Below are positions 1 to 64,000 of a stretch of DNA of 64,000 nucleotides, piece by piece. The DNA lies in assembly GCA_029974985.1 (NCBI GenBank), contig JARKQC010000227.1:1460-65459 (forward strand). The letters run 5' to 3'. Each line of letters starts with the position of its first letter. Position 1 is the first letter of the stretch. The notes under the pieces are model-generated. The model had not been told where the DNA came from, ran no database searches, and was given only the letters and a program-made list of their open reading frames with translations. The stretch comes from Bacteroidota bacterium. GTDB taxonomy: Bacteria > Bacteroidota > Ignavibacteria > Kapaibacteriales > UBA2268. The translations under genes were made by a program, and so were the position numbers.

Positions 1-1
1 T

Positions 2-19
2 ACAAGCAAGTAAGCTTGT
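2..19. repeat. Palindromic module C variant (ACAAGC-aagtaa-GCTTGT), first of five related copies in the window
   Basis: 6-bp perfect stem read directly. Sequence acaagcaagtaagcttgttatacc aligns with the 14451, 14523, 21625 and 60021 copies. Lies just downstream of the RSH gene stop. Confidence 0.5.
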
Positions 20-75
20 TATACCTCACCACTAATTACAAAAAAATGAATTATTGTTTATAAATCTATTTCAGA

Positions 76-1908
76 TTATTCATTCTCCATTCTTGAAACA
101 TTTTTAACACCTTTAATACTCATTAATTTAGCAATTATAGAATTTAGTTCTTTTCTATTTTCAACTTTAATTGTAACTATTCCTTCGAATAAAGAATCCG
201 AAGTATCGAGATTTATTCTTTTTATAATGGATTTTCCTATCGCTTCGGTTATTTCAAATAGCATTCTTTCCCTATCTTCGCCTCGAATTCTAATTTTTAC
301 TTCATAATCAATTTTTTCTTTTTCTTCGTTTTGTTTTTTTGAAATATTATTTTTGAAATATTTGTATAATTTAGACACTGCTCGGTGCGATACGACCATA
401 TCGAGCCACTCTATTTTAGGTAAAAAATTCATAGATGTAATAATTTCGACCTGATCGCCAGTTTTTAATTTATAATATAAATCGCTTATAACTCCATTTA
501 CTTTCCCAGAAATACAATGAAATCCTATATTTTCAGAAATAGCAAAAGCATAATCAATTAGATTTGAGCCGTCGGGTAATTTTATTAATTGTCCATCTTT
601 TGTATAAACTGATAATTCACTATCAAAAATATTAACTTTTATTGCATCCCAAATTATATGAGTAGCTTTTTCACCTTTTTCTTCTATTATTCCTTGCATC
701 CAATCGCCCCACTCCTCAATCTCCTTATCCGTAAAATCTAATGCGCGGATTCTACCACTACGTAATGAAAATTTTGATGCAAAGCCTTCTTCGGCAATTT
801 TTTCCATTTCTTCGGTACGAATAATAATTTCAATTCGCTTTCCGTCGGGACCAAATAGCTCTGTAATAAGGGATTTAAACCATTCCATTTTTGGTTTAGC
901 AACATAATCAATAAAATTAATAGTATTAAACGCAGTTGCTAAAACGCCGTGAGCCCTGTAGCACTCGTGTACATCATCAGTATTAAGAATAATCACAATC
1001 GAATAGAAATTATCAATATCGCTAATTGATTTTCCATCGCTAATCATTTTATAAATTTCATATTCGTGTTTATGAACGATAGATAAAGTATGCTTGAGAT
1101 TATGCTGATTTAAACTATTTTGTATTGTATCCGAAAAAACTCTAATATAATCAATAAAATCGCGTCTTTTAACATTCAAAGCTTCGCGAATAGCTTCGTA
1201 AGCAGATTTATCGAGATAGAAAAATGAGCGATTTTCGAGTTCCATTTTTACTTTCATTAAACCCAAGCGATGAGTTATCGGCACGTAAAAATTAAGTGTC
1301 TCAAAAGCAATATCTTTTTGTTTATTAACTTTTAAATAATGTAGAGTACGTAAATTATGCAATCTATCAGCTAATTTAATTAATATTACACGGATATCCT
1401 GAACTAAGGCAAGGAATAATTTTCTATGAGTACCCGCTTTTAATTTATGTTTTAAGATATTTTGTTGTTCTTTATCAAGAGAATCCCAATTAATTGCTTC
1501 GCCAATAGCACTAAACTTGTCATTAGAAATTTTTGTAACTGCTTGCACCATTTCAGATACTTCATCACCGAATAATTTTGTTATTTCAATTTCGCTAACA
1601 TCTTCGACATCTTCGATAACATCGTGCAAAATAGCTGCCGCAATCATCGCACTATCAACATTAGAGAACTCACGCAACAAAATAAGTGCAACATTAAGTG
1701 GGTGTGTATAATAAGAAATACCCGATTTCCGCAAAGTATCTTTATGCTTTTCATAACAATAATTAAAAGCTCTACTAATTAATTCTTTATCTAATGAGTT
1801 ATTAATTCGGTCAATTTCAGATAAAAAATATTCTAAATCTTTATTATAATCAGTACCAAATGGGCTTAATTCATCATATTCTAAATCAAATTCATATAAG
1901 AATTCCAT
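76..1908 (-). CDS. RelA/SpoT-homologue (RSH) protein with intact HD hydrolase domain, divergent synthetase region, TGS and ACT-like domains
   Basis: 610-aa ORF. HD motifs THPLNVALIL..AAILHDVIEDV and IKLADRLHNLRTL. Synthetase-region remnants IDYVAKPK and EIIIRTEEM. TGS-like VYTKDGQLIKLPDGSNLIDYAF. C-terminal ACT-like segment. Confidence 0.85.
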   Translation of the reverse strand: MEFLYEFDLEYDELSPFGTDYNKDLEYFLSEIDRINNSLDKELISRAFNYCYEKHKDTLRKSGISYYTHPLNVALILLREFSNVDSAMIAAAILHDVIEDVEDVSEIEITKLFGDEVSEMVQAVTKISNDKFSAIGEAINWDSLDKEQQNILKHKLKAGTHRKLFLALVQDIRVILIKLADRLHNLRTLHYLKVNKQKDIAFETLNFYVPITHRLGLMKVKMELENRSFFYLDKSAYEAIREALNVKRRDFIDYIRVFSDTIQNSLNQHNLKHTLSIVHKHEYEIYKMISDGKSISDIDNFYSIVIILNTDDVHECYRAHGVLATAFNTINFIDYVAKPKMEWFKSLITELFGPDGKRIEIIIRTEEMEKIAEEGFASKFSLRSGRIRALDFTDKEIEEWGDWMQGIIEEKGEKATHIIWDAIKVNIFDSELSVYTKDGQLIKLPDGSNLIDYAFAISENIGFHCISGKVNGVISDLYYKLKTGDQVEIITSMNFLPKIEWLDMVVSHRAVSKLYKYFKNNISKKQNEEKEKIDYEVKIRIRGEDRERMLFEITEAIGKSIIKRINLDTSDSLFEGIVTIKVENRKELNSIIAKLMSIKGVKNVSRMENE

Positions 1909-2063
1909 TTTTCTACTATCTCATTAATATTTTTTAAATATTTACAATAGTAATATTTTTTAAATATTTTTATATATTCAATATTTATTATTCGATTAAT
2001 AATTGAATATTATTGTAAATAAATGAAATGAGTAGAAAAAAAATTGTTAGAAAGCTAATTATA

Positions 2064-2540
2064 TTACATATATATTATCTTTATAGTTATTTTACTATCT
2101 TTTTTTAGTTCAAAACTTGCTTTTTGAAAATTTGGCTTATTTGTTATGCCAATTTTAGTAATATTTGAAAATCCTATGCCTTCTTTTGGCAATAAAAATC
2201 CTTTATCTATTTTACTATTTTCATTTTCATCGTGCAATATACTAACTGCATAAGTACCTTCTGGTAAATCTTTGAAATTAGTTTCAGCTCTATTATCAAT
2301 TATTTTTTCTTTTTGAATTTTATAATATTTTTCAAAATTTTCATCGGGAATTGAGCCATCTTTATTGTAAATTGCAAATAAGACTAAGCCTTTTGAATTT
2401 CTTAAATTTTCTACTGTAACATTTAAGTTATAGTTATAAGTATCTTTATCTTTATGATTCTCGGCATAAAAAAATAGGAAACAAGTAGTAAATAACATTA
2501 CTACTTGCTTTATAATTATATCCATAATTTTTTTCAACAT
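2064..2540 (-). CDS. DUF2141 domain-containing secreted protein
   Basis: 158-aa ORF with N-terminal hydrophobic signal. Family-typical EGTYAVSILHDENENSKIDKGFLLPKEGIGFSN. Last gene of the RND operon, 7 nt after the RND stop. Confidence 0.7.
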   Translation of the reverse strand: MLKKIMDIIIKQVVMLFTTCFLFFYAENHKDKDTYNYNLNVTVENLRNSKGLVLFAIYNKDGSIPDENFEKYYKIQKEKIIDNRAETNFKDLPEGTYAVSILHDENENSKIDKGFLLPKEGIGFSNITKIGITNKPNFQKASFELKKDSKITIKIIYM

Positions 2541-2547
2541 TTATTAA

Positions 2548-5500
2548 TTAATTTACTTTTTTAAATTTTAGTTTAATAGTATCTACTACATAATAAACCA
2601 TAGGGACAATGTAAACAGTCAGTGCTAATGATGATAGTAATCCACCAATAATTACCCACGCTAAACCATTTTTCCATTCCGATGCAGTTCCTCTTGCTAA
2701 TGCAATCGGCAACATACCTATTGCCATAGATAATGTAGTCATTAAAATGGGTCTCATCCTTTCCTTACCAGCAATAATTAGAGCATTTCTATAAAATTCA
2801 CCTCTTTCCTTTAATTGATTTGTAAAATCAACTATTAATATTGAATTTTTTGTTACTAATCCCATAAGCATAATTAGCCCCAAAAGTGAAAAGACACTCA
2901 AATTACTAAGGGATAAATTCAATGCTAAGAATGCACCTATCGCCGCAACGGGTATTGCAAATAAAGCAACAAATGGATAAACATAGCTGTCATAAAGTGC
3001 AATCATAATCAAATATATTAATAGGAAGGAAACTAATAAAACTGAACCTAATGCGCCAAAACTATCATTTTGTTTTTTAATATCACTACCCCAAGTCATG
3101 TGAACTCCATCTGGCAATGGGTGTTTGTTTATATATGTAACGACATCATCAGCAATTGTACCAGATGCTCGTCCAAGTGCGTCAGAGGTAATAGTTACTG
3201 CCGCTTGTCTGTCAATTCTTTCTAAAAGAGAAGATGAATTATCTTTTTCAATGCTTGCAAATTGAGCAATCTCAATAGGCATACCCATAGGATTTATGAT
3301 ATTTAGTTGTGATACGTCATCATAATTCTGACGATTGAATTTATCTAACCATATTCGAATAGGGTATTCTATTCCTTTGTCTGTTAATGTTGCATCATCA
3401 TTTCCCGTAAATGCAGTTCTCAAGTTCATACCAACATAAGCAGTATTTAAACCTAATCTCTGCATTTTATCTTTATTGGGTAAAATTTTTAATTCTGGGC
3501 TTCCTTCTTCAACTGAAAGTCGTACATTATCAGAACCCGGTACTTGCTCAATAGCTGATTTTAAATTTTTTGCGGCAAGCATTATTTGCTCTATATCACT
3601 TCCACTTAAAGTAATTTCAATTGGTGCGCTTCGAGGCACTAAGCCTAATTCAGTCATTGAAAAATTAATACCAGAATACATATTTTGAAGTTCACTACGA
3701 ATATTTCTCATAAAAATATCGGTTGAAATATTATTTATTTCATTTTTGGGTTTCAATTGTATTGTAAACTCACTTTTATTTGCTAAACCTACTCCCAAAC
3801 CACCTATTCCAGTACTTGGTCCACCTATATTACTAAATAAAGATTTTACTTCTTTTTTATTTAAAATATATTGTTCGATTTTTTCAGAAATTAAATTATT
3901 TTGCTCAATAGATGTGCTTTTATCAAACTCTAATGATAATCTAAATTTTCCCTGATCACCTGTTGATATCATTTCTTTACCAATTATACCAAGTTTCATC
4001 ATAAATGCAGTAGCAATAAATAATGAAATTACAAAAACTGTAAAAATAATTTTATGATTCAATACCCAATCTAATGTATGCCCGTACCATTCTATAAATT
4101 TATCTAATTGCCTTTCGAACCATAATAGAAAACGATTGAAAATATTTGTTGGCTGTAAATCTTCCTTTTTACCAATACGAGAAGCCATCCAGGGAGTTAG
4201 TGTAAAACCAACTAATAAACTTGTAAGTGTTGAAGTGATTACAACTATCGAGAATTGTTTTAACATATCGGCAACAACTACTTGTAAAAAAAGTATTGGT
4301 ACGAATACTACGACGTCAACTAAGGTTATTGATAGTGCAGAAAAACCGATTTCCATTCTTCCTTCCAAAGCGGCTTTTCTTTTTTCTTTTCCCATATCTA
4401 AATGTCTTTGAATATTCTCTAATACAACGGTTGCATCATCAACTAAAATTCCAATAATTAATGACATCGCAAGCAGTGTCATCAAATTTAATGTATAGCC
4501 AAGAAGCCACATTACTGCAAAAGCTGTAATTAATGATGTTGGTATTGCAATAAGCACAATCAATGAATTTCGAAAACTTCTTAAAAAAAGTAACATTACA
4601 ATTGACACTAGTATTACTGCTAAAATTAAATCAAAAACTACTGAGTTAACAGCGGCAATAGTATTATCAGTGCTATCATCAGTAATTACAAATTCAACAT
4701 TTTGAGATGAGTTTTGCTCTTCTATTTTATGAAATTTTTCGCGTATCAAACGAGAAACATCAACTGCATTAGCATCGCCTTGTTTCTTAATTAATAGACC
4801 AACTCCACTTTTACCATTATAACGACTGACCGAACTAATTTCTTTTACCCCATCAATAACATCTGCAACATCTTTTACATAAATAGGACTACCCGGTTGT
4901 GGCATTGCAATTTGAACATTTTTTATATCATTAATAGAATGGAACTTACCAACTAATCGAACAGAATTACTTTCTTTTTCGGTTTTAATTTTACCAGAAG
5001 GTAAATCAATTCCGGAGCGATTAATAGCTTCTACTATTTGCAACATTGATATTTTGTATAGTTTTAATTTTTCTTTATCAACTTTGACTTGTATTTCTCT
5101 TTCTTCCCCGCCCAATATTGTGATTTCTGCAACTCCCTTTATTTGTTGAATTTGTGGTAGAAAATTATCCTTTAATTTTTGATACAAATCCGTAGCTTGC
5201 AAATTGCTTGTAACACTTACAGACATCATAGGAAGATCATCGGGCGATACTTTACTCATAACGGGGTTTAATATATCTTGCGGCAAATCTTTTCGAATAT
5301 TGTCAATATATCTTTGAGCGTCTTGCATTGTTTTATCTAAATCTGTTCCATATTTTAGATTTGCAATAATAATTGACGCGTTTGGCAAAGATTTAGTTAC
5401 TAAAAAATCAACGCCTTCTAAATTAGAGAGTGCATCTTCGATTTTTCTCGAGACTGACGTTTCGACCTCATTAGGTTCAGCTCCAGGATAAACTGTTCTA

Positions 5501-5640
5501 ATAACTATAACAGGCTGATTAAAATCTGGCATTAATTCATAACTTAAATTTATATAGCCAATAATTCCTAATAATGCAAATACACTAAATAGCACTACTA
5601 TTAATGATGGTCTTTTTATTGATATTTCTGTTATATTCAT
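2548..5640 (-). CDS. Efflux RND transporter permease subunit (AcrB/HAE-type)
   Basis: 1030-aa ORF. 12-TM RND architecture with two large periplasmic loops. N-terminal MNITEISIKRPSLIVVLF..PDFNQPVIVIRTVYPGAEP is typical of the family. Confidence 0.9.
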   Translation of the reverse strand: MNITEISIKRPSLIVVLFSVFALLGIIGYINLSYELMPDFNQPVIVIRTVYPGAEPNEVETSVSRKIEDALSNLEGVDFLVTKSLPNASIIIANLKYGTDLDKTMQDAQRYIDNIRKDLPQDILNPVMSKVSPDDLPMMSVSVTSNLQATDLYQKLKDNFLPQIQQIKGVAEITILGGEEREIQVKVDKEKLKLYKISMLQIVEAINRSGIDLPSGKIKTEKESNSVRLVGKFHSINDIKNVQIAMPQPGSPIYVKDVADVIDGVKEISSVSRYNGKSGVGLLIKKQGDANAVDVSRLIREKFHKIEEQNSSQNVEFVITDDSTDNTIAAVNSVVFDLILAVILVSIVMLLFLRSFRNSLIVLIAIPTSLITAFAVMWLLGYTLNLMTLLAMSLIIGILVDDATVVLENIQRHLDMGKEKRKAALEGRMEIGFSALSITLVDVVVFVPILFLQVVVADMLKQFSIVVITSTLTSLLVGFTLTPWMASRIGKKEDLQPTNIFNRFLLWFERQLDKFIEWYGHTLDWVLNHKIIFTVFVISLFIATAFMMKLGIIGKEMISTGDQGKFRLSLEFDKSTSIEQNNLISEKIEQYILNKKEVKSLFSNIGGPSTGIGGLGVGLANKSEFTIQLKPKNEINNISTDIFMRNIRSELQNMYSGINFSMTELGLVPRSAPIEITLSGSDIEQIMLAAKNLKSAIEQVPGSDNVRLSVEEGSPELKILPNKDKMQRLGLNTAYVGMNLRTAFTGNDDATLTDKGIEYPIRIWLDKFNRQNYDDVSQLNIINPMGMPIEIAQFASIEKDNSSSLLERIDRQAAVTITSDALGRASGTIADDVVTYINKHPLPDGVHMTWGSDIKKQNDSFGALGSVLLVSFLLIYLIMIALYDSYVYPFVALFAIPVAAIGAFLALNLSLSNLSVFSLLGLIMLMGLVTKNSILIVDFTNQLKERGEFYRNALIIAGKERMRPILMTTLSMAIGMLPIALARGTASEWKNGLAWVIIGGLLSSLALTVYIVPMVYYVVDTIKLKFKKVN

Positions 5641-5680
5641 TTTATTTTTATAAATTTTGTAATAAAAAAATTCAAATTAT

Positions 5681-6766
5681 TTAATTCTGTACAATGACAT
5701 TAGCGTTATTATATAAATTAATAAAACCATTTATTATAAGTTCATCATTGTTTTCTAAACCACTACTTACTAATACATTATTATTGATTGTTCGATATAT
5801 TGTTATATCTTTTAAAACTGCTTTGCCATTTATTACTATATAGACTTGGCTTCTGTCGCCATTCGTACTTACTGCACTTGATGGTATCATAATACCTTCT
5901 TCTGAAATAGTATTCTGAATATTTACTTTTCCAAACATACCAGATTTTATTTCTAAATTTTTTGTATTATTTGTTTTGAATTGAACGGGAAAGCTACTCC
6001 CCATATTTGCTTTACTTCCTATCAATACTACTCTTCCCATTAGTTTGCTTTCTGGATATGAATCTACAATTAATTCATAATCTTTATTTAAATGAAATAG
6101 TTTTAAGTTATTTTCGGGTATATTAACAGTAAATCGTAATTGGGAAATATCGGTTATCTGAATTAAAGGCATTCCTGGTGCGGCAAATCCGCCTTCTTCA
6201 TTAAATTTTTGAGTTACAACTCCGTCAAAAGCGGCTCTAATAGTTGATTTTTCAATTTGTTCTAATAGTGTTGAGCGTTGTACCAGTGCAGATTTTAAAG
6301 CTAACTCTGTTTTTTCTAATTGTACTCCTTGAATAGCGTCTGCTTTCGTTAATATAGTATAACGCTTAACATCATTTTCTAAACCTTCTATTTGAACTTC
6401 GATATTTTTTAATTGTAATTTTAAAAGTGAATTATCTAACTGCACTATAGCATTGCCTTTACGTACAAAATCACCATTATCTACAAAAATTTTATTAATT
6501 TTTCCTTGAATTTCTGAACTAATTTTGGATTCCTTATTTGGTTCGAATGTTCCTGTAAAATTATCTGTTGTATTAATAATTTCAGATTTTACTATAATAG
6601 TCTTTACAGATATAGGTTTTTCTTTATCATACCTATATATCTTATTTTCAGTAACTTCTTTATTATTGCTTAATTTAATTACAATTATTGCTAAAATTGC
6701 AATCGGAATAGCTATATATAGCAATATCTTCACGAATTTTGATTTTGATTTCATAATATTACTCAC
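5681..6766 (-). CDS. Efflux RND periplasmic adaptor (membrane fusion protein, HlyD family)
   Basis: 361-aa ORF with N-terminal TM anchor, coiled-coil hairpin region and beta-barrel C-terminus. Sits between the TolC-like and RND genes. Confidence 0.85.
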   Translation of the reverse strand: MSNIMKSKSKFVKILLYIAIPIAILAIIVIKLSNNKEVTENKIYRYDKEKPISVKTIIVKSEIINTTDNFTGTFEPNKESKISSEIQGKINKIFVDNGDFVRKGNAIVQLDNSLLKLQLKNIEVQIEGLENDVKRYTILTKADAIQGVQLEKTELALKSALVQRSTLLEQIEKSTIRAAFDGVVTQKFNEEGGFAAPGMPLIQITDISQLRFTVNIPENNLKLFHLNKDYELIVDSYPESKLMGRVVLIGSKANMGSSFPVQFKTNNTKNLEIKSGMFGKVNIQNTISEEGIMIPSSAVSTNGDRSQVYIVINGKAVLKDITIYRTINNNVLVSSGLENNDELIINGFINLYNNANVIVQN

Positions 6767-8102
6767 TTATTTTTAAAATATTTCCAGTTATTTTCATTAA
6801 TTCTAAATCTGATTTTAAATAATCAATTACAGCAACAATATAGTTCTGTTGAGTTTCACGTAAAGCATTATCAGCCAATAAAACATCTGTTAAACTTGCA
6901 ATTCCTTCTTTATGCTGCAAAATTGATTGATAATAAATATCTTTTGCTAATTCAATTTGATTTTGAATATTTGTAATAGTAGTCATAGCAATATTTCTTT
7001 GTCTTTTAGCATTTTCTATGTCAATATCAATTTTATCACTTATTAATTGGCTTTGTAAATTGTTATTACTTATTTCTACTTCTTTTTGATTAATTTTCTT
7101 CTGTGATATTAAGCCATCGAATAATGGATATGAGAACTGAATACCAGCAAAAGAAACTGAATAAAAATCAAGAAAATCATTAGGCTTTTTATCATAGCCA
7201 AATCCAGTAGTACCATAAGAAGCTATTATATTAATTGATGGTAAAAAACGTGAATATTGAATGGTGTTTAATTCACTACGAAGCAATTTATTCTGTGCAT
7301 TTAATAATTGAATATCTAATTTTGATTTTACTATATAATTTTCTGAACTATTATAATGAATATCACTTTCAATTTCAATATTATGATCTAAGCTTACGCC
7401 CATTGTAAGTTTGAGTAAATTTAGGGCATTTTTATATTTTATCTCTACATTTTCACGTTGAGTGCTTAATTGTTCAATCAAAAGTTTTAATTTATTTACA
7501 TCAGAACCTTTTGCCAATAATTGCTCCCGAAGTAATGTAATATTATTTAGTAGTTTATTCGTATTTATAAGGTTGCTATCAATAAATTGTAATTGACTAT
7601 ATAAAATTTTCAAATTATAGTATAATGTACTAATATCAAAAATAAGTTGCTCTTGTGATTTTTGATATTGCAAATCCATAATTTCACTTGCTATTTGGGT
7701 AATATTTATAGCTCCATAAATATTAGGATTATACAAAGGTAATGATAATACCAAACTTGCGTTAATATTATGTGGAACACCAAACTGAACCTCGCGGAAC
7801 TGCCCTTCGGGTATTTGTGGATTAAAAGTAGAAAGAGGCATTAATTGATGAGGTAGCTCAGTAAAATACTTATAATCTGCATTGGCATTGATTTTAGGAA
7901 GCAAATTATATTTTGCCTCGCTTTCTCTCTCCTTGCTTGCAAGCGAATTATTGCGATTTATTTGCAAAGTTTTATTATAAACCATTGCACTATCAATACA
8001 TCGCTTTAATGACCATTGCTCTTGCGCATTTGTAATGCTTACACTTATAATAATTTGAACAAGTGTAAAAATGATTATCTTTTGAGTGTTTATTATTTTC
8101 AT
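6759..8102 (-). CDS. TolC-family outer membrane efflux protein
   Basis: 447-aa ORF with signal peptide and two tandem coiled-coil/beta repeats typical of outer membrane factors. Overlaps the MFP start by 8 nt. Confidence 0.85.
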   Translation of the reverse strand: MKIINTQKIIIFTLVQIIISVSITNAQEQWSLKRCIDSAMVYNKTLQINRNNSLASKERESEAKYNLLPKINANADYKYFTELPHQLMPLSTFNPQIPEGQFREVQFGVPHNINASLVLSLPLYNPNIYGAINITQIASEIMDLQYQKSQEQLIFDISTLYYNLKILYSQLQFIDSNLINTNKLLNNITLLREQLLAKGSDVNKLKLLIEQLSTQRENVEIKYKNALNLLKLTMGVSLDHNIEIESDIHYNSSENYIVKSKLDIQLLNAQNKLLRSELNTIQYSRFLPSINIIASYGTTGFGYDKKPNDFLDFYSVSFAGIQFSYPLFDGLISQKKINQKEVEISNNNLQSQLISDKIDIDIENAKRQRNIAMTTITNIQNQIELAKDIYYQSILQHKEGIASLTDVLLADNALRETQQNYIVAVIDYLKSDLELMKITGNILKISE

Positions 8103-8150
8103 AATTTTTTATTTATATATAAATTAAAAAATGACAATTATTTATAATAT

Positions 8151-8759
8151 CTAAGGCTTTAACCAAGCTAATATGAGTGAATAAATTTCATTTTTTCGTG
8201 AAAGCATTAATTCCTTATATTCTTCATCACTATAATTAAAAATCATCTTAGCAATTGATTGGCTAATAAAAGGAAAAATACATAATGATATGATGTTCAA
8301 TATTAATTGTTTAATATCAACTTTTTTAATATTACCCTTCGATACCTCATCATCAATCATATCATTAAGACCAGAGAATAAATTATCAATATCGGGTATT
8401 AACATATCTTTGATTATTAATGGGTTTTTTGCAACTTCGTTTGCTATAAACAAAGGGATAATTGGATTTTCAATTAGTATATCTATATATTTGTCAATGA
8501 ATAATTTTATTCTTTCGAGTAATGGCTTATTCGACAAAATTATTTCAGCAATAATTGGGAAAAAAGATTGTAAAGTTTGTTCAAAAACATTTTTAAATAA
8601 TTTATCCTTACTTCTATAATAATAATGCAATAGTGCTTTATTTATGCCAGCAAGGTCGGCGATCTCTTGCATTCTTGCGCCATCATAGCCTTTTTCAATA
8701 AATACTTTTTTTGCGGATTCAAGTATTTTATTTTCTGTGTTTGTATCAAGATTTTTCAT
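8151..8759 (-). CDS. TetR/AcrR family transcriptional regulator
   Basis: 202-aa ORF. N-terminal HTH ILESAKKVFIEKGYDGARMQEIADLAGINKALLHYYYRSKDKLF. First gene of the efflux operon. Confidence 0.9.
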   Translation of the reverse strand: MKNLDTNTENKILESAKKVFIEKGYDGARMQEIADLAGINKALLHYYYRSKDKLFKNVFEQTLQSFFPIIAEIILSNKPLLERIKLFIDKYIDILIENPIIPLFIANEVAKNPLIIKDMLIPDIDNLFSGLNDMIDDEVSKGNIKKVDIKQLILNIISLCIFPFISQSIAKMIFNYSDEEYKELMLSRKNEIYSLILAWLKP

Positions 8760-8774
8760 ATTTCACCATTTGTC

Positions 8775-8790
8775 TTAACTAATTGGTTAA
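8775..8790. promoter_or_regulatory. Candidate TetR operator (near-palindrome TTAACTAATTGGTTAA)
   Basis: 16-nt inverted repeat, 14 of 16 positions self-complementary, 16-31 nt upstream of the tetR ATG on the minus strand. Confidence 0.25.
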
Positions 8791-8914
8791 ACTTAATGGT
8801 TCAAAAATACAAAATTTTTAAATACAAACAAATAATATTTTCAAAATTTGTAAAAAAAAATTTAATTAGGAAAATAAATTAGGAAATTATTTGAAGAGAA
8901 ATTGGATAAGTATA

Positions 8915-9826
8915 TTAATTTCTTGTTAATTGTACTTTTGATAAAGCGCCATCAATATAAAAATCAATTTTATTATTACTTTTATAATAATTATTAGAAA
9001 TAAAAACGCCAGCACTATTTTTTTTCATTCCTTTGAAATCATATTTTGTTAAAGCCATATCGCCTTCGATCGAACTCCCCACTCTATTAGGTATTTCGAT
9101 TTTAAAATTTGCAGCGCCGCAGTTAATATTTACTTTTGATTGCTTAATATTATCACCAAGTTTTAATTCTGTGTCGCTTGCACCCACGTCAATATTTAGA
9201 TGAGAAACTATAATTTTACTAAAATCGAGGTCCATTTTTGCGGCACCGCCACTAATATTAATATCCCAAATTAATGATTTATTCAAATCAAATTGTAAAT
9301 ATCTATTTGTAGATGGATTAGAATTTTCATCGAAAGAATAATTTATAACTAATGTAGAATCATTTGGTTTGTCAATTACGACATCACAATCCTCAGAGCC
9401 AGATTTAAGATAATATAAATACTCACCTGTAGAATTGAAATCAAATTTTCCCGCCCCACCAGAGAAATTTAATTTTGCATATTTTATTGCAGGCTCAATA
9501 TCTTTTTCAAAACTTGTGCAATTGCCATTCTCATCAAAATCATTATCATTAATTATAATATTATTCTTAAAATCAGTATATACCTCATTACCTTTCGTAA
9601 AAAATGCCATTATTACAAGTGCAGTAAAAATGCCCGTCAAAGATATAATTATACTTTTAAATAATTCTGAAATTTTAAGTAATGATATTCCCCATAAAAT
9701 TAATAATAAAGGAAACCAAGTAAGAATCATACTCGAATTAAATATATATAAACTAAAATTTTTTAATAGTATCAGTAATCCTAATGATATTAAAAAGCTT
9801 CCCCAAAAAATGTATTTATTTTTCAT
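8915..9826 (-). CDS. Membrane protein with C-terminal beta-rich (DUF4097/LiaF-like toast-rack) domain
   Basis: 303-aa ORF. Three N-terminal TM segments, then repetitive beta-strand motifs (GGAGKFDF, GGAAKMDLDF, CGAANFKIEI). Adjacent to a PspC-domain gene. Confidence 0.5.
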   Translation of the reverse strand: MKNKYIFWGSFLISLGLLILLKNFSLYIFNSSMILTWFPLLLILWGISLLKISELFKSIIISLTGIFTALVIMAFFTKGNEVYTDFKNNIIINDNDFDENGNCTSFEKDIEPAIKYAKLNFSGGAGKFDFNSTGEYLYYLKSGSEDCDVVIDKPNDSTLVINYSFDENSNPSTNRYLQFDLNKSLIWDINISGGAAKMDLDFSKIIVSHLNIDVGASDTELKLGDNIKQSKVNINCGAANFKIEIPNRVGSSIEGDMALTKYDFKGMKKNSAGVFISNNYYKSNNKIDFYIDGALSKVQLTRN

Positions 9827-9845
9827 ATTTTCCCTTTATTTTACA

Positions 9846-10283
9846 CTATTTATTATTTAATGCTTTAAAAACAACATATCCACCAATAGCAATTAAAACT
9901 ATGGGCCAAAAATTCGTTAAACTTACCCAAGGCAGATATTTATCTATCATAATGAGCAATCCAAGAGAAATCAATACAATTCCAGAAATAATTTTTTTTC
10001 TTGTTTTGTCATTTTCTGCATCTACTCCAAGCTCTTCATATATATTATTTAAGTCATTTTCAATATTATCATTATTATTAATTTGCTCAATATTGCTTTT
10101 TAAAGGAACAATTATCCATAATGCTATATAAATTAATATACTTAGTCCCCAAGCAAATATAGATACAAAAAAAATAACCCGGATTATTATCGGGTCAATA
10201 TCAAAATATTCAGCAAGACCGCCCGCAACTCCGCCAATGAATTTATTAGTACTCGACCTATATAATTGATTTTTCATATTCAT
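9846..10283 (-). CDS. PspC domain-containing membrane protein
   Basis: 145-aa ORF. PspC signature LYRSSTNKFIGGVAGGLAEYFDIDPIIIRVIFF followed by TM helices. Confidence 0.75.
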   Translation of the reverse strand: MNMKNQLYRSSTNKFIGGVAGGLAEYFDIDPIIIRVIFFVSIFAWGLSILIYIALWIIVPLKSNIEQINNNDNIENDLNNIYEELGVDAENDKTRKKIISGIVLISLGLLIMIDKYLPWVSLTNFWPIVLIAIGGYVVFKALNNK

Positions 10284-10428
10284 TTTTAATATTATTACAA
10301 TATAATTAACAATTTATTATACGGTATAAGAATTTACTTGTTTCATTTTTTATTTTTATTAAATTTTTATGTAAACAAATTCATTTCATTTGCGTCATAA
10401 AGTTATATGTTAAATTAAAGGTGAAATT

Positions 10429-11259
10429 ATGCAAAAAATTAAATTGTCAATTTATAACTATATTTTTATACTATTTATTAGTATCACTTTATTGAATAAT
10501 GGCTGCGAAGAAGGTACAAGCATAAGTGATATTAATTTATTTAGTACTTCTGATGATGTTCAGCTTGGCGCTCAAGTAGTAGAGGAAATGCACAAGGATA
10601 CTAAAAATTATCCAATTTATAATAATCAAGAAGCTACGCAATACGTTCAATCAATTGTTGATGAAATTTTACAATCTCAACTTGTAAAATATAGAAATGT
10701 CTTTAATTACAAAGTTACACTTATAAATACAGAAACTATTAATGCTTTTGCTTTGCCGGGCGGTTACATTCACGTTTACAAAGGTTTGTTGAAATATCTT
10801 GATAACGAAGCATCTTTAAGCGCAGTTTTAGCACACGAAATTGCTCACGCTGAGCGTCGCCACGCCACAAAAAGAATGACAAAAGCCTATGGAGCAAACT
10901 TTTTATTAGGTTTATTATTAGGAGGTAACCCATCGCAAATTGAGGAAATCGCCGCTAATATGCTTTCTGGATTAGGCTTTTTATATAATAGTCGTGAAGA
11001 CGAATACGAAGCTGATGAATATGGATTTAAATATTTGCAATCTACTCGCTGGTATCACGGTGCTGGCATATTTTTCTTTGAAAAAATTAAGGATCAATCG
11101 AAAAATAGTACTTTTGCTGAGCTTTTTTCTACACATCCACTTGATCAAAAAAGAATTGATGCTTTAAACAAATTAATAACAGATGCTAAGGTACCGCCAG
11201 CAACGGAAAGCAATATTTTTACTCAAAAATATATGGAATTTAAGAAAAAATTAAATTAA
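10429..11259 (+). CDS. M48 family zinc metallopeptidase (lipoprotein)
   Basis: 276-aa ORF. HExxH zinc site in LAHEIAHAERRH, downstream EYEADEYG. Signal sequence with Cys (LLNNGCEE). Confidence 0.85.
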   Translation: MQKIKLSIYNYIFILFISITLLNNGCEEGTSISDINLFSTSDDVQLGAQVVEEMHKDTKNYPIYNNQEATQYVQSIVDEILQSQLVKYRNVFNYKVTLINTETINAFALPGGYIHVYKGLLKYLDNEASLSAVLAHEIAHAERRHATKRMTKAYGANFLLGLLLGGNPSQIEEIAANMLSGLGFLYNSREDEYEADEYGFKYLQSTRWYHGAGIFFFEKIKDQSKNSTFAELFSTHPLDQKRIDALNKLITDAKVPPATESNIFTQKYMEFKKKLN

Positions 11260-11450
11260 TAAAATTATAGAATAATTTCAAAGTTTATTGAATAAAGATT
11301 ATATTTAATTTTTAAAATATTTTTTGAAAAATAATTTTAAAATATTGGTGTAAAATTATTAATAGAATAATTTTAAATTTTTATTTAACACAATATTTAA
11401 CTAATTTTGAATTATAATTCAGAATTATTTTTTAATTTATTTTTAAATAT

Positions 11451-12035
11451 ATGAGATTATTATTAGTTGTTTTTTGTATCTCTATTGTTTTTAATTCTTG
11501 TAACAATAAATTAAACTCTCTTAATGATGATACTCTTGAAATATCAAGTATTAATGGAGAGTTATTATCATTTAATCAAAAAATAAGTGATGATGATTTC
11601 GATTATTATATATCTCTCGCTGGAACGGGTGATATAAGATTTTTAGATATTCGCGTTGGTAAAAATGGAGTTTTTATTGCTAAACTAAATGATGAAATCG
11701 AAGGTACGATTTATAATATATTTATTAGTGATTTGAATAAAAATTCAAAACCAGAAATTATTTTACTTATTAATTCTAATGATTTAAAAAATAATATTAC
11801 CATAATTGGATTTGAATTTAATAAAAATAGTTTTAAAAGATTTGATATGCCTCAATTAGAAGAGGATAATATTTATGGAATTATTAATTATGAGCATTTT
11901 CTTATTAAAGGCTCGCAAATTATTAGAGAATTTGATGTACTAAATCCGCAAAACAATTTAAATATTACAAAAAGGTTAATTTATAATTTAAACAATAATT
12001 TAGAATTAGTATTGTATAAACAAAATGATTTATAG
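11451..12035 (+). CDS. Hypothetical lipoprotein
   Basis: 194-aa ORF with lipoprotein-like signal (VFNSCNN). No recognisable domain. Confidence 0.45.
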   Translation: MRLLLVVFCISIVFNSCNNKLNSLNDDTLEISSINGELLSFNQKISDDDFDYYISLAGTGDIRFLDIRVGKNGVFIAKLNDEIEGTIYNIFISDLNKNSKPEIILLINSNDLKNNITIIGFEFNKNSFKRFDMPQLEEDNIYGIINYEHFLIKGSQIIREFDVLNPQNNLNITKRLIYNLNNNLELVLYKQNDL

Positions 12036-12056
12036 TAATATAATTCAATATTTTTT

Positions 12057-14357
12057 ATGATAAGATATTTACTATTTTTTTTAATTTTTACTTGCTATAA
12101 TGCTTATGGTAATTTTTATTTAGTTAAAATTAACATATCCTCACAAGAAGAATTTAATAAATTTGTTAATTCAAATATTGAATTTCAAAAAATTGATAAA
12201 AGCTCCATAATTGCAATACTTAACAATTCTGAATATGATAATTATATTAAAAATCAATTTAATTGTGAAATTTTAATTGATGATTTAGAAAAATATAACG
12301 AAAATTTACTACTGAAAAATTCCAATTTTATTCCCAAATTACAAAACTCTAATTATTTTCAATTAGGCTCGATGAGCGGATATTTCAAATTAGATGAAAT
12401 TTATTCTGAATTTGATAGAATGATAGAAAACTATCCAAATTATATTCGAAAGAGCATAATTTCGTATTCCTATGAAAATAGACCTATTTATGCTTATGAA
12501 GTTGGTTCGAATGATATTACTCAAAATTCAGAAATATTTTTTACTGGATTGATTCACTCGCGTGAGCCCGGAACAGTGTTTAGTTTGATTTATTATTTTT
12601 GGGATTTATTTTATAGATTTGATAAGGATGATTTACTTGCAAATTATATTCTAAATAATAAGAAAATATCATTTATTCCTGTTGTAAATCCCGATGGAGT
12701 CGTATTTAATGAAATTAATTACCCAAATGGCGGCGGACTATGGCGCAAAAATCGTAGAAAAACTTCTGATAGCACTTTTGGCACAGATTTAAATAGAAAT
12801 TTTGGTCCTTATTATGCTTGGAATTTCGATAATAATGGCTCATTAGATAATCCAATTTATGATACTTATCGCGGGAGTTCGCCTTTTTCCGAACCAGAAA
12901 CCGAGGCTATAAAGAATTTTGTAGAATCAAATCAATTTAAAATTGCAATCAATTTTCATACTTTCGGGAATTCCGTATTTTTCCCATTTTCATATCTTAA
13001 TACAGAATGCTCCGATTCGAATTGGTTTCGTGCATTTTTAGCGGATAATTATAATAATACACGATATATTTATGGCGTAGATTACGAAATCGTAAATTAT
13101 TCCACTCGCGGAAGTGCCGATGATTTTTTATATTTAGGAAATGATAAATTCTCTAAAATTTATTCTATGACCTGTGAAATCGGTAGCAATCAATTTGGAT
13201 TTTGGCCACCGGTTGACTCAATAATTAATTATGCTAAAAATTTAACAAGTTTTATTGATAATGTTATATTGTCCTCAGATAAAAATATTACACTTGCTTA
13301 TAAAGATTTAATTAAAATCGAGGATAAATTTTATATTAAATTTGAATTACAAAATATTGGGCTAAATGTAATCGAAAATACAGAATTTTTAATAAAAACA
13401 AATAATGAAAATGTGATTCTCCAAAATCCACATTTTATAATTAATAAATTAGAAAAAGCTGAACAATTTGAATATCTTTTGGAATTTAGCACAGTAAATT
13501 TTAAAAATGGAGAACCCGTAGAATTTGAAATATCCGCAAATTTGGATTATTCCAAAAATATAAAATTTAATTTAATATTATTTGAATACGATGAAATTGA
13601 TTTATTCGATAAAAAATTCATTCAAAATTGGGTTTTAGATAGTAATTGGACTTTTCATAATATTGATAATGAACTCGTTTTAATAAGTAATAAAGATGAA
13701 TTTTATAAGCCAGATTTAAATAGTTTTGCTAAAATAAAATTTGAGAATTTCGATAAAAAAATAAATCAATTTGCATTAAATTTCGAGCATAAATACGAAA
13801 TCGAAGCAAATTTTGATTTTGCCACAATTTTCTATGGCAATGAACAGTACGAATTTATAAATGATTTTTATGATAGTTATTTAATAAAAGGAATAAAAAA
13901 AGGAAAGCAGTCCGATAGTTTGTATGGTTTTCACGGAAATATTAAAAAATGGAAAAAGGAAAATTTATATTTTAAGCAAAATAATGATATAAATCAAGTA
14001 GCTTTTAATTTGAGAACGGATAATATTATTAATAAAAATGGTTGGAAAATTAAGAATCTCAAATTAAGAGCTTATCCTGATTATATTTCGAGTATAGACA
14101 ATTTTGAGAAAACAAATCAGCAATTAAAAATTGAATATTTCAAAGATAATTTTCTAAAAATTAATTCAAAAAATGATTTGTTTAAAGCAAATATTATAAT
14201 CTATAATTTGAATTGTGAAAAGCTATTTACTGCAAATTACGATATTTTTAATCAAGATAATTTTATTAAAATACCAGTTCTAAATACTGGTATTTATTTT
14301 ATTAATATAAATAATAATAATATTAATTTTTATGATTATTTTATAAAAATCGAATAA
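12057..14357 (+). CDS. M14 family zinc carboxypeptidase with T9SS C-terminal sorting domain
   Basis: 766-aa ORF with signal peptide. Zinc ligands HSRE (GLIHSREPG) and INFHTFGN, plus DLNRNFG. C-terminal ~70 aa resembles a Por secretion tail (NTGIYFININ..IKIE). Confidence 0.85.
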   Translation: MIRYLLFFLIFTCYNAYGNFYLVKINISSQEEFNKFVNSNIEFQKIDKSSIIAILNNSEYDNYIKNQFNCEILIDDLEKYNENLLLKNSNFIPKLQNSNYFQLGSMSGYFKLDEIYSEFDRMIENYPNYIRKSIISYSYENRPIYAYEVGSNDITQNSEIFFTGLIHSREPGTVFSLIYYFWDLFYRFDKDDLLANYILNNKKISFIPVVNPDGVVFNEINYPNGGGLWRKNRRKTSDSTFGTDLNRNFGPYYAWNFDNNGSLDNPIYDTYRGSSPFSEPETEAIKNFVESNQFKIAINFHTFGNSVFFPFSYLNTECSDSNWFRAFLADNYNNTRYIYGVDYEIVNYSTRGSADDFLYLGNDKFSKIYSMTCEIGSNQFGFWPPVDSIINYAKNLTSFIDNVILSSDKNITLAYKDLIKIEDKFYIKFELQNIGLNVIENTEFLIKTNNENVILQNPHFIINKLEKAEQFEYLLEFSTVNFKNGEPVEFEISANLDYSKNIKFNLILFEYDEIDLFDKKFIQNWVLDSNWTFHNIDNELVLISNKDEFYKPDLNSFAKIKFENFDKKINQFALNFEHKYEIEANFDFATIFYGNEQYEFINDFYDSYLIKGIKKGKQSDSLYGFHGNIKKWKKENLYFKQNNDINQVAFNLRTDNIINKNGWKIKNLKLRAYPDYISSIDNFEKTNQQLKIEYFKDNFLKINSKNDLFKANIIIYNLNCEKLFTANYDIFNQDNFIKIPVLNTGIYFININNNNINFYDYFIKIE

Positions 14358-14407
14358 TTTTTTTTAAAATCTAAGTAGTAAGGGCGGAGCTTATTCTTGA
14401 TAAAACA

Positions 14408-14429
14408 ACAATGGTGCATGCCCCATTGT
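14408..14429. repeat. Palindromic module B (CATG-core), imperfect: ACAATGGTGCATGCCCCATTGT
   Basis: Read directly; one arm mismatch. Aligns with the perfect copy at 14603 and degenerate copies at 38611 and 38664. Confidence 0.6.
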
Positions 14430-14450
14430 CTCCCGTCTTTTAATATTTTA

Positions 14451-14468
14451 ATAAGCAAGAATGCTTAT
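14451..14468. repeat. Palindromic module C: ATAAGCA-agaa-TGCTTAT
   Basis: 7-bp perfect stem with 4-nt loop. The core AAGCAAGAATGCTT is identical at 14523 and 21625. Confidence 0.65.
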
Positions 14469-14522
14469 CCTGCGAATTGGTAGGTTAGATATTTTGTCTG
14501 ACCCTAATAATTTAATATAAAC

Positions 14523-14536
14523 AAGCAAGAATGCTT
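14523..14536. repeat. Palindromic module C: AAGCA-agaa-TGCTT
   Basis: 14-nt core identical to the 14451 and 21625 copies. Flank acaagcaagaatgctta matches the 21623 copy. Confidence 0.6.
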
Positions 14537-14558
14537 AACCTACTACAATTTTTTTTCA

Positions 14559-14589
14559 GTTGTCCTACATTTCCGAAATGTAAGACAAC
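14559..14589. repeat. Palindromic module A: GTTGTCCTACATTT-ccg-AAATGTAAGACAAC
   Basis: 14-bp stem with one mismatch. Related to the perfect copy at 38567 and followed by the same linker TAGRAAACTGAG. Confidence 0.75.
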
Positions 14590-14602
14590 TAGGAAACTGA
14601 GG

Positions 14603-14622
14603 CAACGGGGCATGCCCCGTTG
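14603..14622. repeat. Palindromic module B, perfect 20-nt palindrome CAACGGGGCATGCCCCGTTG
   Basis: The sequence equals its own reverse complement. GC-rich island in an AT-rich spacer. Confidence 0.75.
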
Positions 14623-14638
14623 TCTATAAACTTCTCAA

Positions 14639-14663
14639 CTACACTTCAAAAGTGTAGGACAAC
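14639..14663. repeat. Module A partial copy: CTACACTT-caa-AAGTGTAG-GACAAC
   Basis: 8-bp stem. Right arm AAGTGTAGGACAAC is identical to the 38584-38597 arm. Left outer arm is degraded (tctcaa in place of gttgtc). Confidence 0.6.
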
Positions 14664-14703
14664 TTTGAAATATTTCATAAAAATAAATTAATTATTAGCA
14701 ATT

Positions 14704-15852
14704 TTAAACACTTTTAAGAATTTCCCTTGCAATTACAAGATTTTGAATTTCGGAAGTTCCCTCATAAATTTCAGTAACCTTTGCATCTCTCATCATTCTT
14801 TCAACTTGATATTCCCGTACATATCCATAGCCACCGTGAATTTGAACTGCTTCGCGAGTAACTTCATTAGCAATTGTCGAAGCAAATAATTTAGCCTCCG
14901 AAGATTCTCTAATATGGTCTAATTTATTATCGCGTAGCCAAGCGGCTTTATGAGTAAGAAGTCTTGCGGCACTAATTTTCATAGACATTTGTGCAAGTTT
15001 TGCTTGAATAAGCTGATGTTCAGCGATAGGTTTGCCCATAGTTTTCCGTTCTAAAGAATATTTTACAGCCGCTTCGAAGGCTCCTTGTGCAATGCCAACA
15101 GATTGAGCGGCAATACCGATTCTTCCTCCATTAAGACCACGCATAGCTATATAAAAACCTTCACCAACATTTCCAATTAAATGCTCTTCACTAACTTTAA
15201 CATTTGTTAATCCAATAGAAGTAGTCTCACTTGAGCGAAGCCCCATTTTGTCTTCTTTAATACCCGCCTCAAAGCCGGGGGTATCATTCGGAACAGCAAA
15301 ACAAGCAATTCCTTTGTGCTTTAATTCCTTATTAGTTTGAGCAAATACAATGCTCACATTTGAATGTTTTCCTGTAGTAATCCAATTTTTTGTACCATTT
15401 AATATCCAATCATTACCATCTTTTTCAGCTATAGTATTTTGTTGTCTTGCATCTGAGCCAGCTTCGGGTTCGCTCAAGCAGTATGCACCAAGATATTTAC
15501 CTTCTGCGAGCGGTCTTAAATAATTTTCTTTTAGAAAATCACTTCCATAAGTTTCTAAAATCCAGCAAACAAGGGAATTTTGTACTGATGCGACAACAGC
15601 AACGCTTGCGTCAACTTTTGCAAATTCTTCTATTGCGAGCACATAACTAACTACATCAAGCTCCGAGCCACCCCATTCTGAAGAAACCATCATTCCAAGG
15701 AAGCCAAGTTCTCCCATTTTTTTTAAAATTTCGCTTGGAAATTCAGAATTCATATCTCTTTGAATAGTTGTTGGTAAAATTTCTTCTTGAGCAAATTTTC
15801 GAGCCGCATCTTTAATTTGTAATTGAATCTCACTAAATTCAAATGATAGCAT
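14704..15852 (-). CDS. Acyl-CoA dehydrogenase (short/branched-chain type)
   Basis: 382-aa ORF. Motifs YCLSEPEAGSD, QIHGGYGY and catalytic-base region EIYEGTSEIQ. Confidence 0.92.
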   Translation of the reverse strand: MLSFEFSEIQLQIKDAARKFAQEEILPTTIQRDMNSEFPSEILKKMGELGFLGMMVSSEWGGSELDVVSYVLAIEEFAKVDASVAVVASVQNSLVCWILETYGSDFLKENYLRPLAEGKYLGAYCLSEPEAGSDARQQNTIAEKDGNDWILNGTKNWITTGKHSNVSIVFAQTNKELKHKGIACFAVPNDTPGFEAGIKEDKMGLRSSETTSIGLTNVKVSEEHLIGNVGEGFYIAMRGLNGGRIGIAAQSVGIAQGAFEAAVKYSLERKTMGKPIAEHQLIQAKLAQMSMKISAARLLTHKAAWLRDNKLDHIRESSEAKLFASTIANEVTREAVQIHGGYGYVREYQVERMMRDAKVTEIYEGTSEIQNLVIAREILKSV

Positions 15853-16046
15853 AATTTTTTTTCCTTATATTTAATTTCAAACATATATAAATATTAAAGT
15901 AACACTTTTTTTTTAATTATTTAATATAAAAATGAAACTTTTTTTAAATTTATTAGTCTTATTATTATTATTAAAGTACAACAAATAGATAATTTTTATA
16001 TTTTTACATAGATTTTTCACACAAATAATTTAGGAGTTATTGAAAA

Positions 16047-16760
16047 ATGACCAAATTTCTTTCTGCGTTGATTGTATTATTTACATTTAGTTTTGTAATA
16101 TCTAATGCACAACCCAAGCTCGAAATCGGTGGTGGAGATATGTATGATTGGGGTAATGTCAAACCTGAACAAGGCATATTACATGCTGAAATTAAATTAT
16201 GGAACAAGGGCAATAAAACGCTTGAAATTCTTAGAACAAAACCGGGCTGTGGCTGCACGACGGATTCCTTAGATATTAGAAATGTACCTCCTGGAAAATA
16301 TGCTACTTTAAAAGTTCACCTTAATATTTCTGGATATCAAGGCAGTACAATAAAAAGTGTTAGAATTTCAACAAATGACCCTGAAAAGCCCGAACAAAAC
16401 CTACTGCTTAAATGTAATGTTGTGGTGCCTATAGTTCAGACGCCAAAATATTTAGGATTTAATAAACTTATTGTTGGTGAGGAAGCTGTAACAAAATCTA
16501 TTATTACAAATAATACAGCAAAACCAATAAAAATTAAGAGTTTTGATATTAGAATGGCCTCCGAAGGTATTGATGCAGGTGAATTAAAGCACAATGTTCG
16601 CAGAAATATTGTTATTGAGCCACAAGCTAACTATACGATAGAGCTTAAATATACCCCTAAAAAAGCTGGTCGTTTGCAAGCATCGTTAAATATCGAAATT
16701 GATAGTAAAGAGCAGTCAACTATTGAATTTCCTATTTGGGGAAATATAGTTAATAAATAG
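16047..16760 (+). CDS. DUF1573 domain-containing secreted protein
   Basis: 237-aa ORF with signal peptide. Hallmark TKPGCGCT motif and two Ig-like halves. Confidence 0.8.
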   Translation: MTKFLSALIVLFTFSFVISNAQPKLEIGGGDMYDWGNVKPEQGILHAEIKLWNKGNKTLEILRTKPGCGCTTDSLDIRNVPPGKYATLKVHLNISGYQGSTIKSVRISTNDPEKPEQNLLLKCNVVVPIVQTPKYLGFNKLIVGEEAVTKSIITNNTAKPIKIKSFDIRMASEGIDAGELKHNVRRNIVIEPQANYTIELKYTPKKAGRLQASLNIEIDSKEQSTIEFPIWGNIVNK

Positions 16761-16773
16761 ATGTTTTAGATTT

Positions 16774-16823
16774 AAAAAAATACTCATCTTATCAATTCAT
16801 AAGAGAAGATGAGTATTTTTTTT
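16774..16823. terminator. Bidirectional rho-independent terminator between convergent genes
   Basis: ATACTCATCTT...AAGATGAGTAT 11-bp stem, flanked by an A-run upstream and a T-run downstream. Confidence 0.6.
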
Positions 16824-16832
16824 ATTAAGAAA

Positions 16833-17933
16833 TTAATCTAATAATTGTTTTAGTTCATCATCAAAATTATCAGATTTTTTATTATCAATTTTAATATTTT
16901 TAATAATAATATCTCCTTTCGATAACAAAAGATTGTAATCCTCATTTGTTAATTGTAAATATTGACTATTTTGCTCATCAAAAGTTGTTATAATTCCATT
17001 AAAAATATCAATTTTAATTATTTTATGAGTAACACTTTCGTATTCAATTATCGAGCCTATTGGGGGAAAATTTTCAAATGCACTTGCATAGGTATCATAT
17101 TCAAATTTAATACAACATTTCAGCCTACTGCAATTTCCACTTAATTTAGAAATATTATTTGATAATTGTTGTATTTTGGCATGTTCTAAGGTAACGTGTC
17201 CAAACGAATTCATAAAAGTAGTACAGCATAATTCTCGCCCGCAAGGACCAACGAAATTCCCTAAACGCTTAGTTTCCTCGCGCGAGCTAATTTGACGAAG
17301 TTCTATTCGTGCTTTGAAAATTTTTGCTAAATCTTTTACTAATTCTCTAAAATCAATTCTTTGTGGTGCAGTGAAATATATTGTAAGTCTTTGCCTATCG
17401 AATTGCCAAATTGCTTCTGTAATTTTCATATCGAAATTATATTTAGCAACGATTTCGCGAGTTTTTATCATTACATTATTTTCGTCTTTTAATTTTTTAT
17501 TAAAGACTTTAAGCTCTTCAAAATCTGGAATTCTAAGTAATTTTCGGCATTCACTCTGCTCGAAAATATATTTATTAATATTCGTAAAATCCTTAGCAAA
17601 TAATTCATTTACTCGCCCTAATTCGATTCCATACTCACTTTCAACAACGACAAAATCATCAATTTTTAAAAGTACATTATTTTGATTCTTAAAAATTGAC
17701 CTTAAATTACCTTTCAACAATACTTCAACATATTCCGATTCAACTTTTTTTGAGTATTTTTCTCCATTTTTTAGGAGAAAATCATAATTACTAAATCCCG
17801 ATTTAGGTAATGAGTTAATATATTCTAAATCATCTATATCAGATTCTATTTTTTTATCTATATATTCAAATTTACTTTGAAAAGGACTTGGCGAAGTATT
17901 ATTATCTATAAAATTAGATTTATATACATTCAT
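16833..17933 (-). CDS. ricT: PSP1/RicT (YaaT-like) domain protein
   Basis: 366-aa ORF. PSP1 core with Cys clusters GPCGRELCC and CSRLKCC. Conserved position directly downstream of holB. Confidence 0.8.
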   Translation of the reverse strand: MNVYKSNFIDNNTSPSPFQSKFEYIDKKIESDIDDLEYINSLPKSGFSNYDFLLKNGEKYSKKVESEYVEVLLKGNLRSIFKNQNNVLLKIDDFVVVESEYGIELGRVNELFAKDFTNINKYIFEQSECRKLLRIPDFEELKVFNKKLKDENNVMIKTREIVAKYNFDMKITEAIWQFDRQRLTIYFTAPQRIDFRELVKDLAKIFKARIELRQISSREETKRLGNFVGPCGRELCCTTFMNSFGHVTLEHAKIQQLSNNISKLSGNCSRLKCCIKFEYDTYASAFENFPPIGSIIEYESVTHKIIKIDIFNGIITTFDEQNSQYLQLTNEDYNLLLSKGDIIIKNIKIDNKKSDNFDDELKQLLD

Positions 17934-18033
17934 AACACATTCCGCAAGTATTTAACTTGTATAATTTATATTAAAGAACAATCTATATTAAATTTGTATT
18001 CATAAATATATGCAAAGTAAACATTTTTTAATA

Positions 18034-19179
18034 TTAATCAATAAAAATTCGGCGTAATTTAATAAAAAGTGATATTAATATTAAATTTATATTGACATTT
18101 CTATAAATCATTGTAATATAATTCTCAATTTCATTAATTGCTTTTGGTATATCTTTGTTCCCAAATCCTTTAAAAAACTTTTGAATGGTCTGTATGTCGT
18201 CAGAATTTATAATTAGTTCTGAATTTCCCGTAATTTTTATGATATTTACATCATTAAGCCAAAAAATTAGCATTTGCATAATCTTATTTATTTGGTTTTT
18301 ATCTTTGTCTTTAAGGAAGTTCTTTAAATTTTTTACAAGCTCTTCGCGATATTTAACTTTTTTAAGTGATATTCTTAATAAATTTACTATTTCATTTCGT
18401 AAAACTCTATTTTCCTCATCTAAAAAATCAAGAGCTTTGAGATATGAGCCTTGTGCAAATCGAGCCGCAATTTTCGCATCAATTTCATTTGAATTATTAT
18501 CTAAAATAAGTTTTCTGACAATTTTATTTTCATCTAAGGGTGAAAAATTAATTTGCTGACATCTTGAAATAATTGTTTGTAATAATGAGTCTGGTTTTGA
18601 TGATATTAATATAATTGTAATATTTTCCTGTGGTTCTTCCAAAGTTTTTAAAAAAGCATTTTCAGCCTCTATGTTCATTTCATCTGCTTTTAATACAATT
18701 ACAAAACGTCTTTTATCGTTAAAAGAACTTAAAGATAATTTTTGCTTCACATCTCTTATACTTGAAATTTTAATTTGTGTAGCATTTGGTATTTTTAAAG
18801 GTAAATAATGATTTTTTGCTTTGTTTTCGATTTCATCTTTTATAATTTCAATTTGCTCTGAAGACAATTTATCATAAGCACTATCACCTTTTGTATCGCT
18901 TGATTTTCCTGTTGGTAAGGAAAAAATCAATTCGAGATTTGGATGTGCTAGATTATCTATTGATATACAGTTATGACATTTATCGCAAGAATCAATAAAT
19001 CCATCATCAATTATTGGCTTTTCGCAATTACATACTTTTGCAAATTGTATTGCTAAAGCATCTTTACCAATACCCTCTATTCCAATAAAACAATAAGCAT
19101 GGCTAATCCTATTATTGATTATTGAATTTTGCAATATTTTTTTAATTTTATCGTGTCCTATTATTTGGTACCAAGACAT
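18034..19179 (-). CDS. holB: DNA polymerase III subunit delta-prime
   Basis: 381-aa ORF. AAA-like GIEGIGKD, Cys module CDKCHNC, SRC motif IISRCQQINF. holB-ricT synteny. Confidence 0.85.
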   Translation of the reverse strand: MSWYQIIGHDKIKKILQNSIINNRISHAYCFIGIEGIGKDALAIQFAKVCNCEKPIIDDGFIDSCDKCHNCISIDNLAHPNLELIFSLPTGKSSDTKGDSAYDKLSSEQIEIIKDEIENKAKNHYLPLKIPNATQIKISSIRDVKQKLSLSSFNDKRRFVIVLKADEMNIEAENAFLKTLEEPQENITIILISSKPDSLLQTIISRCQQINFSPLDENKIVRKLILDNNSNEIDAKIAARFAQGSYLKALDFLDEENRVLRNEIVNLLRISLKKVKYREELVKNLKNFLKDKDKNQINKIMQMLIFWLNDVNIIKITGNSELIINSDDIQTIQKFFKGFGNKDIPKAINEIENYITMIYRNVNINLILISLFIKLRRIFID

Positions 19180-19266
19180 AATTTAAGTTTTCTTTTCAAT
19201 ATACATTTAATAAATTTAAAAATAGCAAATTATATGTTCAATTCAAATAAAATTTTAGAGTAAATT

Positions 19267-21510
19267 ATGGGAAAAAAATCTTCTGCAACAGTAAATCCGA
19301 AAAAATCTATAAAAGAGCCAGAAAAATTAACTGTATCCGATCCACAAGTAAGTGAAAAAAATACCAAGGCTTACGAAAGACTCATACAAATTGATACAAT
19401 TCAGCCCGAAGTTATTGGCTCGCGTTGTCATCATGGGAAAGGTGATGATTGCTCGGTTGACCGAACTAAATTAGATAGATCGCAAGCACCTCATATTACA
19501 TTAGACCTCGATAAAGACCATTTAATGAAAGCATTAAAAAATATGATGAAAGCAAGATTTACCGACGACAAGCATTTAGCACTTGTTAAGCAAGGTCGGT
19601 CGTTTTTCCATATTGGTTGCTCTGGACACGAAGCCACACAAACTGCAATTGCTTTCGCTTTAGAATCTGGTAAAGATTGGGGCTGGACTTATTATAGAGA
19701 TATGGCTTTTGCTTTTGCATTAGGCTATTCAATAGAAGATTATTTCTTATTAGCATTTGGAAAAGATGAAGACCCTGCAACGGGTGGAAGACAAATGCCC
19801 GGACATTTAGGTCATCCCAAATTTAATTTACCTACTCAATCTTCGCCAACGGGTACTCAATTTTTAAATGCTGTCGGTTGCTCTATGGCATCAAGAAAAA
19901 ATGGAACTGATGAGATAACTTATGTTTCATCTGGCGAAGGAACAACAAGCCAAGGCGAATTTTATGAAGCAGTGAATTGGGCAACAAAAGATGGATTGCC
20001 AACTTTATTCCACATTCAAGATAATGGATATGCTATTTCTGTTCCGCGTGCTGACCAATCTATGGGTTCGAGCGTTGTACATTCATTTTGTTGTTATCCG
20101 GGCTTATTGATGAAAGAATATGACGGAACTGATTATTTTGAATCTTTAAAAGCCGCTCGGGACGCAGTAAAATATATTCGCGAAGGGCGAGGACCTGCAT
20201 TATTACACGCTGTTGTAGAAAGATTAATTTCTCATTCATCATCAGATGACCAAAGAAAATATCGTTCTGAAGAAGAGCTTGCAAATGCTTCTGCTAAAAA
20301 AGATTGTATTAAAATTTTATCTAATTATCTAATTGAGTATAAAATTGCAACTGAAGATGAAATCGAAAATCTTAAAGTTACAGTAAAACAAGAAATTGAT
20401 AAAGCTGTTGAATGGGCTGAATCACGTCCCGAACCAAAAGTTGAAAATACTTTAAAACCGCTTTATGCACCAAAAGAAACTCACGATTTACCTTATGCAG
20501 TTTCTGAACCAAGCTCTGGAAATCAAATTGTATTAGTTGATTCGATTAATCACGCACTTTTCGAAGAAATGAAAAGAAATGATAAAATGTTGATTTTTGG
20601 TGAAGATATTGCTGACCCTAAAGGCGGTGTGTTTACTGCGACAAGAGGATTAACAAATGAATATGGTAGTAAACGCGTATTTAACTCGCCACTTGCTGAG
20701 GCTTCGATTGTTGGAGTTGCACTTGGGCTTGCAGTTCGCGGTTTTAAACCCGTAATCGAAATTCAATTTGGTGATTATATTTGGCCCGCATTTATGCAAT
20801 ATAAAAATGAGGTTGCCTCTATGCGATTCCGCTCTAATGGTGGATTTAAAGCGCCCGTAGTTACTCGTGTAGCTGTCGGTGGTTATATTCACGGTGGATT
20901 GTGTCATTCTCAAAATATTGAAAGTATTTTTTCTCATATACCGGGATTATTAATTGCTTATCCAAGTAATGCAGCTGATGCTAAAGGTTTGCTTAAAACT
21001 GCAATTCGCTTAGACGACCCCGTAATTTTCTGCGAACACAAGGCACTATATCGCTCGCCTTATGCCAGAGCTATCGAGCCAGACGAAAATTATTTAATTC
21101 CATTTGGAAAAGCTAAAATTGTTAAAGAAGGCAACGATGCAGTAATTGTAACTTATGGCATGGGTGTTAAAGATTCTATAAATGCTGTTAAAAAATATGA
21201 AAAAGAAACGGGAAAATCTATAAAAATTATTGATTTACGTACTATAAATCCTTGGGATAAAGAATTAGTACTCGAATCTGTAAAAGATTGCGGACGCGTT
21301 CTTATTGTTCACGAAGATACTCTTACTACGGGATTTGGTGCCGAAGTTTCCGCTACAATATCACAATATGCTTTCAATTGGCTTGATGCCCCAGTAATGA
21401 GACTTGCCGCTAAAGATTCACATATTCCTTATGCACCTGTTTACGAAGAAGATGTATTGCCAAATGAACATAAAGTATATGATAGTCTTGTAGAATTAAT
21501 GAATTTTTAA
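19267..21510 (+). CDS. Fused 2-oxoacid (branched-chain alpha-keto acid-type) dehydrogenase E1 component, alpha/beta subunits
   Basis: 747-aa ORF. TPP-binding region SSGEGTTSQGEFYEAVNWA in the N-terminal half. Transketolase-like pyrimidine-binding beta half (FNSPLAEASIVGVALGLA). Confidence 0.88.
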   Translation: MGKKSSATVNPKKSIKEPEKLTVSDPQVSEKNTKAYERLIQIDTIQPEVIGSRCHHGKGDDCSVDRTKLDRSQAPHITLDLDKDHLMKALKNMMKARFTDDKHLALVKQGRSFFHIGCSGHEATQTAIAFALESGKDWGWTYYRDMAFAFALGYSIEDYFLLAFGKDEDPATGGRQMPGHLGHPKFNLPTQSSPTGTQFLNAVGCSMASRKNGTDEITYVSSGEGTTSQGEFYEAVNWATKDGLPTLFHIQDNGYAISVPRADQSMGSSVVHSFCCYPGLLMKEYDGTDYFESLKAARDAVKYIREGRGPALLHAVVERLISHSSSDDQRKYRSEEELANASAKKDCIKILSNYLIEYKIATEDEIENLKVTVKQEIDKAVEWAESRPEPKVENTLKPLYAPKETHDLPYAVSEPSSGNQIVLVDSINHALFEEMKRNDKMLIFGEDIADPKGGVFTATRGLTNEYGSKRVFNSPLAEASIVGVALGLAVRGFKPVIEIQFGDYIWPAFMQYKNEVASMRFRSNGGFKAPVVTRVAVGGYIHGGLCHSQNIESIFSHIPGLLIAYPSNAADAKGLLKTAIRLDDPVIFCEHKALYRSPYARAIEPDENYLIPFGKAKIVKEGNDAVIVTYGMGVKDSINAVKKYEKETGKSIKIIDLRTINPWDKELVLESVKDCGRVLIVHEDTLTTGFGAEVSATISQYAFNWLDAPVMRLAAKDSHIPYAPVYEEDVLPNEHKVYDSLVELMNF

Positions 21511-21535
21511 AATTTAATATTTATAATTTATTTAG

Positions 21536-21568
21536 ATGTCCAACATTATATTAAAAGATGTTGGACAT
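21536..21568. repeat. Palindromic module D: ATGTCCAACAT-11 nt-ATGTTGGACAT, followed by a T-run (probable terminator of the E1 gene)
   Basis: 11-bp perfect stem, then TTTTTT. Same arm sequence as the 21662 and 59942 copies. Confidence 0.75.
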
Positions 21569-21584
21569 TTTTTAATATAGATAT

Positions 21585-21608
21585 ATCTTCTGTGTCGCTC
21601 AGAAAGAT
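21585..21608. repeat. Module E-like hairpin ATCTTCTG-tgtcgct-CAGAAAGAT
   Basis: 8 bp with a 1-nt bulge. The cgctcagaaaga segment aligns with gcgttcagaatga at 59997-60008. Confidence 0.4.
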
Positions 21609-21624
21609 GCAAATCATTTTTGAC

Positions 21625-21638
21625 AAGCAAGAATGCTT
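21625..21638. repeat. Palindromic module C: AAGCA-agaa-TGCTT
   Basis: Core identical to the 14451 and 14523 copies. The gacaagcaaga flank matches the 60021 copy. Confidence 0.6.
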
Positions 21639-21661
21639 ATACAAGAAATTTTTAAAAATTT

Positions 21662-21696
21662 AGATGTCCAACACCTCCCAAAAATGCTGGACATCT
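21662..21696. repeat. Palindromic module D: AGATGTCCAACA-11 nt-TGCTGGACATCT
   Basis: 12-bp stem with one A/C mismatch, 12 nt downstream of the icd stop on the minus strand. Confidence 0.7.
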
Positions 21697-21707
21697 TTAA
21701 TCGCATA

Positions 21708-23936
21708 TTACATATTATCTATAATATTATTTAAGATAGCGCTCGGACGCATAATTTTAGATGTTTTTTCGAAATCAAGGAAATAATATCCACCCGTATC
21801 AACGCTAACACCCTGAACATTATTAAGTTCCTCATTTATCGTGGCTTCGTTTTTACTCATTTCGTCATAAATTTTTGAAAAACGTGATTTTAATTCCATA
21901 TCATCAGATTGATTTTTAAGCTGTTCAGCCCAATATAATGCTAAATAGAAGGAACTTCCTCGATTATCAATTTCCTTTACTTTTCGAGATGGTAATTTAC
22001 CATTTTCGAGATAAACACCAATAGCCAAATCAAGAGTTTGTGCTAAAATTTTAATTTTATTATCACCCGTTTTTTCAAATGCAAGTTCTAATGATGGAAC
22101 TAATGCGCAATATTCACCTAATGAATCCCATCTTAAGTGATTTTCTTCGATTAATTGTTGAACGTGTTTCGGAGCCGAACCTCCCGCACCAGTTTCAAAT
22201 AAGCCTCCACCATTTAATAATGGAACTATTGAAAGCATTCTGGCGCTTGTACCAAGCTCTAAAATTGGGAATAAATCAGTTAAATAATCACGCAAGACAT
22301 TACCCGTAACAGATATAGTATCCATTCCTTTACGAGTTCTCGCGAGCGTAAATTTCATTGCATCGTCGGGGCTAAGTATTTGAATATCTAATCCATTTGT
22401 ATCATATAAAGGTAAATATTTTTTTACTTTTTTAATTATTTCGCTGTCGTGTCCACGATTTTCATCAAGCCAAAAAATGGCGGGCGAGTTCGTAGATCTT
22501 GCTCTTTTCACTGCAAGCCCTACCCAATCTTTAATTGGTAAATCTTTTGTTTGACACATTCTAAAAATATCGCCTTTTTCTACATTTTGCTCGATTAAAA
22601 CATTATTATTATTATCAACTATTCTTATTTTACCATTTTCTTTTGCTTCGAATGTTTTATCATGCGAGCCGTATTCTTCTGCTTTTTGAGCCATAAGACC
22701 AACGTTAGAAACTGCTCCCATCGTTGCGGGATTAAACTGCCCATTTGCTTTTGCATCTTCTAAAATCGTAGCATAAATCGTTGCATAAGAGCGGTCGGGA
22801 ATCATAGCGATACAATCTTGTAATTCATCGTGTTTATTCCACATTTTTCCGCCATCACGAACGACATTTGGCATCGAGGCATCGATAATTATATTATTTG
22901 GAACGTGTAAATTAGTAATCCCATTACGAGAATCAACCATTGCAAGCTCGGGCTGAGTCTCATAAACTTTTTCTATATCATTTTTTATTTCTAATTTTTT
23001 GTCCTCGGGGAGACGCTCAATTTTAGCTAAAATATCAGACAATCCATTATTTGGATTTGCACCAATTTCTTTTAAAATTTCAGCGTGCTTGTCGAGTGCT
23101 TCTTTATAATAAACCGAAACAGCATGACCGAACATTATGGGGTCTGATACTTTCATCATCGTAGCTTTTAGATGTAAGGAAAGCAAAACATTGTCTTTTC
23201 GAGCTTCTTCGATTTGTTCAGCATAGAATTTCTGTAATGCTTTTACATTCATTACCGCTGTGTCAATTACTTCGCCTTCGATTAAAGAAAATTTATTTTT
23301 TAAAATAGTAGTTTCAGAATTATCGTTAATAAATTCTATTCTAACTTCACAGGGTTTTTGAACTGTTAATGATTTTTCACTACCAAAGAAATCCATATCT
23401 TTCATATATGCAACTCTTGCTTTCGAACCGCTTTGGGGCCAAGGTTTCATCATTCTATGTGGAAATTTTTGAGCAAATTTCTTAACTGATTCTGCGGCGC
23501 GACGGTCAGAATTGCCTTCTCTTAAAACGGGATTTACTGCAGAGCCAAGGCATTTTGCAAAACGCGTTTGCAGAGCTTTCTCTTCATCGTTTGTAGCCTC
23601 TTCTGGATAATTGGGTATATCATAACCCTTGTTTTGTAATTCTTTAATAGCACTTTTTAATTGTGGAATCGAAGCACTAATATTTGGCAATTTTATAATA
23701 TTAGCATCTTCATCTTTAACTAATTTTCCCAATTCGGATAAGTAATCCGTTATTTTTTGTTCTTCTGTAAGTTTCTCTGGAAAATTAGCGATAATTCGAC
23801 CTGCAAGAGAAATATCTCTTGTTTCGATATCAATTTGAGTGCCTTTTGTAAAACTTTTGATAATAGGCAATAAGCAGTAAGAAGCTAATTCGGGAGCTTC
23901 ATCAATTTTAGTCCAAATAATTTTATGATTTGACAT
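21708..23936 (-). CDS. icd: NADP-dependent isocitrate dehydrogenase, monomeric type
   Basis: 742-aa ORF; length and N-terminus (IIWTKIDEAPELASYCLLPII) are typical of the ~740-aa monomeric IDH family. Confidence 0.92.
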   Translation of the reverse strand: MSNHKIIWTKIDEAPELASYCLLPIIKSFTKGTQIDIETRDISLAGRIIANFPEKLTEEQKITDYLSELGKLVKDEDANIIKLPNISASIPQLKSAIKELQNKGYDIPNYPEEATNDEEKALQTRFAKCLGSAVNPVLREGNSDRRAAESVKKFAQKFPHRMMKPWPQSGSKARVAYMKDMDFFGSEKSLTVQKPCEVRIEFINDNSETTILKNKFSLIEGEVIDTAVMNVKALQKFYAEQIEEARKDNVLLSLHLKATMMKVSDPIMFGHAVSVYYKEALDKHAEILKEIGANPNNGLSDILAKIERLPEDKKLEIKNDIEKVYETQPELAMVDSRNGITNLHVPNNIIIDASMPNVVRDGGKMWNKHDELQDCIAMIPDRSYATIYATILEDAKANGQFNPATMGAVSNVGLMAQKAEEYGSHDKTFEAKENGKIRIVDNNNNVLIEQNVEKGDIFRMCQTKDLPIKDWVGLAVKRARSTNSPAIFWLDENRGHDSEIIKKVKKYLPLYDTNGLDIQILSPDDAMKFTLARTRKGMDTISVTGNVLRDYLTDLFPILELGTSARMLSIVPLLNGGGLFETGAGGSAPKHVQQLIEENHLRWDSLGEYCALVPSLELAFEKTGDNKIKILAQTLDLAIGVYLENGKLPSRKVKEIDNRGSSFYLALYWAEQLKNQSDDMELKSRFSKIYDEMSKNEATINEELNNVQGVSVDTGGYYFLDFEKTSKIMRPSAILNNIIDNM

Positions 23937-24153
23937 TTTAAAAAACCCAAAAATTTATATATTTTTACGAAAAGTCAATTTTTTGAATAATATTGCTTTA
24001 AACTACAAAATTAATAATCTTTTCTTTTATAAAAAAAGAAATATGTAAATATATTAAAATGTATATATAAGAGAATTATTTTATAATTTTATACTAATAC
24101 AATTATAATTGCGTAAATATCTATAATAATATACAATTAATTAATAAATAATA

Positions 24154-24657
24154 ATGACAAAGCATTTTATAAATCTTACAAACGGCATAGAAGCATTAGA
24201 AGAATATGATTTTAATATTGAAAATATTTCCTTTATAAGAATACAATCAAGCCATTTCGAATCTCATAAATTCGATGAAGTACTTTATGAATTAGACCAC
24301 AATTTTTTAATGCACTTAGCTTTGGGCTATTATTGTAAAATTTATGATTATGGAGCAAGAGCGGAAACTGCAAAAGCATTACGAATAGGAGTCGAATGGA
24401 TAAAATTTGTTCTTAATAAACGCTGGTTAGAAAAAAAATATGTTCCAATAATAAAATATAAAATTGTAACAAATTATTTCGAAGAGCAGTATAAAAAAAT
24501 TAGTAATCGAACTAAAAAGAAACTTGATTATTATAAAAAATACTTAAATATTGAAGATGAAATTCTACTAGAGGGAATTAACGGCACAACACTTATGGAT
24601 AATAAGCCTGAATTTTATAAATCAATTTTATTAAATAAAATCAAACCCAATAAATAA
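24154..24657 (+). CDS. Hypothetical protein (no domain recognised)
   Basis: 167-aa ORF with its own AT-rich upstream region and downstream hairpin. No signal peptide or TM segment. Confidence 0.45.
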   Translation: MTKHFINLTNGIEALEEYDFNIENISFIRIQSSHFESHKFDEVLYELDHNFLMHLALGYYCKIYDYGARAETAKALRIGVEWIKFVLNKRWLEKKYVPIIKYKIVTNYFEEQYKKISNRTKKKLDYYKKYLNIEDEILLEGINGTTLMDNKPEFYKSILLNKIKPNK

Positions 24658-24660
24658 TAA

Positions 24661-24695
24661 AATGGGCTAAATTTAATTATTAAAAATAGCCCATT
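24661..24695. terminator. Hairpin between convergent genes (AATGGGCTA...TAGCCCATT)
   Basis: 9-bp stem with a 17-nt AT loop and T/A-rich flanks on both strands. Confidence 0.45.
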
Positions 24696-24724
24696 TCTTA
24701 AAAATTATCTAAACAATTTAAAAA

Positions 24725-26218
24725 TTATTTGATCTTTTTCTTAATTTCTTCAAGTTTTTTGTCATCACCCTTTTCAGAATAAATTTTTAACATATTCAAA
24801 TAATATTGTTCTTTTTGATTTTCAGGGATAGTATATTCAATAGCTTCGAGATTTCTGATAGTTTTATTTAATTTATCTTTTTCCTCGAGAACTTGATATA
24901 TATTTGCAAGTTCAGAAAGAATAAACATATCATTTTGGTATGTTTTAATATTCAAAGCTTTATCAAAATATTTTGCAGATTCAACTAAATCAGATTTATA
25001 ATTATCGAAATTAATTTTATATGTTTTATCTTTTTCAGCTTTATCTTGCTCTAATTTTTGTTTAACACTTGCACGATTTTTATAAGCGGCTGCAATATTT
25101 CTTACTGCTTTGTTAAAAATTTCATCTACTTTCAAAGCTTGTTGATATGTATTAATAGCGTCATCATATTTTTGTAAAGTTTGATATAAGTCAGCAAGTT
25201 GAGTTATATACATTGCATTATTAGGCTCAGATTTTATTAAAGATTTAACAGCATCGAGTGCTTCATCGGTACGGTTAAGTTCCTGATAAATACTAATCAT
25301 AGTAGAATATGCAGAGCTATTATCGGGTTCGAGTGTAATAAGCATTTTAACATATTTTAATGATTGTTCTAAGTCTTTCTTCTCATAAAAATGCTGTGCA
25401 AGAATAACGTAAGGAGTGGTATTGATATTTACATTCATTCTTTTTTCAGTTGGTAACCAATTTTCTGGCATATCATAATTCCAGCCATTAACAAGTATAT
25501 TTCCATTTTCACTTTCAGAAAATACGTATAATTCCTTACCATCAATTAAATAATAATCAATGTATGTAGAATCTCCTTTATTATTAAAACCGGGTATATT
25601 AGATTTTGGATTACCTAATTTGTCAAGAATTTTTTGTCTCGGTACTTTATTATAAAAATTATATTTTACGGCTAAATTATAATTTTTTTCATTTCTTTTT
25701 ATATATTCTTCATAACTTGCTAAAGATGACGCTTTATCGCCTTTTAAATCATATACGATAGCAAGTAAATTATAAAAATCTAAAATTTCTGGTCTAATTT
25801 TATTACCAAGTTTAAAAAATGAAATAGCAGAATCAAGTACACTTGAATTTTTTATAGTTGAATACTTACTATAATAAGAAATACCCGTATTATAGCATTC
25901 AACCCAAATATTATTAAGTAGAACTTGCTCTTGACTTTTTAATTGTGGATTTTTTGTAACTTCTAAACATTTTAGGGCATATTTAGCCGATTCGCTCATA
26001 TTCTTTTTTTGAAAATTAATATCAGCAAGCAATGCAAGAGCTTCGTCGCTATTAGGATTCGTAGCAAGTTCTTTATTTAATGATTCGATAGCTTCGTCGA
26101 ATTGCTGGTTTTTAATTTTCACTTTTGCAGTAGTAATATTCCTTGATGAACATTCAAATCCTTGGAATACAACAGCCCCCACGAGCAAACTTATTAATAA
26201 GAAAATAAATCTTTTCAC
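24725..26218 (-). CDS. TPR repeat-containing secreted protein
   Basis: 497-aa ORF with signal peptide and multiple TPR-like helical repeats (e.g. ALALLADINFQKKN, AYSTMISIYQELNRTDEALDAV, LADLYQTLQKYDDAINTYQQAL). Confidence 0.75.
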   Translation of the reverse strand: MKRFIFLLISLLVGAVVFQGFECSSRNITTAKVKIKNQQFDEAIESLNKELATNPNSDEALALLADINFQKKNMSESAKYALKCLEVTKNPQLKSQEQVLLNNIWVECYNTGISYYSKYSTIKNSSVLDSAISFFKLGNKIRPEILDFYNLLAIVYDLKGDKASSLASYEEYIKRNEKNYNLAVKYNFYNKVPRQKILDKLGNPKSNIPGFNNKGDSTYIDYYLIDGKELYVFSESENGNILVNGWNYDMPENWLPTEKRMNVNINTTPYVILAQHFYEKKDLEQSLKYVKMLITLEPDNSSAYSTMISIYQELNRTDEALDAVKSLIKSEPNNAMYITQLADLYQTLQKYDDAINTYQQALKVDEIFNKAVRNIAAAYKNRASVKQKLEQDKAEKDKTYKINFDNYKSDLVESAKYFDKALNIKTYQNDMFILSELANIYQVLEEKDKLNKTIRNLEAIEYTIPENQKEQYYLNMLKIYSEKGDDKKLEEIKKKIK

Positions 26219-26538
26219 TTTATTATCTCCAATATTGTTATTATATAAATTTCATTAAAAATAGATTATTTAAAATATAATTTCCATAAGTTATCAAAAA
26301 TAATGAATTATTTTAAGATAAATCACAATTTGTTTAAATTATTTCAAAATTTGATTATTATCTTATAAATAATATCACTAATTTAAAAACAAATTAATTG
26401 AATTTGATTGTTTTTTAACCTATTTATTAATGAAAAAACTAAATTATAAATAATTTTTCATAATTTATATAATTATTCAGTAAAAATACTTATTTTTGAA
26501 TTATAGTTAAGTATCATAAAAATAAATGAAAACTAATA

Positions 26539-27909
26539 ATGAAAACATTAATTGAACCTTTCAAAATAAAAAGTATTGAAGAGATTCCAATTACTACACG
26601 TGAACAAAGAGAAAGATATCTTGCTAATGCTTTTTACAATCCATTCTTTTTACGTTCTGAATATGTTACGATTGACTTATTAACCGATAGTGGAACAACA
26701 GCACTAAGTAGCAAACAATGGGCGGGTCTTATGGACGGCGACGAGGCTTATGCAGGTAGCCGTAGCTATTACAAATTTGAAGACGCAGTTAAAGAAATTA
26801 CGGGTCTAAAACATATTATTCCGACTCATCAAGGTCGAGCAGCAGAAAAAATTCTTTTTACAATAGCCGCAAAACCGGGTATTGTTATTCCAAGTAATTC
26901 ACATTTTGATACTACTCGCGGCAATATAGAATACGCTGGCGCTGAAGCAATTGATAATCTTGTTGACGTTGGTAGCAAACCAGAAGTAGAAGCACCGTTT
27001 AAAGGTAATATGGATCTCGAAAAATTAAGAAAATTAATTCTTGAAAAAGGTAGAGAAAATATTCCTTTATGTATGCTTACTGTAACAAATAATACCTCTG
27101 GCGGTCAGCCCGTTTCTATGCAAAATATTCGCGAGACAAAAGCATTATGTAAAGAATTTGGTATTCCATTATTCCTCGATGCCTGCCGTTTTGCAGAAAA
27201 TGCTTATTTTATTAAAAAGCGTGAACCCGGTTATGAGAATAAATCAATAAAAGAAATTGCTCAAGAAATGTTCTCTTATTGTGATGGTGCTACGATGTCT
27301 GCCAAAAAAGATGGGCTTTCTAATACTGGAGGATTTTTAGCGTTAAATGACGATGCTATGGCAGAGCAAGCAAAAGTATTGTTAATTATTACCGAAGGAT
27401 TTTTAACTTATGGCGGTATGACAAGACGCGATTTAGAAGCATTAGCACAAGGCTTTGAAGAAGTCCTTAATGAAAATTATCTCGAATATAGAATTGGTCA
27501 AGTAAAATATCTCGGTGATAAATTATTAGAAGCGGGTGTTCCAATTCTTCAACCAACAGGTGGCCACGCCGTTTATCTCGATGCTAAAAGATTTGCACCA
27601 CATATAGCACCCGAGAATTTTCCCGGTCAGAGCGTTTTATGCGAATTATATTTAATTAGTGGTGTGCGTGCAGTTGAAATTGGCTCTTTAATGTTTGGAA
27701 AAGCAGATACTAATGGTAATTCACAATCTCCGGAAATGGAACTTGTAAGATTAGCAATCCCAAGACGCGTTTATACAAAATCTCATATAGATTATATCGC
27801 TGAAGCTTGTATCGAAACTTATAATAATCGTGAAAAATTACGCGGAATGGAAATTACCCACGAAGTAGAATATTTAAGACATTTTACAGCAAAATTGAAA
27901 TTTATTTAA
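26539..27909 (+). CDS. tnaA: Tryptophanase (beta-eliminating lyase family; tyrosine phenol-lyase not fully excluded)
   Basis: 456-aa ORF. DLLTDSGT, THQGRAAE, PLP-lysine context MSAKKDGL. C-terminal LRHFTAKLK matches my recollection of the enterobacterial TnaA C-terminus. Confidence 0.85.
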   Translation: MKTLIEPFKIKSIEEIPITTREQRERYLANAFYNPFFLRSEYVTIDLLTDSGTTALSSKQWAGLMDGDEAYAGSRSYYKFEDAVKEITGLKHIIPTHQGRAAEKILFTIAAKPGIVIPSNSHFDTTRGNIEYAGAEAIDNLVDVGSKPEVEAPFKGNMDLEKLRKLILEKGRENIPLCMLTVTNNTSGGQPVSMQNIRETKALCKEFGIPLFLDACRFAENAYFIKKREPGYENKSIKEIAQEMFSYCDGATMSAKKDGLSNTGGFLALNDDAMAEQAKVLLIITEGFLTYGGMTRRDLEALAQGFEEVLNENYLEYRIGQVKYLGDKLLEAGVPILQPTGGHAVYLDAKRFAPHIAPENFPGQSVLCELYLISGVRAVEIGSLMFGKADTNGNSQSPEMELVRLAIPRRVYTKSHIDYIAEACIETYNNREKLRGMEITHEVEYLRHFTAKLKFI

Positions 27910-27936
27910 TTTTAATTATTTTATATTATAAATTTT

Positions 27937-27970
27937 TAGTGGCTGATTAAATATTTTCAGCCACTAATTT
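27937..27970 (+). terminator. Hairpin after tnaA (TAGTGGCTGA...TCAGCCACTA)
   Basis: 10-bp perfect stem with a weak T-tract (atttct). Confidence 0.4.
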
Positions 27971-28201
27971 CTAACATTTCTTAAAAAATAAATGTATTTA
28001 ATAAATTTATAAAAATTTTCTAAAATATAATTATTTTATATCGTTTATTAACTTTAATTATTCCTATTTCTTTATTTATTTTGGGATTATTTTATAGCCG
28101 CATTATTACTAATGTTAAATATTATAGTTAAAATTTTAACTTATTGTTTTATTTTCTAATAATTTTATAACTAAATTAATGAGTTATTTTAGTAAATAAT
28201 T

Positions 28202-31200
28202 ATGCATAGAATAATTATCAAAATATCAATTTTGTTATTCTCTCTATTAATATCTACAATAGATTTATTTTCTGATATTAATGGATTTGAAATAATTAAA
28301 CAAAATAACTCCTCGATAGAACTACGTTACATTTCTTCTTATTTAGGCGATTCACTCTTTAAACAATCTAATAATACGCTTTTATTACCCAAATTTAAAA
28401 ATGCTATTACCGAAAATAGTATTAACAATGTATATCCAAAATTTAGTTCGAGTATAAATATAATCACACCTAACAAAGAAGGATATAAATTAACAATTAA
28501 TTCAATTTCTACTCATAAAATTGATAATTATAATTTAGCTCAAAACCCAAATTATATAAAAGAATTTAATGATAATTCATCTGATTTAATTAATGATTTT
28601 TATAAAATTTCTTATTTAGGAATTTCTCGTAATCAACATATTGCTCAGTTAGTTGTAAATCCAATAAAATATAATCATTTAAATAAAAGTATTATAATTT
28701 ATGATACAATTAATATTAGAATAGATTTTGATTTATCAAAAGTAAATTATTCATCAAAAATTAACACATTCAATTCAATTTCTGCTATAAATTTTGATAT
28801 GGCAAAGAATTGGCTTGCAAATAATAATGATAAAAAAAGTGTAAATAATTCCTTTCAATCCCAAGATAGAACTATTGCGAGTCTATCGAATGGCGAGTGG
28901 GCAAAAATTACTATCGAAGAAGAGGGAATTTATAAATTAGATGCTTCTGATTTACAAAATGCGGGTATTGCCACAAATGCCGTTGCTGCAAAAACAATTA
29001 AGATTTTTGGTAAAGAAGGTAAAGCACTAAGCGAATTAGTAAGCGATGGAAAAAACAATAAACTCGACGAACAGGCTATAATTGTAAATACAAAAATAGA
29101 TGGCTCGATTGAAAATATAATTTTCTACGGTGCCGCAACTATTGGATTTGAAAAAAGAGAAAACACAATAAAGCATTATAAAAACTTTTATAGTGATAAG
29201 AATTATTATTTAATTACTTGGGGTGGCACTGATGGGAAAAGAGCAAAAGCCTTAGAAAATCCTCAAGACGAGATTAAAAATAAACCAAATACTTATATAG
29301 AGAGAGTTTTTTATGATGAAGATATAGTAAATCCATATACACCCGGTGCAGGTCGCGATTGGTTTGGAAGAAGTTTTTTTTCATCACCATTACCACCAAC
29401 TATGCTACACGACCTAGACCGAAATGGAACTATTACATATCGAATCGCTCTTGCACACAAAGCATTAGAAATAGGCACTTTTTCAATATTTGAAAATAGT
29501 AATAAAATAGGTGAATTAAATTTAAACTCTAATTCTAAATATGTACACGCAGAAAGAAGAATTGCTAAAATTTCTATACCCGCATCACAAATAAACTCGG
29601 ATAATCGTAGCATACTAAAATTTAATTATACCAATTCACAAATTTCTGCAATTGGATATTTTGATTTTTACGAACTAAGTTATCCAAGAAGCTTTTTTGC
29701 AATAAATAATTCAATTGGATTTATCGCAGATTCTTCTCTTGATGGAGTAACTGAATTTATTATAAACGGTTTTAATGGTGATATTTATGGTTATGATATT
29801 TCAGATTTAAAAAATCCAAAATTATTGCAAAATAACTCTACAACAGGTGGCATTTATACTTTTATTAGTGATATTAATAAAAATAACTTTAAGCGTTTTT
29901 ATATTTCATCAAATATTCGTAAGCCTAAAATCGAAAGTACAGAAATTTTAGGTTTGCGTGATAAAATTGACGATGCTCCAATTGTTATAATTACACATCC
30001 CGATTTATATAAATCAGCATTAGAATTTAAAAAATATAGACAGCAAACTCTTGGGCAAAAAGTTGAAGTATATTTAACTACAGATATTTATAATGAATAT
30101 GCTTGCGGCGTTCCAGATATTACTGCAATTCGAGATTTCTTAATTGATGCTTATAATAAATGGAATGTTAAGCCAGAATATCTTGTATTATGGGGCGATG
30201 GGCATTACGATTATAAAAATATAGCTACTAAAAAAACGAATTATATACCTGTTTATCAGACTTATGAAGATGATTTAATAACATTTGACGAGATTCACAA
30301 AGCTTATGCTACAGATGATTATTTAGCACTAATTGATGGCGACGATTTGATGGTTGATTTGAATTTCGGCCGACTAACAATAGATAATCCTGATTTAGGA
30401 TTTTGGATATTGGATAAAATTAAGCATTACGAGACTAATTCATCTGATGATGTTTGGAGAACTAAGTTAATTTTTATCGCAGATGACGGACCTGCACAAG
30501 ATGATGATTACGAAGGAGCAAGACATACGGGGCAATCAGAAAATTTACAAGAAAATTTCATAAGTAAAAAGAATCCAGATTTACAATTTGATAAAATATA
30601 TTTAGTTGAATATCCAATAACTTATATAGGCTCGGGAAGACGCAAACCCAGCGTTACCGAAGATATGATTACAAGAATCAATACAAGCGGCGCATTGTTG
30701 TTAAATTGGATAGGACATGGAAATCCTCGAGTATGGGCACACGAGCAAATATTAGAACGCGATATTACTATTCCAAGAATGAGAAATCTTGATAAATTAT
30801 TCTTTTTAACAGCCGCAACTTGTGATTTTGGACGATTTGATGACCCCGAAGTTCGTAGTGGTGCAGAAGAAATGTTTGTTAGTAAAAACGGGGGTGCTAT
30901 AGGCGTATTTTCAGCTACACGAGTAGTCTATTCAGATGAAAATGCAAGATTATCAAATGCTTTTTATGAGCAATTGCTAAGCAGAGACCCCGCTACAATG
31001 AAATTTCCAAGTTTAGGAAAAACAATTAATGCTATTAAACAGAGATTTGTTAGCACAAATGATAGAAAGTATTTTTTGATTGGCGACCCAACTATGACTT
31101 TGTTGATCCCCGATTATAAAATAAAACTAACAAGTATTAATAATACTGAAATTAATAAAGATAATAAACAAATTGAATTAAAAGCATTATCAAAAGTTAA

Positions 31201-32203
31201 AATTAGTGGTGAAATACTTAATCCACTTACAAATATATTAGATGATACTTATAATGGCACAATTGTTGTTACTCTGCGTGATGGTGATTTGCATATTAGT
31301 ATGCAGGAAATATTTCAAAATACACCAAGAAGTTGGTTTAATTTTACAAAATTGGGAGCAAGTCTTAATAAAAGTTCTTATAAGGTTGTAAATGGAAAAT
31401 TTGAAGCTGAATTTATTATTCCTCGCGATATTAGTTTTAGTGACTCGAATAGTAGATTGTTCTTATATTCAGTTTCTAACGATAAAAAATTCGGTTCTGG
31501 TAGCTATCATAATTTGAAGATAAGCGGATTTGATGAAAATCAAGTTATTGATACGATACCACCCGAAATTAATATTTTTATTGATGGAAGGAATTTTAAA
31601 TCTGGCGATTATGTAACATCAAATCCACATTTAATTGTGGACCTTTTCGATGAGTCTGGAATTAATACTACGGGACTCGGAATAGGACACAAAATCGAAG
31701 CTTGGATTGATGATTCGCCAATATCAATAGATTTAACTGAAAAATTTACCTCTTCTTTGTCGGATTCAAGAAGAGGAGTAGTTGAAGATATTTTGTTCGG
31801 ACTATCAAAAGGCGAGCATAAAATTAAAGTAAGAGCATGGGATGTATTTAATAATTTTAATATTTCAGAGATGAAATTTGTAATTCCCGATTCAAAAGAT
31901 GGTTCGATTATTACAGATCTATTTAATTATCCTAATCCATTTAACGATGGTACAAATATTGTATTTCGGCATAATGCAAATCCACCTTTTGATGTTTTTA
32001 TTGATATTTATACAATTAACGGTGTATTAATACGAAATATACAAGATAGAGTAAATACATTACATACTTCTCAAATTTATTTTGATGGTTTAGATAATTT
32101 TAATAATAAAATAGCAAATGGAATTTATTTTTTTACTGTCAAGCTTAATAATGAAAATGCTTCGTCAGTTGGTAGAGGTAAATTAATAATAATTAGAAAT
32201 TAA
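28202..32203 (+). CDS. porU: Type IX secretion system sortase PorU (C25 gingipain-like peptidase)
   Basis: 1333-aa ORF with signal peptide. C25 catalytic His/Cys contexts WIGHGNP and LTAATCDFGRFD. C-terminal Por-type sorting domain (NYPNPFNDGTNIVF..GIYFFTVKL). Followed by porV. Confidence 0.85.
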   Translation: MHRIIIKISILLFSLLISTIDLFSDINGFEIIKQNNSSIELRYISSYLGDSLFKQSNNTLLLPKFKNAITENSINNVYPKFSSSINIITPNKEGYKLTINSISTHKIDNYNLAQNPNYIKEFNDNSSDLINDFYKISYLGISRNQHIAQLVVNPIKYNHLNKSIIIYDTINIRIDFDLSKVNYSSKINTFNSISAINFDMAKNWLANNNDKKSVNNSFQSQDRTIASLSNGEWAKITIEEEGIYKLDASDLQNAGIATNAVAAKTIKIFGKEGKALSELVSDGKNNKLDEQAIIVNTKIDGSIENIIFYGAATIGFEKRENTIKHYKNFYSDKNYYLITWGGTDGKRAKALENPQDEIKNKPNTYIERVFYDEDIVNPYTPGAGRDWFGRSFFSSPLPPTMLHDLDRNGTITYRIALAHKALEIGTFSIFENSNKIGELNLNSNSKYVHAERRIAKISIPASQINSDNRSILKFNYTNSQISAIGYFDFYELSYPRSFFAINNSIGFIADSSLDGVTEFIINGFNGDIYGYDISDLKNPKLLQNNSTTGGIYTFISDINKNNFKRFYISSNIRKPKIESTEILGLRDKIDDAPIVIITHPDLYKSALEFKKYRQQTLGQKVEVYLTTDIYNEYACGVPDITAIRDFLIDAYNKWNVKPEYLVLWGDGHYDYKNIATKKTNYIPVYQTYEDDLITFDEIHKAYATDDYLALIDGDDLMVDLNFGRLTIDNPDLGFWILDKIKHYETNSSDDVWRTKLIFIADDGPAQDDDYEGARHTGQSENLQENFISKKNPDLQFDKIYLVEYPITYIGSGRRKPSVTEDMITRINTSGALLLNWIGHGNPRVWAHEQILERDITIPRMRNLDKLFFLTAATCDFGRFDDPEVRSGAEEMFVSKNGGAIGVFSATRVVYSDENARLSNAFYEQLLSRDPATMKFPSLGKTINAIKQRFVSTNDRKYFLIGDPTMTLLIPDYKIKLTSINNTEINKDNKQIELKALSKVKISGEILNPLTNILDDTYNGTIVVTLRDGDLHISMQEIFQNTPRSWFNFTKLGASLNKSSYKVVNGKFEAEFIIPRDISFSDSNSRLFLYSVSNDKKFGSGSYHNLKISGFDENQVIDTIPPEINIFIDGRNFKSGDYVTSNPHLIVDLFDESGINTTGLGIGHKIEAWIDDSPISIDLTEKFTSSLSDSRRGVVEDILFGLSKGEHKIKVRAWDVFNNFNISEMKFVIPDSKDGSIITDLFNYPNPFNDGTNIVFRHNANPPFDVFIDIYTINGVLIRNIQDRVNTLHTSQIYFDGLDNFNNKIANGIYFFTVKLNNENASSVGRGKLIIIRN

Positions 32204-32249
32204 ATTTTGAAAATAAAAAAAATTATGATGTTCTGGAGGAATTAAGATA

Positions 32250-33353
32250 ATGAAATTTTATCTGAAAGTAGCTTTAATAGCAATATTTATTACAAGTACT
32301 TTTATGTTACCTAACAATGCTATGGCTCAAGCTGGCGGTTCGGCAGTTCCTTTTCTGCTTATTTCGCCTGATGCACGTGCAAGTGGTATGGGTGAAACTG
32401 GTACTGCCATTGCTGATGATATAAATGCAATATATTGGAATCCAGGTGGATTAGCCTTTCTCGATTATTTCCCAGCAGTAGGAAATAGAGAGGAAAACCC
32501 TTATACACAAGTTGCATTATCATTTTCGCCTTGGTTACCACAGTTTAATGCTGATTTATATTATAGCTATGCAACTGTTGGACGCTATTTCGAGGATTTA
32601 GACGGTACTGTAGCATTTAATTTCATATTTATGAATTTAGGCGAATTTACTCGAACAGCCGAAAATGGTCAAGTATTAGGTAAATTTATTTCGAATGAAT
32701 TTTCCGTTGGATTATCTTATGGTACTATCGTTGCACCAGATTTAGGCGTCGGATTTCAATTACGTTATATTCAATCTAATCTTACTCCAACATCTGCACA
32801 AACTGGTGGTGAGGCTGGTGTCGGTATAAGTGCTTCTTTCGATCTTGGTGTATTGTGGAAACCATCGGATATTGATTTTCTTGGTATAAAAGATAAATTA
32901 TCACTTGGATTAAATCTCCAGAATGTTGGTCCAAAAGTTACTTATATTAGAGAATCAGATCCTCTTCCAACAACATTGAGAATTGGAACTGCAATGAATG
33001 TCTATAAAGATGAATTTAACGATTTAAAATTTGCGATTGATTTTTCAAAACTACTTGTTAAAAGAGATGAAAATGGCTCTGATGCCTTGCCATTATCACT
33101 TGTTTCAGCTTGGCAAAATCCTGGTGCAGAATGGGCTTTTGGGGTAGAATATTGGTATGAGCGAGTGCTTGCTTTACGTGCGGGATACTTTACCGAGCCG
33201 GCGGCATTGGGCAACCGCCAATATTGGAATTTTGGAGCAGGTGTTAGATATGATATATTTAGCTTAGATTTTAGCTTTATTAATACAATCGAAGAAAATC
33301 ACCCTCTTGCAAATACAATGAGATTCTCGCTTCTCATTGATTTTGATTCATAA
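32250..33353 (+). CDS. porV: Type IX secretion system outer membrane shuttle protein PorV (LptO)
   Basis: 367-aa ORF with signal peptide. Family-typical N-terminus GGSAVPFLLISPDARASGMGETGTA. Beta-barrel periodicity. porU-porV synteny. Confidence 0.85.
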   Translation: MKFYLKVALIAIFITSTFMLPNNAMAQAGGSAVPFLLISPDARASGMGETGTAIADDINAIYWNPGGLAFLDYFPAVGNREENPYTQVALSFSPWLPQFNADLYYSYATVGRYFEDLDGTVAFNFIFMNLGEFTRTAENGQVLGKFISNEFSVGLSYGTIVAPDLGVGFQLRYIQSNLTPTSAQTGGEAGVGISASFDLGVLWKPSDIDFLGIKDKLSLGLNLQNVGPKVTYIRESDPLPTTLRIGTAMNVYKDEFNDLKFAIDFSKLLVKRDENGSDALPLSLVSAWQNPGAEWAFGVEYWYERVLALRAGYFTEPAALGNRQYWNFGAGVRYDIFSLDFSFINTIEENHPLANTMRFSLLIDFDS

Positions 33354-33376
33354 TAATTATTAAAAAAATATTTTTT

Positions 33377-33409
33377 AAAAAGCTACACCATAAAGTGTGG
33401 CTTTTTTTA
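33377..33409 (+). terminator. Rho-independent terminator after porV
   Basis: AGCTACAC-cataaa-GTGTGGCT stem (one G-U pair) followed by TTTTTTT. Confidence 0.65.
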
Positions 33410-33495
33410 TATCTAAATAAATTATTTAAAAAATATTATCGTAAATATTAAAAAAATAAAGTGAAAAATATAAATTATATTTTTGAGATTAAAAT

Positions 33496-34173
33496 ATGAG
33501 AATATTAATAATTGAGGACGAGGCAAAAATTTCAAACGCATTACAAAGAGCCTTGATTGATAAAATGTATTCAGTAGATATTGCTATAAATGGCGAAGAT
33601 GGTATATTTTATGCTCAAACCAATGATTATGACCTTATTATTCTTGATATTTTATTACCAGATATTAATGGAATGCTTGTGTGCAAAAAGATAAGAAAAT
33701 CAAAAATCACTACACCAATACTTATGCTAACAGCACTCGATTCTGTTGATAATAAAATTAAAGGTCTTGACGAAGGTGCAGATGATTATATCACAAAGCC
33801 ATTTGATTTAGGTGAATTACTTGCACGTGTACGTTCTCTAATAAGACGTAATTCAGACCAAAAGACCTCTATCATAGAAATTGGCGAGCTATTTATGGAT
33901 ACAAGTGAAAGAAAAGTGAGACGATTAGATAAAGAAATAAAATTATCAGCTAAAGAATTTGCTTTACTCGAATATTTCGTTATGCACCAAAATAAAGTAT
34001 TAACTCGTGAAATGATATCTGAACATGTCTGGGATATGAATTTTGATCCTCAATCAAATGTCATTGATTCATTTGTTAGATTTCTTAGACAAAAAATTGA
34101 TAAGGATTTTAAAAAACCATATATACATACATTGAGAAATGTTGGATATAAATTTTCTATTTACGAACTATAA
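33496..34173 (+). CDS. OmpR/PhoB-family response regulator
   Basis: 225-aa ORF. Receiver motifs LIILDILLPDINGM, PILMLTALD, KPF. C-terminal winged helix (LSAKEFALLEYF..VGYKF). Confidence 0.9.
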   Translation: MRILIIEDEAKISNALQRALIDKMYSVDIAINGEDGIFYAQTNDYDLIILDILLPDINGMLVCKKIRKSKITTPILMLTALDSVDNKIKGLDEGADDYITKPFDLGELLARVRSLIRRNSDQKTSIIEIGELFMDTSERKVRRLDKEIKLSAKEFALLEYFVMHQNKVLTREMISEHVWDMNFDPQSNVIDSFVRFLRQKIDKDFKKPYIHTLRNVGYKFSIYEL

Positions 34174-34176
34174 AAA

Positions 34177-35553
34177 ATGCTTAAAATTTCTACTAAAATA
34201 TCATTACTATATTTAGCAACAACTGCCGCAATAATCATTTTAATGGCAATATCAATGTATAATGTGTATTATTCTCAAAGATTACAATCTATAGATACAG
34301 AATTACAAGATTATGCCAATTTTTTATCATCAAATATAGAACTTGAAAATAGTAATATTTCGTTTGTTTTTCAAGCTATGAGTGATAAAAAGGGCTTAAA
34401 TAAAGAAGAATTTAATAATAATTTTATGTTTGTTTTAACTGATAATGATTCGATAATTTATGAATCAAATGATTTAATAAAATTGGATTCTTTAATAAAA
34501 TTATTTATTGATGATGAATTATTTTATAAAAAACATAAATTTGATTATATAGAATATGAAGAAAACACATATAGAATTTTTAAAAAATATGTAGATTTGA
34601 AAAAAGATAATGATTTACAAATAGTAATGATAGCTTCGCTTAAAAGATTTGATGAATCATTATTATTATTAAAATATATTCTTTTTATTATATGCCCGGG
34701 ATTTTTATTAATAGCGGCAATTATTGCTTCGATTATTGCTAAAAAATCATTTGCACCAGTATTACAAATTACAAAAGCCGCAGAATTAATAAGTGCTCAA
34801 AATTTAGATAAAAGAGTTCCAGTTGGAAATGCAAATGATGAAATAACATATTTAGCACATACTTTCAATGAAATGATTGATAGATTAGATAAAAATTTTA
34901 AAAGCCAAAAGCAATTCATTACCGATGCCTCGCACGACTTTCGCACACCTTTAACTGTAATGCGATTAGAATTTGAATTATTACTAAGTGAAAGTAATTT
35001 AGATGATAAATTCAGAGAATTTTTAGAAAAAAATTTAATGGAATTAAAAAGTTTAAGTAACCTTGCTGATAATTTATTAATACTTGCACGTGCAGACTCA
35101 AATCAATTAATATTAGATAAAGAATATTTCAGAATAGATGAACTAATTTTTTATGTAGTTTCCTATTATAAAAATCTGGCGGCACAAAAAGGAGTTACTT
35201 TCTTAATAGAATTAAATGAGGATTACGAAATCTATGCTGATAAAGAAATGATGAAAAGAGTAGTAAATAATCTTATTGATAATGCAGTCAAATATTCGAT
35301 TAATGATTCTCAAATCGAGATAATACTTACAAATATTAATAATAAAATTTGTTTAGAAATTTCTAATTTTTGTTTAAAATTTGATAATAGTGAAATAAAT
35401 ATATTCGATAGATTTTATCGCCAGCAAAATTCAAGAACTGTTGATGGATTTGGTTTGGGCTTGCCAATAGTTAAAACGATTCTCGATACACACAATTTTG
35501 AAATTGATTATGATTTTAAAATAAATATTTTTAAAATTTTAATAAAAATATAA
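34177..35553 (+). CDS. Sensor histidine kinase (two TM segments, HAMP, HisKA, HATPase)
   Basis: 458-aa ORF. H-box DASHDFRTPLT, N-box NLIDNAVKYS, G-box GFGLGLPIVK. Starts 4 nt after the response regulator stop. Confidence 0.9.
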   Translation: MLKISTKISLLYLATTAAIIILMAISMYNVYYSQRLQSIDTELQDYANFLSSNIELENSNISFVFQAMSDKKGLNKEEFNNNFMFVLTDNDSIIYESNDLIKLDSLIKLFIDDELFYKKHKFDYIEYEENTYRIFKKYVDLKKDNDLQIVMIASLKRFDESLLLLKYILFIICPGFLLIAAIIASIIAKKSFAPVLQITKAAELISAQNLDKRVPVGNANDEITYLAHTFNEMIDRLDKNFKSQKQFITDASHDFRTPLTVMRLEFELLLSESNLDDKFREFLEKNLMELKSLSNLADNLLILARADSNQLILDKEYFRIDELIFYVVSYYKNLAAQKGVTFLIELNEDYEIYADKEMMKRVVNNLIDNAVKYSINDSQIEIILTNINNKICLEISNFCLKFDNSEINIFDRFYRQQNSRTVDGFGLGLPIVKTILDTHNFEIDYDFKINIFKILIKI

Positions 35554-35658
35554 TTTTTTTTATTAGTGCTTATTCCTTTCATCTTATTTTCATTTTCATG
35601 TACTACTTTTGAATCGTATTAATTATACAATTTGTTCAAATATTTAATGGATTTTGTT

Positions 35659-35913
35659 ATGAAAAAGGTATTAGTATCAAGCCTCGTAATTTGCAGTTTT
35701 CTTGCTGTAAATTTATTTGCTCAACCAGCAGTTAAAAACAATACAACACCAGCAGCGCACCCTGCAAAGCCTGCTCCAACAGCAACAACTCAACCTGCTG
35801 GAAAGATGGAAGCCAAAACTGAAATTAAAACAAACGAAAATATTAAAAAAGAAGCTGTTGTTAAAAAAGCTAAAACACACAAAAAACATATAGAAGAAAA
35901 AACTAACAAATAA
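35659..35913 (+). CDS. Small secreted Pro/Ala/Thr- and Lys-rich protein
   Basis: The ORF track starts at TTG 35632. The ATG at 35659 gives a clean signal peptide MKKVLVSSLVICSFLAVNLFAQP. Terminator hairpin follows. Confidence 0.45.
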   Translation: MKKVLVSSLVICSFLAVNLFAQPAVKNNTTPAAHPAKPAPTATTQPAGKMEAKTEIKTNENIKKEAVVKKAKTHKKHIEEKTNK

Positions 35914-35937
35914 TTTATCGTTTGTTTAGAGAATTTA

Positions 35938-35968
35938 AAGAGGCAATGATTTATTTATTGTCTCTTTT
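35938..35968 (+). terminator. Hairpin plus T-run after the small secreted protein
   Basis: AAGAGGCAAT...ATTGTCTCTT stem (one G-U pair) followed by TTTAT. Confidence 0.5.
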
Positions 35969-36213
35969 ATTATTTTTACTATAAAAATTTATATCAAAAT
36001 AGTAACATATATAAATAATATTACAAATTTTATATTATTAGCATTTATTTATAATTTTTATGTTGGTAAATTTTATTTTTTTATTTAATTTTGATATTAA
36101 AATAAAACATAAATATAAATTTATCGTTTAGGTTTTGCATCAAATTATAATTTTTTAAAATTGTGCAAAAAATTAATTCGATTATTTCGTATGGTTTACA
36201 TAAATTAATAGGT

Positions 36214-37497
36214 ATGATAATGTCCAAATTGCATCAAAAATTAGCTGATATTTTGCCTCCTCAAATTGAAAACATTAAAGCAATGTTAAACGAACACGGC
36301 GATAAAGTTGTTTCCGAAGTAACTTTAAAGCAGGTATATGGCGGTATGAGAGCTGTAAAAGGGCTTGTATGTGATACTTCCGAAGTTCCACCCGACAAAG
36401 GTTTAATAATTAGAGGTATTGAATTAAAAAATTTATGGGGTAAATTGCCCGAAGAAATTTTATGGCTTTTACTTGTTGGAGAATTACCATCAGAAGAAGA
36501 ATTAAAAGATTTACAACGCGAACTTAATTTACGATCCGAAGTTCCTACGTATGTATGGGACGTAATTAATAATATGCCACAAGATTCACATCCAATGACT
36601 ATGTTTAATACTGCTATTTTAGTCTTGCAAAATGAATCAGTATTTACAAAAAAATACAATATGGGTATGCCCAAAAATGAATATTGGGAAGCTACTTTGG
36701 ACGATTTATTAAATATCGTTGCAAAATTACCCGCTATTGCCGCTTATGTGTATCGTCGTAGGTTTAATAAAGGCGAAAGAATCAATCCAGACCCTAATAA
36801 AGATTGGTCTGCAAATTACGTTCAAATGCTTGGCTTGCCCGATCCTAATGGTGATTTCTCTAAATTAATGAGATTATATCTTACTTTACATAGCGACCAC
36901 GAAGGCGGAAATGCAAGTGCGTTTACATCAACAGTTGTTAATTCTACCTTGTCTGATTTATATTATTCTTTATCTGCGGGATTAAATGCTTTGGCTGGAC
37001 CTTTGCACGGTTTAGCAAATCAAGAATGTTTAGGTTGGATATTAGATACAATGGAATTATTCGACGGCTCACCTACACACGAAGAACTCGAAAAATTTGC
37101 TTGGGATACACTTAATTCTGGTAGGGTAATTCCTGGCTACGGACACGCAGTTTTAAGAATTACCGACCCAAGATTTGATGCATTTTTATCTTTTGGTAAG
37201 AAATATATGCCCGACGACCCTGTATTTCAGACTGTGGCAAAAGTATTTGAAGTTGTTCCAAATGTTTTAAGGCAAGTTAAAAAAATTAGTGATCCGTGGC
37301 CCAATGTTGATGCAGGCTCTGGTGCTTTATTATATCACTTTGGTTTGACAGAATTTAGCTACTATACTGTATTGTTTAGTGTCTCGAGAGCGCTTGGTAT
37401 CGGGGCGCAAGCTGTAATTTCGCGTGCTTATGGATTGCCTATTACAAGACCAAAATCACTGCCTACGAATAAATTTGCTAAAATGGTAAATTCATAA
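36214..37497 (+). CDS. gltA: Citrate synthase (eukaryote-like type)
   Basis: Motifs HSDHEGGNASAF and GYGHAVLRITDPRF. The track ORF begins at GTG 36163. Alignment-like logic (LHQKLADILP at the mature N-terminus) favours ATG 36214 or 36220. Confidence 0.9.
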   Translation: MIMSKLHQKLADILPPQIENIKAMLNEHGDKVVSEVTLKQVYGGMRAVKGLVCDTSEVPPDKGLIIRGIELKNLWGKLPEEILWLLLVGELPSEEELKDLQRELNLRSEVPTYVWDVINNMPQDSHPMTMFNTAILVLQNESVFTKKYNMGMPKNEYWEATLDDLLNIVAKLPAIAAYVYRRRFNKGERINPDPNKDWSANYVQMLGLPDPNGDFSKLMRLYLTLHSDHEGGNASAFTSTVVNSTLSDLYYSLSAGLNALAGPLHGLANQECLGWILDTMELFDGSPTHEELEKFAWDTLNSGRVIPGYGHAVLRITDPRFDAFLSFGKKYMPDDPVFQTVAKVFEVVPNVLRQVKKISDPWPNVDAGSGALLYHFGLTEFSYYTVLFSVSRALGIGAQAVISRAYGLPITRPKSLPTNKFAKMVNS

Positions 37498-37520
37498 TTT
37501 ATATTCCAATTTTTTTATTT

Positions 37521-37559
37521 AAAATGGACTTTTTTAAATTTAGAAAAGTCCATTTTTTT
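37521..37559 (+). terminator. Rho-independent terminator after citrate synthase
   Basis: AAAATGGACTTTT...AAAAGTCCATTTT 13-bp stem followed by a T-run. Confidence 0.7.
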
Positions 37560-37801
37560 ATTAAACTGCCTACTTTTGATAAAAATAATAAGTAATCTCA
37601 CCTTGCCTCTACTTTGGGAGACCGTCATTCTATTCTAAGTAAAAAAAATTATTTTTAAATATAATCTGAAAATATTAAAATAATATTTGCAAATGACTAT
37701 AAAAGTTATTATACTTGTGAAAATGTATTTACAGAATTTTTTTTAGAATAATTTGCCTGTAATAAATAGGAAATTTATAAATAATTTCAAGGAAAAATAC
37801 T

Positions 37802-38554
37802 ATGAAAAAGTATCTCAAATTTTGCAGAATCGCAGTATATAATTTATTATTACCAATTATTTTGGTAGTATATTTTATTGTGCAGAATAGTCCACAAATA
37901 TTAGCCGACATACCCGTAGATGAAAAACTTATTCAGATTGAGAATTTTGATATAGTAAATGGTCCAAATTTGAAAATGACAGATACTATATATGTAGTTA
38001 CAAAATTTCGTGCTAAAATGAATTGTAATGTGTCTTTTTGGATTCCAGTACAATATGGACTAAGCTTGCCCGAAGATACAATTACAAATTTCTCATATAC
38101 TAATGTGTTAAATGTTGGAAATGATGAGTTAGTTGAGCATAAAGTGGCATTTGTTATTCGTGATACAACTGTGTCTTGCTTAATGGTGTCTGTACGTATT
38201 AAGGGGTATGAATTTGGGCCGCCAATTGGATATTCCATTCACGATGAGTCTGGATATCGCTGTTTGACTTCTATTAAGTATTATAAGGACACGACAGTTT
38301 CTGTATGGAAAATAAAAGAAAACCCTATTGATTTTTCCATCTATCCCAATCCCGCATCGAATTTCATCAAGATTTCTATAGAAAATGAGGCAGGTTTGCT
38401 CCCTCGCGAGGTACAGATACTTGATTTATTAGGTCTTGTTGTTACAAAATTAGAGCTTAACGACGGCAATAATAGAATAGATATTTCCAATTTACCAAGA
38501 GGCACTTATTTTATAAAAGTAGGCGATAAAGTGGAGAAATTTGTGAAGATGTAG
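37802..38554 (+). CDS. T9SS C-terminal target domain-containing protein (unknown N-terminal domain)
   Basis: 250-aa ORF. C-terminal Por tail IYPNPASNFIKISI...LPRGTYFIKVGDKVEKFVKM. Confidence 0.7.
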   Translation: MKKYLKFCRIAVYNLLLPIILVVYFIVQNSPQILADIPVDEKLIQIENFDIVNGPNLKMTDTIYVVTKFRAKMNCNVSFWIPVQYGLSLPEDTITNFSYTNVLNVGNDELVEHKVAFVIRDTTVSCLMVSVRIKGYEFGPPIGYSIHDESGYRCLTSIKYYKDTTVSVWKIKENPIDFSIYPNPASNFIKISIENEAGLLPREVQILDLLGLVVTKLELNDGNNRIDISNLPRGTYFIKVGDKVEKFVKM

Positions 38555-38566
38555 TGTTTTGTTTAA

Positions 38567-38597
38567 GTTGTCCTACACTTTTAAAGTGTAGGACAAC
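38567..38597. repeat. Palindromic module A, perfect: GTTGTCCTACACTT-tta-AAGTGTAGGACAAC
   Basis: 14-bp perfect stem with a 3-nt loop. Followed by the linker TAGAAAAACTGAG, as in the 14559 copy. Confidence 0.8.
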
Positions 38598-38610
38598 TAG
38601 AAAAACTGAG

Positions 38611-38625
38611 ACAATGGGGTAACCA
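38611..38625. repeat. Module B half-copy (ACAATGGGGTAACC)
   Basis: The left arm caatgggg matches module B. The right arm is missing, but the position after the conserved linker is the same as at 14603. Confidence 0.4.
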
Positions 38626-38663
38626 AATTGCTATCAATTGATATTTAATGGTGAAGCTTATAA

Positions 38664-38684
38664 ACAATGGGTTATGCCCTAATT
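38664..38684. repeat. Module B degenerate copy (ACAATGGGTTATGCCCTAATT)
   Basis: About 16 of 21 positions match the 14408 copy by eye; pairing is partly lost. Confidence 0.35.
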
Positions 38685-38813
38685 TATCAGTCTTTTATTT
38701 CTAGACATTTAATAATGCTTATCTTACCAATTTTACACTTTCAACTATATAATTGATTCCAATTTTCTTTTATAATAACAAATATGAATTAACACACATA
38801 AAAAATATTATTG

Positions 38814-38852
38814 ATAAAAAAAACCTTCCAAAAAATAGTAATTTGGAAGGTT
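38814..38852 (-). terminator. Rho-independent terminator of rpoC
   Basis: Minus strand: AACCTTCCAAA-9 nt-TTTGGAAGGTT followed by TTTTTTTT, about 25 nt after the rpoC stop. Confidence 0.7.
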
Positions 38853-38877
38853 AATTATTTTTTATAAAAATTAATTT

Positions 38878-41800
38878 TTATAAAGTAATTTTGTCAGCCT
38901 CGAACTCTTCATCTTCAAGATTTAATTGAGAATTTTCAGAATCCAATGCTTCTTCGATATTATCATAGATATTTTTACCAAAAATATTACCTATTTCGCT
39001 ATTTACGGTCATTTCTTGGTATGATCTTAAACCAGTACCAGCTGGAATTAACTGTCCAATAATAATATTTTCTTTAAGACCTTCAAGATTATCAACTTTA
39101 GCTGCTACAGAAGCTTCTGAAAGTACTCTTGTTGTCTCTTGGAACGATGCCGCAGAAAGCCAACTTGTTGTAGTTAGTGATGCTTGTGTGATACCAAGCA
39201 AAACGGGATCTCCAATTGCTGGTTCACTTGGAGTGAATTCAACAAGTCTTAAATCTTTTTTCTTTAATTCATTATTAATTTCTTTGACTTTTTTTCTCTG
39301 AACTAAATAGCCTTCGTTATATTTTGAATCACCTTTATCGGTTATTAAAACCATATTTTTGAGGCGATTATTTTCGTCATTAAAATCTTGACGGTCAACA
39401 TTATCATTTTCGAGTAATGAGGAATCACCAGATTCAACGATTTTTACTTTTTGAAGCATTTGTCTAACGATAACCTCAATATGCTTATCATTAATTTTCA
39501 CACCTTGCATACGATAAACTTCTTGTATTTCGTTTACAAGATATTCTTGAACAGCATTTGCACCTTTAATTCTCAAAATATCGTGCGGATTAATTGAGCC
39601 TTCGGTAAGTCTATCACTTGTACGAACAAAGTCGCCTTCTTGCACAAGTATATAACGCCCTACGGGAACACTATACTCAATTCTTGTTTTCTCATCTTGT
39701 GATGTTACAACGATAACCCTTTGCCCACGTTTCATTTTATCAAAACTAATAATACCATCAATATCAGAAACGATAGCTGGATTCTGCGGTGAACGTGCTT
39801 CGAATAATTCTGTAACACGAGGCAAACCACCTGTAATATCACGTGTTCTTCCCAAATCTCTTGGGATTTTTACAAGTGAAGAACCAACGCTTACCAAATC
39901 ATTATCATCTACTCTTAATTGAGCACGTGATGGAATATTATAAGATTTCAAGACTTGTCCCGTGTCGTCAATAACTTCGATTAATGGAATTTTTGTTCTA
40001 TCTTTCGAGTCAATAACAATTTTAGTTATATGTCCGGTTTGTTCATCATTTACTTCACGGTAAGTAACATTATGAATCAAATCTCTATATCTAATTTTTC
40101 CAGCAAATTCGGTTATAATAGTAGCATTATAAGGATCCCATTCATAAAGTATATCACCTTTTTTAATAAGCTGACCATCGGCAACAGATAAATTTGCACC
40201 ATAGGTTACATCATATTTAGTAAGCATTCTATTACTATCGGGGTCAATAATTTGAATAATACCACTACGACTTGTCGCAATAGTAATCGTACCTTCGTCG
40301 CCTTCGTAACTAATAGTACGAATATTTTCAAAATTAACTACACCATCAAATTTTGCAACAACTGATGATTGAGAAGCAACGAGTGCCGCTGTACCACCTG
40401 TATGGAAGGTACGTAAAGTAAGCTGAGTACCAGGTTCACCAATTGATTGAGAAGCAATAGTACCAACTGCCTCGCCTATATCAACTAATTTACCAGTTGC
40501 AAGATTACGTCCATAGCATTTAGCACAAACTCCTTTACGTGATTCGCAAGTAAGCACAGAGCGTATTAAGACTGATTCAATAGAAGTAGCTTCTATTTTT
40601 GCAGTAATATTTTCATCAATTATTTCACCATCTTTAAGTATTAATTCTTCGGTGATAGGATCAATTATATCACGAAGAGCTGTTCTACCAACAATTCTTT
40701 CTGCTAATGATTCTTTTACCTCTTCCCCATCTTTCAATGCTGTCATTTCCACACCACGAATCGTACCACAATCGGGTTGGGAAATAATTACATCTTGGGC
40801 TACGTCGTGGAGTCTTCTTGTTAAATAACCAGCATCGGCAGTTTTTAAAGCTGTATCTGCAAGACCTTTACGAGCGCCGTGTGTAGAAATAAAATATTCT
40901 AATATTGATAATCCTTCTTTAAAATTTGATATAATTGGATTTTCGATTAATTCACCTGTCGAGCCAGATAATGACTTCTTAGGTTTAGCCATCAGACCTC
41001 TCATACCAGCAAGCTGTCGGATCTGTTCTTTAGAACCTCTTGCTTTTGAATCGAGCATCATCCAAAATGTATTAAATCCTTGTTTATCTTTTTGCATTTC
41101 ATTATACAATCTATCAGCAACTACGTTAGTAGCAGTTGACCAAGTATCAATAATTTTGTTATAACGCTCTCCACCACTTATTACACCATTACGATAAGCT
41201 TCTTCAATTTTATCAACTTTGCTTTGAGCATTTAAAATAATATTTCGTTTTACATTTGGAATAACAACATCATGAATACTTACAGACAATCCACCTTTTG
41301 TAGCGTATGTAAAGCCGAGGTCTTTAAGTTCATCAAGAAATTCGACTGTTTTAGCTAATCCGGCTTCGCGGAAACATATACCAATAATCTGACGCAATCT
41401 ATTTTTAGTAAGTAATTCATTAATAAAACCAAGTTCATCTGGAACGATTCTATTTAGAATTACTCTGCCAACGGTTGTTTCGATTATTTCTTTATTAAAA
41501 CGTACTTTTATTTTCGCATGTAGTTCAGCTTTTCCTTGGTCATAAGCAATTCTAAGTTCTTCTGGACTTGCGAATACTTTACCTTCTCCGATACAGCCTA
41601 ATTTCATTTTTGTAAGATAATACACACCAAGAACCATATCTTGTGATGGCACAGTAATAGGATCACCATTTTGAGTGTGCATTATATTATGAGGTGCTAA
41701 CATTAAAAGCATTGCTTCTAATTGAGATTCATAACTTATCGGAACGTGAACAGCCATCTGGTCGCCGTCAAAGTCGGCATTAAATGCAGTACAAACAAGT

Positions 41801-43176
41801 GGATGCAACTGAATTGCTTTACCTTCAATTAAACGTGGCTGAAATGCTTGGATACCAAGACGATGAAGAGTTGGAGCGCGATTAAGCATTACGGGATGTC
41901 CGTCAATTACTTTTTCAAGAATATCCCATACTTCATTTGTCTTACGTTCAACCATTTTTTTAGCACTTTTTACAGTCTTAACATGCCCGCGTTCTATTAA
42001 TCTTCTAATAATAAATGGTTTAAATAGCTCGACAGCCATATCCTTAGGTAATCCACACTCGTGAATTCTTAATTCTGGACCAACAACGATAACTGAACGT
42101 CCAGAATAATCAACTCTTTTACCAAGAAGATTTTGTCTAAATCGTCCTGTTTTACCTTTTAATGTATCAGCAAGTGATTTTAAAGCACGTTGAGATTCAC
42201 TTCTTACAGATCTTCTACTATTATCAAATAGTGCATCAACGGCTTCTTGGAGCATTCTTTTTTCATTTCTTAAAATTACTTCTGGTGCTTTAATATCAAT
42301 TAGTCTTTTCAAACGATTATTACGAATAATAACTCTTCTATAAAGGTCATTTAAATCAGAAGTTGCAAATCGTCCTCCTTCAAGTGGTACTAATGGACGT
42401 AAATCTGGTGGTGTAACAGGTATAACATCAAGTACCATCCAGCTTGGTTCATTAGGATAATTACTTTTTTGACTATTTTTGAAAGCATCGAGAACACGTA
42501 ATCTTTTTAATAATTCAGTTTTTTTCTGTTGTGAGGTTTCAACTTTTAAAATTTCTTTTAATTCAAAATATTGTTTTTCGGGATTGATACGTTTTAACAA
42601 TTCTTTGATAGCTTCGCCACCAATTAAAGCAATAAATTTATTAGGGTCTTCATCATCGAGAGCAAGGTCTTCTTTTGAGAGCGTGTCTAATACATCGAGA
42701 TATTGCTCTTCAGTTAATAAGTCTTTGGTTTGAAGACCTGTTTTACCGGGTTGGACAACTATATAAGATTCATAATATACAATTCTTTCTATATCTTTTG
42801 TAGGCATTCCTATAACAGCACTTATCTTACTTGGCAATGTTCTTAAAAACCAGATATGAACTACTGGTACAGCAAGCATAATGTGTCCCATTCTTTCTCT
42901 TCGAACAGATTTTTGAGTAACCTCAACGCCACATCTATCGCAAACAATACCTTTATATCTAATTCTTTTATATTTACCACAAGCGCATTCCCAATCACGA
43001 ATCGGACCGAATATTTTTTCACAGAACAAACCGTCTTTTTCAGGGCGGAATGATCTATAATTTATCGTTTCCGGTTTAGAAATTTCTCCGTGTGAACGAT
43101 TGAGAATATCATCTGGGGAGGCGATTCTAATCGAAATTTTTGAGAAACCTCTTCTTGGTATTGATAATGATTGCAT
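38878..43176 (-). CDS. rpoC: DNA-directed RNA polymerase subunit beta-prime
   Basis: 1432-aa ORF. Zn finger Cx[12 protein letters not shown], catalytic [12 protein letters not shown], bridge-helix and trigger-loop regions. AAGGAG SD upstream. Confidence 0.98.
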
Positions 43177-43237
43177 GGAAACACTCCTTTATCTATGACT
43201 TAATAATTTATTTATTTTCATTTTTATTATTTTTTAC

Positions 43238-43272
43238 AATTAGAGAAATGACATAAAATCATTTCTCTAATT
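43238..43272 (-). promoter_or_regulatory. 14-bp perfect hairpin in the rpoB-rpoC spacer (possible processing or pause element)
   Basis: AATTAGAGAAATGA-7 nt-TCATTTCTCTAATT. No U-tract on the transcribed strand. Confidence 0.35.
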
Positions 43273-43287
43273 AGTTTAATATAAGTA

Positions 43288-46200
43288 TTATTCAATGTGA
43301 ATATCGAGGCACAAACCTTGTAATTCTCTTACCAATACATTAAATGATTCGGGAATATTTGGGTCTGGCATATTATCACCTTTAACGATAGACTCATACA
43401 TCTTAGCTCTGCCCTGAACGTCATCACTTTTCATAGTAAGCATTTCTTGTAGAGTATGAGCCGCACCATAAGCTTCTAATGCCCAAACTTCCATTTCTCC
43501 AAGTCTTTGACCACCGAATTGAGCTTTACCGCCTAATGGTTGCTGGGTAATCAAACTATAAGGACCTATCGAGCGAGCATGTAGTTTATCAGCAACAAGG
43601 TGAGCTAATTTAAGTATATAAATTATTCCAACGGTTACTTTTTCATCATAGAGATTACCTGTTCTGCCGTCATATAAATCAGTTTTACCTTCTCGTGGCA
43701 GTCCAGCTTTTTCTAAGTAATCACCAACTTGGTCCCAAGTTGCACCGTCAAAAATTGGCGTAGCAAAATAAGTTCCAAGTTTAGATGCCGCCCAACCGAG
43801 AGCTGTTTCATACAACTGTCCAAGGTTCATACGAGAGGGCACACCAAGTGGATTTAATACTATATCCACAGGAGTTCCATCTGGTAAGAACGGCATATCT
43901 TCTGGATTAACTATTTTAGAAACAATACCTTTATTACCGTGGCGACCAGCCATTTTATCACCAACTTGAAGTTTACGTTTTTTAGCTACATAAACTTTTG
44001 CCATTTGGAGAATTCCGGGTTGTAATTCATCGCCTGCGGCTAATTTATTTTTCTCAGCTCGGAAATTTCCTTTTTCATCATTACGTTTAATTAAGTAATT
44101 TGCATGCATTGCAGTTAATTTTTCATTCTTTTCATTGTCCGATAAAATCGCTTGTGAAAAGTCAAGTAACTCTGGTTTTAATAGTCCATCTTCAAATTTA
44201 GCAAAAACATCTTTTGCATTAACTTTACTACCAGCTCTAAATACTGACACACCATTTTCAAGACGAAGCCCAAGAATTTTTTCGCCATCAAGTAGGCTTG
44301 CTAATCTCGAAACACAATCTAAATCAATTTCTCTTAATGTATCTTTTTCGAGTTTACTTATTTGATCTTGGCGTTTTTTCTCTAATGCTCTCGTGTCTTT
44401 ATCCATCGTTAGTAATCTACGAGTAAATAACTTAGTATTTATAACAACGCCTTTTAATCCTGGAGTTGCTTTTAGAGAAACATCTTTTACGTCGCCAGCT
44501 TTATCACCAAAAATTGCTCTTAACAATTTTTCTTCTGGCGTTGGATCTGTCTCGCCTTTAGGAGTAATTTTTCCAATTAAAATATCTCCTTCATTTACTT
44601 TAGCTCCAATTCTTACAATACCATTATCATCTAAATCTTTTGTAGCTTCTTCACTAACATTTGGAATTTCACGAGTAAATTCTTCTTCACCGCGTTTTGT
44701 ATCACGGACTTGTAAAGTAAATTCTTCTATATGAATTGATGTAAATATATCTTCGGCAACCATTCTTCGAGAAATAATAATAGCGTCCTCAAAATTATAT
44801 CCTCGCCAAGGCATAAATGCAACAAGAACATTTTGCCCTAATGCAAGTTCGCCTTTATCGGTTGAGGCTCCATCAACTAATGGTTGTCCTTTAATTACTC
44901 TTTGTCCTTTGCGAACAATAGGATGCTGATTTATACAAGTATCTTGATTTGTTCTGAAGAATTTTAATAATTTATAAGTAACGACATCTTGATAATCGAA
45001 AGATACAAGTTTTTCATCTTCAGACCTTTCATCATCGTATCTTACAGTAATATAATCAGCACAAACGTATTCAACAACTCCATTACGTTCAGCTAATATA
45101 AGAGTACGCGAATCTTTTGCAATTTTTGCCTCCATACCAGTACCAACAACAGGGGCTTTTACTCTTAAAAGCGGTACAGCTTGTCGTTGCATATTAGCAC
45201 CCATTAATGCACGATTAGCATCATCGTGTTCTAAAAATGGAATTAGAGATGATGCTGGGCTTGTAATTTGGTCAGTCGAGACATCTATATAGTCAACTTG
45301 ATCAGCGTCAACGAGCACGAAATCACCCGAGCGTCTTGCTCTAATTTTCTCACCAATCAAATTACCATCTTGATCGGCTGGTGTCGAAGCTGGCACTACG
45401 ATAAGTCCATCTTCTTTATCGGCCGCTAAAAACTCAATATTATCTTGAATTTTTCCATTAATAACTTTTCTATAAGGTGTTTCGATAAAGCCAAGATAAT
45501 TTATTCTTGCGTGCATAGCAAGTGATGAAATCAAACCAATATTTGGACCTTCGGGAGTTTCGATTGGGCATAAGCGTCCATAATGCGTATAATGTACGTC
45601 TCTCACTTCAAAACCAGCTCTTTCACGTGTTAAACCACCGGGACCTAACGCAGAAGTACGTCGTTTATGAGTTAATTCAGCCAAAGGATTGGTCTGGTCC
45701 ATAAATTGAGAAAGCTGATTTGTACCAAAAAATTGATTAACGACCGAGCTAATTGTTCGAGCATTTACTAATTCAGAAGGAGTTAGGTTTTCGCCATCGT
45801 GAATACTCAATCTTTCTCTAATAGTACGTGCCATACGTGATAAACCAACATTAAATTGAGCGTTTAACTGCTCGCCAACTGTTCTAACACGTCGGTTACC
45901 AAGATGGTCTATATCATCTCCACTTATTTTGTTGTCATGCAAGTAAATAAGATGCTTAATAATTGATACGAAATCTTCTGTTGTTAAAGTAGTATCTTCT
46001 ATCGGAATTTTAAGATCGAGTTTTTCATTAATTCTAAAACGTCCTACAATTCCTAAATCATATCTTTTTGGATTAAAGAATAATTTATCGAGCAAGCCTT
46101 CGGCTGTTTCAATATCTGGTGGTTCGCTTGAACGTAATTGACGATAAATTACTTCGAGAGCATCTTCGCGATTTCGAGCAGTATCTTTTGTTAAGGTTTT

Positions 46201-47187
46201 AGCAATTACGGGTTCTTCCGTAGGATCATATTCTTTAAAAATTCTTAATGGTAAAATTTCAGTTGCTCTTATTTGAGCAATAAAATCATCGTCTATAATA
46301 ACATCACGTGCAGAAATTATCTCGCCTGTACCTAAATCTACAACGTCAGAAGCAATTCTTCGACCAATATAATTTTCATCAATTAATGCTGGATCGATAT
46401 CCTCTGCAAGGTCGAATAATTGTAATATATCCTCATCAGAAGAGAAACCAATTGCACGTAACAATGTTGTAACGGGGAATTTTTTCTTTCTATCAATATA
46501 AGCATACATAACATCGTGAATATCTGTCGTAAACTCAATCCAAGAGCCTCGGAAAGGAATAATACGAGCAGTATAAATTCGAGTACCATTTGGGTGAAGT
46601 GCGTCATCAAAAAATACACCAGGAGAGCGATGAATCTGACTAACGATAACACGCTCCGCACCATTAATAATAAAAGTACCTCGTGGAGTCATTGCTGGAA
46701 TATTGCCTAAATATACTTCTTGGTCAACAGATTCGATATAATCTTCCGAACCTTTTTCAGCTTTACTCGAAAGTCTTAATTTAGCTTTCAGGGGTTTTGC
46801 AAAAGTTAATTCGCGCTCTCTACATTCTTCTTCGCTATATTTTGGTTTTTCGATAGTATATTCAATAAAATCTAATTGAAAAATAGAAGAGGCGTCTTCA
46901 ATAGGAAAATTCACATTGAAAGCGGCTTGCAATCCAATATTTAGTCTTTTTGAGGGTGGAGTTTCTTCTTGTAAAAATTCTTTATATGAATCTAATTGTA
47001 TGCTCAATAAATCTGGATATTGAGAATTTTCTTTTGAACGAGAAAAATTTATACGACGGCGTAATCGCACTATACCATCATCTGTTTCGAGAAGTTTTAA
47101 CTCCCCGCTACCATAGTCTTTATAGTGTTCTAACAGAGCGTTAGTGCCAGTGTTTTCAAATTCTTCGAAGTTATTGTCGGGTTCCAT
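43288..47187 (-). CDS. rpoB: DNA-directed RNA polymerase subunit beta
   Basis: 1299-aa ORF. Conserved regions incl. RINEKL, GRHGNKG, GGQRLGEMEVWALEAYGA. GGAGG SD 6 nt upstream of the ATG. Confidence 0.98.
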   Translation of the reverse strand: MEPDNNFEEFENTGTNALLEHYKDYGSGELKLLETDDGIVRLRRRINFSRSKENSQYPDLLSIQLDSYKEFLQEETPPSKRLNIGLQAAFNVNFPIEDASSIFQLDFIEYTIEKPKYSEEECRERELTFAKPLKAKLRLSSKAEKGSEDYIESVDQEVYLGNIPAMTPRGTFIINGAERVIVSQIHRSPGVFFDDALHPNGTRIYTARIIPFRGSWIEFTTDIHDVMYAYIDRKKKFPVTTLLRAIGFSSDEDILQLFDLAEDIDPALIDENYIGRRIASDVVDLGTGEIISARDVIIDDDFIAQIRATEILPLRIFKEYDPTEEPVIAKTLTKDTARNREDALEVIYRQLRSSEPPDIETAEGLLDKLFFNPKRYDLGIVGRFRINEKLDLKIPIEDTTLTTEDFVSIIKHLIYLHDNKISGDDIDHLGNRRVRTVGEQLNAQFNVGLSRMARTIRERLSIHDGENLTPSELVNARTISSVVNQFFGTNQLSQFMDQTNPLAELTHKRRTSALGPGGLTRERAGFEVRDVHYTHYGRLCPIETPEGPNIGLISSLAMHARINYLGFIETPYRKVINGKIQDNIEFLAADKEDGLIVVPASTPADQDGNLIGEKIRARRSGDFVLVDADQVDYIDVSTDQITSPASSLIPFLEHDDANRALMGANMQRQAVPLLRVKAPVVGTGMEAKIAKDSRTLILAERNGVVEYVCADYITVRYDDERSEDEKLVSFDYQDVVTYKLLKFFRTNQDTCINQHPIVRKGQRVIKGQPLVDGASTDKGELALGQNVLVAFMPWRGYNFEDAIIISRRMVAEDIFTSIHIEEFTLQVRDTKRGEEEFTREIPNVSEEATKDLDDNGIVRIGAKVNEGDILIGKITPKGETDPTPEEKLLRAIFGDKAGDVKDVSLKATPGLKGVVINTKLFTRRLLTMDKDTRALEKKRQDQISKLEKDTLREIDLDCVSRLASLLDGEKILGLRLENGVSVFRAGSKVNAKDVFAKFEDGLLKPELLDFSQAILSDNEKNEKLTAMHANYLIKRNDEKGNFRAEKNKLAAGDELQPGILQMAKVYVAKKRKLQVGDKMAGRHGNKGIVSKIVNPEDMPFLPDGTPVDIVLNPLGVPSRMNLGQLYETALGWAASKLGTYFATPIFDGATWDQVGDYLEKAGLPREGKTDLYDGRTGNLYDEKVTVGIIYILKLAHLVADKLHARSIGPYSLITQQPLGGKAQFGGQRLGEMEVWALEAYGAAHTLQEMLTMKSDDVQGRAKMYESIVKGDNMPDPNIPESFNVLVRELQGLCLDIHIE

Positions 47188-47212
47188 AAAGCACCTCCTG
47201 TAATTGCATCGA

Positions 47213-47270
47213 ATATAAAAAAAAGGATTTTACAACTTGCCTTTGACGCGAAAGAAAAGTTGTAAAATCC
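47213..47270 (-). terminator. Terminator-like attenuator hairpin immediately upstream of the rpoB SD
   Basis: Minus strand: GGATTTTACAACTT-18 nt-AAGTTGTAAAATCC (14-bp perfect stem) followed by T8. It ends about 19 nt before the GGAGG. Confidence 0.5.
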
Positions 47271-47370
47271 ATATAATTTAGTTTTTTATTCATCAATAAA
47301 TTTTGTAATTTGTAAAAATTACTTAATAATATTTTGATTAATAGGAATTTTCAAAAAAACACACTCAATT

Positions 47371-47411
47371 AAAAACAACAAAAGGGGCTGGCGGATTTCG
47401 CCGCCTTCCCC
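47371..47411 (-). terminator. Rho-independent terminator/attenuator after rplL
   Basis: Minus strand: GGGGAAGGCGG-cgaaat-CCGCCAGCCCC (9 G-C pairs, 2x2 internal loop) followed by TTTTGTTGTTTTT. Lies 22 nt after the rplL stop. Confidence 0.65.
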
Positions 47412-47432
47412 GATTGAAAATATATAACAAAG

Positions 47433-47816
47433 TTACTTAAGTGTAACTTTAGCGCCAGCGTCTTCAAGCTTTTTCTTAATTTCTGCTGCTTCATCTTTAC
47501 CAGCCGCTTCTTTAACAACTTTTGGAGCGGATTCAACTAAATCTTTAGCTTCTTTTAAGCCGATACCAGTAAGCTCGCGAACAACTTTAATAACATTAAG
47601 TTTATTTGCTCCGAAATCAGTTAATTCAACATCAAATTCAGTTTGTTCTTCAACTGGTGCAGCTGCTTCAGTTGCTGCTGGCATCATTCCACCCATCATC
47701 ATAGGAGCGGCAGCTGTTACGCCAAATTTTTCTTCGAGTGCTTTTTTTAATTCAGCAGCTTCTACAAGTGTTAACGAAGAAATTTCTTCTACTAATTTTT
47801 CTACTTTTTCTGACAT
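47433..47816 (-). CDS. rplL: 50S ribosomal protein L7/L12
   Basis: 127-aa ORF. Ala/Met-rich hinge and C-terminal [19 protein letters not shown]. Confidence 0.97.
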
Positions 47817-47858
47817 TTTTATATCTCTTTAAAATAATAATTTACAAAATTAAAAAAA

Positions 47859-48389
47859 TCAAGCCGCATTATTTTGTTTTTTAGCGACTTCTTCAATTAA
47901 TGATGCAACATCACGCATCACAGCGTTTATCGCACCAACGATACCTGAAGCAGGAGCGTTTAAGCTACCTAGTATGCTTCCTATCATTTCTGCTCTTGTT
48001 GGTAATGCGGCTATTGCTTTAAGCTCTGAACCTTCGTAGAATGTTCCTTCGAGGAAAGCGGCTTTAAGTTTTGGCTTCTCACCTTTATCGAAAAATTCTT
48101 TAATGACTTTTGCTGGTGCTGTTGGGTCGTCATAACTCAATACTAAACCTGTTTGACCGAATAAATTCGCGGCTGGTATAGAGAATTTTCCAATTTGATT
48201 AACAGCTCGTTCGATGAGTGTATTTTTCGCTACTCTATAAACGAGTTGCTTTTCGTGTATCATCTTACGAAACCTTGAGGTTTCGGCTACAGTCATAGAA
48301 GTAAAATCAACAAGGTAAACACCATTAGCTTTTTCGAGTAATTCTACTAATTCGCCAACAAGCTCTTGTTTTCTATTTTTTGTTATCAT
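47859..48389 (-). CDS. rplJ: 50S ribosomal protein L10
   Basis: 176-aa ORF, L10 family, in its conserved position upstream of rplL. Confidence 0.95.
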   Translation of the reverse strand: MITKNRKQELVGELVELLEKANGVYLVDFTSMTVAETSRFRKMIHEKQLVYRVAKNTLIERAVNQIGKFSIPAANLFGQTGLVLSYDDPTAPAKVIKEFFDKGEKPKLKAAFLEGTFYEGSELKAIAALPTRAEMIGSILGSLNAPASGIVGAINAVMRDVASLIEEVAKKQNNAA

Positions 48390-48500
48390 ACGTAACCATT
48401 TATATTTTATTTATACACACGGTTTACAACACCTAATAAAAAATTATTATAGTGTAGAAGCTTGAAACCGATTAGTGCGTAATAGTCTTAATAATTATTT
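48390..48500 (-). ncRNA. Possible ribosomal protein L10 leader (autoregulatory 5' UTR)
   Basis: 111-nt rplA-rplJ spacer. The minus strand can pair CGGTTT...AAACCG around an inner ACAC...GTGT stem. Position is analogous to known L10 leaders. No covariance model was run. Confidence 0.25.
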
Positions 48501-49199
48501 TTATTCAGCTTTAAAAGAGTTATCTCTAACGATTACTGCCGGGCTCATTGTCGAGCTAAACACAACATTTTTAATATATTTTCCTTTTGATGTTTGTGGT
48601 TTTGCTTTAACAATGCTATTGAAAAATGTATTTGCATTATCGAGAATTTTATCTTCTGTAAAAGAGCATTTTCCGATAGCGGCATGAATATTACCTGTTT
48701 TATCAACGCGATATTCAATTTTACCTGCTTTTAACTCTTTTACTGTTTTAGCAATTTCAAAAGTTACAGTACCAACTTTAGGATTGGGCATTAAGCCACG
48801 TGGTCCTAAAATTCTACCGAGTTTACCAACTTCACCCATAACATCAGGAGTTGCAACGACGACATCAACATCTGCCCAGCCGCCTTTAATTTTTTCGATA
48901 TAATCTTCAAATCCAGCATGGTCGGCGCCTGCGTCGAGTGCTTCTTGGTCTTTTGGAGCTTTTGTGAGTACTAAAACACGCACATCTTTACCAGTACCAT
49001 GAGGCAAAGAAACAGTACCACGAACCATTTGGTCAGCTTTTCTTGGATCAACACCCAAATTAATTGCGATTTCAAAAGATTCATCAAATTTTGCAGTAGC
49101 ATTTTTCTTTACAAGTTTGATAGCATCGATTGCATCATAAATCGCTTTATTATCATAACTTTTTAAAATTGCTGAATATCTTTTTCCGAGTTTTTTCAT
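48501..49199 (-). CDS. rplA: 50S ribosomal protein L1
   Basis: 232-aa ORF, L1 family ([21 protein letters not shown]). Confidence 0.96.
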
Positions 49200-49229
49200 T
49201 TTAATTCAATATTTAATATTATTAATTTC

Positions 49230-49655
49230 TTAGCCTTCTACAACCAAGCCCATACTTCTGGCAGTACCAGCAATCATACTTATTGCTTTGGATTTGTCAA
49301 AAGCATTAAGGTCTTCTTTTTTAATTTCTATAATATCTTCTATTTGTTTAGTACTTACTTTTCCTACTTTTACTTTATTTGATTCTTTCGAACCAGCTTT
49401 TATACCTGCGGCTTGTTTAAGCAATACAGCGGCAGGCGGAGATTTAATGATAAAAGTAAAAGTTTTGTCACTAAAAAATGTAACAACAACAGGGAATATT
49501 GTTCCTTGTTGTTTTGCAGTTTTACCATTAAACTGCTTAACAAACTCCATACCATTCAAACCTCTTTGTCCGAATGCGGGACCTACTGGCGGTGCCATAG
49601 TTGCTTCACCAGCTTTTAATTGAAGTTTAAACGAGCCTAATACTTTTTTTGCCAT
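49230..49655 (-). CDS. rplK: 50S ribosomal protein L11
   Basis: 141-aa ORF, L11 family ([23 protein letters not shown]). Confidence 0.96.
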
Positions 49656-49680
49656 AATAGTTCAATATTAAAATTTATAA

Positions 49681-50250
49681 TTATATTTCGAGTTCAACTT
49701 GGTTAAAATCCAACTCTACTGGAGTTTTTCTACCAAGAATTCCAACTTCTACTTTTAATTTTTGTTTTTCGATGTTTACTTCTTTTACAGTGCCGTTAAA
49801 TGTATTAAAAGGTCCTTCAATTACTCTAACGGGATCTCCGACTCTAAAAGATGTTTCTACTGTTGTTATATCTTTTCTTTCTTCGACTCTACCAATTATT
49901 CTTTCTATTTCACTTAATTGTAATGGTACGGGTTCGTTACGTCTTCCGACAAAACTTACTATCGAAGGGATTTGAGATATTACGTCTTTTGTTTTTCGGT
50001 CAAGTATTGCGTGAATAATGATATATCCTGGCAAAAAATTCTTGATTCGTGTGCGTCTTTTGCCATTTCTTACTTCGAAAACTGTTTCTTGCGGGATGAT
50101 AACCTCAAGGATTTTATCTTCTAATTTTAGTCTTTTAGCCTCAGCTTCGATAGCTATTTTGACTTTTTGTTCATGACTAGTAAAAGTCCTTAAAGCGTAC
50201 CATCTTGGTTCGTTGCTTTCGTATTGCGATATGTTTATTGGTTCTGACAT
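49681..50250 (-). CDS. nusG: Transcription termination/antitermination factor NusG
   Basis: 189-aa ORF. NGN domain (WYALRTFTSHEQKV) and KOW motif (GDPVRVIEGPFNTFNGTVKEV). Confidence 0.95.
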   Translation of the reverse strand: MSEPINISQYESNEPRWYALRTFTSHEQKVKIAIEAEAKRLKLEDKILEVIIPQETVFEVRNGKRRTRIKNFLPGYIIIHAILDRKTKDVISQIPSIVSFVGRRNEPVPLQLSEIERIIGRVEERKDITTVETSFRVGDPVRVIEGPFNTFNGTVKEVNIEKQKLKVEVGILGRKTPVELDFNQVELEI

Positions 50251-50266
50251 TAATATTTTTCAAATT

Positions 50267-50449
50267 TTAGAAAATTGATTTAATAACCAATGTCATTAAT
50301 TCATCTACAATAAAAGTAAATAAAGTGATAATGCCTGTTACAACGATTACCACCACAGTTGATTCCTTTAATTGCTCTTTCGAAGGCCAAGAAACTTTTT
50401 TCATTTCTGAGACAACTTCGTTAGAAAATTTTTTTATTTTTGCAACCAT
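50267..50449 (-). CDS. secE: Preprotein translocase subunit SecE
   Basis: 60-aa ORF. EMKKVSWPSKEQL followed by a single TM helix, in the conserved position before nusG. Confidence 0.85.
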   Translation of the reverse strand: MVAKIKKFSNEVVSEMKKVSWPSKEQLKESTVVVIVVTGIITLFTFIVDELMTLVIKSIF

Positions 50450-50510
50450 GACCGTTCTATTTATTTTTTAAAAAATGTATCAATAAAAAAAATCCTGATA
50501 CTATTTCAAG

Positions 50511-50583
50511 CACGAGTGGCAGGACTCGAACCCGCAACCAATGGTTTTGGAGACCACTACTCTACCAATTGAGCTACACTCGT
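50511..50583 (-). tRNA. tRNA-Trp (anticodon CCA)
   Basis: Manual cloverleaf: ACGAGTG/CACTCGT acceptor stem, anticodon stem GTGGT/ACCAT with loop CTCCAAA, T-loop TTCGAGT. No encoded CCA end. Confidence 0.9.
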
Positions 50584-50603
50584 ATAAAACATTTTTCAAA
50601 ACG

Positions 50604-50676
<73 letters not shown>

Positions 50677-50775
50677 ATTGCATTTGTTGTGATATTTTGC
50701 TATAAAAAAGCTATAAGCACAATCAAAAATCATTTGATTATGCAAAAAACATACAAATGCTGATTGACTCATCAG

Positions 50776-50848
50776 AGCGGGAGACGAGACTCGAACCCGC
50801 AACCCTCAGCTTGGAAGGCTGATGCTCTACCAATTGAGCTACTCCCGC
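50776..50848 (-). tRNA. tRNA-Gly (anticodon TCC)
   Basis: Manual cloverleaf: GCGGGAG/CTCCCGC acceptor stem, anticodon stem TCAGC/GCTGA with loop CTTCCAA, T-loop TTCGAGT. Confidence 0.9.
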
Positions 50849-50875
50849 ATTGATTGTCAAAGTCCTTATTTTATG

Positions 50876-50958
50876 TGGGCAGAGAAGGATTCGAACCTCC
50901 GTAGGGAATTCCCAGCAGATTTACAGTCTGCCCCGTTTGGCCGCTTCGGTATCTGCCC
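50876..50958 (-). tRNA. tRNA-Tyr (anticodon GTA), long variable arm
   Basis: GGGCAGA/TCTGCCC acceptor stem, anticodon stem GCAGA/TCTGC with loop CTGTAAA, variable arm TGGGAATTCCCTAC. Closely parallels the bacterial tRNA-Tyr consensus. Confidence 0.9.
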
Positions 50959-51101
50959 ATCAAAAGAGCTTACAAAAGTAATACATTTATAATTAAGAAC
51001 AAAATTATTTTTCCATTTTTTACATTTTTTTTATTATTTTTTAAAAATATTTTTATTTAATCAAAAATATTTAATGTTTATTATAAATTTTAAAAAAACT
51101 T

Positions 51102-51980
51102 TTAAGATTCAAAAGGCTCGATATGAACTAATACACCTCTTATATTTGGTATTTCTTTTATTAAAGTATGCTTTAAATTTCGAGCTATATTATGCCCTTC
51201 TTCTACTGTAAGCTGTGCTTTTACTTCTGCATGCAAATCTACGTAGTACCACATTCCAGATTTACGGACAAAACATTTTTCTGTTGCTTTTATTCCTTCT
51301 ACAGTAGTTGCAATTTCTCTAATTTTATCAATCATATCATTATACATATCCTCGTCCATAATTTCACCAAGAGCGGGACGAAATATTAGATAACTATTAT
51401 ATAATATTACAAACGAAGCAAATAATGCCGCCCAATCATCTGCATTTTCATAACCTTTACCAAATATTAATGCAATCGTTATTCCTATAAATGCCGCTAA
51501 TGAGGTAAGAGCGTCGCTTCGGTGGTGCCAAGCGTCTGCTTTAAGCGAAGTACTATGAGTTTTTTTGCTTCTTGATAAAATTATTCTATAAAAAATTTCT
51601 TTTGATAGAATAATAATTCCTAAAACTATCAATGTAAATGGTTCGGGCAATTTGTGTGGTGTTTGTATATTATTGATACTTTGAATTGCAATTATTGACG
51701 CCGCTACAATCAAAAATCCAACAGCTATAAATGTTACCAATGGTTCAGCCTTACCATGTCCATAAGGATGATTTTCGTCTGGTGGTTTATTGGAATATTT
51801 TATACCAAAAAGTACAATTATAGACGATACGACATCTCCACTCGACTCTATAGCATCGGCTATTAAGGCAAATGAATTACCTAATACGCCCGTAATTCCC
51901 TTTATTAATGCTAATGCAAGGTTGCCAAATATACTTATAAGGCTTGCCTTTGTTGCTATTCTTTCGTTGTTTTCTATCAT
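51102..51980 (-). CDS. Cation diffusion facilitator (CDF) family metal efflux transporter
   Basis: 292-aa ORF with six TM segments. Metal-site motifs ALIADAIESSGD and HHRSDALTS. C-terminal cytoplasmic domain. Confidence 0.9.
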   Translation of the reverse strand: MIENNERIATKASLISIFGNLALALIKGITGVLGNSFALIADAIESSGDVVSSIIVLFGIKYSNKPPDENHPYGHGKAEPLVTFIAVGFLIVAASIIAIQSINNIQTPHKLPEPFTLIVLGIIILSKEIFYRIILSRSKKTHSTSLKADAWHHRSDALTSLAAFIGITIALIFGKGYENADDWAALFASFVILYNSYLIFRPALGEIMDEDMYNDMIDKIREIATTVEGIKATEKCFVRKSGMWYYVDLHAEVKAQLTVEEGHNIARNLKHTLIKEIPNIRGVLVHIEPFES

Positions 51981-52002
51981 TTAAAAAATTATTTTAAAAA
52001 AA

Positions 52003-53163
52003 TTAAAACTGCATTCTAATAGTAAATATTATACCAGAATTTTTGAATGTATATTCTTCGAGATTAGAATCATTGTTAAAATACTTAAATTCCAAAATAC
52101 TTGTTAATTTATCAAATATTCCATAATATTCAAAAATAACATAATTTAATAAAATACTAAAATCATTTAAAAAATCTTTCCGATTTATATTTTTTGAATA
52201 ATTTTCATTTATTAAATAATTACTATATAAAAATTCTCTTATATGATAATTATTTACAATATTAAGTTTAAAATTTTCAAACAATCTACAATTTATTCCA
52301 AACAATATTGATTTTTCCTCAAAATTTGAATTATTATTAAAAAAATCATCTAATGAATATAAATCCGTAATGCCCGTAGCAAAATAAAATCCATTTTTAT
52401 TCAAATGTATATTCGAATATGCGGCTAATTCAAATATTATATCTTCGCTAATTGGTTGATTTATATCTATTTTAAAGCTAATTATTCTATTATTATTTGA
52501 ATTTGCTATAAAATTAGAAAGTATTTCTGATGGATTTTGATTTTCAAATCTTTTATATTTTAAATTGCCATTTTCATTGTTGTAAAAATATTTAGATTTT
52601 AATCCAAGTTCAAGAATAAGATTTGTTTCAAAATCGAATGTTTTATCAATAGATAGCTTTATATTATTTGTAAAATTTGATAATTCAGAATAATTTGAAA
52701 AAATTGACAATTCGGGAGTATATTTTAGTGAAATTATACCATAATCTGAATACAATATATTTTCAAAATCAAAATTTATTTCTCCGAAATTAAATAAGCG
52801 ATTATTTATAGAATTATTTTTTAATTTAGCCAAAGCACCAAAATTAATTTCAAAATATTCATAATTAAAAGGTTTATATAAAAAATTACTATTTATTCGA
52901 TGAATATTATAATTATATTCGGGACTTGATAAAATATTTGTCAAATTGCCATTATAAGAAATTGAGAAGTTTGATTTTTCGGATTTATAATTCAAGTTGA
53001 CATGATTAATCTGATAAATAGATTCTTTTTGATTATTTACTGTAAATGGATTTGTATCAAAAGCAATCGCAAAATTATAAAATGCCGAAATTTGAGATTT
53101 AGATTCTATATTGCTAAAAAATATTATTAATAATATTATTGATATATTTACAAAATTTTTCAC
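52003..53163 (-). CDS. Hypothetical Asn-rich outer-membrane beta-barrel-like protein
   Basis: 386-aa ORF with signal peptide, alternating aromatic/polar beta pattern and a C-terminal Phe (..TIRMQF). No family recognised. Confidence 0.45.
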   Translation of the reverse strand: MKNFVNISIILLIIFFSNIESKSQISAFYNFAIAFDTNPFTVNNQKESIYQINHVNLNYKSEKSNFSISYNGNLTNILSSPEYNYNIHRINSNFLYKPFNYEYFEINFGALAKLKNNSINNRLFNFGEINFDFENILYSDYGIISLKYTPELSIFSNYSELSNFTNNIKLSIDKTFDFETNLILELGLKSKYFYNNENGNLKYKRFENQNPSEILSNFIANSNNNRIISFKIDINQPISEDIIFELAAYSNIHLNKNGFYFATGITDLYSLDDFFNNNSNFEEKSILFGINCRLFENFKLNIVNNYHIREFLYSNYLINENYSKNINRKDFLNDFSILLNYVIFEYYGIFDKLTSILEFKYFNNDSNLEEYTFKNSGIIFTIRMQF

Positions 53164-53420
53164 TATACTTTTTTTCTTTTTTCACTTAAATATTAAATAA
53201 AAATGGATAATTACATTTTTTATTTCAAAACTAATGGAATAAGCATAAAATATTATATTTTTGTAGAAAGTGAAATATTTAAGTACAAAAATGATTGCAG
53301 AGATTATTTTTAATTGCTGTATTATATATCATTTTTACTTAAATTTATATGTGTTTAATTGTTATTAGATATTTTTTTAAACTCGATAAATATTATTATA
53401 AATAAACTATTTAAATTATT

Positions 53421-56204
53421 ATGAAAAACTCAAAATACAACTTAAGCTTTTTTATTACTTGCATAATATTTAGTATTGCTTTTGTAAACTTAAATGCTAA
53501 AAAGCCTTTTACTCACGACGATGCTATGAAATTCAAATCTATTAGGTCAACGATAGTTACTAATAATGGTAAATGGGTCGCATATACAAGTTTCCCAGAT
53601 AGAGGTGATGGTGAGCTTACTGTTATTTCACCAAATGATACAAATAAAATTATTATTCCGCGCGGGGATAGACCTCAATTTACAAATGATGGTTTTTGGC
53701 TTGCCGCATATATCAATCCAAAAATGATTGATTTTGAAAATGCAAAATCACCAAAAGATAAGCCAAAATCTGGTATGGCATTACTAAGAAATTCAACTGG
53801 CAATATTGTTGAGTTTGAAAATATTAAGAAATTTCAATTTAGTAATGATTCTAAATGGCTTTTATATCAAAAAAATAATGATGATAATATTAAATCTGAT
53901 AATATGAAAATGAAAAATATTGGTTCGGAATTTACTATTCGTCATTTGCTTTCGGGAACTGAAATTAAAGTACCTTTTGTTAGTGAGTTTTTAATTGATA
54001 GTGCATCAACGGTATTATTTTATACTATATCAAGTCCAGATGGAAAACGCGATGGCGTTTATTGGAGGAATTTAAAAGAAGAATTTATTCCAGAATCTTC
54101 TATAAATACTGTTGATAATAATGCTTATTCTGGGCTTGCTTGGAATACTAATAGAAAAATTCTTGCTTATATTTCTACAAGTCTCCGAAAAGACGGTCGC
54201 ACGGATAACGGCTCGATTTTACTATGGAATTTTAATGACCCCGGATTAACACAATTTGCAGTTACCTCACAATCTGTAAAATCTGGCTATTATATTCCGA
54301 GCATAAATACTACAAAATGGACTGAAGATGGGCAAAAATTATTTTTTGGAATAAAACCAATAAATGAAAAAGATACTGCCGATATTGAGGATATTAAATT
54401 TACAGAAAGCAATTTTTATAATCAAGATACAATATTATATAATGCCGATGATTATATTTGGCATTGGAACGACAATAGAATTTCGACAAATCAAAGAAAT
54501 TGGTGGGATAAAAATAAAAATAGAACTTTTGCCGCGGTTTATGATGTTGATACAAAAATATATTTCCAACTTGCTGATGAAAACATTCAAGATGTTAGAT
54601 ATAGTGATAATTCTCAAACAACTATTGGATATGACGATACTCCATATTTAAGAACTTCTACTTGGGGCGGATTTTATACTGATTTATATGTTTTTGATTT
54701 AAATAATGGACATAAAAAGAAAATTGCGGATTCACTTATTGAAGCGGCAAGCCTATCCCCTCTCGGCAAATATGTTGTTTTCTTTAAAGATAAAAATTGG
54801 TGGGTATATGATGCAATTAAAGATACAACCGCAATGCTTACAAGCAAATTAAAAATTCCATTTTATGATGTTGATAATGATATTCCTTTCGAACCGGGTA
54901 GTTATGGTGTAGCTGGTTGGTTCGAAGGAGATAGATCCGTTCTTATTAATGAAAAATATGATATTTATAGATTTTCACCGAGCGAACCGGGTTCTTTTTT
55001 GAATCAAACAGCAACTGTTGGTAGAAAATTTGGTATTCAGTTTAGAATTAAAAATTTAAATCCAGATAAAAAGTTTTTTAACGAAAGAGACACTTTATAT
55101 ATGCACGGCTATAACGAGCGTAGCAAATCAACAAATATGTATTTATTAGAAACTCATATTATGGGTGGAATAAATATTACGACTGAATCTGGAGTAGGAT
55201 TTAAAGACTATAAAAACTATTTTATTGTTGCTAAGCCTAAATATGCAGATTTATTAATATACTCAAAGGAAAGTTTTGACGAATTCCCAGACTTATGGAT
55301 TGGTAATATTTTTATGGATAGCTCTCATAGGATAAGTGATGTAAATCCACAAATGAAAGATTTTATATGGGGAACAACTGAACAAGTTCGTTGGAAACCT
55401 CCCGTTGGTGATACTCTCGATGGTTATTTAATAAAACCAGATAATTTCAATCCAAATAAAAAATATCCCGTACTTGTATATTTTTATGAAAAATTTTCTG
55501 AACAAACTTATAGATTTTATCAACCAAGGATAAATCACAGACCGCTTTATCAAGTATATCTCGGCGAAGGATATTTAGTATTCGTACCCGACATAGTGTA
55601 TAGAGCAGGTCGCCCTGGTACTGATGCAACGGAAGCTATCACTTCTGGTGTTCAAACATTAATTGATAGAGGAATTGCAGACCCAAGCAAAATTTGTATT
55701 CAAGGGCATTCGTGGGGTGCTTACCAAACTGCATATATTATTACTCAAACTGATATGTTTGCTGCCGCTTCCGCAGGCGCACCTGTTGGAAATATGACTA
55801 GTGCATATTCTCAAATTAGAACTGAATCTGGATTAGCAAGACAATTCCAATACGAGCATTACCAAAGCCGTATAGGAGGTAATCTATGGGATTCATTGGA
55901 TAGTTATATGCGAAATTCACCCGTATTTCAAGCACAAAAAACAAAAACACCTTTATTAATTTTACACGGTGATAATGACGAAGCTGTGCCATTTGCACAA
56001 GGGGTAGAATTATTTTTAGCAATGCGCAGATTAAGTAAAAATTGTGTTCTCGTTGAATATAAGAACGAACCTCACCATCCAAGAAAGTACGAAAATAAAC
56101 TTGATTGGGCAGTAAAAATGAAAGAATGGTTCGATCACTATGTTTTAGGAAAACCAGCTCCAAAATGGATTACTGAAGGTAGAGTATATATGGGAAATAA
56201 ATAA
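53421..56204 (+). CDS. S9 family serine peptidase (prolyl oligopeptidase/dipeptidyl-peptidase-like) with N-terminal beta-propeller
   Basis: 927-aa ORF with signal peptide. Catalytic triad contexts GHSWGAY, HGDNDEAV and EPHHP. Confidence 0.88.
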   Translation: MKNSKYNLSFFITCIIFSIAFVNLNAKKPFTHDDAMKFKSIRSTIVTNNGKWVAYTSFPDRGDGELTVISPNDTNKIIIPRGDRPQFTNDGFWLAAYINPKMIDFENAKSPKDKPKSGMALLRNSTGNIVEFENIKKFQFSNDSKWLLYQKNNDDNIKSDNMKMKNIGSEFTIRHLLSGTEIKVPFVSEFLIDSASTVLFYTISSPDGKRDGVYWRNLKEEFIPESSINTVDNNAYSGLAWNTNRKILAYISTSLRKDGRTDNGSILLWNFNDPGLTQFAVTSQSVKSGYYIPSINTTKWTEDGQKLFFGIKPINEKDTADIEDIKFTESNFYNQDTILYNADDYIWHWNDNRISTNQRNWWDKNKNRTFAAVYDVDTKIYFQLADENIQDVRYSDNSQTTIGYDDTPYLRTSTWGGFYTDLYVFDLNNGHKKKIADSLIEAASLSPLGKYVVFFKDKNWWVYDAIKDTTAMLTSKLKIPFYDVDNDIPFEPGSYGVAGWFEGDRSVLINEKYDIYRFSPSEPGSFLNQTATVGRKFGIQFRIKNLNPDKKFFNERDTLYMHGYNERSKSTNMYLLETHIMGGINITTESGVGFKDYKNYFIVAKPKYADLLIYSKESFDEFPDLWIGNIFMDSSHRISDVNPQMKDFIWGTTEQVRWKPPVGDTLDGYLIKPDNFNPNKKYPVLVYFYEKFSEQTYRFYQPRINHRPLYQVYLGEGYLVFVPDIVYRAGRPGTDATEAITSGVQTLIDRGIADPSKICIQGHSWGAYQTAYIITQTDMFAAASAGAPVGNMTSAYSQIRTESGLARQFQYEHYQSRIGGNLWDSLDSYMRNSPVFQAQKTKTPLLILHGDNDEAVPFAQGVELFLAMRRLSKNCVLVEYKNEPHHPRKYENKLDWAVKMKEWFDHYVLGKPAPKWITEGRVYMGNK

Positions 56205-56207
56205 AAA

Positions 56208-56696
56208 ATGCTCGATGCAAAATATTGGATTGATAGATTAGGCTTAAAAAAGCATCCAGAAGGTGGTTTTTTTGCAGAGACTTATCGCTCTAATGATAAA
56301 ATTTCAGCGGAATGTCTTGATAAAAGTTATAATTCAGAAAGAAATGTTTCAACTGCAATATATTTTTTAATTACTAAAGATAATCCATCAAAATTCCATA
56401 GATTGAAATCTGATGAAATTTGGTATTATCATTATGGTGGCTCAATAGAAATACATATTATTGATGAAAATTTTAATTTGATTAGCAAAAAATTAGGTGT
56501 TAATCAAAACGAAGAGCCACAACAAGTAATTCCAAAGAATAATTGGTTCGCGGCTGAAATTAGCTCTGGCGATTATGTATTAATCTCCTGCTCAGTCGCG
56601 CCGGGATTTGATTTTGCAGATTTTGAACTTGCAGATAAGGAAAATTTGCTTAATACATTTATATTTCATAAAGATATTATAAATAAATTAACATAA
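56208..56696 (+). CDS. Cupin (DUF985) family protein
   Basis: 162-aa ORF with typical L.KHPEGGFFAETYRS N-terminus and FHRLKSDEIWYYH. Confidence 0.8.
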   Translation: MLDAKYWIDRLGLKKHPEGGFFAETYRSNDKISAECLDKSYNSERNVSTAIYFLITKDNPSKFHRLKSDEIWYYHYGGSIEIHIIDENFNLISKKLGVNQNEEPQQVIPKNNWFAAEISSGDYVLISCSVAPGFDFADFELADKENLLNTFIFHKDIINKLT

Positions 56697-56715
56697 TAAT
56701 ATATAGGTAAAAAAT

Positions 56716-57846
56716 ATGAAATTCAATATTATTCCAATTAATGATAAGTCGGGCGTAAAAAGATTTATCAAATCTCAATGGAATTTTTATCGTGGTGATA
56801 AAAATTTCGCTCCACCCTTGGTTTATGATAGAATGAAATTGCTTGATATTAATAAAAATCCATTTTTCAAACATTCAGAAATTCAAATGTGGATTGCTGA
56901 ATCTAATGGCGAAGTCGTTGGGCGAATTGCGGCAATTACAAATGAAAATCATAATATTACTCATAATGATAAAGTTGGATTTTTCGGTTTTTTTGAATGT
57001 ATTAATAATGAAGAACTTGCTTGCGAACTTCTAAACACTGCTTCAAATTGGCTCAAATCGAAGGGTAAAAATGTAATGCGTGGTCCCGTAAACCCATCGT
57101 TAAATGATGAATGCGCTATGCTTATTGATGGATTTGACGAGCCAGCAAGGATTTTGATGCCTTACAACCCAAAATATTATCCATTACTTATGAATAAATG
57201 CGGTATGGAAAAGGCAAAAGATTTGTATGCCTATAAATTAGAAAACAAAAATTATATTTCTGAAAAAATGAATCGCTTGCAAAATATTATCCGAACAAGA
57301 TATAAAGTTACGATTAGGGAAATTGATTTTAAAAACAAAATACAATTTAAAAAAGATGTCCAGACATTAAAGGATATTTATAATGAGGCTTGGGAATTAA
57401 ATTGGGGTTTTGTGAAAATGACTGATGAGGAATTTGATTTTTTAGCGGCAGACCTTAAACCAATTGCAAATCCAAAAGTTGCTTTTATTGTCGAAGTTGA
57501 CGGCAAACCTGCTGGATTTCATCTTGGATTGCCCGATTTTAATCAAGTTTTAATTCATAATAAAAATGGCGGTATGATTGGTGCTTTATGGAATATGATG
57601 ACAAAGAAAAAAGAAATAAGCATTATGAGAATAATTGTTCTTGGAATGTTGCCCCAATACAGAGGAACGGGAATTGATGCAGTCGTTTATTATGAGTCTG
57701 GTAAACGCGCTCACGAGCTTGGTATGGATATTGGCGAGGCATCTTGGATTTTAGAAGATAATGAGATGATGAATAGAGGGCTTACAACTACTATGCTCGG
57801 AAAAATTTATAAGAAGTATCGCATTTATGATAGAGATATCGTTTGA
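56716..57846 (+). CDS. GNAT-like N-acetyltransferase family protein
   Basis: 376-aa ORF. Pattern NPFFKHSE..VGRIAAI..GFFGFFEC and the C-terminal acetyl-CoA-type motif LPQYRGTGIDA are, from memory, typical of a conserved uncharacterised acyltransferase family. Confidence 0.6.
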   Translation: MKFNIIPINDKSGVKRFIKSQWNFYRGDKNFAPPLVYDRMKLLDINKNPFFKHSEIQMWIAESNGEVVGRIAAITNENHNITHNDKVGFFGFFECINNEELACELLNTASNWLKSKGKNVMRGPVNPSLNDECAMLIDGFDEPARILMPYNPKYYPLLMNKCGMEKAKDLYAYKLENKNYISEKMNRLQNIIRTRYKVTIREIDFKNKIQFKKDVQTLKDIYNEAWELNWGFVKMTDEEFDFLAADLKPIANPKVAFIVEVDGKPAGFHLGLPDFNQVLIHNKNGGMIGALWNMMTKKKEISIMRIIVLGMLPQYRGTGIDAVVYYESGKRAHELGMDIGEASWILEDNEMMNRGLTTTMLGKIYKKYRIYDRDIV

Positions 57847-57873
57847 TTAATTTGTAATTTAAAATTTAATTTT

Positions 57874-57908
57874 AATCCTAATTTCACAATTGGAATTAGG
57901 ATTTTTTT
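57874..57908 (+). terminator. Rho-independent terminator after the GNAT-like gene
   Basis: AATCCTAATT...AATTAGGATT 10-bp stem followed by TTTTTTT. Confidence 0.7.
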
Positions 57909-57979
57909 GTTATAAAATTAAGTGAATAAATATTTTTTTTCGTCTTAAATTTGATATATAATTCATTAAATTATCCGCA

Positions 57980-59863
57980 ATGGTAAAAGAAAAATTACAT
58001 AATTATCCAAATGATGAGTTTAAAGAAAAAGTTCTGAATCTGCCCACTGGGCCGGGTATTTATATGTATTTTAATGCTCATTCAAAAATAATTTATGTAG
58101 GAAAAGCAAAAAATTTAAGAAATCGAGTAAAATCATATTTTCAACGAGGAAAACAACACGACGCTAAAACAAAAATATTAATTACTCATATTCATAGTTT
58201 TGAATACATAATTGTTGATTCCGAAAGTGAGGCTTTCTTACTCGAAGATAATTTAATAAAAGAGCACAAACCCAAATACAATATTCTTTTAAAAGATGAT
58301 AAATCATATCCATATATACGAGTTACAAAAGAGTCATATCCTCGAATATTTCCTACCCGTACAATAGTTAGAGATGGCTCTAAATATTTTGGTCCATATA
58401 CAGACGGTAAACAAGTAAAAAATATAATGAGAATAATAAGAAATCTTTTTCTTGTTAGAACCTGTGATTTTTTGATTACTCTCGATACAATTGCTCAAAA
58501 AAAACATAAAATTTGCTTAGATTATCATCTAAAAAAATGCGATGCACCTTGCGAAGGTTTAATTTCTATTAAGGAATACAACAATAATATCAAACAAGCC
58601 GAACAAATTTTGCAAGGTAAAACTCGGGATATGGAGCGAATTTTAGAGGAGCAAATGAATGAATTTGCAGTAAATCTCGAGTTTGAAAAAGCGGCAATAA
58701 TTAGAAATAGATATATTTTATTAAAAGATTATTCTGCTCATCAAAAAATGGTTTCTAGCGAAGTTGTTGATAGAGATGTGTTTGGAATTGCAAAAATTGA
58801 TGATACTGCCTGCTCGCTAGTATTAAAAATTAGAGAAGGAAAACTAATTGGAAAAAGGCATTATATTATTAAAAATGCAAGTGAATTATTAGATAGTGAG
58901 ATTATTCAGAGAACAATAGAAAAATGGTATATAGAAAGTGATTTTGTTCCCTCAGAAATTTTATTAGCAAATATGCCGGAAGATATTGAATACATTAGTG
59001 ATTGGCTTGGTAAATTGCGAGGTAAATCTATTGATTTTCAAGTTCCAAAAATTGGTGATAAACGAAAAATTATTGAACTTGCAAACTCAAACGCAGAATT
59101 TGCAATCAAAGAATATAATCTTGCTATGGAAAAACGTGATCAAATCGTCCCACGCCCCGTTTTATCGTTACAAAGAGATTTGAGACTTCCTAAAACTCCG
59201 CGAATTATCGAATGCTTTGATAATTCACATTTGCAAGGCACTGATTTAGTATCATCATTAGTATATTTCGAAGATGGTATGCCAAAAAAATCAGAATATC
59301 GCAAATTTAAAAATCAAACTGTTCTTCATAATGATGATTTTGCGGCTATGCGAGAGGTTATCGAAAGGCGATATTCAAGATTGATTGAAGAAAATAAAAC
59401 TTTGCCCGACTTAATCATCGTTGATGGCGGAAAAGGGCAATTATCAAGTGCTGTAGAAATTTTACAAAATTTAGGTATTTATAACAAAGTAAGTATAATT
59501 GGCTTAGCAAAAAGACTCGAAGAAGTTTTCTTACCAGATAAAAGCGAAGCGATTCAATTACCAAGAACTTCGAGCAGTTTAAAATTAATTCAGAAAATTA
59601 GAGATGAGGCACATAGATTTGCAATTACTTATCATAGGCAGTTAAGGTCTAAACGCACTTTAAAATCAAGTTTGTCAGAAATAAAAGGAATTGGAAAAGT
59701 CTCGTCTGAAAATCTATTGCGTGAGTTCGGTTCTATCGAAAATATAAAAAATGCAAGCGATGAGGATTTAACAAAAATTCTAAATAAAAATCAATTAAAT
59801 TCATTAAAAAAATATTTTGAAAATATCGAAATAATCGAAAAAATCACAAGTTTAGAAGAATAA
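57980..59863 (+). CDS. uvrC: Excinuclease ABC subunit C
   Basis: 627-aa ORF. GIY-YIG (GIYMYFNAHSKIIYVGKAKNLRNRVKSY), UVR domain, endonuclease V-like region and C-terminal (HhH)2. Confidence 0.95.
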   Translation: MVKEKLHNYPNDEFKEKVLNLPTGPGIYMYFNAHSKIIYVGKAKNLRNRVKSYFQRGKQHDAKTKILITHIHSFEYIIVDSESEAFLLEDNLIKEHKPKYNILLKDDKSYPYIRVTKESYPRIFPTRTIVRDGSKYFGPYTDGKQVKNIMRIIRNLFLVRTCDFLITLDTIAQKKHKICLDYHLKKCDAPCEGLISIKEYNNNIKQAEQILQGKTRDMERILEEQMNEFAVNLEFEKAAIIRNRYILLKDYSAHQKMVSSEVVDRDVFGIAKIDDTACSLVLKIREGKLIGKRHYIIKNASELLDSEIIQRTIEKWYIESDFVPSEILLANMPEDIEYISDWLGKLRGKSIDFQVPKIGDKRKIIELANSNAEFAIKEYNLAMEKRDQIVPRPVLSLQRDLRLPKTPRIIECFDNSHLQGTDLVSSLVYFEDGMPKKSEYRKFKNQTVLHNDDFAAMREVIERRYSRLIEENKTLPDLIIVDGGKGQLSSAVEILQNLGIYNKVSIIGLAKRLEEVFLPDKSEAIQLPRTSSSLKLIQKIRDEAHRFAITYHRQLRSKRTLKSSLSEIKGIGKVSSENLLREFGSIENIKNASDEDLTKILNKNQLNSLKKYFENIEIIEKITSLEE

Positions 59864-59918
59864 ATTCAAATTTTATATTCGAGAATATATTTATTAATTT
59901 GTACGATTAAAATGATTA

Positions 59919-60008
59919 TCATTCTGAGCTTTTTCAGATTTGATGTCCAACATTTTTGGAAGTGTTGGACATCTTACTTATACAGATTTTTCACTGCGTT
60001 CAGAATGA
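59919..60008. repeat. Module E outer stem (TCATTCTGA ... TCAGAATGA) enclosing a module D hairpin
   Basis: 9-bp long-range inverted repeat (59919-59927 with 60000-60008) read directly. Confidence 0.5.
59942..59973. repeat. Palindromic module D: GATGTCCAACA-10 nt-TGTTGGACATC
   Basis: 11-bp perfect stem with the same arms as the 21536 and 21662 copies. Confidence 0.75.
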
Positions 60009-60020
60009 CAAAAAGGAAAC

Positions 60021-60040
60021 GACAAGCAAGATTCTTGTTC
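60021..60040. repeat. Module C variant: GACAAGCAAGATTCTTGTTC
   Basis: ACAAG...CTTGT stem. The left half gacaagcaaga is identical to the 21623 copy. The right arm is changed yet still self-complementary. Confidence 0.5.
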
Positions 60041-60069
60041 ACCTTATGAAATTTAATAAACAAAATAAA

Positions 60070-63000
60070 TTATATAACACAGTAATTTCCTTCGATTAAT
60101 TTTGTTTGATTAATATTCAAATACCTTACTAATAATCCATATCTTTGGTCGAATTCAAATCCGCGTTTTAGATAAAAATTCTTTAAATAAAAATGAGCTT
60201 TAACGTATTCATAGCCTTTCGATGCCATTCGCGAACAAAAATCTTCGAGCATTGCAGTACCAAGTCCGCGATTTTTCATCGAAGAAATTATAATTCCACC
60301 ATCAATTAATACTGAACTCTGGTCAAGTTTGCGATAGCATAATCCACCAATAATTCTATCAATACTATCTGTTAAAATGTAATGCTCATCTAATTCAGAA
60401 ACTGTTTTTGGATAATTTTCTTTAAAGAAAATTCGATAAAGCATACCAATTTCCGATACATTTGCGGCTTCTCTAAATGTATAGATTTCGCCAGAACTAT
60501 CTTTAATGAATGATTTAATTACTATACTGCTTAATTTATCTGTGCCCGTTTGCTCAATTTTCATTTCGGGCATAATACCGCGTGGAAATAGCATTCTTGT
60601 GAATACAAGCATATCTTCGGGTGATTCGATTAATGATTGCAATTCTGTAATTTCAATTAATTGAGTTGCTCTTTCATCTTTATTTCGATACAAGCGATTT
60701 ACAATATCATTAAACTTATTTTGAATTTCTTTAACCGAATCTTTAAAATATGTATTTTTATAAATATAAAATCTATCAGCTTCATTTTTAATATTTATAT
60801 TATATAAACCAATAATTTCGTTAATTGCTTGTTCTTTAGCTTCACGTGTAGCGTTTTGAGTTGATTTTTCCCAATCCTTATATCTTTCGATTGCATTGGA
60901 TATTTTAAGCCAAATATAATATTTGCTTTCTAAATTATTAATAAATTCAGATATTTTTGTATTAAATTCAAGATATGAATTATTATTAAAGTGCTGAATT
61001 TCATTAGATAAATTTGTTAAAAACTGTTTTCCATCTTCAATACCGAGCGCCTCTACACAGGCATTACATATCCATTTTGTATCGAGAATTGATTCGAGCC
61101 AAGGATAATGAATAATAGTTTTTTTATAAAAATTATGAATAATAGCATCAAAAAATTGCAGTGGATTTGTATATTTTTTCCAACCATTAATTGAATTTAT
61201 AAGCGTACTTTCACGAAAATCGAGTTCGGGAATTATTACATTATTTGGTGAAATAACTCCTGGTAAAATATTTTTACCTGAATTATGCCAACCTCTGAAA
61301 AATGCTGAAATACCAAGAATATAATATTTCTTTATTATATCGAATTTAATTTTTTGTGAACTCGATATTCTTTGAGAAGATAATTCTCTAATTTTTGCCC
61401 ATAGAGATAACTCACCAAAATATTCAAATGACCATGCGCTTAATTCGGGGCGATAAGCACCGAGTTTTGCTAATACTCTATAACCATAGGGATAACCCGA
61501 AATCGAGACGTGTTGCAAAATCGTATTTAATACATCTTCGTCGTTATCTTCGTTATTAATAAAGAATTGCACATCATAGCGACGGTTATTTTTCATTGCC
61601 AATACAATTCTATAGTGCATTACTGACGAACCCGAATTTAGTTTTGAAATCCAGGCACTCTTATCTTTTACTTCTGAAATAAGAAAATCATTTTCATCAA
61701 AAATCAGCAATATTGATTGTCTTAAAAATGCTTTATTAACAAGAATTGAATTTATTATCGCTTTTTCCTTCGAGCTTATTCCATCGTCATAAACTAATTT
61801 ACTTTCCCAAATTTCATCAGAAAATTTTTCTGTCGTCTCGTCGAGCATTTTTTCATAAAATACGTGCATTTGTTTAAAATACTCTGCCGCTGCATAAGAA
61901 ATTTTTGGATTTTTGTCAAACAACATCCACGAAATTAATTCATATCGAACCGAAGTATAATATTCGTAATTATTCTTTAAGAAATCAAATAATAATTGAA
62001 AAATTTTCGAAAATTGATACACTGAATTATCATCGTCTTTCAAATCCACCATCATACGATAGGAAAGCAATCTTTTTCTAAGTGATTCAAGTCTTCTCAC
62101 CTCAAATTTACTACTTGCTATTTCTTGAATTGATTTTTCATTCAAAAACGATAATCCAGATTTAATAAAAGCGGGAAAAGCCTTGCTATAATCTGGGCTT
62201 GGCTCATCGAGCAACAAAATTCTATATGCTGTGCATCTAATATCCTCAGCGGGGTGTCTTGCAAGAGATTCTAAACGCTTTCTAATTATTCCAATATTCT
62301 TATAAGCATTATTTGCAAGAAATCTACTAAGCTGAACAAGTGAATCCTTAGCTATCTCGATAGTGCCGAAAAATATATCACAGAATAATTTATTTAACTC
62401 GATAAGTGTTGTATTTATGCTACTTGGAAAAGTTTGTCTTAAATTATTATAATCCTCCGAAATGGGTTCGTAAGGCAAAAATACATTCTCGGAAATACCT
62501 TCAAAAAAAGTATCCCAACCTTCTTTTATTGGGCAGAAATTAATTAAATTTGGATTCCCCGACCACAATTTTGGCTGACGGCAAATAGTACCTAAATTAA
62601 TTACTTTTGAATTAATTTCATAAATTAAATCACCAATTAAAAATTGATTTTCTATATTAGTTTTTTTAATATTTAATTTTGTATTATTTATATCATTTAA
62701 TAAATATCCATTATTTAACGAAATATCGGATTCGAGAATTCCTAAATCTCGAATAAACCAATGTGGAATTCTAATAATATGATTTTCAAAATTAAAATCT
62801 AAATATTTTTTTTCATATAATATATCAATTTCATTTGCAAAATTTCTTTCAATATTCTTTCTATTATATGAATTTTTAGGAGTTAGTTCCCCTTTTTCGT
62901 GCGAAAAATCTCTATCGAGTATCGTATAATTTACAATTCTTTCGTAAGGAGCAAGTTCTAAATTTGCTTTTAAAATAATCAAATTAAAATAATCATCAAT

Positions 63001-64000
63001 TTCTTCTTTTGGCTTGCTCATAATAATCTCTTCATCTAAATCGGGAATTATGAAAAGAGTATTATATGGTCTTCCATCACCAACAAGAAATGTTCTTTTT
63101 ATACCCGGAACGCCTTCAAATTTATTTTCAATATTTTTGGGCGATACAGTCTGCCCTCGATTATTTTTATAAATATCTTTAACTCTATCTATAATTTCAT
63201 AGAATCCATCGCTATCAGCACGAAATACATCACCCGTTGAAATAATATATTGTTTCTCGTCGGGATATGGAATATGTGAATATGGCGTTGCATCTTCGAG
63301 ATAATATGCAACATAATGACCGCTAATTTCGAGAACTCCATCATCATTAATTGTAGTTGTTACACCGGGCAAAGGTTTCCCCACTGTTCCTTCTCGATAA
63401 TTATAAGGTGGCGTCATAGTAATGCCACCTGTTGCCTCTGTCATACCGAAACCACTTGATAACTCAACACCATTTTTACTAAAAAATATAAATACTTTGG
63501 GGTCTAAATATCCAGCGGCGGAAAGCCCCCATTTAAGTCGCGAGCCAACAAGAGATCTAAAAATTGTTTTTAATTCATTCGTATTACTAACATCACTCAT
63601 TAATTCGCTTGCTTTTTCGTATAATTGATTCCATCTTAGCGGAATACTAATAAATATACTTGGTTCAATTTTTGGAAATAGTTGTAATAATGTATCACTT
63701 GAAGTATTTCCAGCGAATACATAAGTAGCACGCCAATATATACTTCCTAATAATTCAAGATATCTACCAAATGTGTGATAAAGCGGTAAATAACAGAGAA
63801 AGACCTCATCATCACCAATTTCTGGTAAAGCGGCGGCACGAGCAAAACGTTTTGTTATCAAATTATACATTGTAAAAGATAGTCCCTTTGGCATACCCGT
63901 ACTACCCGAGGTAAACATTACCGTGCAAACTTGATTTACATCCATTATTTCACGTTTAGATAAAATGTTATCAACTTCTTTCATATTAAATTTAGTTTCA
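60070..64000 (-). CDS. Giant multidomain protein: AMP-forming acyl-CoA synthetase domain, ~750-aa unknown region, C-terminal GNAT acetyltransferase; N-terminus beyond the window
   Basis: The frame stays open to the window edge (in-window ATG at 63984). Adenylation motifs TSGSTGMPKG, SGFGMTEATG, TGDVFRADSDGFYEIIDRVKD. C-terminal GNAT motif SMKNRGLGTAMLEDF. Confidence 0.8.
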   Translation of the reverse strand, partial: ETKFNMKEVDNILSKREIMDVNQVCTVMFTSGSTGMPKGLSFTMYNLITKRFARAAALPEIGDDEVFLCYLPLYHTFGRYLELLGSIYWRATYVFAGNTSSDTLLQLFPKIEPSIFISIPLRWNQLYEKASELMSDVSNTNELKTIFRSLVGSRLKWGLSAAGYLDPKVFIFFSKNGVELSSGFGMTEATGGITMTPPYNYREGTVGKPLPGVTTTINDDGVLEISGHYVAYYLEDATPYSHIPYPDEKQYIISTGDVFRADSDGFYEIIDRVKDIYKNNRGQTVSPKNIENKFEGVPGIKRTFLVGDGRPYNTLFIIPDLDEEIIMSKPKEEIDDYFNLIILKANLELAPYERIVNYTILDRDFSHEKGELTPKNSYNRKNIERNFANEIDILYEKKYLDFNFENHIIRIPHWFIRDLGILESDISLNNGYLLNDINNTKLNIKKTNIENQFLIGDLIYEINSKVINLGTICRQPKLWSGNPNLINFCPIKEGWDTFFEGISENVFLPYEPISEDYNNLRQTFPSSINTTLIELNKLFCDIFFGTIEIAKDSLVQLSRFLANNAYKNIGIIRKRLESLARHPAEDIRCTAYRILLLDEPSPDYSKAFPAFIKSGLSFLNEKSIQEIASSKFEVRRLESLRKRLLSYRMMVDLKDDDNSVYQFSKIFQLLFDFLKNNYEYYTSVRYELISWMLFDKNPKISYAAAEYFKQMHVFYEKMLDETTEKFSDEIWESKLVYDDGISSKEKAIINSILVNKAFLRQSILLIFDENDFLISEVKDKSAWISKLNSGSSVMHYRIVLAMKNNRRYDVQFFINNEDNDEDVLNTILQHVSISGYPYGYRVLAKLGAYRPELSAWSFEYFGELSLWAKIRELSSQRISSSQKIKFDIIKKYYILGISAFFRGWHNSGKNILPGVISPNNVIIPELDFRESTLINSINGWKKYTNPLQFFDAIIHNFYKKTIIHYPWLESILDTKWICNACVEALGIEDGKQFLTNLSNEIQHFNNNSYLEFNTKISEFINNLESKYYIWLKISNAIERYKDWEKSTQNATREAKEQAINEIIGLYNINIKNEADRFYIYKNTYFKDSVKEIQNKFNDIVNRLYRNKDERATQLIEITELQSLIESPEDMLVFTRMLFPRGIMPEMKIEQTGTDKLSSIVIKSFIKDSSGEIYTFREAANVSEIGMLYRIFFKENYPKTVSELDEHYILTDSIDRIIGGLCYRKLDQSSVLIDGGIIISSMKNRGLGTAMLEDFCSRMASKGYEYVKAHFYLKNFYLKRGFEFDQRYGLLVRYLNINQTKLIEGNYCVI

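Follow-up and report, generated by a model that had tools for sequence, protein, structure and literature searches.

What accounts for the chain of short palindromes that fills the spacer between two convergently transcribed genes in an uncultured member of the Kapabacteria? Are these hairpins transcription terminators, pieces of a transposon, protein-binding or small-RNA sites, or members of a mosaic of repetitive extragenic palindromes? We examined the spacer within its whole stretch of 64,000 nt of DNA (the window), and compared it with sequences from other strains and from related genomes. Open reading frames and Pfam matches agree with the original prediction in placing a 346-nt spacer (14358-14703) between the convergent genes for an M14 peptidase (+ strand) and an acyl-CoA dehydrogenase (ACAD; - strand). 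The predicted folding of this spacer is far stronger than that of shuffled sequences, whether it is folded as DNA on the + strand (z = -5.8) or as RNA on the - strand (z = -6.3).

All of the modules that had been predicted in the spacer were located there by reading of the sequence, and they form a mosaic in the order B-C-hairpin-C-A-B-A'. The mosaic opens with an imperfect copy of module B (ACAATGGTGCATGCCCCATTGT, 14408-14429, with the palindrome at 14409-14428), followed on the + strand at 14430-14471 by an extension that begins TCTCCCGTCTTTTAAT and leads from B into the first copy of module C (AAGCAAGAATGCTTA at 14453-14467, with the tail TCCT). A 70-nt segment (14472-14541, + strand) comes next and contains the hairpin GGTTAGA/TCTGACC (14483-14503), which is real and single-copy, together with the second copy of module C (14523-14537). 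Module A is present at 14558-14590 as a GTTG variant, AGTTGTCCTACA-TTTCCGAAA-TGTAAGACAACT, with one C.A mismatch that is a perfect pair in L124, a sequence from the same species. It is followed at 14591-14622 (+ strand) by the linker AGGAAACTGAGG and the perfect 20-nt palindrome of module B, CAACGGGGCATGCCCCGTTG (14603-14622). The last element, at 14639-14664, is a partial module A with a truncated left arm, which reads CTACACTT-CAAA-AGTGTAG and then GACAACT.

The modules also recur elsewhere, as had been proposed, in three further convergent spacers and at the edge of the window. One of these spacers holds a GATG/CCA variant of module A (21534-21570) that lies 24 nt past the stop codon of an E1 dehydrogenase gene and has a T-run behind it, a third copy of module C (21624-21639, + strand), and another module A (21662-21696) whose distance to the stop codon of IDH is 12 nt and which has a terminator-like score on the - strand. 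Another carries, 12 nt past the stop of a Por_Secre_tail protein gene, module A (38566-38598), a linker and a degenerate module B (38612-38630), together spanning 38566-38630 on the + strand, and then a second degenerate module B (38665-38684) with the extension and a remnant of module C. By direct reading this latter unit (38665-38728, + strand) is homologous to 14405-14470, its part at 38685-38728 corresponding to the extension and first module C of the target spacer. The same region contains the native bidirectional terminator of rpoC, AACCTTCCAAA...TTTGGAAGGTT (38822-38852), which is outside the repeat family. In the remaining spacer, module A (59941-59974) lies within an inverted pair of degenerate arms of CGTC-type REPs, TTATCATTCTGA at 59916-59927 and TCAGAATGACAA at 60000-60011 (the whole unit spanning 59916-60011), and is followed at 60022-60045 (+ strand) by a variant of module C, GACAAGCAAGATTCTTGTTCACC, with its core at 60024-60041. 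The copy at the window edge is a further variant of module C, ACAAGCAAGTAAGCTTGT (2-19, + strand); it does lie downstream of a gene, namely 3' of a RelA/SpoT gene, and coincides with the left breakpoint of an indel of 7.4 kb between strains.

Chance is not the explanation for the repeated palindromic modules in the spacer. When a shuffled background was used for comparison, the arm pattern of module A, GWTGTCCWACA with at most one mismatch, gave 12 matches in the window against 1.9 expected, and none of 100 shuffles reached 12. The exact 15-mer of module C was found three times (14453, 14523 and 21625), and both module B and a stretch of 27-28 nt running from module A through the linker into B, common to 14584-14610 and 38592-38619, were found twice, where none was expected in each case. 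The repetition of this A-linker-B stretch shows that the modules belong to longer units, and the asymmetric units of the window all share one orientation. We also considered whether a 24-kb inversion with respect to the related locus L127 is bounded by the two spacers with the A-linker-B arrangement (14358-14703 and 38555-38877), and the gene order fits; because convergent gene junctions are natural synteny breakpoints, we retain the inversion as an observation only.

The six copies of module A in the 64 kb are all intergenic, and modules were present in 4 of the 6 convergent spacers of the window versus 0 of the 32 other spacers. Both convergent spacers that lack them have ordinary terminators consisting of an A-tract, a hairpin and a T-tract. 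For loci outside the window, we counted 43 hairpins in 95 convergent spacers, 40 in 343 tandem spacers and 7 in 82 divergent spacers.

Module A is a hairpin with a 15-bp stem, AG[A/T]TGTCC[T/A]ACA...TGT[A/T]GGACA[T/A]CT, complete copies of which occur in the window at 14558-14590, 21534-21570, 21662-21696, 38566-38598 and 59941-59974. A genome scan revealed that this hairpin A family is multi-copy in Kapaibacterium, Ignavibacteria and Chloroherpeton, and also in Chitinophagaceae, Cyclobacteriaceae (Cytophagales) and other low-GC MAGs. In 90 of the 109 family copies the geometry is the same, with a stem of 15 bp and a loop of 3 nt. At the variable W position 105 of the 109 are complementary (65 T:A and 40 A:T), and the polarity CCW...WGG is reversed in none of them. 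The tetranucleotide GTAG, replaced by GTTG in the A:T subfamily, is internal to the right arm (TGTAGGACA), and the 5' foot carries neither GT[AG]G nor CGTC. The family is essentially missing from viral contigs, where only 1 of 43 matches was of family type.

Modules B and C were seen in the species of the window alone, with no link to any enzyme, and appear to be lineage-specific. Matches to the 15-mer of module C in viral contigs were lone and at chance level, and the module B palindrome was found in three viral contigs of higher GC content that are apparently unrelated. We noted four independent Logan contigs that all begin within module B, at position 14617 of the window; this suggests an assembly break induced by the repeat or by the palindrome and is not proof of copy number. 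The species is carried by samples such as SRR23724719, SRR18053989 and ERR2683122, and ENA ERZ15185028 NODE_105 (187 kb) belongs to it as well.

The original prediction that the module sequences belong to no described family is upheld by the sources that we searched. Rfam models, applied at gathering and at permissive thresholds, matched only four tRNAs in the window, with nothing near threshold in 14330-14720, so that the modules match no Rfam family. A full-text search of the literature with the hairpin sequence returned unrelated primers only, and a search combining Kapabacteria with repeats returned nothing relevant. The modules are also absent from the manually identified REPs in the supplementary table of Quentin 2018 (PMC6006769), which holds no TGTCCTACA hairpin.

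Comparison with relatives and strains addresses whether the modules are resident features of these spacers or later arrivals. In relatives with 87-90% ACAD identity hairpin A is absent, and behind the same ACAD gene there are plain terminators. The rpoC terminator at 38822-38852 is conserved in L127, whose spacer carries none of the modules, and it persists beside the modules in the window. Strains differ as well: alignment with the window shows that L124 is without the 70-nt segment at 14472-14541, the junction of this indel falling inside the direct repeat formed by the two C modules, and the 7.4-kb indel has one end at the centre of a module C and the other at the centre of a hairpin A copy. 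Because the modules are missing from these relatives, the rpoC terminator has been retained and strains differ by indels, we read the modules as probable additions and not as conserved terminators. The 70-nt indel, the module-free relatives and the 7.4-kb indel together represent the presence/absence polymorphism that is expected of REPs.

A Y1 gene with the same hairpin at both ends is a hallmark of a REP-RAYT system, and hairpin A occurs in this arrangement. In genomes of Cytophagales/Chitinophagaceae type it is found on both sides of a Y1 (PF01797) gene, within about 10-45 nt of the gene ends, in four loci (L087, L088, L098 and L133), and on one side in two others (L096 and L132). L133 and L132 come from an unbiased metagenome sample that was chosen protein first, in which just the two closest among the best 80 homologues carry hairpin A, while the other four loci were chosen for bearing the hairpin. 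The hairpin-flanked gene is a single ORF encoding a Y1 HUH transposase of ~190 aa. Its sole NCBIfam match was REP_Tyr_transpos (NF047646), at 71 and 62 bits, with no match to IS200; these scores place the proteins, as RAYT-like, below the equivalog cut-off (71 bits versus 80). The sole match in the PDB was 4ER8 (E. coli TnpAREP), and JGI labels the homologues 'REP element-mobilizing transposase RayT'. Remoter homologues (40-55% identity) have other short palindromes beside them, as expected if a REP co-varies with its RAYT.

The window itself encodes no transposase, in agreement with the claim that it lacks RAYT and tnpA genes, and no RAYT was found in ~30 kb of further sequence from the same species (L124, L212 and L213). 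TBLASTN with four RAYT queries gave no match in the Kapabacteria and Ignavibacteria loci bearing hairpin A, which were covered as 8-kb chunks per genome. In a protein search for the RAYT of the window's lineage the 120 best matches were all Cytophagales-like, and the metagenome scan likewise returned no RAYT of this lineage among its best 80.

We consider it likely that REP-type palindromes have formed a BIME-like cluster in this spacer of a low-GC Kapabacteria genome, with the RAYT of module A putatively encoded elsewhere in the genome. REP/BIME elements are well known, and the spacer provides a new example of them in uncultured Kapabacteria, not a new kind of element. The distribution of module A is REP-like, in that its copies lie outside genes, favour convergent spacers, cluster with other palindromes and are polymorphic among strains. 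The original prediction of a mosaic of REP/BIME type thus stands for module A, whose hairpin flanks Y1 genes, while the PATE/MITE origin that it offered as an alternative is less favoured. Module A would be a REP doublet, that is, two inverted 15-nt half-sites folding into one 15-bp stem with a loop of ~3 nt, and its cognate enzyme would be a REP-associated tyrosine (Y1, HUH) transposase of ~190 aa. [quoted passage not shown] Copies would persist where they are harmless, just past stop codons and chiefly between convergent genes, and there they may accumulate with B, C and degenerate CGTC-type REPs and be reshuffled via recombination between copies. Once settled, they are probably transcribed as hairpins in 3' UTRs, and some may aid termination or shield the 3' end of the mRNA.

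Far more tentatively, and with some doubt on our part, hairpin A might represent a REP lineage of Bacteroidota/Ignavibacteria/Kapabacteria/Chlorobi that is deeply conserved and as yet undescribed; in it GTAG would be buried in an obligate 15-bp 'doublet' stem, the RAYT clade would fall between subclasses 2.6 and 2.1, and cleavage or processing at the hairpin apex would drive kilobase-scale indels. Cleavage at the apex is suggested because both ends of the 7.4-kb indel fall in module centres. RAYT subclass 2.1 is not known to have a REP.

The same observations can be set against other explanations. If the hairpins were intrinsic bidirectional terminators or stabilisers of RNA 3' ends, alike in sequence through functional constraint and with no mobile element or transposase involved, their location would be readily understood, since every module cluster is at gene 3' ends and hairpin A is usually the module closest to the stop codon (12-39 nt). 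Three module hairpins pass a simple terminator scan, and a T-tract lies behind 40% of family copies versus 20% of background positions. Nevertheless, 60% of copies have no T-tract, the native terminators of this genome are A-tract/hairpin/T-tract sites of unique sequence, that of rpoC is conserved apart from the modules and beside them, and relatives end the same genes with none of the modules. We regard this explanation as unlikely, and it does not account for 15-bp stems that are nearly the same in different bacterial classes, nor for their presence on both sides of Y1 genes. It is also improbable, in our view, that a dimeric protein with a nucleoid, topological or regulatory role binds the palindromes, or that they are small-RNA genes, with the Y1 link incidental; indeed we give this the least credence, as barely plausible. 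The 15-bp half-sites around a variable 3-nt centre do resemble an operator, and the region has strong predicted structure, but the palindromes are strongly depleted in divergent, promoter-bearing spacers, have no Rfam match, vary in presence between strains and close relatives, and lie beside RAYT genes in six loci.

An origin of the modules as pieces of non-autonomous transposons (MITEs or PATEs derived from IS200/IS605), with defined ends and an IS-encoded transposase in place of a domesticated RAYT, draws on the longer shared units, A-linker-B together with B-extension-C, the latter about 70-90 nt long. The single orientation of the asymmetric units in the window could reflect strand-specific insertion of IS200/IS605 type, and the enzyme found with the hairpins, a Y1 HUH protein, is from the same superfamily. 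Yet no terminal inverted repeats or target-site duplications were seen around any unit, and the modules vary in their combinations and also occur alone, so that there is no element of fixed length. Furthermore, the Y1 genes are single ORFs between identical palindromes, with no tnpB in the loci that were fully read, and their products are matched by the model for REP-type transposases but not by that for IS200. We doubt this origin strongly and prefer to interpret the spacer as a REP-type, BIME-like cluster.

This interpretation extends REP/RAYT-type palindromic elements to Kapabacteria. REPs are usually genus-specific, and one hairpin family common to several classes of the Bacteroidota-Chlorobi group runs against that view. 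The clusters mark breaks in short-read assemblies, as with the four Logan contigs that end in module B, as well as strain indels and changes in gene order, and may be of use in MAG curation and strain typing. Although no new kind of system is revealed, the GTAG-in-stem geometry provides a test case for substrate recognition by RAYTs.

Among known systems, the closest resemblance is to REP/REPIN-RAYT systems (E. coli REP with TnpAREP, PDB 4ER8; Pseudomonas REPINs), which likewise involve many copies of a short palindrome outside genes, doublets in inverted orientation that form one long hairpin, compensatory changes in the stem, a bias towards 3' ends and convergent spacers and, as seen in relatives, a Y1 HUH gene with the palindrome on its flanks. 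Module A departs from them in that GTAG is buried in the stem and not placed at the 5' foot (GTTG in one subfamily), in its long, nearly perfect 15-bp stem with a 3-nt loop, and in spanning Kapabacteria, Ignavibacteria, Chlorobi-like and Bacteroidia genomes, unlike usual REPs. The clustering of different palindromic units with recurring linker motifs at intergenic 3' ends resembles enterobacterial BIMEs, and A-linker-B and B-extension-C recur in different orders in two spacers; this is a likeness of architecture only, as the sequences are unrelated and there is no regular Y/Z alternation. PATEs and MITEs derived from IS200/IS605 are also small, non-coding, hairpin-rich repeats with an enzyme of the HUH Y1 superfamily, but the modules have no fixed boundaries, TIRs or TSDs, and no IS200-type transposase or TnpB was seen.

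Di Nocera et al. (2013, PMC3733652) reported CGTC-tagged REPs from Bacteroidetes and Chlorobi. Two features fit this type, namely the arm pair TCATTCTGA/TCAGAATGA that encloses hairpin A at 59916-60011 and the clear GTCATTCTGAAC...GTTCAGAATG units that are interleaved with hairpin A in OW818654.1; the arms in the window are degenerate, however, and modules A, B and C have no CGTC tag. For RAYT subclass 2.6 (Bertels group 5), found mostly in Bacteroidetes, Quentin et al. (2018, PMC6006769) reported flanking 'atypical secondary structures', and the structure of hairpin A is likewise atypical. The hairpin-flanked proteins differ from this subclass in their HuH motif, NHFH, and W motif, FQ, which, compared as motifs, resemble subclass 2.1. 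In common with subclass 2.6 they have the Y motif YIHQNP, are encoded by Bacteroidota and are about 190 aa long, and non-canonical hairpins lie beside their genes as well as elsewhere in the genome.

The 346-nt spacer at 14358-14703, between convergent genes for an M14 peptidase (12057-14357, + strand) and an acyl-CoA dehydrogenase (ACAD; 14704-15852, - strand) delimited from ORFs and Pfam, is best interpreted as a BIME-like cluster of REP-type elements. In order it holds an imperfect copy of the CATG-core palindrome, module B (14408-14429), an extension with the 15-mer module C (14453-14467), a single-copy hairpin (14483-14503), a second module C (14523-14537), module A, a hairpin with a 15-bp stem (14558-14590), then after a 12-nt linker a perfect 20-nt module B palindrome (14603-14622), and finally a partial module A (14639-14664). 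The predicted chain of palindromic modules is real. The window has a GC content of about 29%, and the spacer folds far more stably than shuffled sequence (z = -5.8 as DNA, -6.3 as RNA). An Rfam search returned only four tRNAs in the window and no hit approaching threshold in the spacer, placing the module sequences outside the families described there, and Pfam annotation of the window found no transposase, agreeing with the original prediction that RAYT (REP-associated tyrosine, or Y1, transposase) and tnpA genes are absent from it. We noted that the four tRNA genes are clustered at 50511-50958 (- strand), directly upstream of the nusG/ribosomal-protein/rpoBC cluster (- strand).

As had also been predicted, the modules recur elsewhere in the window, at 21534-21696, 38566-38728, 59916-60045 and 2-19, and their repetition is far above chance. 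The module A arm, with up to one mismatch, had 12 matches against 1.9 expected, a count reached by none of 100 shuffles; the module B pattern (2 matches), the exact module C 15-mer (3) and a 27-28 nt A-linker-B stretch (2) were each expected 0 times. A-linker-B homology is common to 14549-14625 and 38557-38635, and B-extension-C homology to 14397-14471 and 38650-38728; these two longer homologies indicate that the modules are parts of larger, recombining units. The copy of module A at 59941-59974 sits inside a degenerate inverted pair of CGTC-type REP arms. All asymmetric units lie on the + strand, namely five C copies or variants (3, 14453, 14523, 21625 and 60024), two A-linker-B units (14584 and 38592) and two B-extension-C units, which may reflect a replication-strand bias, the counts being small.

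Location is biased. Of the 38 internal spacers defined by ORFs of at least 100 aa, six are convergent, and four of these carry modules; the other 32, tandem or divergent, carry none. This agrees with the original observation that the clusters lie between convergent genes, and the copy at 2-19 lies 3' of RelA. Were the four module-bearing spacers placed at random, all would be convergent with a probability of 15/73815 (about 2e-4). The two convergent spacers without modules are short and contain ordinary A-tract/hairpin/T-tract terminators. A terminator role for the module hairpins is at most partial: three of them (B 14407-14430, A 21662-21696 and A 59942-59973) passed a simple terminator scan, and a T-tract follows 40% of copies of the hairpin-A family (module A and its counterparts in other genomes) versus 20% of background positions.

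The modules are also polymorphic within the species, which is represented by a 187-kb ENA/NCBI contig (L124, L212; ACAD identity 99%) and by locus L213. L124 lacks exactly one 70-nt C-to-C period (window 14472-14541); the junction falls within the direct repeat of C. The spacer 3' of RelA varies by strain, L213 having the window's arrangement. The match between L213 (3832-3925) and L212 breaks off midway through module C (window 2-19), the left breakpoint, and is taken up again midway through a hairpin-A copy, the right breakpoint, where L212 retains only the right arm, TATAGGACATCT; between the breakpoints L212 has 7.4 kb (11894-19300; an ABC-transporter/TetR cluster) and L213 has 71 nt, and the two strains have identical RelA. 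A cobalamin riboswitch (RF00174, 72 bits) was seen at L213 4023-4224, just outside the window's left edge. Four independent Logan short-read contigs (L001-L004) with an identical ACAD gene all stop at window position 14617, inside the perfect module B palindrome, a pattern suggesting that a repeat or palindrome interrupted the assembly.

ACAD homologues carry the source names Candidatus Kapaibacterium or Kapabacteria. In five relatives (L127-L131; ACAD identity 87-90%, GC 0.36-0.37, 11-21 kb each) the same ACAD gene is followed by plain terminators, and no hairpin A was found in these loci; the gene downstream is rpoC in L127 and L128 and the S20 gene in L129-L131. The entire ACAD/rpoC spacer of L127 is 76 nt and is the counterpart of the ~90 nt nearest rpoC in window 38555-38877, including the terminator at 38822-38852. 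Because it matches this part only, we regard the modules as additions next to a native terminator that was kept. Compared with L127 (90% ACAD identity), three of the four spacers with modules (14358-14703, 21511-21707 and 38555-38877) show an altered gene order. Since convergent junctions are natural synteny breakpoints, no causal role for the modules is read from these changes. In L127 ACAD lies next to rpoC, consistent with an inversion of ~24 kb whose ends are the two A-linker-B spacers.

A scan for TGTCCWACA-N(4-16)-TGTWGGACA, in which each species was represented by one genome, gave at least 119 stretches; the pattern fixed the hairpin-A core, and the conserved flanks, the geometry and the covariation were observed independently of it. 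Among the matches listed, those of high GC were unrelated singletons and those of low GC a single family, AGATGTCC[T/A]ACA[T/C]CT-NNN-AG[A/G]TGT[A/T]GGACATCT, with several copies per genome in Kapaibacterium, Ignavibacteria, Chloroherpeton, Chitinophagaceae (including Danxiaibacter), Cyclobacteriaceae, Cytophagales, the 4.5-Mb metagenome chromosome OW818654.1 and several low-GC MAGs labelled Hyphomicrobiales. Exactly 9 nt separate the 9-mer cores in 90 of the 109 family copies listed, giving a 15-bp stem and 3-nt loop; complementarity holds at the variable position in 105 (65 T:A, 40 A:T), and none reverses the polarity of CCW...WGG. Copies per spacer were higher in convergent (43/95) than in tandem (40/343) or divergent (7/82) spacers. 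OW818654.1 has 136-nt tandem units in which hairpin A alternates with clear CGTC-type REPs, GTCATTCTGAAC...GTTCAGAATG; these units (L116 1460-1900; L093 1600-1950) also hold ATTCCGCATCAAGTGCGGAAT hairpins. Danxiaibacter flavus has three variant hairpins, AAAAAACGTGTCCTACACTTGCAAGTGTAGGACACGTTTTTT, 245-297 nt apart at a single locus (L010 3438-4005). Modules B and C were not found outside the window's species among 214 loci searched. Three IMG/VR viral contigs (L378-L381; ~47% GC, one with two copies) together hold four copies of the 20-nt module B palindrome, CAAYGGGGCATGCCCCRTTG, against a rough chance expectation of about 0.2; they probably have no relationship to the window.

The ORFs of hairpin-bearing loci were screened by motif for Y1 genes and then annotated with Pfam. 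In L087, L088 and L098, genes for ~190-aa Y1_Tnp proteins have a hairpin-A copy on either side, and in L096 such a gene adjoins one copy; hairpin and ORF end are about 10-45 nt apart. The sole NCBIfam match of these proteins is REP_Tyr_transpos (71 and 62 bits, short of the 80-bit equivalog cut-off), with none to the IS200 model; their sole PDB match is E. coli TnpAREP (4ER8), and homologues bear the JGI name 'REP element-mobilizing transposase RayT'. A protein-first metagenome sample (best 80 loci) is free of the selection bias of this hairpin-selected set. The two homologues closest in that sample, with identities of 62% or more, have hairpin A on both sides (L133) or one side (L132), and homologues at 40-55% identity have other short palindromes, for example GGTGTCAGACACC and AGGTATGCCATACCT; palindromes changing with protein divergence are a prediction of REP-RAYT co-variation. 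RAYT-like genes of a Tichowtungia MAG (L064 3700-4550) lie next to TGTCCTACA...TGTAGGAC hairpins. There, CCTGTCCTACAAATGAAATTGTAGGAC stands on both sides of the RAYT gene, followed by arrays of GTAGGACGCGCTTCC... REPs, and the GTAGGAC tag of these canonical GTAG REP arrays makes a hairpin-A-like palindrome. A second RAYT type, similar to Quentin subclass 2.4 (L053 7474-7920 and L112 7300-7960; 148 aa, motifs NHIH and YIENNP), has canonical REP arrays, GTAGGGGCAATTCATGAATTGCCCC, at its flanks and a REP-like palindrome within its own ORF; the GGGGCA...TGCCCC core at these loci loosely resembles module B. No RAYT was found in about 95 kb of sequence from the window's species, and no enzyme link for modules B and C.

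The REP reading draws on the observed repetition, structure-preserving variation, location bias, absence at the relatives' corresponding sites, strain polymorphism at the modules and hairpin-flanked RAYT genes in relatives, and the REP/BIME interpretation originally offered thus gains support. Module A would be a REP doublet moved in trans by a RAYT whose gene lies elsewhere. From what is established for TnpAREP and the IS200/IS605 enzymes, its hairpin would be recognized and cleaved as a single strand; the modules would also be transcribed into hairpins of the 3' UTR, where they may influence termination or RNA stability.

Canonical REPs have a GTAG foot, which module A lacks. REPs of Chlorobi and Bacteroidetes were reported to be CGTC-tagged rather than GTAG-tagged, and REP dimers were also seen nested in other palindromes (Di Nocera et al. 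2013, PMC3733652). In the supplementary REP table of Quentin et al. 2018 (PMC6006769) there is no entry for the TGTCCTACA hairpin, the nearest to hairpin A being Emticicia GTAGGACAGGTT... of subclass 2.7. RAYT subclass 2.6 of these authors (Bertels group 5) is mostly from Bacteroidetes, with a Y motif YIH[QN]NP, a mean length of 179 aa and flanks with 'atypical secondary structures' without a GT[AG]G foot (PMC6006769). By motif, the hairpin-A Y1 proteins are like subclass 2.6 in YIHQNP and like subclass 2.1 in NHFH and FQ, and hairpin A itself is an atypical, unusually widely shared hairpin for a REP-type element.

Follow-up and report, generated by a model that had tools for sequence, protein, structure and literature searches.

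Introduction

The closest described systems to the element reported here are the REPs and BIMEs of Escherichia coli together with TnpA-REP (PDB 4ER8), jointly termed a "REPtron," in which short imperfect palindromes occur in tens to hundreds of extragenic copies at gene 3' ends, carry an unpaired conserved motif (a 5' GTAG) beside the stem, form mosaics with other motifs, and flank a single-copy HUH-Y1 gene. In the REPIN-RAYT systems of Pseudomonas, related hairpin copies within one genome comprise a master sequence and its variants and are organized as symmetric inverted doublets (PMC3116915). Among the RAYT proteins, subclass 2.6 (Bertels group 5) is rich in Bacteroidetes, has the Y motif YIH[QN]NP, and is flanked by "atypical secondary structures" that are copied elsewhere in the genome, and in-frame REP insertions have been described for subclass 2.4 (PMC6006769). 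REPs that bear CGTC tags and have no dedicated transposase have been reported in Bacteroidetes, Chlorobi, and other phyla (PMC3733652).

Here, we analyzed a hairpin-bearing intergenic site in a 64,000-nt stretch of DNA from a Bacteroidota bacterium (GCA_029974985.1, JARKQC010000227.1:1460-65459; hereafter, the window), the related copies in the assembly that contains it (G000; 4.30 Mb, 28.8% G+C, 382 contigs), and the counterparts of these copies in other genomes, and we compare the resulting repeat family with the systems above.

Results

Composite sites in the window

The site consists of a hairpin (module A), a short linker, and a second hairpin (module B), and the window holds another such composite as well as further related hairpins, as follows:

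38566..38598, plus strand: module A, A-GTTGTCCTACACTT-tta-AAGTGTAGGACAAC-T, a hairpin of the REP type (perfect 15-bp stem, 3-nt loop)
38598..38610, plus strand: linker TAGAAAAACTGAG, the tail of A (consensus TGGRRAA) and then the head of B (ACTGAGR)
38611..38619, plus strand: left arm of module B, ACAATGGGG
38620..38663, plus strand: 44-nt insertion splitting module B, unique in the genome
38664..38684, plus strand: remainder of module B, decayed (ACAATGGGTTATGCCCTAATT versus the consensus ACAATGGGGCATGCCCCATTG)
38685..38729, plus strand: decayed continuation of the composite, in which GTCTTTTATTTCTAGACATTTAATAATGCTTATCTTACCA aligns with GTCTTTTATTTCTAAACAAGCAAGAATGCTTATCCTACCA of the intact composites on C126, C256, and C269
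14408..14429, strand not assigned: another copy of module B, ACAATGGTGCATGCCCCATTGT, in the spacer that also contains 14558-14663
14558..14590, plus strand: second module A copy, in which T-A replaces C-G at one stem pair, with one C/A mismatch
14590..14601, plus strand: linker TAGGAAACTGAG
14602..14624, plus strand: intact module B hairpin, GCAACGGGGCATGCCCCGTTGTC
14625..14663, minus strand: inverted A-type unit with 6 nt of one arm missing, its orientation read directly from the sequence
59942..59973, strand not assigned: sister-subfamily hairpin GATGTCCAACATTT-ttgg-AAGTGTTGGACATC, with T-A changed to A-T at one pair

At the first site, the inner part of module A (38567-38597) reads GTTGTCCTACACTT-tta-AAGTGTAGGACAAC, with A38566/T38598 as the fifteenth pair. 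The hairpin starts 12 nt past the end of a T9SS C-terminal-domain gene (37802..38554; stop codon at 38552-38554), and its predicted fold as single-stranded DNA reaches -16.7 kcal/mol (z = -6.0). When aligned against the intact composites on contigs C269, C256, C126, and C295, positions 38555-38729 prove to be one composite of A, linker, B, and a further stretch that ends in a decayed ACAAGCAAGAATGCTTATCCTACCA module. The initial annotation had described the module B part as decayed, with a half copy at 38611 and a degenerate copy at 38664; the decay is genuine, but the two pieces are a single B split by 44 nt, and an 8-nt direct repeat (ACAATGGG, at 38611-38618 and 38664-38671) flanks the insertion. 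A search for the 44-nt insert (38620-38663) returned no other occurrence in the genome. The copy at 38566-38729 is an old, decaying composite. Half a module B (GACAATGGGG) followed by an insert and then by a full or decayed B was seen at three loci (G000 C194:36415-36501, C372:107071-107189, and window positions 38611-38684), with inserts of 13, 13, and 44 nt; this pattern may be the footprint of a B-targeting agent or may result from slippage.

At the second site, the inner module A occupies 14559-14589. Because positions 14625-14663, when read on the minus strand, give an A unit, GTTGTCCTACACTT-ttg-AAGTGTAG/TTGAGAAGTTTATA, followed by a tail-like TTGAGAAG, the block at 14558-14663 comprises A, B, and a second A-type unit in inverted orientation (A'), the two A-type units being tail to tail, and the same A-B-inverted A' block is found on contigs C82, C194, and C323. 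As single-stranded DNA, the block is predicted to favor three local hairpins (-26.1 kcal/mol, z = -6.5), a REPIN being one long hairpin of two inverted REPs. Inverted A...A' pairs occur here and at about four other loci, and most A copies are singlets or members of direct arrays. Both composite sites (38566-38729 and 14558-14663) sit between convergent ORFs. RAYT genes in two genomes of the window's own family have hairpins of the sister-subfamily type (59942..59973) at their flanks.

These data bear out the parallel that the initial annotation had drawn between 38567-38625 and 14559-14624. The A, linker, and B parts are found at both sites, with A and B above chance: the A arm has 7 matches in the window compared to 0.71 expected (0 of 100 shuffles had as many), and module B has 2 compared to 0.00 expected. 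The bare 12-nt linker pattern, with 2 matches in the window, a number equalled in 15 of 100 shuffles, is not significant taken by itself. The paired stem change is real as well, with C-G at 38578/38586 standing against T-A at 14570/14578. An Rfam search of the window at gathering scores returned tRNAs only, and the region 38300-38950 gave sub-threshold chance matches only.

Module A as a genome-wide hairpin family

A structure-aware scan of the 4.3-Mb assembly yielded about 78 module A and about 48 module B hairpins; among the repeated words of the genome that are not AT-rich, module A is the most abundant. With its 33-nt unit, made up of a 15-bp stem and a 3-nt loop, module A falls within the 20 to 40 nt of the stem-loops known as REP palindromes. 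In an alignment of the 54 A copies that have a 3-nt loop, standard pairs are formed in 95.9% of the 810 stem cells compared to 88.7% in shuffles, and changes on both sides affect 7 of the 15 pairs (61 cells versus 19 in shuffles, with 0 of 500 shuffles as high); if the partner is slid by 1 to 3 columns, pairing falls to 34 to 44%. As the copies are paralogues within one genome, the covarying cells are not independent events, yet they represent several distinct compensated types, namely, GATG..CATC versus GTTG..CAAC versus GCTG..CAGC; ACACTT/AAGTGT versus ACACCT/AGGTGT versus ACGGCT/AGCCGT; and CCTACA/TGTAGG versus CCAACA/TGTTGG. Seven A copies are hybrids with arms of two different types. The 78 copies comprise 62 distinct sequences, so current activity is doubtful, and the diversity fits an older or inactive population.

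This genome-wide collection of copies is part of the check that the initial annotation had proposed for its claim of helix-preserving covariation, and the claim holds, as neither the observed pairing nor the observed number of two-sided changes was reached in any of the 500 shuffles of the 54-copy alignment. On the same set, the loops vary freely across A copies, the linker is conserved at A-B junctions, and the proposals that the copies share common ancestry and that they are of different ages both stand.

Tails, linkers, and mosaic blocks

Module A bears a conserved, one-sided 3' tail, CTGGRRAA. With the copies oriented by their flanks, the consensus after the closing T is GGARAAA, and position-wise counts over the 78 copies are 74 T at +1, 49 G at +2, 45 G at +3, and 53 A at +4. 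A tail of the form T(G/A)GRRAA follows most A copies, with or without a B, among neighbors that are otherwise unrelated. This CTGGRRAA motif at the 3' foot of the stem, which is not the GTAG of classical REP families, is a candidate guide or cleavage motif. Copies of B without an A are often preceded by ACTGAGR, the GAG of which can pair in some variants with a CTC after B and so extend the B stem. Since the A tail is present regardless of B, and since ACTGAGR precedes B copies that lack an A, the "linker" combines the tail of A with the directly adjoining head of B. The conserved unpaired linker of the initial annotation is therefore real in that it is kept wherever A and B adjoin, but it does not constitute an independent single-stranded piece.

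The A-13 nt-B arrangement recurs at least 11 times, in 7 composites with exactly 13 nt and about 5 degenerate ones with similar linkers. Module B lies on the tail side of A in 14 of the 15 A-B adjacencies, and the outer neighbors of the A-linker-B blocks differ between loci. As in a BIME, the modules joined to module A (B, C, D, E, F, G, and H) vary from one combination to the next. A and B belong to a wider vocabulary of short modules, among them GGGTTTGGGTGAGGTAAT, ACAAGCAAGAATGCTTATCC, CCCTTCGACTACGCTCAGGGTACG, GTAGAGACGCAAAATTTTGCGTCTC, AAAATGTACAATTTGTAAAA, and a 69-nt tandem unit, which appear in shifting combinations.

Head-to-tail arrays that combine module A with a constant 38-nt filler (CTGGACAGAAGAAAAAAGTTATTTGAAAATAG..) at a period of about 69 nt were observed at G000 C94:12219-12455, C140:18418-18517, C256:1969-2071, and C275:1779-1881, upstream of small MKRYL.. 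genes. We rejected a CRISPR reading of these 69-nt tandem A arrays, the "spacers" between the hairpins being identical in sequence. A CRISPR-like array is present outside the window (G000 C251:9448-15724), with 95 copies of GTTTCCATACTATAAAGTCAATTTTAAAC at a period of 65 to 68 nt.

Placement relative to genes

With genes approximated by ORFs of 100 aa or more, 76 of the 78 A copies are extragenic. Spacers could be classified for 65 copies, of which 29 are convergent, 27 tandem, and 9 divergent; convergent spacers account for 17% of spacer length, and A is enriched there (binomial P = 3e-7) and depleted in divergent spacers (P = 0.007). Nine A copies lie near contig ends compared to 4.2 expected (P = 0.02).

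About 15 paralogous genes end in a T9SS C-terminal-domain (CTD) cassette of about 230 nt with 80 to 87% DNA identity, and their upstream parts differ. Gene 37802..38554 belongs to this set (window 38320-38554), and other cassette sites in G000 include C316:23096-23329 and C269:19608-19836. An A-type hairpin follows directly in at least 12 of the approximately 15 cassettes, after a visibly homologous spacer of 7 to 13 nt. Gene conversion at gene ends, or the shuffling of cassettes there, may account for the similarity. Because about 12 copies occupy a constant place behind paralogous CTD ends, duplication or gene conversion, and not transposition, explains some of the spread, and the copy at 38566-38729 probably reached its site together with the 3' cassette of the T9SS-CTD gene.

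A terminator scan made no call on either window copy of A (38566.. and 14558..), and module A lacks the signature of an intrinsic terminator, with a tail-side T-run in 4 of 78 copies. A head-side T-run was counted in 37 copies, by a loose criterion, in 71% A+T DNA, and with no background rate computed. The large minus-strand gene at 38878..43176 (1432 aa) is probably rpoC, judging by size and position only. Just downstream of it, at 38819-38850, is a stem CCTTCC...GGAAGG with flanking A/T runs, which has a counterpart at the same place in congener G001.

Distribution among relatives

Counted with an exact pattern for the A core, this genome has 36 matches, three of its four congeners have 0, and the fourth has 3. 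The same pattern gave 182 matches in G005, a 2-Mb genome from another genus of the family, and 0 in nearly all other relatives searched. Among the G005 copies listed, nearly all are of one sequence, and this genome also has A-linker-B composites, with the A tail CTGGAGAA. Both modules are thus patchily distributed, module B having 24 matches here, 12 in G005, 20 in G047, and 11 in G098.

Neither A nor B was found downstream of the orthologues of two conserved flanking genes in the congeners. At each locus, the congeners share only one flanking gene before synteny ends, and hence there is no clean comparison of filled with empty sites; neither an empty orthologous site nor a transposition event came to light. 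Downstream of the orthologue of gene 14704..15852 in G002 (L141, G002:C1) are other G+C-rich hairpins, CCCTATGCTGAAGCATAGGG and CCCCACGCTTTAGCGTGGGG, which may belong to another repeat family.

RAYT genes next to A-type hairpins in other genomes

Scanning one genome per species, we found the A core (TGTCCTACAC..GTGTAGGACA) in MAGs of Chitinophagaceae, Cyclobacteriaceae, other Cytophagales, Roseivirgaceae, and Kapaibacterium. Several of these loci have two hairpins 630 to 690 nt apart, with an ORF of about 190 aa that contains NHFH and YIHQNP between them. Such an ORF lies at most about 45 nt from a core hairpin in 13 of the 114 fetched loci, mostly with hairpins on both sides (Cytophagales and Chitinophagaceae). 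The ORF passes Pfam Y1_Tnp, scoring 25 to 28 bits on PF01797 against a cut-off of 23, and the best PDB match of an eight-member RAYT profile is E. coli TnpA-REP (4ER8, E = 3e-5), ahead of IS200 transposases. Genes with the hallmarks of a RAYT (NHFH or THFH, YIHQNP, and Y1_Tnp, mostly one per genome) are therefore present in these other genomes and, as in a REPtron, are flanked there by the same REP.

Within the window's own family, 33 of 121 genomes match the RAYT profile; most of them have a single match, and the matches are often near the end of a contig. These RAYTs are flanked by arrays of 33-nt hairpins that have the geometry of A (15 bp plus 3 nt) and different stems. The unit beside the gene in G052 and G113 reads AGATGTCCAACAC-loop-GTGTTGGACATC and continues into TGGGTAAA or TGGAGA (tail TGGRRAA); it matches module A except for one compensated pair and shares its tail. 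The orientation of the unit relative to the RAYT gene is identical in the two genomes, with one copy inside the gene, and some array members in G113 carry a module-A arm and are thus hybrids. The within-gene site is in frame at L146 (G003) and is soon followed by a TAA stop at L155 (G052); the G113 locus is L153. Across genomes, 12 hairpin classes show two-sided changes at 13 of the 15 pairs, a set that was picked as near-perfect hairpins, so that its 100% pairing is partly built in and only the conserved geometry is usable.

The RAYT tree groups the proteins that have GTCCTACACCT at their flanks, from Cytophagales and Chitinophagaceae, into a single clade (support 100/100), far from the RAYTs of the window's family, those next to GTCCAACAC among them; REP class is confounded in this tree both with host taxon and with the mode of locus retrieval. 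Near-identical cores flank RAYTs of distant clades, and the same hairpin core is kept from the window's family to Cytophagales and Chitinophagaceae.

Search for a RAYT in the window's assembly

Pfam Y1_Tnp, tblastn, profile search, and hmmsearch --max returned no RAYT in G000, so a partner in the same genome, as in a REPtron, is "not found," which is not to say "absent." None was found in G005 either, despite its 182 A copies. The only Y1_Tnp match in G000, on C87, was rejected as an IS605 TnpA beside a TnpB-like ORF, with ends unlike A or B; this IS200/IS605-type element (L001:1-1525) is cut by the contig end and encodes the TnpA (99 bits) and then a 382-aa TnpB-like ORF. Also rejected was a weak profile match on C3 (E = 0.04), a PIN-like ORF by eye. 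The lack of a RAYT is weak evidence because the assembly is in 382 contigs, with a 1-kb lower length limit and 11,795 nt masked; because A copies are over-represented at contig ends, where the RAYTs of relatives often lie; and because a RAYT between REP arrays is the type of locus that short-read assembly loses.

Discussion

In this study, we followed a single intergenic palindrome from one window through its assembly and into other genomes. We consider it likely that module A is a REP of the kind partnered with a RAYT/TnpA-REP HUH-Y1 transposase, of the Bacteroidota-rich subclasses, and that A-linker-B represents a mosaic similar to a BIME. What we observed directly is the repeat family with its structure and genomic placement, as well as the RAYT genes that accompany it in other genomes. 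As a REP/BIME-type mosaic tied to a Bacteroidota RAYT family, the element would therefore belong to a known class of repeat.

Mobilization by a RAYT in this organism is what we infer by analogy with E. coli TnpA-REP and IS200/IS605. On this model, the hairpin would form in single-stranded DNA at the replication fork, and the enzyme would recognize the stem together with the adjacent unpaired tail and would cut and rejoin there, which could spread or rearrange the copies. Selection or templated repair would keep the arms complementary. The hairpins may, in addition, stabilize mRNA 3' ends.

The explanations that compete with a RAYT-driven spread concern either the arrival of the copies or the nature of the hairpin itself. 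One of them leaves the nature of A undisputed and holds that this copy and about a dozen others arrived not by insertion but within a 3' cassette that was duplicated or gene-converted (CTD sequence of about 230 nt, a spacer of 7 to 13 nt, and A). We regard this as a tentative but sizeable possibility, given the approximately 15 gene ends with 80 to 87% identity over about 230 nt, at least 12 of which continue through a homologous spacer into an A-type hairpin. However, most A copies have unrelated left flanks (module C, D, or H), the same placement could recur if insertion favored a site 3' of a short target (WTWAA), and congener G003 has a CTD gene end without an adjacent hairpin. It is also conceivable, albeit rather unlikely, that A or the A-linker-B heterodimer, which occurs in two genera, is maintained or spread in the absence of a resident cognate RAYT, be it by another enzyme, by recombination of T9SS-CTD cassettes, or by transfer between lineages. 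Two genomes hold 78 and more than 180 A copies with no detectable RAYT. Such a spread, if true, would depart from the strictly vertical picture of one RAYT and one REPIN.

Other readings question whether the hairpin is a REP at all. The hairpins could primarily be RNA elements, either intrinsic terminators or stabilizers of mRNA 3' ends, that are kept at gene ends by selection and resemble each other through duplication. E. coli REPs stabilize upstream mRNA, and the stable stems and the enrichment of copies between convergent genes and just past stop codons agree with this idea. Yet it is unlikely to be the primary explanation: neither window copy meets the terminator scan, tail-side T-runs are limited to 4 of 78 copies, the neighboring large gene has its own stem and T-run at 38819-38850 (conserved in a congener), the exact A pattern is missing in three of four congeners, unlike a conserved regulatory signal, and the same hairpin flanks transposase genes. 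The last point also weighs against A and B being MITEs of a DDE insertion sequence, or the targets or footprints of a hairpin-seeking IS, with no link to Y1 enzymes, as the only gene repeatedly found adjoining the hairpin is a Y1 gene. Furthermore, A units have neither terminal inverted repeats beyond the hairpin nor target-site duplications, and the 44-nt insert is unique. These observations make an IS origin quite improbable, even though B is split by an insertion with an 8-nt direct repeat and two other loci show a half-B, a 13-nt spacer, and a full B. Perfect dyad symmetry would also be expected of operator sites for a dimeric DNA-binding regulator, but there the arms would be read base by base as half-sites, whereas here the arms change together while their sequence is not conserved, which points to a requirement for structure. 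Given, moreover, that divergent, promoter-bearing spacers are avoided, that some copies form tandem arrays, and that the distribution among relatives is patchy, we attach next to no weight to operators.

The reading of module A as a RAYT-partnered REP has practical consequences. In annotation, it accounts for a large fraction of the unusual conserved palindromes between genes in this genome and in many other Bacteroidota, and it warns against taking such palindromes for riboswitch-like RNAs or operators. It also adds a sequence-defined REP class, a 33-nt hairpin with a CTGGRRAA tail, to the Bacteroidota RAYT subclasses, the partner repeats of which are described in the literature only as "atypical"; in the literature that we searched, the module A hairpin sequence gave only unrelated primer matches. 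A sizeable REP population in an assembly without a detectable RAYT provides a test case, and the enrichment at contig ends illustrates that these repeats break short-read assemblies.

Compared to the described systems, the present family shares with the CGTC-tagged REPs (PMC3733652) that B, and A in this assembly, occur without a transposase gene that they flank; in a comparison that covers A only, it differs from them in stem and loop sizes and in having neither the CGTC nor the CCA tag. The RAYTs found next to A-type hairpins resemble subclass 2.6 (PMC6006769) in that their YIHQNP fits YIH[QN]NP, whereas their HuH motif, NHFH or THFH, fits the NH[IFV]H of subclass 2.4 better than the NH[LIV]H of subclass 2.6; subclasses 2.4 and 2.6 are both candidates. 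Like the Pseudomonas REPIN-RAYT systems (PMC3116915), the genome contains related hairpin copies with a master sequence and variants, and the A-B-A' block at 14558-14663 holds two A-type units that are inverted and tail to tail. Unlike the Pseudomonas REPINs, however, most A copies are singlets, belong to head-to-tail arrays (period about 69 nt), or adjoin other modules, and between the two units of the inverted pair there is a different hairpin (B). With respect to the E. coli REPtron, the differences lie in the tail of module A, which is a 3'-side CTGGRRAA instead of a 5' GTAG; in its nearly perfect 15-bp stem and 3-nt loop; in the Bacteroidota-type host; and in that no RAYT was found in this assembly. 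The likeness extends to the remaining features of that system: short palindromes in tens to hundreds of extragenic copies at gene 3' ends, a conserved motif beside the stem (with the tail as a candidate counterpart), mosaics with other motifs, and copies that, in other genomes, flank a single-copy HUH-Y1 gene.
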